Assembly (NCBI GenBank): GCA_051362555.1 | Contig: CM120641.1 | Coordinates: 27,348,401-27,412,400, forward strand | Direction: 5' to 3' | DNA: 64,000 nucleotides | Origin: Lingula anatina | Lineage: Eukaryota; Animalia; Brachiopoda | Shown: positions 1 to 64,000 of the stretch, in pieces | How the letters are laid out: every line of letters begins with the position of its first letter | How positions within the stretch are numbered: the first letter of the stretch is position 1 | Made by a program: the position numbers and the translations under genes | Notes under the pieces: model-generated | Told to the model about the DNA's origin: nothing | What the model saw: the letters and a program-made list of their open reading frames with translations, nothing else | Databases searched by the model: none

Positions 1-1159
1 GTGCCAACTGAAACCCTATTGAGAAAGATGTTTTTAAATTTAATGCCATCTTAGTTTTATATCAATACATATTAAACTTGTATTTATACAGAGTGAGCCT
101 GAATTGCAAAATAGTTACAAGTACTAGTACTAAATTTCAAAGAAACAGATAGTTTTGCCCAAAAATGTTACCTGTGTCACATTCAAGATTCTGAACTTTA
201 TTATAAAATTTGTAAACTTATAAAGTTGAACTTCATTTCATGTACAGATCTGTGCTCAATATTGGAACTTATAAACCTATAGAATATGATTCTGTACATA
301 GTGGTGGGCTTGGGACTTGAAAACAAATGAACTGAATATAAACAACTCTTTCTTATGCAACCCAGTACTAGTACATACGAAGGAATATATTTGGAGAGGA
401 AAATAAAAACTAAAAATATAACATAATTGACTTAATTACTAGTAGATACCAAATAGTTAAATGTAAAATGGAGTTTACTCTACCTAGCTATTCAGACCAC
501 TGAACAAAGCAGGATTGATTCATCTTCAACCAAAACATGTAGTCATTTATTGGAAGCGATTTGTAATTCCTTACATGCATTTGACGATTAATTGTATTGA
601 TCATTATGTCAGGAGTGCTCTTTGTTTTCTCTCTTTAATGTAGTGAAGCAGTTAGAACATGGTCGCAATGTAAAACTATCATGTAGGCAGAATTAGGTTT
701 TTCTTTGGAGCATCAGATATAAAACACAGTCTGTCCATTTCCTGTGGAAAAAAGTGGAAATGAATAACAATGCATGCTCTCGGATAGTTCAATGAGAATG
801 GTCACAGATAGGTTTCTGGTAATTTTCAGTGTTGAGCGGGATGTTGATGCGCTTCCTGTTATTGCCTGTTTTGTCTGTGTGGGATAACTTGCAAAGGGGC
901 CAGAAATCAATATATTGCTGTAATTCACTGATTTCCCAGCATGGTATTACTCGGATATAGATAAGCCAGTAACTGAAGGGAAACAAAAAGGATTAAGGAT
1001 AGATTTCTAAAGATCTGACTCCAGCATATTTTGAAAATATTACTGAGCTAGACTGATCTCATTTATTTTGAATGGGGTGTCTTATTAATAAAGATGAAAT
1101 TTATGTTTGATTTGCTTTGATGCATGTGTTTCTGAGGTGTCTTTTAATGTGGGTTTCAG

Positions 1160-1265
1160 GTGCTGTCTAGACAAACTACTACCTGAGAGTAGAAGCCCAT
1201 ATGTTGGTAGCTTCTACGTGAAAAAAGATGGAGAAGACACTCTTGCAACTAGCCATGCTTATTAG
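1160..1265 (+). CDS. Candidate upstream MPP7 exon (ATG 1228, MEKTLLQLAMLIR), phase 2 into exon 10479
   Basis: tttcag| acceptor at 1159/1160 and AG|gtaaat donor at 1265/1266. ATG1228-1265 is 38 nt and joins exon 10479-10573 in frame with the MPAAV start. Confidence 0.45.
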
Positions 1266-4200
1266 GTAAATATCAGCCGTAACATTTTTTTAAATTTTGA
1301 AACGGCACTGCCAAATATGAGAATGTAGGTATGATAAGCCTTTTTTCTCCTGTTTGATATTAGTGGGTAATATTGTACATTCTTGAAATTCATAAAATGC
1401 ATGATATCTAATGAATGAACTGTAGTTGCCACTAATAGATCTTGAAAAGATAATTAATATGCTTATACTGATAGTAATGCTAAAATGGTAAGAATTTCAC
1501 CTGTATTTTATGGACCAAAAATTCAAGTAACAAGTGTCAGATTGAAGCATGAATAATTGTGCAAACCAACAAGATACCACAAAGGAATTATGTGAACCTT
1601 ATTTCATTGTCTCCTGTGTCATTAATGATGTAGTGTTTTATTCTGTATGATTTGCATTAAGACATCTGCTTACTTAGTAAGCTGATTTACATGGAGACTA
1701 ATTGCATGCCTGGGTATATAAGTGCTTGACAGGTTAGCACATTTTATGAACTTCATGAATGTTGTGAGACTTGCACTGAAAGGAACTGCCTTTACATATG
1801 TTTCATATGTGATGTACCTTTGCTGGTACAGAAATGAGTGCTGCATTTGAGTAAAATACAATTTGTTTTTAATTTGATTGCAGAGGCACGTGAAACTTAA
1901 CCTAGCTGAAAGAATTTTGGCACATACAGGTGAGTGCAAAGAAGTCTACTAAGAGTGACAGCTAGGTAGAAGGGATGCAGAAGTATAACAAAACTGAGTG
2001 GGTCTATTTGTTACATTTTTTTTTTTTTTTTGTATATATACAGTTTTTCAACAAAATTTCCATTTGTAAATCAGGAAGGATACTTTAGATGTTCCCAGAC
2101 TTTTGCTAAATTATTTACTCTTTGGTCAGTATGATGATGGATTTATCGACACTTTTGGTATCTTAAGATTATGCATTTATCTAGAAAATTAAAACTATAA
2201 TTAACAGCAATGGGACTTATTGGGAATTCATTTATTTAAGGCTGAAATATGCAAATTCAGATATGTGCTATGGTATTATCATTCTGTGGTTACCATGTAC
2301 ACAGTGTGCCAACTGGCTCAATCTCAATCTTCATTTCCTTGCCATGTGCTTTTTTTTTACTTTCACATTTTTAAAGATTCCTTTTGATTTCATCCTATAA
2401 TGCTGATTTTTAAGTATATAATAATTTCAAATTGCAAAGATTTCAAATTGGTTCTGACAACATTTTATGAAACTAGTGGTCTGTTTTGTAGGTGCTGCAT
2501 TTATAAGTACTAGTGTATGTGTTTAGAGTTTTATTTGATTAGATATGTTTGGATACTGAAGGTTGTCTAGAATTAGAATTTGAACAGATGGCTGGCTAAG
2601 AGAGGATGATAAATAGTGATTAATTGGTAGAGGATATTTTGGGTTTGATGCAAGACTGCTTCCATATTAATCTACTAGCAGTGCATGTCCACTTGATCAG
2701 AAAATATGATTTATCCATATATACTGTAATGTAGGCATTAGCCATTTACAGACTGTGCCTAGTTGGGGAGAGAGAGAGAGGGATGTCTTGGGGGAGGGGT
2801 TCTTGGTGCATTTTACTGGATTGTCTGTAAATTTGTTGAGGAGTATGATTTCCCATACCCTTTATCATGCCAATAAATAGTCTAAAGTTGAGTGAACTTA
2901 CTAGAATGATAGTCGGTGAAATAGCTTTCATACTGTATATTTACCATCGATTTTCCACAGAGTCTTTATTATACTAGCGAAAATACAGCACATTACATTC
3001 TCTGGGCTAAAAAGAAATAATTTGGGGGGTGGAGTTAGGCCCATAGCCAGCAATTTCCCCAAAAATTGACCTTTTACAATGAAACCCTTGCGTACCTAGA
3101 TCAAATTTTACCCAGAATGGACCTTTTCCTGGCAAAAAAAGGGATTCTTTTGAACCCTTCATGGCTAGGGGTCTGTAGAATGCATTGCCTTAATCACAGA
3201 CCCAAAAAAAGAGAGAGATCGGGAAAATAGATGTATCCCCTCTTGGGAAATATGTGACAAGCAGAAAACCCATCTATTTCAGACAAGAATCTATTTTTCT
3301 CACTTAACAGCTTGTTGGACTATTGGGATATGTGCTTGGCATTAAACAGGATAGGCTCAAATCTAATAGTGTTGAAACTCCATCTTGCTCAGTGTAAATA
3401 CCTGGGGGAAATGGAAAGTAAGTCCGCTGTTAGCTTAAAAAGTGGGATTTAGCAGAAATTATATGCAAAATGGTACTTATACATCTTCATAAAACCTATA
3501 AGCAGACAAGATTTTTTCCAATTGGTAGAAATATAAGAGTTGTGCTTGCAAAACATAGTTCCATTATGACATCTTAACTGTAACATTAATACTATAACAT
3601 TTTTCCTTTATGTGCTCTTTTAATAAAAGTATGTGTTTAGGGCTGTTTTCCCCATAATGGTAACGTCTTTTCCTTTTCTTTACGTACTTCTGTACACACT
3701 TATTCAATTGACTGTAGGAAACATTAAGCACAGGTGCTAAATATGTTTTTCTAAGTGGATTTTAAAAATATAGAGTGAAGAAAATGTTTGAATAGTAAAA
3801 CACCCTGTGTTATAACATATAACATATAAATATACGCTGGGTTGTTTCCTTTAAAGGAAAAAATTATTTTATAATGCCTAAAAATAAATGAAAAGGTAAT
3901 GTCTAGTCATTTACTGTCTTTTTCTTAATATTTTGGAGTTACAGAAAGAAGCGTCAATTAACCCTACTGAAGTCATTGGTGCAAGATTAGATCTTTGACT
4001 AATGAATGAGACATCTTTGCAGTTGTTCATAAAGCATTTTGACATATTAAAACCAGGCATTCATCATTATCCCCAGCATATTTTGTTCTGTTTTAGGTGT
4101 ACACTTACTATACACAGGTGAACTAGCTTAGCCTTAGGCCTCAGATTGTGGTAGTTGGCATACCACAGGCATTGCTGTAGGTTTCATTCACACCATTTAA

Positions 4201-4480
4201 ACAGACTTTTTGTGGAAACCGTAATACTTGTAGCTTATATTTCTAAATATGTCAAGAAGTCTAAGATTCATTGAGGACTCTAAAATTTTATTTCTTTGTT
4301 CAGATTGGTCAAACCTGATATATTATGTAAAGAATAAGAGGCTTGATAGCAACCACCTGCTGTCCTATCTCCTTTATAATCTTGACCTCTGCTTATGTGC
4401 TGATGGCCAAACACAATGTTCTGACTGCTGAACTCAGGGAAGTTACATTGTACACCTTTGACATCATTTTAGATGAGTAA

Positions 4481-4917
4481 GACTGGGTTTCCATACCTAA
4501 ATCGATCCAAAAGGATCGATCCATCTCTGAGGGGTTCCTCACTAAATTGCTTTCAGCGTAAGTGGCTTAGATGTCTGGCACGCGTACTGAAGTTGCTAAA
4601 CAATAATTCATTACCCCCTATAGCAGCTTCAGTAGGCAGGACAGACATCTAAGCGGCTTAAGTTATTTGCAATTAGGTGATAATCCCCTCGGAGATAGAT
4701 CGATCCACAGTTAGTACAATAGCTGGGGTAGTGCTAACACTCGCCAATTTAGCCAAATGCTAAAACTTACTTAAATTGGCTAAATAAAAAGGGCTTAATT
4801 TGACTTGTTTTAGTCAAATTATAACCATTTTGATAACAAATTGACAAGAAAGTGGTGATTTGGCTAAGCGAATAATATTGCTAGCGCTACCCCAGAATAG
4901 GGTCTGGGAATGGTCCT
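4481..4917. mobile_element. Diverged GATCGATC-family MITE carrying a nested insertion
   Basis: TAA|GACTGGGTTTCCA.. left end matches the end of the 30937 copy. The right TIR remnant TCTGGGAATGGTCCT|TAA lies beyond the 4723-4895 insert. Confidence 0.6.
4723..4895. mobile_element. 173-bp MITE with CTGGGGTAG TIRs and 5-bp TSD (AATAG)
   Basis: CTGGGGTAGTGCTAACA..TGCTAGCGCTACCCCAG, with AATAG at 4718-22 and 4896-4900. Confidence 0.8.
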
Positions 4918-5854
4918 TAAAAACCCTCTACCCCCCAACTTCACACCCCACTACACCCCTCCCTACCCCACCCCACCCCTGTTTTGTTGATGACACCTAA
5001 GAAAGCATGCCATGTATTAAAGACTGATCAGATGATCCTACCTTTTCCATATATTTCAGAGAAATTATTTTCAATAACTTTGACCAAAAGATTTGCTTTT
5101 AACTGTTACAGTTTATAGGTTGTTAACACACCCACTGGTGTATTGTTCCATTAACTATTAAGTGGGCTTATATTGATTTATATATAGCCATGGGGATATT
5201 TATCTTTCAAAAATGTAAAGCTAGGGAGTATGGCTCTCACACAAAACAGCAAATATAAGTGGCATTTGTTGTTATACTAATAATTGGAAAATTTGGTATA
5301 AAGTAACTAGAGGGTTTCTCTTGTGAATTGTTAATGTTCAAAAGAAAATGGTCTGCTGAAAATGGTCTGATGTAATTTAGATAATTCCAATTGAGACCTG
5401 AATGGTAGATCTGTTTTTCATTGATTTATGGAATAACTAAAATTTGATGCATTCTCTCCAGCAATATATTGCCTTGAATAGAAAAAGTGATGGTAAGATG
5501 ATATCAGGAAAGTGTGCTGCAATCATGCTGTGCTGAAACTGTATTTTAGTCAAAAATCCCAAGCAAACAGCTGAAACAACCAAACTTTCTCAAGCTCGGC
5601 TGCCCTGTTGCCAACGAAATCGGAATTTCATAATTGGAAGTATAACAGCGTTCAATTATTCACCAAGAGGTCCGATGGTGTGCCTGTGTTCTCAAAGGAA
5701 ATTAGGTTGTTTATATCTGACAGCCAAGCTGTGTAACAGTTTTTGATGTCGGGGCAAGACGGCAGAGGTTGAAGCGAACCCAGAGCCGCAGAAGATGCTC
5801 CTTTCTCAGAGAACTATCTGTGGCAGCAGTTAATTCTCTCACCATTGATTAAGG

Positions 5855-5871
5855 ATGATCTCTAAGTACAG
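5855..5871 (+). CDS. Candidate alternative first exon of MPP7 (MISKYR), phase 2
   Basis: ATG ATC TCT AAG TAC AG|gtaatt, preceded by a locally CpG-containing stretch (~5590-5800). In frame with exon 10479. Confidence 0.35.
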
Positions 5872-7564
5872 GTAATTAGTGGTTACATCTCTTGCTCGAG
5901 GGAAACATTAACTTAAATCTTTAACAGCAGATGAGTAGATGCTGGCAGTGATTTTTGAATGCTCACTTCAGTAGACATGAGTAAATGTTTTGAATAAGGT
6001 GCGTGAGCTAGGTCAGCAAGATATAGGGAAACATATTCGCTATTGTTGTTCATTGTTTTGTTTTTGAGAAGAAACGGTAAAAAGGTAAAATATGTAGTAG
6101 CACATGTATAGTTGAGAGAAGTATTATTATGAGGAGGCATATTTATTGTCTGTAGCATAGTGCATGTGTGCAGTGTTCTTGTTTAAAAAACATACATATG
6201 ACATTGAGGTTAAAATTGATAACTTAATTAGTACTGCAGCCTTGAAGTTACTGCAGGAGAGGTTCTTTCCAGAATAAGCTATTCTGTTTATGATTTACCA
6301 CTTAAAGAAACATGACAAACTTTTATAGTATTGGCACATATTTGGAAGAGTTGGCATTTGTATACAGTAACAGTATAGCCGAAGTTTAAGATTGATGAAG
6401 TTTCACAAAAGCAAACTTCATCCATGGACACATGCTCCCACAGGTGAGGGTTGTTAACATACACAGGTGAACAGCAGGTAGGTGTAAAGGTGAACATATT
6501 TTGGTAATTTTCCTGAGATGCATGCTGTGTGTATTGACGCTTGGTTTTACATTTTCCATGAAAGACATGAAATAATGCACTCTGAAATATTGTTATTTCA
6601 AAATTTGGGTATGTTTTTAATATACGTAAGATGCACACTTATGGAAATAATGTGATTTACAGCAAATGTGTTGTGTTCTCTCTCTCTCTCTCATTGTGTG
6701 TGTTCTAAACATGTTACCATTGCACACTAGAAAAGGAAGGAAACATCTAGATAACAGTTAACAATAAAAAATGTCAGAATTCTTATCTTCACCAATGGCC
6801 TGCCTGTCTTTTCCTTTGAGAAAAACAAGGCTCTTCCTGTTTGCTTAGAGTAACTTTTCATAATGTGGCTGAACCATTTGGCCTATAACACTAAGCTATT
6901 AGTTTGCATCCCTTTTATGCATGGCTGGTGGAAAGACAGATTCCATTCTGCAGAGATGAATTTTACTGAACACTGGTATAATAGCATCAGAAAGAATTTT
7001 GCACATTCATGGCTTCATATTTTGTACTTCACAGATATATTAGCTATGAAATATTACATAATGATAATCTCTGGAAAATAACGTCAGCAAGGATAGTCTT
7101 GCTGATAACTCATTATTTCTTATAACTGACATTGAATTATAATGCCTTATTATATAATTTCATGACAACTCTTAGATCATTTTTGAAGAAGAAAGCTCAT
7201 ATTTCATCAGTTTCATTTAATGTATTTTAGAATATTTCTTATTAAGATTATAATGTTAATAGAAACACTTTTCCCCAGCTTTCAATCAACTGGTCCGGAT
7301 AAAAATCTTCATGACAAAATCATAATTAAAGCATAAATAGATCTTTTTAGTTGAAATATTTATAGATAATGATATTTTCTGTTCATTGATGTGTTACTGT
7401 TCACAATAGATGAGCTTCTTTCTTATGCAAATAAACTGCTGCGCCTTATATAGGAAAATGGAATGGCATCCTAAAACAGAGCAGAAATTCTTTATTTATT
7501 TATATCTTTAGCTAATGATAAAATGCCTTATTTGTTCTGTCTGGTAATCTTCTCTCAGGTAAAC

Positions 7565-7599
7565 ATATATATATATATATATATATTCTCTTCTCTCAG

Positions 7600-7691
<92 letters not shown>
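7565..7691. repeat. Compound (TA)n/(TG)n microsatellite
   Basis: Direct reading. It includes a duplicated TCTTCTCTCAGG spacer. Confidence 0.95.
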
Positions 7692-7695
<4 letters not shown>

Positions 7696-8636
7696 AATTC
7701 CTTTGGGCCAGTAAAGCTAAATCTGCTGTATTTAATTATTGGCTCAAAACCAGCCAGTCGGTGGTTATTTTTAAAAAGTCCATCTTATCAGTAAAAAGAG
7801 ATATGACCACTTGCTCAGGCCTGGCAAAATTTTGAAACCATGCTAAATGTTTTTATGACCAAGTGCAAAAAAAAAAAAAAAACATCTGCAGACAAATTTT
7901 TATATGGAAGACTGCCATAGAAATTTTCTTCAGAGAAAAAAATAAACAGCTCACAAATTTGTGTTTATACGAGAGAGTCACATGTAGGTTTGACATTTGA
8001 TTTAGATAAACAGTTGGCTTCAAATATTGTAAGGGTTTGTCAGTACTTGCATTCTTTGAAAGTAAGTAACTTGTATCTCTGTCAGTGATTTCAGATTAAA
8101 CAAACTCTCCTGAAAACATAAAGGTGTAAATTAAGTGAAAACTCCACATTCATTTGGAATGGCCCTCAGGTCTGCTTTCCTATTATTATTCAACAGTTCC
8201 ACTTTGATCAGTCAATTACATGGACGGGTAAATTGAAAGGAAATCTCTTTGACATCCTGACTGATAGATGGAGGAAATGAACATGGATATCTGAAAGTGC
8301 CAGTATTTTATTGTTGTGACATTCACAAGCTCTCTCTTATTTCTACCATTATCAGTGTTGTGCTCCAGTTACAGCTTATACAATTTGCAGAAAGTACCAC
8401 AACTGGCCCCTGGAAGTATAGGGTGTTTTCTTAGATGTAGGATGTTTAGGTTGTAGAGGAAAGAGCCAGCATTTATGCTCTCTGTCCTTTTCAATGTGCA
8501 TTAATAACACACATGTAAACCAACGCAGTTCAAAGTCCAACTTTGCTTGGTTTGGGCTTAGTTTCACTTGGGCGCAGTTTGTGCAGTTGAGAAGGAAGAC
8601 GAAATACATGGAAATAGATTTTTGCCGTGCCCAAGG

Positions 8637-8725
8637 ATGGCAGCATACTCCTATTTGCAGTGTCAGGTTGCGCTGATTTTGGAAAATGAGAGGTGTCAAA
8701 GAGCAAAGGGAGAAGTAGCAAAAAG
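8637..8725 (+). CDS. Candidate alternative first exon of MPP7 (MAAYSYLQCQVALILENERCQRAKGEVAKR), phase 2
   Basis: ggATGG start context, 89-nt open frame ending AAAAG|gttggt, in frame with exon 10479. Confidence 0.4.
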
Positions 8726-10527
8726 GTTGGTTAATTTAGAGTCTTTTTGATCGAAACCTCGAGCAGAAGTTTCTGGTTTTCAAAAACTAGTAGTTTCAGT
8801 TGGGTATTCCATTACTGAATTAAAGCATGATTTTCAGCCACGGGAAAGCAAGGCCTAGGTACATTTGCAAATAAAATGCTTCTGCAGCACTTACTAGAAG
8901 TATTTACGCTGAACCAAAGCTGTCAAGTGAATATTTCCTCTCTTTTCACACAAAAAAGTGAAGCATAGGAATAGATTAACATGATATTGAATTCTTTAAA
9001 TCAAAACTACATTCACCATTTACTTGTTTAATGATCTTCCTGTACATTTTTATATTCTGAAGTATGTAATGTGTCAAGCCTCTTTCTAATGAAGTAATTT
9101 TTGAAGGCCAACAAACAACAAGAACATAATTGCAATTGATAAGTGCCACCAGGAAAAGACTGTTGTTCCTGCATTAAAGATGAATATGCTGAATGTTTTA
9201 TAACAACCTGTGCAGTAATTGCATCAGTAAATGAAATATCTTAATTTCAGCAGTGGAGTTTTGGTGCATTTCATTGAAGTATTTATCAAATACTTAATGG
9301 TGGCGTATGAGAGCCATATATGGCACATGTGAGGGGGTACAATATGTCTGTTTTGGAGAGAGAGAGAGAAAGAGAGAGTGAGAGAGAGAGAGAGAGAAAG
9401 AAAGAGAAAGCAATATATTGCTCAGTGGTGTAAACATATCCATGTATATATAGATGCATTGTCCTTTTCTGAGCATTTGCGATTGGAACCAAGCAGGTGT
9501 GTGAGTATGTTATCTGGACACTGCTGTCTTTTATCATTGTAAACCAAGAATTCTGCTGTGTTTTCCTTGTTAATTCTTTACAACTGTCCAGAATACTCCC
9601 TTTACCATTCTTCCGGAATGAATGTTGTCTTAGTAATAAATATATTTATGCCTCTCCCTTTTTGTGAATACACAAATGTGCAAATCAGTGCAAACAAACT
9701 TTTTCTGTGACAGCACAAAAGATGGTTGTTTATTTTGTGGTAGCAGTGGAAGTGGTTGGGTCATGTGTTATATCATGGTTCAGGGATGGGACGATTTTGT
9801 TTATGGTGCATCAGAGGCACTAATGCATGCCAAAAACTTTTTGTCGTTGGAAACAAAAAAAATTTTTTTTGGGGGGGGGATGTGGTTTATTTCACATACT
9901 AGCACCAGTAAACAGTGTAATTAAAACCTTACAGTAAATATGGGACAATCTGTGTTGTGTTTAAGGAGAAGTTATGTCTCTATTAAGAAAAAAGGTTAAT
10001 CAGGATACAGGGGTATATTTTGTAATTTAACTTAATGATAAAGTTAAAACTTGTAATCGTTGCTTTATACCTCTGAGAAATGCAATGGTTACATTACCCA
10101 TTGATTACAGAAGACTTAAATGTAATTTAATTTGATAATATGCTGTTTTAGTTAAGATTTTTTATGATCAGAAACTTATCTGATTGTATATGATGTTAAA
10201 GAACTTGAAAGTCTTTCTTTTTCTTTTTTTTTAAAGTTTCTTTATCATTTGCATTAAAGTAGTATCTTTAATATGATCAGTAACATTTTTAATGAGAAAA
10301 CCACTTTTAAAGTGTTAATCATCTCAAATTCATGACACTAAAAAGTTGGTTTCTAAGATTTTACGTTTGGCAAATTTATGGCATCACGTTCTGCTTTCAT
10401 GTCCATGTTTTTGTGCTATGCTAGGAGCCGTGTTTAAAATGTCCAAAAGAGTGAGCAACAATGTTGGATTTATTGCAGGTTGAAGAAGGCAGGTGGTTCC
10501 AGAAAGCAGACCTCCCTGTGCTGCGTC

Positions 10528-13500
10528 ATGCCTGCTGCAGTGAATAACACCAGACAAGGGGGACCAGAGCCTGGTGAGAACGAAATTTATTTATTTATTT
10601 ATTTATTTATTTAGTGGCAGGGGAGGGGTTGTACAAAATCAAAATGATTGTTTATTGAGTTGTAAAAAATGACCAAGTTAAACTCAAATTTGACAGGGGG
10701 ATTAGATTAGTCGACAGGAAATGTATATGTTGATTAATTGTAAAAATAATTAAATAGAATGTTAAAATTATCATTGTGTGAAGTGTTCCTGTATTCAACA
10801 GGTTGTGATTTTTTAACATTTTAAATGTTGGAGTGGATAAAGCAGTCACCCTAGAAAAGCACATTATTTGTTTTCTTTAAGGTGCCAGAGGTTTTCATTT
10901 CTGTTTTTTGCCTTCGAGGATAACAACACTGAATGTATTCAATCAGGCTCGACTGATCATAATTTAAACATATTGATCATTATGCAGCCAAGCAGGTGTT
11001 ATGAAATTGATTGATAACCGCAGGAGAGGGCAAAATTGAAGAAAGGTGTGCTGTTAAAAGTGGTCAAGTGCTTAAGAAGGGTCAGTTGGTGGTATTTTGT
11101 GAAAACGTTTTTTTTTTTTTTTTCAGGAGTGCAGCGTCTGCTGAAATCTCTGGATCAGATCAGCAGCAGAGGCACAGGCAAAGAGAAGGATCTTATGTTT
11201 TTGAGAGGAATGTTTCAGAGTCAGGACCTCCAGGCCTTATTACAGGTGAACAATACATTAAACCAAGTAACAAGTGATAAACAAAGCCTATTTCAAAAAT
11301 TAAGAAAAAGTTCGAGTTAAAAATAATAAATGTATGAGGTTATCTTTACCTGTGAAAATAAAAGGGAGAGGTTTATTACCAAATACTTGAAAAAAAAAAA
11401 GCTGAGTAATTGGCAACTTGGAACAGGTGGCCTACCTAATGAAGACATGACTTGTGTTATCATTATATTTGTTGAACCACAGGTGTGAATGAAAAACAAG
11501 AGGCAGTTTGCATTAGGATAATAATAGGATATACTTACTGGCTGAAGAACTGAAGCGTCAGTGGCAATGCCAGAATGTTATGATAAGAGCTAATTTGTAA
11601 ATGTATACTTTCATAATCTAGTTCTTCATTATTGTAGCAGAATATTTAATGTTGGGCGTTGACATTTTTTTTACCCAGCATTATTTTGTAGGCTAGCTTA
11701 ATTAAATATTTTTCTACCTATATGTAACTGTTTTTGCATTCTGTATCAATTTTTACAAAGGTGGTGATTAATAGGAGTACTTGCCAGTCAGCCAATGTCA
11801 GTATATTTCTATTCTGTACCTCTTTTTTTTTTCTTATGTCATTTGATAACATTTCCATGCCCAATTTAATGGGAAGTGATCAAATTATAAAAAAGTTGTG
11901 CACCTCATTAGTATGATAATTTGATAATATCACATATTCCTCATAGGTCCACCACAAAGTGTCTTCCCAAGAACACCTGGACCTCAAACCTATGGCCAGA
12001 AATAGCTTCCAGATTGCTGCTCAGGTATACATAACACTATATGGTAGTGTACAGTTCAGGAGTTTACAAGTAACACACAGTTTTTGGCGGAGTTGTCAGC
12101 GTTGGCTTATGCCATCATATAATACATGCCAGTTCATTATGTAGATGTTTAACATCTTGAGATAAAAAGGACAAGTTATATAGTTGTCTCTTAATGTATT
12201 CAGGCCTGTAGACAGGGGACTTTGGAAGGGGGGTGTATGAACTTCCCCTTTAGCCAGTAAACATCCTTCTTTCCAAATAGGTTCTCACATTGGCTAGATT
12301 AGAGAGATAAGATGGTACACTTTTTCAGAAAAAGACACCCCCCTCTCAACTTTTGAACTTATGAAGTTGCATGCCTGTCAGTATAATGCTGTTGGTTTTG
12401 TACATGTCAGCATTTACCCAGACAGGGAATGTGTGATATTTGAATTATCCGGATCAGCTTCAGTGCAGTATGAAAGAGATGCACTATTGCCCATCCTATG
12501 TAGTTGACAGTGCTCTCTCTGAATAATGGCCATCTGGTCCTGAACAAAGACTGCATTGGTCTAAATCAACTAAATCAGTACTTGCTTTATGGGCTCAGTC
12601 ATGCAGCAGTAACAACTACATTGTGAACGATGGATTGATTGATTATCAATGTTAACTATCAGTTGTACCCGGTGCAGTGCTTCACTGGTGGTGGTTACAG
12701 TACATGATTGCGTTGAATGGAAGCTTTTCAGCTGGCTATACAGTGAGATGAAACTTAATGTTGTCTTTGCAATATTGTAAACATTGGCTTCTGAATTTGA
12801 AATCATGTTCCTTGCAAATTGATAAGAAATCACTCTATAAAATGAGTGTCTTGATAAGGTTTAAAGACTCCTTCTAAAAAAAACTTTGGTTTGTGGATGC
12901 TTACTTTTGCTTTATTATTATTATTTATCATATTTTATATTTCTCACCTCAAAAAGCTCTTTGCAAGTTCACAATTATAGTTAAATATATGTGCACTCTT
13001 CCTGGGGAAGGTCCCAGTATCTTATTTCATTCATGTGTGTGTGTGTTCCCTGTACTGTAGGTCTATGATGAGCTGAGGACGCATCCCCTGACCTCTGAGG
13101 TTAGACAGCTGCTAGATCTGTTACTCAGTCCACACTTTAAGGTAGATACATTTCACTTTTATATGGTATTTCAATGTTATTTTGAGATATAAAGCAGTGT
13201 GAACCAAATAAAGGGTGTTTGAATGCGTAAGGGGTATTTGAATAAAAACAAAAAAATAGCGAATAACTTGGAGGAAAATTTAGTATTTTTTAGTCATAAA
13301 TCAGAATTTTGGATTTTTTTTTTTTTTTTTGCCCAAGTTAGTAATACAAATCAAAGCAGTAATCACCTTTGTCTGACAGTAAATTATATTAAATTTTACT
13401 ACTGGGCTGGATGAAACTGTAAATATTATGTTCCCATTGAAGGCTTTGCTGACAGCCCAAGACAAAGTTGCCTGCCAGGACTATGTGCCACAACTGCCTT

Positions 13501-16500
13501 CCATTCCACATGAAGTTGATGAAGATGAAAACCGTGCTGTGAAGATTGTAAGAATCATGAGGAAAAATGATCCTCTGGTGGGTTTTTAATGCATTTTACT
13601 TAACAGATTTGTCTTTAATATGAATTTTATTGTGAATTCGATAACTCCATATTAAATAAAGAAAACACTAAAAAAAACTCAGAGAGTGCAGACTTCTGCT
13701 AAGAAAGATCAATCCCCCTTATTAGTTTAATATTTCTTTAAGTAATGGATCATCTAGTTAATGGCTGTTAACTAACAAAGGTAAAAACTTTTAATATGCT
13801 AGCAAAAGCACACTATAGCACTGTACATAGTATTCAGTGAACATTTGTGTTATATTATTAACTATGAATATCAAAAATAAATCATGAGTAATATTTATCT
13901 GTACAGGGTGCTACGATACGATTGAATGAAGAAACGGGTATGATTTATGTTGCTAGAGTGATGATGGGCGGAGCAGCTGACAGAAGTGGTAAGTCATTTA
14001 AGAACCCATATTTCCGTATTTGTTCACATTTCTTGTAGTTCTTGTATAGTATTAAATTAGACTTTGTAGTGTGGTATTCCTAAATAACATGTAACACACA
14101 ATCAATCAGAATATTTTCATTTTCCCTTGTAATGTTAGTTCTAGATATTTTTGAGAGTTTGTCATTGTTGGTATATTAATCACATGCTTTCAACTGACTA
14201 CTTTCGATTTTTATGTACAGACACAGATGTGTCTGTACATATAGCCATCATCTGCGTCTGTCGTCGCCGTCGTCGCCGTGCACTTTTACCGATAACACGA
14301 TAAGTGGAAAACCATTTTACCTTTTGACTTGAAACTTGCAGAACTGATGAATATTCATAATACGCAGGTCAAGTTCGAAAATCAGCATGATCGGGTCACT
14401 TTTAGGGAATTTATGCTGTTTTTTCACTTTTTTCAGCATATATGCAGCACCGATAACACGATAAGTGGAAAACCATTTTACCTTTTGACTTGAAACTTAC
14501 AGAACTGATGAATATTTATAATACGCAGGTCAAGTTTGAAAATCAGCATGATCGGGTCACTTTTAGGGAATTTATGCTGTTTTTTCACTTTTTTCAGCAT
14601 ATATGCAGCACCGATAACACGATAAGTGGAAAACCATTTTACCTTTTGACTTGAAACTTACAGAACTGATGAATATTCATAATACGCAGGTCAAGTTCGA
14701 AAATCAGCATGATTGGGCCATTTTTAGGGAATTTATGCTGTTTTTTCACTATTTTCAATATAAATACAACACTGATAACACAATATAAGAAAAACGGATT
14801 GGCCAATTGTAATTATACTCACAGGAGTGGTCAATCTTACTAAAACGCAGGTTGAGTTCGAAAATCAGCATAATCAGGCCATTATTTTAGAAGTTATACT
14901 GTTTTTCACATTTCCTCAGATTCAATTATTAGGCATGTTAACAGTCTCATTATTTAACTAATAAGATGCCTAAAAGTGTTTGTTTGATATTTCCTGCATC
15001 TTTACAACATTGTTAGTTGATTATGTAAAAAACATGGTAAACTTGTTATCATGTATTGTGTAATAAAGTGTCAAAAATGGAAATAAACTCATATCATTGC
15101 AGTTTGTCAGATTCAATCATCCACTATGTTCAGAATCTCAGAATGGAGGAAATTGGACATTTAACACTGTTCTATTGATACTTTTCCCATCTCATCAATT
15201 TTCTTAGTTGGTCATATAAAATGGCAGTAAAATGTTTATTTTGTTTTATGTTAAAAAAGTGTTAAAAATGGAAATAAACCCATTTCAGAACAGTGCTGTC
15301 TTGTTTACATTTTGGCATTTTCAAGGCGTGACTTTGAAGTTCCATGGGCCTGAAGACCTTTGCTAGTCACATTTTCTGAATATCTGTGAAACAAATATTT
15401 TATAATTAAAAATTGATGGTCATTAAGCTGTTAAACATTATGTAATATTGCATCAAAATTTGAAGAAACCCCTATTTTGGGCACTGCTTCCATGATGACC
15501 ATTTAAGGAAAATCATGTCACTTACTGTTCTCAAACTTACAGGAAAGAAACATGGGACTAAAATACAGCTTCAGTAGGCAATGCAGTCTGTTTGGTATTT
15601 TTATTTATTTATTTTTTTTTTTGGCAGTTAAACAGTTTTTTGTGAAAATTTAATTTTTCACATATTGGCATTTACAAGGTGTGACTTTAAAGTTCCATGA
15701 TCTTGAAGACTTTTGCTTGTCACATTTTCTGAATGTCCATGTTACTAATATTTTATTAATAACATTTGATTGTCATTATGCTGTTAAACATTATGTAATG
15801 TTGCATCAAAATTTGAAGAAACCCCTATTTTGGGCACTGCTCCTATGATGACCATTTAAGGGAAATCATGTCACTTACTGTTCTCAAACTTACAGGAAAG
15901 AAACATGGGTCTAACATACAGCTTCAATAGGCAACGCAGTCTGTTTGGTAAATTTTTCTGGCAATTTAACAGTTTTTTGTGAAAATTTAATTTTTCACTT
16001 ATTTGCATCTTTATTTTCTGTTCTTTGTCTGTACATTTGACAGCTTTGCTGCCTTGTTTTTTTTTTAGGATCAATTCATGTTGGAGATGAAGTCCATGAA
16101 GTAAATGGAATCAATGTCCGTGGCAGAGATCCAGATGATGTCGTACAAATACTGGTATGCGGCTTTATAAGGTTTATATGACAGTAAAAGTTGAAAACCA
16201 TTTTCCAGATAAGTGGTAAAGTCGTTCATACATACAAGAATAGATCTTAAATTATGTAAAGATATCTAAAAGAATTCATCTATTATGCAAAGATTGTATC
16301 TAAAAAATACATTTCTCATACATTCCCCTGATGATTCCACAATCTGATGCAATTCGAATGCTTTGACAAAGATAAATGCAATAGTTGTTTGCAGAGAGCC
16401 TAGCAGTTCTAAAAATGAGTATTGAGAAGCGAGGGACTTCATCACTTTCATTTTTTGATGAAGTGATTGTTTGAGAGAAATGCAGATATTCTCAGTGATT

Positions 16501-19500
16501 TACAACTTTGTGATTTTCAGGCAGCTGCGCAGGGTCCCATTACTCTTAAACTTGTGCCCAGCAATGTGGATAGTAAAATATACAGAGAAAGCAGGGCAAG
16601 TTGTTCTTTTTCATTGACGTCTGCCCTTGTTTGTGTAATTGTTGTATCACAATATACCATACCCCCTAGAAGTTGACTTTGTGATATTGCACTAATTTTG
16701 AAGCAGCAGGATTTCAATGACTATCATTTTAAAGACAAGATCTTGTATATCCTATAAAACACTATAATGCAAATATGTGTGCATTAAAAAGTGAGGCAGA
16801 ATTGAAAACCTGAATCTTTGAATGTAACTCAGTCTGTGCAATTTACATATATTTCTACAATGTACATCTCACAACTCTTTTTGTAACATTCATCATCAAC
16901 AGCCAAACGAATGTCTAAGAATCGAAGATAGAATACATTTACATTCATGACAACTGCTTTGGCTGCTCCTATATTTTGTATGTCCACTTAAAGTTAAATG
17001 TCCACTCACAATACACTAAGTTAAAGCCATGGGAATATCTTGGGCATATTCAGTTCTATTTACAATCCGCAGCGATTAACATCCATTTTCTTTTGCTTCC
17101 TCAGGTTCGAATGCGAGCTCACTTCAACTATGACCCCTTCAAGGACACCCTTATTCCCTGTCGAGAAGCGGGACTGCCCTTTAAGAAGGGGGACATCCTG
17201 CACATAGTGGACCAGACTGACCTGAACTGGTGGCAGGCCAGGAGGGAGGGGGACAAGAATATGAGGGCGGGGCTCATACCTGGGAAACAGTTACAGGAAA
17301 GGTGGGAGATTTATAAGTTTTTAAAAAAAGTGAAGTCTGGTTCTTATGTATTTCTCTGTACTATTTCTCAGTGTGGTTTACAGTACATCACAACAGGGCC
17401 AGTTTTTTTTTTTTCTGCAGACTGGCTGAAGGTATTCTGTCATCACAGGGGAGGATACAGTAATAATAAAATATGCAAATGATAGTGTCACTTTTTGACG
17501 TTTGTTTCATAACACACTGTTTTGATTAACCTTACAGTATGATGGTTAACTATGTTGGTTCTAAAATTGACAGCTAGCTTTATCATTTTAAGTAAACAGG
17601 TAACATTAGACAGCCTATTAGTATTTCACATACTTGAGTATGCATTTACTACAAAACCTGAATGGTACTGCTCAAGTCATGCAGTCGAGTATTCAAATCT
17701 AAATGTGGTCTTCCATGTTTCAGAAAAGAGGCCATGAGACGGACAGTTGGCACATTAGATGGTGGATTGTACAGAGAGAGAGAAAACAAGGGCATCAGGA
17801 GTTCAACAATGAATGGCTCTTTGGATGGTAGGAAAGCAAGGAAAACCAAGAAAATTATGTACCAGTCTGAGAATAGCTCTGGTAAGAAATGTAGAATTGC
17901 AGTTTCATCACAAAATATTTTTTTCGTGGTTGAAAGTTTTCAGGATTATGCCTGATTTCCAGATTTTTAGTCTTCATTTTGATCGTTCTTTTTCATATGG
18001 CCTAAATGACATGAATTTTACAATATGACATAATTTTTACAATCTTCACCCATGCTTTTTCTGCACTGCAGAATGAAAAACAAAATCTTGCAAGAAGGCC
18101 AATTTTTATATCAAAGCTTGCATGCAAAGAAAAAAATTCTTTAATAAAGACTTATTATGGAAATATGCATCAGCAGTATGGGTTTAAATTGGAAATATGA
18201 AATTTTATCAGCTGCTTTATAAGTTATTTCCAGATTTTGACAATGCTGAAAATATATGTGGAATTTTGAAACTGTAGATGATTTATTTCCAGATTTTGAC
18301 AATGCTGAAATTATCACCTATGAAGAAGTTGAAAAATATTATCCAGAATCTGGCAGATACAGACCAATTGTACTCATTGGTGAGTTTGGATTTGGATGTT
18401 TCATTACTTATGGTATTTTGGTATTTGTAAATTAAACTGAATTCAGCAGAGAAAAATAAAATAAGCTTGTGTTGATTAGTACGTATTATTTTAAATGTAA
18501 TGTTTTTATTATGCTGTTTCAGGGCCTCCTGGTGCTGGGAGGAATGAATTGAAAAGACGTCTTATAACTTCCAACCCAGAACATTTCTCAGCCACAATAC
18601 CACGTGAGTCGACTTTATTACATGATGCAAAGCATTGCTTTCATCAAAAAGACACTGTACTTCAGGTTCTTCATATATATTTAGTCTGCAAACTCACAGA
18701 GGACTACATGGAATATGTAATAATGATGTCTGGGGTAGCACTAGCAATTTTTTTCGCTTAGCCATATCACCACATTTTTGTCAATTTGTTATCAAAATGG
18801 TTATAATTTGGCTAAAACATGTCAAATCAAGCCCTTTTTCTTTAGCCAATTGAAGTCAATTTTAGCATTTGGCTAAATTGGCAAGTGTTAGCGCTACCCC
18901 AGGATGTCATTTATAAGTTTTGTATGCATACCAAAGAATGGTTTCATTTGATATTAGAATAAGGGTTCCTATTTGTATGTGTTATAGACACTTCTCGTCC
19001 CAAGAAAACATCCGAAGTGGATGGTAAGGAGTATTATTTTGTCTCCAGAACAGAAATGGATAGGAGAATAGCAGAAAGAAGGTTTGTGTGGCATAAATGA
19101 AGTTTATTTAGTCTTTTATCTTTGAAGTATATTCAGTATTGTCTTCACTGCCTTACAAGCTATATAATAATAGTTTTTAATGAAGTATCTTAGCTTGACA
19201 AATGCCAGCTAGCTCATGTATAACGTTGTCTGGACAAGTGCATATTTAAACCCCATTCCCAGAGATTAGATCGATCTACTTTAGATCAACCTAACTTCCT
19301 GGGGGTTCTCGCTAGATAGCTGTCAGCCGAGTGGGCACGAAAGTTAATTACCCCCTTACAGCTTGTAGTAGGTGGGACGGACATTTAAGCTAGTGAGACT
19401 CCCCACGGGGATAGATCGATCTAAATATCTGGGAATACACCCTTAGAAAATCAAAATTATACCATCAATACTAAATATAAAACACATGTATTATATTTTT

Positions 19501-19875
19501 TCAGTAATAGAAAGATTCTGAAGCAATGTTTGTTACACAATCTTCTTTTTATGAAATTTACTCTGATCAGGCATCATTTAGCTCTTAACTACCGGTACTT
19601 CATTATGAGGTTGTGTTTACAAACGGTCCAAAGTGGACCAGTTGTGAACACAGCTTTTTTTTCTCACTCATATCATAAATGCTGATTATGTTTTGTTTTC
19701 TCAGATTTGTTGAGTATGGAGAATACAAGGGCAACCTGTATGGTACTAGTATAGAGAGTATAACCAGTGCTCTCAATGCAGGAAAGGTCTGTGTACTCAC
19801 ACCACACCCACAGGTAAGCTGAAAGAAATAGATACTGTATTTATGTATATGGAATTGCATGTGCTTGGGAATTAG

Positions 19876-19922
<47 letters not shown>

Positions 19923-20202
19923 AAAAAAATTCACATTTTTATTGGTCTGCCAATTCAATTTTTTATTTATGATACTTTGATTTAATTAAATAATCTGGAT
20001 CTCTTTACTTTCTTAAGTGATAATATATGCTAATAGTTGTGCACAATTTATGCATCTATAGCCAAAGGATGTTCACAAATAAAGTAGTGAAATTATTCAA
20101 GTAATTTTAATTATAACTAGCTTTTGAGAGGTCCTTGATACGTGAACACACTCAAATTTTATTTTAGAAAAAAAAATGCAGTTGACTATTTTAGTATTAG
20201 CT

Positions 20203-20264
<62 letters not shown>

Positions 20265-23200
20265 GCACACACACACTGTGATTTAGGTGGTAGAAATAAG
20301 TTGTAACAGAGCATTTACATGTTGAGGTTATGTGAGTTGTAAACATGTAAACATAAAATTCAAGAGAATGTGCAAATTTTTTTATTTAACTCAACAACAA
20401 TAACATCAATAACATAAATATCCTAAGACTGAAGGCATGACGCCTCATACTTGGTGATCTGTAGGTTCAATTATTTCAGAGGCAGGTTTATGTTCAGAGT
20501 AACCTGTCACTGTCATGAAGATGATTTAGAATAAAATTGAAAAATTTTCTTTCCCAAAATGCACAGTTACTAGTACATTGTCCAGTAAATGTTTTAGATA
20601 CATTTTGACTTCCATCATTGACATTATCATTTACATATTTTATTCAAAGTTTATGCTGTTGCTTACTTTGAAATCAGCGATTTGACCTTCAGTTTTAATT
20701 TTGAAATGCCTTGTTTCAGCAAAGATGCTTTCAGTTTTCTAAGAGCAAGTTTTTGCAGCAAATGAAAGTCATCTTCATTTGCATCTAGGGCATCCATGTG
20801 ATAGATGCCTGCTGCTGATTCTTTAGAAGATTCTTTATGAAAATTGACTGCAACACCAAAATTTTCCAACATTCTCTCATAATCAACTCCTTCATCTTTG
20901 GATCCAAAGAGCCAGATGAATTTTGCCTGGACTGCAGAAAAACCTTTCAATTTTCGTTTGTGTTTTCCTTTGATCTGCTGTTGTCTGGTAAGCTGTAAAC
21001 CAGCGCCCTCTAGAGTGGGTTCTGGTTGGACAAGGGGCTGGACCTCTGCTGGACTGGTAGCAGTTTGCCACGTTTTCTGATTGAAAGGTGTGGTTCCCAT
21101 CGGTGGCAGGGGAGATGTAGAAGAGGATGGAATAGGCATATCAGGCAAAGAGAAATCAAGCCTGTCCTTCAATGTGGTTGCATCGTCTAAGTTTCCATCA
21201 TTTGTGCTGTAGGGATTTGTTGAAGTGCTAGTACTGGTAGGATCTGTAATTAAAATCCAGTAAATAAACTCAGATAAGATCAAAGAATTTGAACTCTCAT
21301 CAGGTAGTATTTCTAAGATTTCCTTTGTGGTTCCATACTGTGGAAAGTATGCTGATAATGCGAGATTGAGTCGAGGAAATAATAGCCCTACTTTTTATCA
21401 TTGTGTAGACTTTGATGGAGCTTAAGATAATGATAGTTGATGTGGAAAATACCGTTATTATTAAAGCCTGTAATTTACATGTAGAAGAGATATGAAGAGT
21501 ACCTGTGGTATATTTTGAATCAGGATAAGAATTGATGACAAAAGTGGTGGCTGGATCTACCAAAGTCACCCTCGTGGAACAGAGTGCAATAATCACCCAG
21601 CATTTTGTAGCCTGAATGAATAAAAACAATAGACGAAAAAGAAGTTTATTTTAATAACAATAATGGAAATCACTTATTTCTATTTGAATAGAATTGTCTC
21701 AGTCAGTTGTTCATTGTAATTCTCCTTTGTATGTGCATAAAAAATAACTCATTATCTATTAGGTAACATAGCAAAAAAAAAATGAATTTGTAATGAAAAG
21801 GTTTTCAGCTTATTATAACCAATAAAAAATGTTGAAATTAATAATTAATAAGTGTAGATTAGCTCTCATGAAACACATAACACTGGGCCATGATAACACT
21901 GAGAAAAGAAAACGTGCTTAGTTTCCTATCAGACCATATATATTCAATTTACAATGCATGGCTTCTCCACTTACCTGCATTATGGATCTCTGACTGCACC
22001 CTCAGCAGTAGAACTATACTGAGTGTAATGTGCACTAGCTTTGACAGTTATATTGAATATCCCTCAGCAGTAGAGACTCCTTTCAAGTACAGGGCATTCT
22101 GTCGCTACCTTTAACTGTCTTTTGGATATATACAGGAGGTTAAAAGAGACGATTAATTACGAGATGAGTGGTCCTGATAACCCCTCAGTCTGTTTCATGC
22201 TCTCTGACTCTCAAATGACTACCTAGGCGAGAGCAATTTTACCACTGAAATTAGGACCATTATTTCTGGCCAGAAAAATGAGCCATGTTGTCAGAAATAT
22301 TTTTTTGTGATAATTAGGATTTCAGCTCTTATTAAATGGCAATATGCATGGGCTGATTGTGGAATTTTTTTTTCAAAAAAGCAATTAATACATTACATGC
22401 TAAATGTACATCATAAGATAAATTATCCAGTTATGTGACACTCCATTTAAGATATCTTAGATTAAAATGAAAGGTGAGAGATGTAATCTTCTTACAGTCA
22501 TTTCAAAGCAATTTATTTTAATAACTTCATCAATAATAAGTTCACATTTCTTGAACAGAATTTAGAAGAAAAAAGGTCAGGTTAATGAGGGAAAGATATG
22601 GTATTGATTTTTCACTAGGATGTCATTTCAACAGTAAAATGAGTTTGATAATCAGTAGCTAGATGTCAAAGTATTGAAAGATTTGGGACGGATGAGCATC
22701 TTTAAGAATAGAATAACCATCAGGGCTTTTATTATGACATTTTTATATGCCCCAGTATTGCATTTAGCATCAAAGTTACATAAAAGAAAATAGATTTTCA
22801 CTATTAGTCTGTCATTCAACGCTAACTGGTAATGGTTTACTTATATAATATGTTGTGCGTACAGATGGAATAAAGGGAAACATAATGGCTTTCCATTGTC
22901 ATGAAGATCAAAGGAAATAAAAAAAAAGTAATATCTAATAAACCATGGACGTCAAGGTAGCCCATGTTGTTTTAAGGCTGGAGAAACTCAACTTTATGGG
23001 GGTGAGTGGGGGGGGGGGCTGGCGTCAGCTGTTGGGAGTAGTGCCGTCTAAGTGTTGCGCCGGGCGTGTTGGTTTCAGAGAGATGTGCTGACGCCAATCC
23101 CTGACATGGTACCCAGAGAAGAAATACACCAAATGATTTGGCAAATACTTCAGCATGTTATCCCTCTTTTTCTAAACATGAAAAAATAATCTTTGAATTA

Positions 23201-23930
23201 ATTAAGAAATTTATTTTTCTAGGCACTGAAAATGCTGAGAAGTGCAGAGTTAAAGCCCTACGTGATCTTTATCAAGCCTCCTTCCATTGAGAGGCTTCGA
23301 GACACGAGACTGGTCCCTACCACCAAGGGCAATACAGATAATGGAATGATACAGAAGACATTTTCAGTGAGGGGTTGTTTTTTTTTTCACCTTTGATGTT
23401 GCGAGGGAGAAATTGCTTCATTTATGTTGGCTTTCGATATACACTAGTTCAAATTACTAAATTGCTGTTGGAGTACTTAAGTGGTTTAACCTTTCATGTC
23501 GTTAGGAAAATGACAGTTGTATTGGATTTCATAACATTTTTTCATTACTTCTGAATCTAATTGAATTATTAAACAGAACTGGTATTTAATACTTTCGTAT
23601 TCTCAGTTGCCTTTATCATTGAAAGTATTTTGATTATTCTAGATACTCTATACACCATTCTTTCATAGTTTCCAAGTTTAGGAGGGAAAAAAGTCTTGTA
23701 AGACTGCTGAAGAATTTAAGTTCATTTGCTTGTAGCATATTTATCTATTCCAGGATGAAGAACTCCATGAAATGATTCTAAATGCATCCAAGATTGAAGA
23801 AAATTACAGTCACTTCTTTGATAAAACAATAGTCAATGATGAACTTACTACAGTGTTCACTGAACTTTGTGCTGCTGTGTACAGAATTGAGCATGAACCG
23901 CAGTGGGTGCCCATCTCATGGGTACGGTGA
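10528..23930 (+). CDS. MPP7: MAGUK p55 subfamily protein, MPP7/MPP3-like (L27-L27-PDZ-SH3-GuK), 16 coding exons, ~582 aa
   Basis: Exons 10528-10573, 11127-11245, 11947-12024, 13061-13141, 13443-13577, 13907-13988, 16069-16154, 16521-16595 (GC donor), 17105-17301, 17724-17881, 18293-18379, 18523-18603, 18988-19081, 19705-19813, 23223-23366, 23754-23930 join in frame (1749 nt). Translation: MPAAV... L27 region ([22 protein letters not shown]), PDZ ([32 protein letters not shown]), SH3 ([33 protein letters not shown]), GuK ([38 protein letters not shown]), C-terminus [11 protein letters not shown]. This closely follows recalled human MPP7. Confidence 0.93.
14208..16057 (+). mobile_element. Helentron-associated interspersed element (HINE/DINE-1-like), copy 1
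   Basis: 5' T-run + TGTACAGACA..TGTCTGTACA palindrome, (GTCGCC)-type microsatellite, internal 161-bp tandem units (14291, 14452, 14613, diverged 14774) and a ~353-bp duplicated module. 3' subterminal TGTCTGTACA followed by hairpin GACAGC-ttt-GCTGCC and a T-run. Confidence 0.8.
18730..18902. mobile_element. Second copy (inverted) of the CTGGGGTAG MITE, 5-bp TSD (GATGT)
   Basis: CTGGGGTAGCACTAGCA..TGTTAGCGCTACCCCAG, with GATGT at 18725-29 and 18903-07. Confidence 0.8.
19249..19442. mobile_element. Tourist/PIF-Harbinger-like MITE (GATCGATC family)
   Basis: Imperfect ~30-bp TIRs (..ATTCCCAGA..TAGATCGATC), TTA on both flanks (19246-48, 19443-45). Homologous to the copies at 4481, 30937 and 37753. 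Confidence 0.75.
19881..19921. repeat. (TG)n microsatellite
   Basis: Direct reading. Confidence 0.9.
20205..20277. repeat. (CT)n(CA)n microsatellite
   Basis: Direct reading. Confidence 0.9.
20639..20644 (-). terminator. Polyadenylation signal of the nested gene
   Basis: AATAAA on the minus strand ~19 nt after the TAA stop at 20663. Confidence 0.45.
20663..21980 (-). CDS. Nested antisense gene: putative secreted Ser/Thr/Pro-rich precursor with cationic amphipathic C-terminus, ~231 aa, 3 exons
   Basis: Exons 21975-21980 (ATG CAG|gtaagt), 21503-21611 and 20663-21243 have compatible phases (0, 1). TATATA at ~22126-22132 lies upstream and AATAAA at 20639-20644 lies just after the stop. The long last-exon ORF (206 codons in the ORF track) is anomalous for AT-rich intron DNA. 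The exon-2 donor (AG|gtactc) is weak. Confidence 0.7.
22126..22132 (-). promoter_or_regulatory. TATA box of the nested antisense gene
   Basis: TATATAT on the minus strand about 150 nt upstream of ATG 21980, consistent with a ~120-nt 5' UTR. Confidence 0.45.
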
Positions 23931-24198
23931 CATGACAGAACATGAACCCCAGCGGGTGCCCATTTCATGGATACAGTGACATGACAGGACATGAACCCCA
24001 GTGGGTGCCCATCTCTGGGTACAGTGACATGAAAGAACATCAACCACAGTGGGTTCCCATCTCTGGGTACGGTGACATGAAAGAACATGAACCACAGTGG
24101 GTGCCCATTTCATGGGTACAGAGGCATGACAGGACATGAACCCCGGTGGGTGCCCATCGGATGGGTTTAATGCCATGACATAATGTGAACCCCAGTGG
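23892..24198 (+). repeat. 48/49-bp tandem array made of the MPP7 C-terminal codons plus stop (6 copies + partial)
   Basis: Units start at 23892, 23941, 23990, 24038, 24086 and 24135, with a partial at ~24184. Consensus CATGAACCNCAGTGGGTGCCCATYTC(A)TGGGTACRGTGACATGAMAGRA. Confidence 0.95.
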
Positions 24199-25285
24199 TC
24201 TGTTTTAAGGTTTTAGGAAAGCGTTTATAATACATTGACATAGTAAATGAAAATCTATTTAATCATACAGAAAATGCATGAACTAATGGTCTGTAGTATT
24301 AAATGGGCCTTAACTGGGATACAGTCAGATGAGAATGTTGTAAAAAAACCAAACTGCCTGAAACTGTGTTCATTATGCTAAATACTTTATCTTTGATCAA
24401 TTTTGATAATCTAGATGCAATAGTCTAAGAAAAAAAAAAGAGAATGCTTATTTTTAATGACAAGGACTGCAATATATTGGATGAGGAGATTGTGACAATC
24501 TGTTGGTTAGAAGATGTTATATTTGTATTGGTCTTCCATCCCTTGCCTGGTTTTAAGTCTGGTTCACGTTCACATTTGCCCTTTTTGAACTGTTTAATTT
24601 CTTAACATGATACTGTTTGTAGAAAAGGGCTTAGGGTTGATTGAAGGATAATAATCTTGCACATGATGTACAATACATATAGTTTCTATCAAATGCCATC
24701 TTCAGAAAAATCAAACACCTTTTTCATAAAAGTTGCACGTGGTTTGTCCCTTGTTAAAATTAGTCATTGGTTTGATTTTTATTAAATGACATCTGCATAC
24801 ATACAATAATTCATTCCCATTACCTGGGTGTTGATTCATTCAGCAGTTTAATCCTTGGATGTGCCATTGAATACTCTTGAGAGATTTTTTATAGTAGGGC
24901 AGCAAAGTGCAATATATTTGATAGAAGCTTGTTGACAACAATCCATCAATTTAATTCCTTCTCTACAGCTATGCAAATTATATGTAGCCAACACATTGAT
25001 ATTCACTCCTCTTTTTTTTTTCATGGTTACTTTGAAATTGCTCAATTTATTTGAAATTTCTTAACCTTTAATAGACTATAACCTTGTTATAATTTTAAAT
25101 TTCCTTATTTGTTAAAAGCTGTACAATCGCCTTATTCTTCAAATGTGCCAGTAAAGCATGACGTGAAATTGATTAAATTGAATTTTTAATTGGGACATTT
25201 GATATTGACACAATTTATCTTTTCTTTTCAATTGAAAGATTTTTGTCATATAGATCTTACATGAGGGGAAGTATGTTTATTTTTC

Positions 25286-27367
25286 TTTTTTATGTACAGA
25301 CACAGATGTGTCTGTACATATTGCCATCACCTGCGTCTGTCGTCGCCGTCGCCGTCGCCGTCGCCGATCATGTCGCCGTGCACTTCCAGCGTTAACACCA
25401 TAAGTGGAAGACAGTTTTACTTTTTGGCTTTATATTTACAGAGCTGATGAATATTCATAAAACGCAGGTCAAGTTCGAAAATCAGCATGATCAGGCCATT
25501 ATTGTAGAATTTATGCTGTTTTTTCACTTTTCAGCATATATGCAACACTGTTAACACATTTCAAGGAAAACCCATAAACCTGTTGTCATGAAACTCACAG
25601 GAGTAATCAATCTTACTAAAACGCAGGTCAAGTTCAAAAATCAGCATAATCGGACCATTATTTTATAAGTTATGCTGTTTTTTCACATTTCCTCAGATTC
25701 AATTCTTAGGCATGTTAACAGTCTCATTATTTAATTAATAAGATATGTAAAAGTGTTTGTTTGACATTTCCTGCATCTTTACAACATTGTTAGTTGATTA
25801 CGTAAAAATGATGGTAAACTTGTAATCATGTATTGTGTAATAAGGTGTCAAAAATGGAAATAAACTCATATCATTGCAGTTTGTAAGATTCAATCATTCA
25901 CTGTGTTCAGAAACTCAGAATGGAGGAAATTGGACATTTGGCACTGTTGTATTGATATTTTTCACATCTCATCAATTTTCTTAGTTGATCATATAAAAAT
26001 GGCAGTAAACTGTTAATTTTGTTTTATGTTAAAAAAGTGTTAAAAATGGAAATAAACCCATTTCAGAATAGTGCTGTCTTGTTTCACATTTCCTCAGATT
26101 CAATTTTTAAGCATGTTAACAGTTTCATTTTTTAATTAATAAGATAAGTAAAAGTGTTTGTTTGACATTTCCTGCATCTTTACAACATTGTTAGTTGATT
26201 TTGTAAAAATGATGGTAAACTTGTTATCATGTATTGTGTAATAAAGTTTCAAAAATGGAAATAAACTCATATCATTGCAGTTTGTAAGATTCAATCATCC
26301 ACTACGTTTAGAAACTCAGAATGGAGGAAATTGGACATTTGACACAGTTCTACTGATATTTTTCACATCTCATCAATTTTCTTAGTTGATCATACAAAAA
26401 TGGCAGTAAACTGCTAATTTTGTTTTATGTTAAGAAAAGTGTTAAAAATAGGAAAAAAAACCTTTCAGAACAGTGCTGTCTTGTTTACATTTTGGCATTT
26501 TCAAGTTGTGACTTTGAAGTTCCATGGGCCTGAAGACCTTTGCCAGTCACATTTTCTGAATATCCATAATACTAATATTTTATTTTATTTTATTAAAAAA
26601 TGATGGTCATTATGCTGTTAAACGTTATGTAATATTGCATCAAAATTTGGAAAAAAATATTTTGGCACTGCTCCCATGATGACCATATAAGAAAAATCAT
26701 GTCATTTTCTGTTCTCAATCTTAGAGGAAAGTAACAGGGGACTAAAATACAGCTTCAGTAGGCAATGCAGTCTGTTTGGTAATTCTTTCTGCTAGTTAAA
26801 CAGTTTTTTTTTTTTTTTTTGTGAAAATTTAATTTTTCACATATTGGCATTTTCAAGGTGTGACTTTGAAGTTCCTTGGGCTTGAAGACCCATGCTAGTC
26901 ACATTTTCTGAAAATCCATGATACGTATATTTTATTATTAAAAATTGACGGTCATTATGCTGTTAATCATTATGTAATATTGCATCAGAATAGAAGAAAA
27001 CACAATTTTGGGTGCTGCTGCCATGATGACCATTATGGGAAAACCATGTTACTGATGATTGCCAAACGTTCAAAAAAGAAATACAGGACTAAAATGCAGC
27101 CTGAGTTGGAAAAGCAGTCTAATTGGCTTCTTTTTCTGGAAGTTATACATTTTCAAAGTGTGAACTTGAACTGCCATGGGCCTGAAGCCTTATGCTTGTT
27201 ACACATTTTACTTACATTGATATTACCTGTTGAGCATAATTAAAATTTGATGTTGAATTTGCAGTTTGACATAATGTACTTTTGCATCAGAATTGACAGT
27301 AGCCTATTTTGTGCATAGTTATTTCCTGCTTTTTGTCTGTACATTTGACAGCTTTGCTGCCTTGTTT
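25286..27367 (+). mobile_element. HINE/DINE-1-like element, copy 2 (downstream of the MPP7 stop)
   Basis: Same termini as 14208-16057, but a different internal module dosage: ~401-bp module duplicated at 25681/26082 and ~350-bp module at ~26492/26844 plus a degenerate ~27150. Confidence 0.8.
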
Positions 27368-28118
27368 AAGTTAGCCAAATGACCTTTTGCCACATAAGGT
27401 ATACACCCAAGTATTACATTTCCTTTTACATATGCTATTATTGTTAACTTTACTAAATAGAATGGATATCACAATCATACAAAATAAATTATATTTTTTT
27501 AGTATGTGCCAGTTGTTATTGTTGTATATAGATCTCTACTTACCAGACAATGTCATTCAGTAATATACCCAGAATAAAGTATCTGAAAATATACATCACT
27601 CAATTAGCTGATTTACATACAGTGCTGAGGGTCCACGACTCTCTACCGTACAAAAGAAAAGACCAATGCATACAAAACATCTGAGAAGTGTGATTTTGGC
27701 ACCATTGAGATTTTTTATCTTTAAATGTTGTGAGCATTTGATTGAAGCTAGTCTGAACCATTCCTATGCATAAAAAAAATTGAGCCAAGGGACTGAATTA
27801 GATCTAAGGATCACAGTAGAGCCATAACAAGTACAGGAACCGAAAATTGTAGTCATTTCTCTGCTAATTGTCGAATTGTATGTTATCCCAGTATCACTCA
27901 CCAAATGGCCTTCTGCTCAAAAGCACTTGTATAAAATATACGTTTATGAACCTATACTGCCTGTACAGACACATATATTTTTTTATATTCACAGTAAATG
28001 ATTTAAACTTTACATTAATCATGCAGTCTTACAAAAAATAATGATCATCCTGTGAAAAAAGGGCCCATCATTATTTAGTTGGCATATATCATATACATAC
28101 CTAGGGTATGTTATATAC

Positions 28119-28826
28119 AGGGGTCCGCCATATAGATAAACGTCCCAATAAAATATTCGTTCCGATAGATACGTCTCTATACATACACGTCTCAATAGAT
28201 TTACGTCTCGTTAAATTTACGTTCCGATAGATCCACCAACAGTTTCCTATAAACCGACGTATCTTTAGATCCAGGTACCGCTAGATCCATCTATCTGACA
28301 TCGTAATTAATCGGCTAAAATGCCGATATAAACTTGAGATACAGGTATGAGGCTTTCGAGAGATAGTCTGGATGCGAGTACTGACCCACTCAGTGAGATA
28401 TGACTTAATTACAACCTGATATTTATTTATTTATATATTTATTAGGTGTTCAAACAAGATATAGGCCTACATGTACGTTCGCGTCTACACGTCTTTACTA
28501 TCGTTTACTATCATTTACTCCATTCCGCAATGTACGCACGTAACTTCATCAATGTAAACTACTTGGACATAAAAACGACACAAATTCGTTATTATGTCCA
28601 AGATGTAAGTAACTTCTATATATATACAGTCGATTTTTGCCTGCAAACATTGGGTATGTTTGTCAACCATACAGTAATGGTTTCTATCAAGTAGGCCTAT
28701 ACAAGACAGTTATCAGGCAGAATCATTCATGAAATGCCCAAATAAATCATACACAGTATAAGAAGAGTTTACTTGTAAAACTCTTAACATTATTTCATCA
28801 ACTTTTGCCGAGTTCTTAATTGACGG

Positions 28827-28859
<33 letters not shown>

Positions 28860-29432
28860 TGTGTGTGTTTTCTTGGATTAATCGCTATGAAAAAATATAT
28901 AATCTTAGGTTCCTGTCAGAAGCCTTCGTAGTCAAAACTAAATGAATGTAACATGAGAATAACAAAACATCTAGTGAAATCATAAATTTCTGTCAGATAA
29001 TGCATTAGTAGGCCTAATGTAAATTACCCGAGTATTGCGTAAAAACGATCTATAGTAGAATAATAAATTGCTGAAAGGATTAATATGTGTACTCTCGTTT
29101 TAAACAGTGCATTTTATCAAGGAGTTGTTATAACTCCTTGATTTTATGTACTGAGTAGTATACCAACCATTTTGAGCAATAGTGTACCTGTAATGGATCT
29201 ATCGGTATTTGGATCTAAAAGTATGCGGATTTTAAGGGGCGTGGGTTTATGAGGACGTCGTATCTCTAGGAACGCAAATTTATAGGACGGTGGTAAAAAA
29301 TCGGATCTATCGGTATTTAAATCTAAAAAGACGTTTTTTCAGTTTTCCCTTTATGTATCTATCGGTAACGGGAGTATAGGGACGTGTAATATTTTGGGAC
29401 TAAATTTTATCCGTACGTATGACCGTGGCGAT
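28119..29432. mobile_element. Degenerate foldback-like element with modular inverted arms
   Basis: Repeated CCGATAGAT modules at ~28160-28290 are mirrored by ATCTATCGGTA modules at ~29195-29370. For example, 28264-28290 is near reverse-complementary to 29193-29220. Confidence 0.5.
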
Positions 29433-29439
29433 ATAATGA

Positions 29440-30570
29440 TCACTGAAGCCTGTCCATGTAGCCAAGCTTCAGTGAAGATCGAGGGCAACCTCGAGCCGCT
29501 ACCCAAAAATGTCTCGCTTCACTCGACATTTCTGCGTAGCGTCTCTCGGAAAACTCGGATTTAACCTAGATGTAGTCTAGAATTTCACGACTACATCTAG
29601 GTTAAATCAGTCGAGGTCTCTTAAATACTGAAAGCCAAAAGACAGTGTGATCATGTGACCTTCTTGGCATCAAGAGAATAGTGACGTTGTTTGCGTTATA
29701 TACCTACCAGTAGACAAATTTAAAATCTCTCACACTTTTAGAAAAATTAGCATAAACTTTTCACGTTTAACAATTATTATCTATCATTTTATGACACTAA
29801 GTCATATCAAATGGGTATGGTTTGAAAACGGGAATTAGTATACATTTAAGCCACACGTGCATACAAATTATTTGTAAATCTATAACTTTTTAACGAGGGT
29901 TGTGTTATTTACCTTTTGTTTTTAAGCTGTTCATTCTTCCTCTTTATCAGATATATCGGTAAAAGTCAAATGTATTCCCCCTTTGAACTTGTAATTACAT
30001 GTAGCACATGAATGCTCTGAAAACCAGCACATGTACTGAGTATATTCCAAAACCGCCTCGTAGTAAAAAATGTCACCAAAACGTAGAATTATTACTCCTG
30101 TGGACTTGAAATAAACATCTATTTGATTTGGACTATATTCCGTAACCGCCTCGTCGTCAGAAATAACAATAAAAAAACTAGAATTATTACTCCCGTGAAC
30201 TTGTAATAAACATCCGTCGATTTTGACTATATTCCGAAACTGCCTCGTTGTCAGAAATATCACCAAAAAGTAAATTTCTTTCTCCTTTGCACTTGTAAAA
30301 AATTAGTTTGACTATATTCCGGTCCGATGCTCCTTTTTTATCAGAAATGTCACTAAAAAGTAGAGGTTTTGCCTTTGGGCCTTTTTTCCGCAGCAGTCCC
30401 AGCCAGGTGTGGCTCAGCTGAGACGCACATGGTCAGAGTCGACGGTTGAACGTCCACGACAAGTATTTAGCAAAAATTGACCAAATTGGTCAGACATTAC
30501 GTAAGAATTTGGCGGGAGTTTATTCCGTATAACATCTCTAGAGCGTGATATAGGGTCACTTTATTCGGTT
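29440..30570. mobile_element. Probable non-autonomous DNA element with a terminal hairpin array and internal ~93-bp tandem repeat
   Basis: Stacked inverted repeats at 29441-29610 (including a perfect 20-bp stem). ~93-bp units (GACTATATTCC..CCTCGT..GTCAGAAAT) at ~30040-30360. CpG-rich relative to the flanks. Confidence 0.45.
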
Positions 30571-30913
30571 TTAGGGGTGTTTTAGGATGAAATGACTGTA
30601 TTTTTTCTCGGTATGTATGTCTCACACTTATCAATAAAATCCACATCATATGAAAAAGTAGTCATGTATCCATTCACATATTTTTATTTGATCATAAATA
30701 CCATGTTTATTTTCCCCTCTTTGGGCCTAGCAACCAGTCTGAAGTATACTTTCTACAAACTGACTTTGTACAGCCATATCCTATCAGTATGTTTATTTTG
30801 TACAGTCTTCAATGGACACTTCTATAATAGACCGTTTGAAGTCTAAGAGTGATTTCTAACCAATAATTAAGATTCAAGTTGAGAATAAACATTTACGTCT
30901 AAGCAGAGTGTAT

Positions 30914-31378
30914 GGACCCAATCCCCATGAAACTATGAGACCATTTCCACAGATATTTAGATCGATCTATCCCCCTGGGGAGTCTCACTAGCTTGCTGTC
31001 AGCTTAACCGGCTTAAATGTCTGTCCCGCCTACTAAAAGCTGTAAGGGGGTAATTAACTTTTGTGCGCACTCGGCTCCGGGAAGCTGACAGCAATTTAGC
31101 ATGAACCCCCAGGGAGTTAGGACGATCCAGATGGATCGATCTAAATCTGTGGGAACCCAGTCTATCAGTCTAGATAGATCAATCCAACTCCATGGGGACT
31201 CTCCCTGAATGAATCAGATTAAGACATTAACACACCTCCCCATTTCCAACATACTCGTACCAGCTTTTCTGTATTCTGCTCAACGCCAGGAGGTACGTTA
31301 ATCTGATTGCACTTAGTGAGAGTACCCACAGAGTTAGATTAATCTACGTAGAATGAAAGTTCCATCGGGAATGAGCCC
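30914..31378. mobile_element. Older long-TIR (foldback) MITE interrupted by 30937-31162
   Basis: Joining 30914-30936 to 31166-31225 gives the diverged reverse complement of 31295-31378 (~85-bp arms). Confidence 0.65.
30937..31162. mobile_element. MITE of the same GATCGATC family, nested in a foldback MITE
   Basis: Same internal sequence (AAGCTGTAAGGGGGTAATTA, GAACCCCCAGGGAGTTAGG), flanked by TAT/TAT. Confidence 0.75.
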
Positions 31379-31910
31379 TACATAAAACGGCTCTTGACCA
31401 GAACTTATACTTAATGAGAACATTTACATATTGCACAATGCAGATCATCACTACTAAACATTTTTTTAAAATTGTCACTTGGTACACTTGCATCTATTTA
31501 TTCTTATTCATTTTAATTGATAAATTTATAATGTTTTCACATTTATTTTTATAAATTACAATGTTTCCAATTTCTAAAATGTGCACAATGTGCATCAGTT
31601 GTTGAAAGGTCTTTAAAACTGCCATAAAGAAATCAAATGGTACAGTGTAAGCAATCAACAAACATCCAAAACTTGCCATCACATTTGGAGATACAGAAAT
31701 TTTTGGAATGATTTTTCCTTTCTTAAGGGGTAACTTACTTGGCACAACACACAATGTTTTAAATCTACTGTGTACCACTGAATAATCTATTTCCTCCTCC
31801 ATCTCGACAGTAATAATTACATGAACTTTTCAAGAGATCAGAGGAACTGTTTCCTTACACTGAAAAATGGAAGCTTGAGTTCTTCACAGTTTGTTCAGTT
31901 GATTAATACA

Positions 31911-47745
<15,835 letters not shown>

Positions 47746-47752
<7 letters not shown>

Positions 47753-47860
47753 TTTGGATCTCTATCGTGGAAGTGGAGTAATGACGTCAGCTAGGAATCC
47801 CCGCCTAAAAATAGCACACTGGTAAATTCCACGTGGCATATTCCACGTCACAATTTCCAC
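47746..47860 (-). promoter_or_regulatory. NSF proximal promoter motif cluster
   Basis: YY1-like AAAATGGCG overlapping the ATG, palindromic CRE TGACGTCA 47782-47789, GC-box CCCCGCC 47799-47805, MEF2 consensus CTAAAAATAG 47805-47814, CCACGTGGC 47829-47837, UPRE-like TGACGTGG (minus) 47843-47850. Confidence 0.6.
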
Positions 47861-50800
47861 CTCTCTCACTCTTCCAAGAGCCCCAGCAAGCCCCAGCTAA
47901 TCGGTTTTTGTATGGTCCTTTTGTTGATGAGATCAATAATTTTCGTAACATCAGATTAATTTGGATGGGTTAAAGATCTAACCATGGACTTCTTATTTTA
48001 GTATATGTTAAACAGCATAACAGAGCGAACATGTAGTGTGTGTGTGTGGGGGGGGGGGGGGGGGGGCACGGTGTGTTATGTTTTGCTTTTGAAGTTGTAG
48101 ACCTACAGGTCTCTAGTTCACAGAGGACTTTTTTTTTGGGGGGGGGGGGGGGGAGGGGGATCAAAATAAAGCCATTTATGTGAGTCATATTTGCCCAGCA
48201 TTAACTGAGATGAAACAGAAATTCGATTTCACACAGGGGTGCTCGTCAAAATGTAACTATGAATTATGCATATCGTTAGGACATCTGAAAAAATGGACTA
48301 GGAAACGCACCTGTACAGTGTTTTGAATGGATTAAGTGAAGTTTAAATTGGGGGTTAAAAGAAAGTGAACAACACAACAACAACAACAACAACAACAACA
48401 TCAAAACATTAATTTAGTAGTATAGGTCCTATAAGTGTAGTATAGGTCCTGAGTTTGGTATAGAAAAAGACTTGCTTGTGTTTTGAGGTTTTGGTGAGAC
48501 TAAATTTTAAAAATGGCGCCGTTAAAATGCAGCCAAGTGCCTAACTTCCACATTTATCATCACGTGGCAAACTGCAGCAAAAATGGGAAATTCCAATTTC
48601 ATGAATTACGATTACACGAAGCATACTTTCCGAGAGACTGCCTGTTTTTCAGTTGATTGATCAAAGTAAAAAATGCACTATCGAAATTTCAAGTATCACC
48701 CCTTCAGGTTCTCGCCACCCACTTTGACTCGATTTAACTACTAGAGTAAAGTCGTGCGAACCTAATGTTTTAATTCGCAAACATAGGTAAAGCGAATATG
48801 CAGCCGAATGTGGTAGGTGAGACAGCGTGGTTGTGCTTTGCTGAAACATCTGGTAAAACTTACATCAGCCACTTATGTGCTTTAATCGCACTTGAGCTCC
48901 TTTGATCAAGGCTGGATTTCAAACCCTATCACCCTTAAACTGGAAAGATTGCTAAGTTGTTGCTTCCTTGCTACAGGAACGTGCAGGAACACCCCCACGA
49001 TTTGAGGTAATGTTAAAGCACGAGTGATTGAGTGCCGTGCCTTGGTCTGGGTTCACTTAAAAAGCTCCAAAACCTTTTACTAATTGGCATGTTTAAAAGC
49101 AAGGTAATTTTTGCGGTCATAAAAACGGTACAGCCGTCTTGGTACGTGTGAATAAGCGTCTTCCCTCTCTTTTTTGTCCTCAATTTTTTAAAGCATATGG
49201 AAAATATTATCTTAAATTTTGGATCTCTGACCCGTTCTTTCTCTTTTTTTAATGATACAGGTGTTGTGACATAGTGATCCAGATGTTCTGGAATTCTGGA
49301 CAGGGAAATGAAAAGAAAGTAAGGAACTGAATAAGATTTAAAAAGAACTTAGCTAAAGTTTTACTTAAATTTTATTATATTTGTCATTAATTGATAAAAC
49401 ACATGTTCCGGGTTATTGGCGGAGAAGTTGAGGTTATCTATGTCAAACCGTTTTAATCAATTTTTAACAAAAAATAACTCACAGGTTAACAAAGCATTGA
49501 AAACGATACTTAATACAAAATACCAAGCATGGAATTCGACACTATGATAGGCGATTTGCATAATCTTTATTCTTTTATAAATACTTGTATAAAATTGTAA
49601 GCTTTTTGCTCTCAATATTTAATATTCATATATTTACAGCATATATAAAATAGTTTAACTATTATTAAACTAATAACGGCTTTAGCAGAATTCATGTACA
49701 AATATTGCAGAAAAAAATAGTCATATTAATTCAAGTGAATAGACACTCGATTAAATTAACGCATTAGATTTATAACTAAAATTAACAAACACAACCTAAC
49801 GTTACCATTTTAATAACAGATTCATACAGGCTTCACCTGCGGTCGTCGCCTCATGTATAACAAAGTTACGACAGAAATAGAATCGACAAATCGAATGCAA
49901 AATAATAAGCCATTGTGCGCTCCTGGAATATTTGCTGTTGACGTCTTCCAAAGCCTTCCAACTGAGAAAACGTGTATTCTACACTCGGAGTAACGCTGTT
50001 TTACTTGAATAAGATGCTAAATTTGCCCATAAAACGGGGTAAAACGTGAGGGCATCACTTCGAAAGAGGTGAATATACCTGCTGCAGCAAGGGTCCCCAT
50101 AATATTTATCAAATGATTTCTTACACTACGTAAATTATACTTCAGTTAATAAGCTTTGCATTCATTTTACTTTGATCAATTTACTCATTGAGCACAGTAA
50201 GTCTGAATACATACATTTTTCATCTCACGGTTATAAATATTTCGATTTCTAGACTTTATACTGCCGGAAAATAGGTTTAAATTCTTTTAAGAATTCAAAT
50301 ACCGCTGCACCATCTTCATTCAAAAAGATGTCTGCGAACAGATTGAAAGCGTTATAGTTATTTCGAGATAACACGGTGTTCACACGTCAGCAGAACTAAG
50401 CAGCGTAATGTCTGCATGACAGCAATGGTCGCACTATACACTTTGCTCCCCGATCTTATGATTGCCTACGTTTACATGTTTTATCTAGAAAATGAAAAAT
50501 AATTCAGTTTGAAAAATGAAAAAAAAATTCAACGTACTTGGTACGCATGTACATGTTGCAACTCGCGGGGATATTTTTGTTTTCGGCGGGCCGTTCAATG
50601 ACCCAAAAGATAGGCAATATCATACAAACGTTACTCTAACATTATGGTAAGCCTACCCATGAAATTTCTGAACAAACATCGTGATCTCCCGCTAAGACAT
50701 ACAGTGGCGTAAATAAATATAAATATGACACTCAAAAGAACGGTCCATGATGCCATTTCAAATGACTTCTTAATCTTAAGCACATTGTATATACATAAAC

Positions 50801-51350
50801 ATGGAATTAATAATACCTCTTGATAACCTGTCATTTTGATAACACACATTTCTTGATAACCTGTCATTTTAAAGATAAGGGTCACAATCTTGACATTGTA
50901 ATCTAAATCAACTTGTCTAATGGTATATTCTGCTGTCTATGGTGTGGAATTTCTTTACGTGCTACGCACAGTTCTTCATTTCAGCTAGTTACGGTATACA
51001 GTCACAGCGCATTCCTTTTTTTGCTATTCTATTCTTTTTTTCAGTGAGATTTAAAGCTGCGACGTGGCCTAGGAACGTCGGGCCGAGTCACTTGACAAGG
51101 GAGACCAAAGTGTAAAGCGTCTCTCTCAGCAACTTTCTGTAAGGGGATCTATTTTTGGAGCGGTGCCCATGGCATTCTTTGTTAAATATCCCCACAAAGA
51201 GCATTTCTTCCGAATCCCACTTCATTTAAACACTGAACACATCGGACTATTGTGTCCGGTATCAATAAACTGACAGCTTTTAATGTTATCGGGTCTATTG
51301 AATAAAATATCCGACAGATAGGTTTCAGATTTTTGGGGTTCACCTCCTCT

Positions 51351-54300
51351 TTATTTGCACATATGAACGTCCATTTGCGTCTCGCACTGTTCGCACTCTA
51401 CGTAACAGCACCACTGGACTTGGCAGCGACAGGCCTTCTTCACCACATTGCTGAGGACGTTGTATCCTCGCCCACAGCACATAGCGTCACAGTTCCTTGT
51501 CTCCTTCTGGCATTCGCGGCCCTGGGTTCCCTTTGAGTACTTAGACTTCCGGCAAAAGGACGGCGACTCCTCGATGTGGACCAGTTCTTTACTTTTGACG
51601 CGCACATCGGCGTCATTCGGGTTTCTTTTCTTCCGAACTAGCTGAGTTTTTCCTTTGGCCTTATTGTTACTTAGTTCAACTTTGACGGATTTGTCATAGC
51701 GGTCCTTGAGTTTATTGCCCATTTCGTGAAAAGGGGCCAATTGTCGCCAGCAAGTCCGCACCGTGCAAGACCCTGACACACCGTGGCACTTGCAAGTGGT
51801 GTCAACCCCATCTTTGACGGCCTGTAAATACAAATAAAATTAAAAATATTATAAATTATCAAACCAAAGATAATGACAGGTCTTAAGATAATAATAATAA
51901 TAATAACATGCTTGTTTTAATGATTCCGTATCTGTGAAATATTCTTACTATATATAAAGCTAATCCAAAAAGATTCTTTACAAATATTATGATGAAGCAA
52001 CAAATAAAATAATATGCTTATTGGAAGTCCAGAAAAATAAAACATAAACGTAAGTCAAAAAGATAGCATGCAGTAAAGATAATAAAAAAGAGGCTAAGTA
52101 CCGAAAATATCAAATTCTTTCTAAAAATGACCTTATGGCAAATATTACGAAAACAAATCGCTTTGGTATCGTGAGGGCCACGTATTGCGGTTGACTTAGG
52201 TCTCAACCTCTGACGTTCTGAGACTTTAATCCGCAATTCTTTGCCACTCGACAATATAATAGCACCTATTTATTGCCTATTATGAATCTCATTTTATTAT
52301 AGTTTTATTGGTATTCACGACTATAATCTAAGGATTAACATTACTCCTACTGATAGTGTACAAACAAGGGACTTGACCGACCGTCTAAGAAGTAAAGAAA
52401 CGACACAGAGATTATTTTAAACTGGAATGTACTGGACAACTTATTCTACTTGGACTGGGGGATAAAAAAAAACTTAATGTTCATTGAATAAAGTTTAGAA
52501 TTATTTTTAAAGTCACATGTTTTAATTTTCACCAAAAAATAACAAAATTTTTCAAGATTAAAAAGACAGTCATGGATTGATCTAGGTGTAAAGGGTGAGT
52601 CAACGGCGCGAAATACTCGATTGAAAAATATTATATTGCGTTTCAGTCTCTTTTCACTAACACCCGCTGTAAACTACACCCTATTAATTCGTCTAAAACA
52701 CTGTAATCAAATGCATTTTCCGGATCTTTTTTTATTTGTTTCTGTCCCGAATGATATTCATTACTATTTCTTGTCATTATAAGCGTCTGCGAGTGTTATC
52801 GAATTTATTTAAACAACTAATGAAAGTAAAATGCTGTAAATTTCGGATGATTAAGTCAAATGTTGCTTATCAAGAACGAAACTCGCATCAATTTGATACA
52901 TAAAGTTTGCCACTTATTACGTTATTAGGGGGAATTTATTAGTATACGGCACGCATGAGTGTATAATTTTTATCGTTTATTATCAATAATCGCCTTAAAA
53001 TATAATCCCTCAACAAAATGATGTTGTAAAGCTCAGCGGCGACTCTAAACAAAAACATCGGACAAACGTTACGAGTATCAGTAAAGAAACAATATGGTCC
53101 ATCAGTAGAATTTCGCTCTCCCGTTCCTTGAACGTGCCCCGCCGTCATTTTCTCAGACACGAATCAAGTATGATCCATACATATAACACGTTTACCACGG
53201 GAAATCAAAATAAACCTACTAGAACAAAGTATGGTTTTTGGAAAGGTGGTGGGCTCTTTAAGTGCCCATCTGTAGCCGTTTTCTACTCCCATCCATCAAA
53301 TGACGGTGTTTCACTCACAGGTTACTGTAATCATCATATATACCAACTGTGGTTAATTGAAGTGAGCAAGGCATAAATATCATGCATTCAGATATTTCGG
53401 TACGTTTCTCCCCCACCCAAACCCCTTTTTAACTTGATCGTCTGCAGCTGATATTTTATTCTTTTTTTATTGTTTTCATTTTTATCGGGAAGTAGGTTTA
53501 ATAACACACAATATTCTGATGGATTGACAAAAATACTTAATTCACTTAAATCAAAATTCTTGTGTAGCAAATAGATTTGGCTTTGATTACCAATTGTACT
53601 TTGCATATGTGTTTGCATAAATATATATAGACGCAATTTATTGCTACAATTTTATCACCTTTGAGTTAAGTATATGCCTGCAATGGTCTCAAAATTCGCA
53701 GATTTAAAAGAAATTAAAATTAACTTTCATGTTTAAAAATTCTTTTAAAGTAATGGTCATCCAGTGGTTTTGAATTAACAAAATGAAAGAAAAAATCAGT
53801 ATCATTTTCTTCAGTTAAAGGACAAAAACAGACAAAAAAAAGCTCTTACCTTAATCCCAACATTGCTATTATGTTGGTCCATTTTGGCACGTAAATCCTG
53901 ACCAGATTTTTTGGCCGCTTTGAGAAATTTCCTTGCAAATTTGGAGCCAAATTTAATATTGTCTCCACAGCCACCCCAAAGCCACGCCTGCCTGGTCTTC
54001 TGGTTGTTGAAAGATTCATCACAGGTACATCGGTCCAGCTGACCTCGGCTGCAGGCGCGGGAAAAAGCGTGGACGAGGCCCGCAGACGATATTGCATAAA
54101 GAAACGATGTTTCCTTGAAACCTAAAAAAAAAAGAAGGAACTTGATAGAGGTTTTACTTTTATTGGCGATTATTATGGTTATAGAGTGGACTGATGTATT
54201 TTTAAAAGCTGAAAAAATAAAATGATAGCCTATTAGTTTCGATCCTCTTCTTATATTTTTTGCGCTTAAACAAAATTTATGGAACAAAGAATAAATGACA

Positions 54301-57300
54301 AAATTGCAATTAATTAACGTTTTAGGAAAAACGGTTTTTGCTTTTTACGACAGGGGCTATGTCGAAAAAAATCAAACAGATATTAACTGTGAGTGCCGAA
54401 AAAAAAGTTACCATATCAAGAAATATTTTTTATTTGTAAATATTATATATCGTGTATTAATGAAAGAAATCAAAAAGATTATCCTTTTTTTTACATTTGC
54501 AGTTAATACGCCGCGTGTCTACTTGCAAAGCTTTGAATTTCTGTTTTTGAATATTTTATCAAAAAGTGATATATCTGTACGTAATGACCAGATCAGAAGA
54601 CTTATTTTCCACTCAATATCCTCGTCTTAGTAAGATTTGGGTCTAAGAAAACTGCGTGGCCTCTTCTCTCATTGGCCGACGGTCTGGTATTTCATTGATA
54701 TTTCTGTAAATTTTGGTAAGAAAACCCAACTTTTACTATGGAGGCGTAGACTGAACATGGACTATCAGCCGAAAGCCATGGGGTTTTTCGATAAAACCTT
54801 TACTTAATAACCTGCCCGGACTTAACTGAGGTAAGCGAAAAAGGAAATAATTTCCAAAACTCAAGTCGGACTGATTCACTGACAAAGTCATTGTCAAATT
54901 GTTAGATGTGAGAAAGGTGGAGGTTTTAAGAAAAACGCATTCTTTTCATTTATTGGCATTATAATCTGAGTCTCAGACGGATCAGTTACCGTAAGATAAA
55001 CAGATTGGCAGGTAACAGATAAAGTTTAAAACGAGCCATATCGGATTGCTTGGCTAACAATTATGTTGCGAATGACTTTTCGTAGCGGCAAAGAAAGAGC
55101 AGCATTCTGTTGCTACGTTTTCCCAAAGTCTCAATGCACAGTTCGTGATGATTTGAGACAAGCTAGACGGAAACACCAAAACTCCTTCATTTGCGTCTGA
55201 GACATAATTCAATAGACACCGACCAGTGAAACTATACCAAGCTATTTCATCATTTACAAACCTTTATCTAGCAATTAAACAGTAGAGAAATCTAAACAAA
55301 TCGATTAGACTTAATTCCAGGACTTAACTTCGCTGTCACTAATGGGACAAGATCGATACCCCCAACTGCGACGTGAAAAACCGAAGAAAACTGCAAGTAA
55401 AACGTTGCAGCGTCATCGGCACATTTTTTGTTAAATAGCCGGGGATGTGGTTTGGCCTTAGAACTGTCCACCAACCCCTCGATTTGCCCGTGCGGCCACG
55501 GAGTGCAGGAACTGCCCGGCAAGTCAAATCGCACTAGACACCCCTCCATTATTTTAAAATACAGTATTCACAATTGTCTCAACACACGAGTAGCCCTACT
55601 TCATGTAGCACCAGCTAATTATGTTTAATTAAATAGATGTAGCTATCTTAAGTTACGGCAGCTAGTAAAATAAAATAGCTGGTTTGTGTTCATTAGATCA
55701 AGGTTCACGAACAAGTTAGAGTCTTGCATAAAAAAGTACTCAATTGTACTTAAACATCAAATGCGTGTATCTTATGTTTTAGTATTTAAAAATAACTTTT
55801 TGACTGTCAAGCAAGAGGTTTTGCGATGCCTTCGTGTTCCACGTTGTCTAAATATGGTTTTGGAAACATGTATCTACCATTGCATCGTTTCATGGATGTG
55901 ACAAGTTAGTATTTTTTGTTTTCCTGCTACAAAAAGCTAACAAGGTTAATCTCATCTGGTTAAACAAAATGTGTATCATCTGAAGATTCCCACGAAGATC
56001 GCCTGATTATCAAAAATAAAGAGATCTTTCTTAGCCATTTTAAACGAACGTGAAAGCCCGGTAATGTACTTACGCAAGGAAGATATTTTCTACGCAAATA
56101 AAGCATAGAAGGGTGGGAAAAGAATAACTATTTATATTTAAATGGGAGGGAAAAGCTTTGGGATGACCTTATTAACATGTAAAATGTAGCTATCTAGAGT
56201 GTGTATGTGAGTGCGTACACGCGCGTGTGGGTGTGCTTGCTTGTTCACTACTGTGTCCAGCTATATATATTATATTTATTTGACCATTTAAATTAACAAA
56301 TCTGCTTTCGTGATATGTTGTAGGCACTTTTCTTCAGGAAAAGCTACATGTATCTACCTGGCGCGATCATTCTCCAAGCACGGTCACTTCGAGGGCAAAG
56401 AAGAGGCTACCACTACCCCTCATTCGCCATCCATCAGTTCAAGCGCTTGTCGCACAAAAAACCACAAACATGGCTGAGGAACTGAGTCAGGTGCAAAATT
56501 ACACCTGTGGATGACACTTGTTCATTAATTTGAGTCATCGTGGGCTTAATTCGGAGACATTTGAGTTCAGCTTGACTTGTTATTTTTTGTTGAAACGTGC
56601 TAAATTAATGATTGGATTAATAGAAAAGACGGAGTTGCTTTGGTTGCGTTCTAAACATGACAGGACCGTTACCACAAACGTTCGAGATTTGAGAAATAAA
56701 CACCAGGTTTGCGGAATTACAAAATGAGAAATATTATCCCGCAAAGATTAATTTTATTTCCTTTTATGCTCTAAGTGAAAGATGCACAGTTACTGGTATT
56801 TTACGAAAACAACCACAAAGAAGAAATACACTTGGTGGTGGCATCTTGCGTTTAAATAGTATATTGCCATAGCATTGTCTTTCTATCCTGTGATGTGGAA
56901 ACTCGGTAAAAGAGAGATATTGGTGTTCATAAAAAATATGATTGACGGGGACTTTTCTGTGGAACCTAAGTATACCTACCACAAACTTCAACCTGCGTTC
57001 ACCAGGTAATCGATTTATAGGTAAACAGAAACAAAATCTGGGGGTTGGACAGTGTTGAAGTGATTGATTCCCCCCCTCTGAAGTCGACGCCAGGGATGTT
57101 TAACATAGGATTATGTGTAGCAGAAGACAGTCAAAAACTTCTGTGACGGAGGGCAAATGGGCAATAACAAACACCTCACTTTGAGAGGTACATTGACGAT
57201 GAAGTCTGGGTAGACCTTGCTGCCAGTCGGGTTGACATGGACGACGGAGGTGTTCTACAACATTGGGGCATACTGCTCTGCGCTGATCGGGGCGACGACA

Positions 57301-60300
57301 GGATTCACTTCATTTATCTACATATTAAGGGAAATATTTGATAAACAAAATGTCGAAAATACTTCAATAAACCCCCTAACCCCTAAAAGTGATACTGTTG
57401 TAGATCGAAACCAATCTTCAACCTGTTTTTCGATAGAAAAAAATTCTTTTTGATAATCAAAATTGGCAGGCATCACCTCTCTATTTAAACACCGATGCAG
57501 TCATAAACCATGTCCAGATTGTTGAGAAACGAGCTTTCGATAACGCAATAACATTTTTCATTAACTTTCTTTATAGCACCTTTTTAAACATAAAACACCA
57601 ACATTATTTAAGGCGTCTAAATATTTACTTGCTTGTAGTTTTTAAGATCAGTTAACAGGGGAGGCAGTTTAAACCAGTCATCAGTCTCAGCAAGCTTAAT
57701 TCAACTTCATAAAACAGCAATAACGTTGTGCTTTATCAACTCTACATTGTACAACGTCAAGTGCACCGATAATTCAACTACTCCAGTTTGGTGCATTAAT
57801 TTCAAAGAATTGTCTCGGATCTAGATTAGCGTCTTATATACAAGGCTATAAAACAGGCCCGTCAAAAATCAAAGGACTTTGGCAAAAACTACGTTCAGTC
57901 AAAGGAAATGCGTTTCATCCGATTCCCTAAATCAAAACGTTGGTAATTCGTTGACAAATATTGCGCTATATAGTTTCCAGAGTTTCTCACAGCCCTAATT
58001 TACTGGAGCAAAACATGCGCAGCAGACAATATTGGAAAGCTTCCGCGATTGTCCGTACGCATTTAGCATCCCTTTGATCAAACAACTATACAAGTAACAT
58101 TGCTATAAACGCTTCTTTTTTTACGTCACGAGATTTGCAGTTTTTGGATGCCCTTTTCTCAGAACGTATTACAAGTGCAGTGTGATTTTTTTTTCCTTTT
58201 GTTTTTGGGGCGTTTTTGTTTTCTAAAATTAATTCCGTCAACGACTGTGTATTGTTTGCCTTTGTCCAGAACTACTTAACCCCTCACCCACAAATGTGTA
58301 GTTTAAGTATCAAAGGGAGCTCTCCTAGAACTACTTTTCGAAACCACACACCGGCATATTAAAGGCCGTGAACATGAACAGAGATATGCTTCCTTTCTGT
58401 AAACGATTACCATTAAAGAGAAAGCAGAGAAAGATATAGCACAGAACATTAAATGGTATTACAAAATTATTTATGAATTAAAATATTAATTTGATTCTTT
58501 CATTTTACCATGTTCTATCGATTTTTACTGATGTTCGATGAATATGAGTATCTTAAAACATGTGAAAATTCCCATTGATACTCGTGAAGTAACTGAATAT
58601 CCAATCAGCAATAAGAATGCATACTTAACATCATATATGGGTTTTCTTCAGCATCGATTTTCATCACACCCTTAAAACACATAGTGGATCGCACTTAATT
58701 TAAAATTGCATGCGGCATTCAGCTAGCTTGGCCCCATTAAAACGCAAAGTTCTCGAAAGTATCTCATGGTTTCAGCAGCAAATGTTGCTTTAATCTTATT
58801 TTTTTAAAAAGCAAGACCTAGTCATATGTTTTCCTTTGATATGACAACTAATGGATAAAAGCCACGAAAAAGGTCGACCGTTCGGTGTAGTTGAGAATGT
58901 TGCCGCTGTAGCATTCAATCTGTTAATGTGAATTAAAGACCATAGTCAAACGTCGTCTTCGTTCAGTGTTTCAGCCCGTCTGTCATTTTCGTGTTTGTGT
59001 TTTACGCTACAAACATCCCTCCGGTTGTTTTTTATTTCCAAGACCTATTAATTCTGGGCAAGTTCCCTAGAAACGTGTTAAGACTATTTATATTTAAAAG
59101 CACAAGAGGTTGGCTTTCATTTATTGAAAACTGGTTACCTTTTAAATGGTTTATGAAAACTGGAGTATTAATGATAGTATTTGTCTTTTTTTATTCTGTA
59201 GTAGACAATAGAAATTTTTAAAAATGCATTTAGAAAAGCATGCAGATATTGTAACAAACCTCATTAACCGCGAGAAAAAAACTTCCACCGTTTGAGTTAC
59301 AGTGAATTAAATTGATCACTCCGTTTTCTCTAGCAACAATACACGTGATAATTTCCGACTTTAACCGCTCAAAAGACCACTAATATCTTAGTCACCTGTT
59401 GTTTTTAAGGTTAGAACAGAAGCTTTCTAATATATTTCAGCAGCAGTATATGAACGCGTGGCCTGCTGGTTGGGAACTTACTCAGCCTGGTTATCGCCCA
59501 GGAGTTTGATACAAGCTCCTATCAATGTACATTCTTTTCTGTGTGAGGTTCCTTCAAAGGAGACAAACAACATAAAAAGAAACGATATCTAGCCATGATT
59601 GGCGGCATTTTCGGGATTTCTTTTTTCTCTTTCCAACTCCTATCACTGAGAAAGGTCAGTCGTGTATAGAATGACTGTGTGATTTCTAGTGAAACAACAC
59701 CAAAGGGGATTTTCTATTTTGCGCTTTGCTAGTCAAGATCTACTCACTTATATATATATCTTGTTGCGTCAGAACCGCCTTGAAAAAAAAATCAACTATA
59801 AAAAAATGAAAATAAATAAGGTCAATGTAGGCGTTTGGACTTATGAAAAGGCTAAATACCAAAACCCATAGAAAAAAAGATGAATTAAAACTAGACCAAA
59901 ACATGCGTTTCTCCGAATGATTTACACATGTACAAAAAGGAAGTTAGCAGATACGTACTTGTTTTGTGTCTATCTTTTTCTATGTGGGAAGTTAGCCGTG
60001 TTGTTTAAGTGACTTGGTCACTTAAAAGTTATTGCCCAGGAAGTAACTAAACGGGGAAACGGTGGGTAAGGTCGATTATCTTCAGGGGTCAAATGATGCC
60101 AAAGTAGTGATTCGCGTTTTGTTAAACTTTAATGACATTTTAGCAGGGCAATATTTTGTATGATAGTTATTTAAGTCACTGCATAACGAACACAGGGGTT
60201 GGGTACATTAAGTGACTAATGTCGTAAAGGGATATTAAAATCAACAACTGTCCAGCTTAATCAATGGCAAAGTAACCAGCGTGTCTTGCGTTTGGATTCT

Positions 60301-63119
60301 TTTTTTTTTTTTTTAATCACTTTAAAATTTGTTGAAAGATAGGAGTGTAAAATGAGGGGAGGAAACAAACAAAAAAACCCCTTACCGTACAAGATCCAGT
60401 TCAAAGGTCGACCCATACGTTCGAATAACAATTAGGAACATCAAGCTCTTAACGTTAATCAAAGGGGAATGCACCGGTGCAAAAGGCCCAAAGATGTAAA
60501 TGGCATAAATATCTATATAATTTGAGGTCCATCCCAAATCAGAGCCGAATTAGGCCAAAAACTGTTTCGGCTTGTTTGTTAAACAGTGCTTGATAAATCG
60601 TCTTACTGCACTGAGGATCCTCTCTGTTTATTGCTACACCAGTTCTTGCTGAAGATAAATTGCTCATAGTATTGCACGTTGGGCGATTCGGTAGATAAAT
60701 CTTAAATGTAATTACTTCTCTACTCGCACCCACGAGCAATGAGCATAATTCAAATGTTTCGACTGAGTAACAGCGTGTAATTTGCAGCAATTTTAACTGT
60801 ACTTTTTCAGTTGAATAAGATGCAGCTCGCCTTGCTGTAGTGAATGCTTTAAATTTTGAACAGATCGCGTCGTTTCGAAACAGTTCTTTAAGACCTGATA
60901 CAAAAAAAGAGACTGAGAGTATGAAACAAGCCCAATCGTCAAAGAGATCCTTGTAGTATTTTATTATTTGATTTTCCCATAAAGAGAATGATAAATACAA
61001 ATAAATATCTTGTTAACATCAAAAGTTCAATTTGAAAAAAAAAAAAAAATACGGCGCCTTCTGGACGCAAAAATCCCAAGGACCCCTACCTTAGTCTGTG
61101 GTGTATTTGATACATCGTATTCTTAAATAACGCCTGCACTAAATTTCCCATGCCTTCACCCTTCTCATTTCCTCAATCACACCATTGTCATCCCCCTCCA
61201 GACGGGAGAATAATCCTGTATCAAAAATTTGTTCGTGTATCTCAGTTTCATCCATTTTACATAAAACAGATATAATTTTTCTTCCATCTCGCCACCCTAG
61301 TTGTTTTCTATACAAGGGCTGGACGTAACGGAGAGAAATCAAACCGACCATTTTTACAGAGAATAATACCGTTCGGTAGACAACAAAGGGCCGTGTGTAT
61401 CAGACTTGAGATGAAGATTTATGGTGCCCACTTGATAGTATGTAGTACTGATTCTCACTCCCTCACAACTATTTTTTGTCAAAGGCTCCACTTCAGTACA
61501 TAAGAGCCCAGCCTAAAATCACACAGTTCTCAAGGAGACTAGGAACTCCAAAGCATTTTTATATCTCCAAAACCGTGGGTTATATAAGGACTCAGATGTG
61601 AATTTGCCAATACGAAACCGGCGTTGTTGCTATTCGGTATAATTTTAGATGTAATAAAATATAAAAAGACAAAAACAGATTCTTTTTCGTGCTGTCAGAT
61701 ATATTAAGTTCCAGCTCAAATTTAAATTAAAACCTCGTCGAGCAGAAGCCACTACATGGACTCAAACATGTACTTCCCGATTGACTGATGCACTGAAGAT
61801 TCTTTATGAAGAAAAGTTTATTTAACTAATTAGCTAATTAGTAACAGCTGGATTCCTAATGGAATTACTAGTTTGTAATCATATGGAAGAAGTTGCTGCT
61901 AGCTGGGCGTTAGGCACGTGCCCAAGACGAGAAATGTAAACTCTCAAATAGCACGCTTCCAAAGTCAAACGGTAACCCGTCACTTTGGTTGTTTAACTGG
62001 TTACGACTGCGGAGAGATTTACATGTTTTTCCGCAGCTACTGTGTGTGTGTCTTGTAACATGAGTTGTGTGGTTTGAAGTTTGGACATGGCTTTGATAGT
62101 TAGAGCTTCCACTTCAATCACTAACCCACCTTGATACCAATGTTTTGACTTTTCTCACACAGGAACAGAGTGGTTTTATCCTAGTTCTCAAATAATGCCA
62201 AATACCAATATGTTCGACACAGACTATATTTACCTAGCAGAGCATCACGATCTCCCTGACATGTCTGGCGCGAAAAAAAAAAAAAACGCGTGGCCTAGCT
62301 CTCATTTTATTAACCATCCAATTTCGTGTCCTTACAGGCAGTGCAAAATTGACACTTCAAAATTGATAAATTTAAATTAACAGAGGAATTTCTGGTATGC
62401 ATAAAAAAACTACCCCACCTGCAATACTTGTGTTTTTTTACCACAGACTGTTGTAAGATTATGGCAGTGTGAGGAACTTTAGGTAAGCCACCAATTTTGA
62501 TGACCACCGATCCAAATTAATACTATAGACAGGCAATGCAAATAATTGAACTTGACACAACAATGCCCGGAGAACAGAGCTCTAGCATTTTCCTTATCTT
62601 TTGTGATAACTGAAAGTTGTAAAAATGGATATATTGAGGAAGAAAAACACAACAAACTTTTACGCGCCAGGGTGATTCGGTGGACTCAATAAGCAAGCAT
62701 TTGCAAGATGCTGCATACAAACACTTACGGAAATGATATTTGAATTTTAAGCAAATCTTATGTGGGATATTCAACATAAATAAATACATCAATGCGTATG
62801 GCTACCTACTCCAATTTGCGCTACTTGTCCAGGAAATCTGTCCTGAAATTTGAACTCTGTTAATTGTGGTCAAGTGGCTGCCCTCACTGACCCAGAACGG
62901 AACAGGGTAGCGAAACCAACCGACTTAGGCGCCCTCGGGGTGTCTGACCACTTACTTCAACGACCTTTTTGCTCAGAATGCCCTAATATAAAAATGTTCG
63001 ACAGACATGCTGTGCATATTCTGTTTGATAAATCGTGAACTGAGAGTATCGGTGAGCTTCTCTCGGGAAAATGAAAAATGAAATTATTTCATGCCATCCT
63101 TTTCTTCTATTTTCGCAGT

Positions 63120-63185
<66 letters not shown>

Positions 63186-64000
63186 AAGAGAGTAAGAGAG
63201 AGAAAGAGAGGAAAAGAGAGAGAGAGTATTTAAACAAAACTTTAACACGTCGACCCTATCATAACTCATCGATGCAGTCCCAGCACGAACCACGAACCTA
63301 TTTTCTGTCAGATTCGCCGTCAACATCAAGCGAAAAGTATGGTCCCCGTGTCAACTCATCAAGTCTCAATGTCGAGGTGATAGCGAGTGATAAATAACGG
63401 GGAGTTGGGCGGAATAGCTCGACATAAGCAAACAGTGTAGGAATGAGAAAGCAATGGTTAACTCGTTTGTTCAAGATAAAGACTGGGTCCAAATCTGCCT
63501 CCTTTTTGTAATAAAGTTTACCTCAATAAATCACGGATTATCTCCCAATTATTGCCAGTCTATATAAGCTCAAAGAAATGGCGAAAAGACAGCGAATGAG
63601 GTGTTCTGAACTTAATACACAAATGACACGAACCACATGAGAGCATGTCTGCCTAATACTCGATACACAAACAGTATACGTTCTGTTTTTCTCTGACCCC
63701 AGTACGTAATCTACGACAATTTTGTCTAATAATCCAACTATATAAACCCATTGACATTTAAAGCTTATATATTTAGTGCGGCGTGTTCATGATGTACTTT
63801 TTTTAACACGTGTATTCTACATAAAGCCACTGAGGTTATAACGATAAGGATACTATTGCAGGAAAAACAAACTTTTTACTTGCCTTTTTTTAGAATATTC
63901 AATCGATACTGGCCAGAGGAACAGTTCCATCGCTCATATCGGAACTGAAATTGGCACTCCAGCGCCGACAGCCTCGTGGCTTCCACAAGTGTATCGGCGA
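51351..64000 (-). CDS. WNT9: Wnt9 (5'-truncated by the window edge); last three coding exons
   Basis: Exons 63884->64000 ([39 protein letters not shown]; not in the ORF track), 53850-54121 ([26 protein letters not shown]) and 51351-51821 ([40 protein letters not shown]). Phases match. [11 protein letters not shown] and [14 protein letters not shown] are typical of Wnt9A/B. Confidence 0.95.
57868..60465. promoter_or_regulatory. Cluster of TCF/LEF consensus sites in the Wnt9 intron (candidate enhancer)
   Basis: CCTTTGAW or its reverse complement at 57868, 58071, 58309, 58833, 59553, 60400 and 60458. Confidence 0.5.
63119..63226. repeat. (TG)n(AG)n microsatellite
   Basis: Direct reading. Confidence 0.9.

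Follow-up and report, generated by a model that had tools for sequence, protein, structure and literature searches.

A reading frame nested in an intron of a MAGUK gene, on the strand opposite to its host, very probably represents a real protein-coding gene in the 64,000-nucleotide stretch of Lingula anatina DNA that was analysed (the window). The locus is likely a real, lineage-restricted gene with narrow or weak expression. Its product is best described, plausibly but tentatively, as a lineage-restricted secreted protein in which a signal-like segment precedes a stalk rich in Pro, Thr and Ser, and a small ferredoxin-like (SEA-like) domain presenting a basic face forms the C-terminal end.

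The locus joins a known class of opposite-strand nested genes, with an orphan product. A survey of Drosophila describes opposite-strand nested intronic genes as common, fast evolving and narrowly expressed (PMC3814207). The present case differs in that it comes from a non-model invertebrate and its product is missing from the assembly's proteins. As a likely real gene absent from that protein set, it illustrates how an orphan gene of restricted expression can escape notice within an intron of its host. Should the product be secreted, and its SEA-like or ferredoxin-like domain stand alone and present a basic face, it would be a new extracellular scaffold of small size, from an invertebrate lineage that has been little sampled.

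A three-exon reading frame within a host intron

The nested reading frame consists of three exons on the minus strand and encodes a product of 231 amino acids (aa) with no internal stop. All exons lie within a single host intron (19814 to 23222, plus strand, 3,409 nt, GT-AG), which is flanked by two guanylate-kinase-domain exons. The coordinates given in a previous sequence-only reading for the antisense exons, the stop and the host intron all matched the sequence. The host gene was modelled as 15 exons without a stop, including L27, PDZ-like, SH3 and GuK-like exons; the best PDB sequence match of its protein is MPP5, and judged by sequence it is a p55-subfamily MAGUK, with the MPP7 of the sequence-only reading as a candidate name. 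The host intron is the longest of the 30 introns modelled in the window (median, 411 nt) and is confirmed by RNA, as loose read ends at 23221 carried the letters of the preceding host exon in all four runs.

The coding end of exon 1 (21975 to 21980, 6 nt, phase 0) specifies Met-Gln, with an A at position -3 and the strongest donor of the intron directly after it. There is an in-frame stop 5' of the ATG. Exon 2 (21503 to 21611, 109 nt, phase 1) encodes a hydrophobic segment resembling a signal peptide and is followed by a phase-1 intron. The coding part of exon 3 (20663 to 21243) measures 581 nt including the TAA stop. Both introns of the nested gene are of the GT-AG type. In the presumed 5' leader, a four-codon upstream open reading frame is present at 22097.

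A TATA box and a polyadenylation hexamer had also been proposed. The putative promoter element TATATA (22127 to 22132, minus strand) and AATAAA (20639 to 20644, minus strand, 19 nt past the stop) are present at these sites, and another AATAAA is found at 20386. In the background, hexamers of the TATA-like kind are found about 2.4 to 2.5 times per kb and AATAAA about 2.5 times, so that neither element adds much to the gene model.

Coding potential and splice sites

Coding potential was scored with 3-periodic models of order 1 and order 2 trained on the window's own genes. Exon 3 scored +0.20 bits per codon with the order-1 model and +0.25 with the order-2 model, compared with 0.11 to 0.52 for leave-one-out chunks of host genes. 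The five other frames scored from -0.48 to +0.01, and all 25 open frames from introns scored below zero. The in-frame stretch of intron 2 just upstream of acceptor 2 was negative (-0.26/-0.20), indicating that the coding signal begins at the predicted acceptor. The score of exon 2 was about neutral. The GC3 of the nested gene was 0.37 versus 0.44 to 0.63 in the host genes. In simulated windows, an open frame of 193 codons, which is the length of exon 3, appeared in 5 of 100 and one of 243 codons in none of 100.

The splice sites of the first intron stand out from the background, with donor 1 outscoring all 663 background GT sites and acceptor 1 equalled or beaten by a single one of 638 background AG sites. 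The sites of the second intron are ordinary: 130 of the 663 background sites reached the score of donor 2, and 30 of the 638 that of acceptor 2.

Transcription of the nested locus

Four of nine RNA runs deposited under the same species label were aligned at 95% likeness, with 6 to 30% of each run being read. Expression of the nested gene was near zero in these four runs, and no splice joint of the gene was listed in them. Run X4, which behaved as a stranded library, covered a host exon about 16-fold and gave no coverage of the nested gene. Runs X1, X7 and X9 contained a few reads over the nested gene, scattered over exon 3 among other parts, some of them unspliced across or within intron 2. 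In X1, intronic reads were also found outside the nested gene, so most of the reads over the gene may derive from host pre-mRNA.

Splicing on the minus strand was deduced from the read depth in X1. Of the fourteen aligned reads, 12 were assigned to other positions, which leaves two to explain 60, 0, 0, 162 and 62 bases in five adjacent bins. This pattern requires a split read, as it is out of reach for a pair of unsplit reads no longer than 151 nt. Enumeration of introns over the gap, assuming one pair with mates of 151 nt or equally trimmed, gave 219 canonical candidates (170 on the plus strand and 49 on the minus strand). Only five fitted the observed depth; all five are on the minus strand and use donor 21503, and one of them is the predicted intron (21244 to 21502). 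In most of the fitting solutions the fragment also has an end at 21614, which is where removal of intron 1 would place it, but there are solutions that retain intron 1. Splicing at donor 21503 is thus deduced by depth bookkeeping from one read pair, that is, one molecule, rather than from a listed joint.

This fragment also bears on the extent of exon 2. The C-terminal domain could be real and the N-terminal part different, if exon 2 extends to a donor at 21479, for a product of 239 aa, or at 21392, for one of 268 aa. These two in-frame donors outscore 21503 (5.5 and 6.9, respectively, versus 2.4), unspliced reads of X1 and X9 fall in the stretch concerned, and the 21392 form would add a second hydrophobic stretch as a candidate membrane anchor. 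The deduced spliced fragment, however, fits only donor 21503, and the unspliced reads may be host pre-mRNA. A longer exon 2 is considered very improbable.

In the host exon at 23223 to 23366 (144 nt), the RNA reads differed from the window at nine sites, and all nine differences are synonymous. Either polymorphism is very high, or the runs originate from a cryptic relative carrying the same species label. Since the sequenced animals diverge from the window, reads from a gene that evolves fast may fail the 95% filter.

Searches for relatives

The sequence-only reading had recognised no homologue of the nested protein, and searches at the level of proteins, families and contigs were likewise blank. 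No Pfam family matched the exon 3 frame at E up to 1 or any of six sub-pieces of the protein at E up to 10, a search that included the tail and the SEA and RRM profiles. PHROGs and NCBIfam gave no match for either of two proteins. A word-seeded protein search retained no candidate, either from 189 at E 0.1 or from a set of 98 longer ones at E 10, and phmmer found nothing at E 0.001 among 1.84 billion representatives. The tail had no match to PDB sequences at E up to 10. None of the 183, 30 and 98 pattern matches in metagenome, viral and prokaryote contigs, respectively, was confirmed, and Rfam gave no match at E up to 1. Four rows of PDB sequence matches to the nested protein, with E values of 0.15 to 0.46, were judged to be chance.

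No paralogue of the nested gene was found within the window or the protein collections. The window's Wnt9 is present in the protein collection and the nested protein is absent from it, indicating that the nested protein appears to be unannotated. A transposon or viral protein was considered as a candidate and rejected: the frame matched no transposon family or other profile, the window holds no second copy, and no terminal repeats flank the gene. A match to a transposon protein was the outcome that had been named as speaking against a secreted-peptide gene.

These blank searches could also mean that the locus is young or decaying and has little or no function, being a de novo frame, leaky antisense transcription or what is left of a mobile element. 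The absence of the protein from the assembly's proteins although Wnt9 is present, the bare expression, the low GC3, the neutral score of exon 2 and the occurrence of frames as long as exon 3 in simulated windows are all consistent with such an origin. Against it stand the frame-specific coding score that ends at the acceptor, the near-perfect donor 1 and acceptor 1, the one spliced fragment deduced at the predicted donor, the modular composition of the protein, and the lack of a transposon family match, of a second copy in the window and of terminal repeats. Overall, a locus of little or no function appears unlikely.

Putative secretion signal and composition of the protein

The first 25 residues are hydrophobic, with a net charge of +1 and a short core that is broken by Arg16. 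The longest hydrophobic run is 10 residues, and the best 8-mer and 12-mer score 2.86 and 1.88, respectively. Only one of 64 chance intronic ATG frames reached these scores jointly. A set of 50 Wnt9 N-termini spans these scores: 31 of them have an equal or lower value for the 8-mer, 14 for the 12-mer and 19 for the run. By this hydrophobicity heuristic the segment is a plausible candidate signal peptide, in agreement with the signal-like N-terminus described from the sequence alone. Phase-1 introns are described as over-represented near signal-peptide cleavage sites and common in genes for proteins with signal peptides (PMC1626468). The product of the nested gene is likely secreted.

Residues 26 to 126 (20981 to 21542, minus strand, spanning intron 2) form a Pro/Thr/Ser-rich linker with 43% S+T+P and a net charge of -6. 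From this composition, the linker is likely disordered and, if the protein is secreted, O-glycosylated. A basic cluster follows at residues 127 to 141 (20936 to 20980, minus strand; net +6), in which KR at 134-135 is a candidate convertase site or part of a nuclear localisation signal. The charge then changes from -7 over residues 142 to 197 to +10 over residues 198 to 231, which bears out the earlier description of an acidic stretch before a cationic, Cys-free tail. The tail of 34 residues contains nine K, one R and ten L, but no D, E or C, and is 47% hydrophobic. Outside the N-terminus, no hydrophobic window of 19 residues was found, and the stop comes right after the last predicted strand, leaving no membrane anchor.

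Predicted fold of the C-terminal part

Two single-sequence AlphaFold2 runs gave models of low confidence (pLDDT 49 and 56). Residues 142 to 231 (20666 to 20935, minus strand) were predicted as one ferredoxin-like beta-alpha-beta-beta-alpha-beta domain, of which the tail would be the last helix and strand. Strand, helix, strand, strand and helix were common to both runs, the last strand was added in the second, and the long helix was the most confident element. The acidic part of the predicted domain would include strands at 145 to 151 and 184 to 189. The top rows of the fold searches were largely two-layer alpha/beta domains of the ferredoxin type, aligned over the whole model.

SEA domains are described as having the same topology, as occurring in glycosylated mucin-like proteins and as being missed by sequence search (10.64898/2026.05.06.723240). 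The 43% S+T+P stretch of the nested protein resembles that of SEA-domain PTS glycoproteins, on the assumption of an extracellular location. The nested protein differs from members such as MUC1 and Msb2 in its domain of about 90 aa, its short first helix, the lack of a membrane anchor and the strongly basic C-terminal face. It gave no Pfam SEA match at E up to 10, although SEA domains that have diverged may go unnoticed when searched by sequence. SEA-type rows did not stand out in the fold searches, and the domain may nevertheless belong to the SEA family.

Other fold neighbours were less informative. Rows for PCDH15 MAD12 were no better than those of dozens of unrelated folds. Adenovirus E4-ORF3 (4djb), ACT, ribosomal S6 and IS608 TnpA share 7 to 15% identity with what is a low-confidence model, and neither homology nor a common function is indicated by this. 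E4-ORF3 was the top row of the fold search, and kinship with it was rejected in favour of a common fold. Rows for HUH transposase/Rep folds were rejected too. The HUH motif combines a His-x-His pair with a Tyr on a helix; the predicted domain has neither, and the gene contains spliceosomal introns.

Among the rows of the fold searches, RRM, KH-like and ribosomal proteins have the ferredoxin-like topology too. The product could accordingly be an intracellular, possibly nuclear, nucleic-acid binder with a disordered Ser/Thr/Pro region, a localisation signal at residues 130 to 138 and an RRM-like domain with a basic face, its N-terminal stretch not working as a signal. The basic cluster, with its net charge of +6, resembles a monopartite nuclear localisation signal, and the shortness of the N-terminal hydrophobic core fits this reading. 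On the other side, no Pfam RRM match was obtained at E up to 10, RNP1/RNP2 motifs were not recognised, the third strand shows no obvious aromatic RNP1 residues, and N-terminal scores of this kind are rare in chance frames (1 of 64). A nucleic-acid binder is therefore regarded as a rather doubtful alternative to a secreted protein.

The tail as a possible antimicrobial peptide

The sequence-only reading had proposed a precursor that ends in a cationic antimicrobial or cytolytic peptide. On this prepro-peptide model, the C-terminal peptide would be neutralised by the acidic stretch until it is cut free. Antimicrobial peptide precursors are described as having a signal peptide and often an anionic pro-piece that complements the cationic peptide, and as generally being cut at dibasic sites (PMC6887943). 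The myticalins of mussels are reported as lineage-restricted linear cationic antimicrobial peptides with a Lys-Arg site that form a multigene family (PMC5577615). The nested protein resembles these and anuran prepro-peptides in its signal-like segment, in the anionic region (-7) beside a cationic stretch that is Cys-free and 47% hydrophobic, and in its taxonomic restriction. It differs from them in its length of 231 aa and in the linker of 100 residues.

An amphipathic helix was not borne out. The helical hydrophobic moment of the 34-residue tail was 0.06 versus a shuffle mean of 0.18, and that of residues 198 to 216 was 0.20 versus 0.25. The best 11-residue window reached 0.51 (shuffle mean, 0.57; P = 0.70), and for the best 18-residue window P was 0.37. 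Over the whole tail, the helix and the best windows, moments at 100 degrees gave P values of 0.37 to 0.91 against shuffles, and Leu and Lys are spread round the helical wheel. Residues 219 to 229 alternate in a strand-like manner, with a moment of 0.76 at 170 degrees (P = 0.015 for this chosen segment). When the best window was chosen blind, the strand-like alternation over the last 11 to 15 residues had a P of 0.10.

Release of the tail as a free peptide also found no support in the distribution of cleavage sites. Dibasic pairs occur only at 134-135, 135-136 and 207-208, with none between residues 137 and 206; thus no pair stands directly ahead of F198, and one lies within the tail. KR at 134-135 in the basic cluster is a possible convertase site, and no dibasic pair bounds the tail. 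A second peptide had been suggested after the basic cluster, but this segment is not amphipathic and has no C-terminal dibasic site. There is no C-terminal Gly as an amidation signal, no Pfam or PDB sequence match of the tail at E up to 10, and no paralogue in the window or the protein collections, whereas myticalins are multigene; the predicted fold would, moreover, take in the tail. Melittin-type precursors are another linear cationic class for comparison. These results lower membership of the class more than they exclude activity, since a peptide that is cationic and hydrophobic may be active all the same, and a peptide precursor is judged improbable. As the melittin- or magainin-like claim did not hold in two defining tests, the expected payoff is modest.

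Proposed function of the putatively secreted protein

The exon structure, the coding statistics and the composition were observed directly; secretion, fold, processing and ligand are inferences. If the product is a secreted stalk-and-domain protein, the N-terminal hydrophobic segment would direct it into the secretory pathway, and residues 26 to 126 would serve as an O-glycosylated Pro/Thr/Ser stalk. Residues 142 to 231 would fold as the ferredoxin-like (SEA-like) domain, with the acidic first part packing on the basic last helix and strand. The exposed Lys-rich face may then bind anionic surfaces such as glycans, mucus or matrix, and possibly membranes. A cut at KR 134-135 could free the domain of about 96 residues whole. 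A more speculative and unlikely extension is that the gene is the founding member of an unannotated, lineage-restricted family of secreted defence or mucus proteins, in which the convertase cut at KR 134-135 releases the ferredoxin-fold domain of about 96 residues. Microbial membranes would then be attacked or coated by its helix and strand rich in Lys and Leu, so that the effector would be a folded cationic scaffold and not a linear peptide.

Other features of the window

The window has a GC content of 35%. Its plus strand carries the p55-type MAGUK, and its minus strand NSF and Wnt9. Long alignments of Wnt9 with the proteins of molluscs, annelids and amphioxus show 51 to 60% identity. In a tree built from a selection of 19 among 120 matches, with no echinoderm, hemichordate or ecdysozoan, it groups with molluscs and Owenia (support 99/96). 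This placement points to an invertebrate, likely a lophotrochozoan, as the source of the window, and the matches included no close kin. NSF adjoins Wnt9 on the same strand at about 32000 to 64000. Vertebrate NSF also neighbours WNT3/WNT9B, and the adjacency may be an old microsynteny.

Several features concern the MAGUK gene. The intron at 16596 to 17104 is of the GC-AG type, one of 14 modelled MAGUK introns. A 32-nt duplication (18224 to 18255 and 18283 to 18314) places a second copy of a MAGUK splice acceptor, together with the first bases of the exon, 59 nt upstream; this copy, if used, would shift the MAGUK frame. A 49-nt tandem array (23892 to 24198, 6.3 copies, 84% matches) begins within the last MAGUK codons and extends into the 3' untranslated region, indicating that its unit is a copy of the C-terminal coding end plus the stop.

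Two repeat families were also observed. An element of about 2 kb is present in two copies that are about 80 to 93% identical (14208 to 16059 and 25287 to 27367). It contains internal tandem units of 161 nt and 401 nt and a CGTCGC microsatellite near one end, and resembles a non-autonomous mobile element. An element of about 200 nt occurs in three copies that are 76 to 84% identical (19245 to 19449, 30943 to 31155 and 37746 to 37960), and its ends resemble inverted repeats, as in MITE-like elements.
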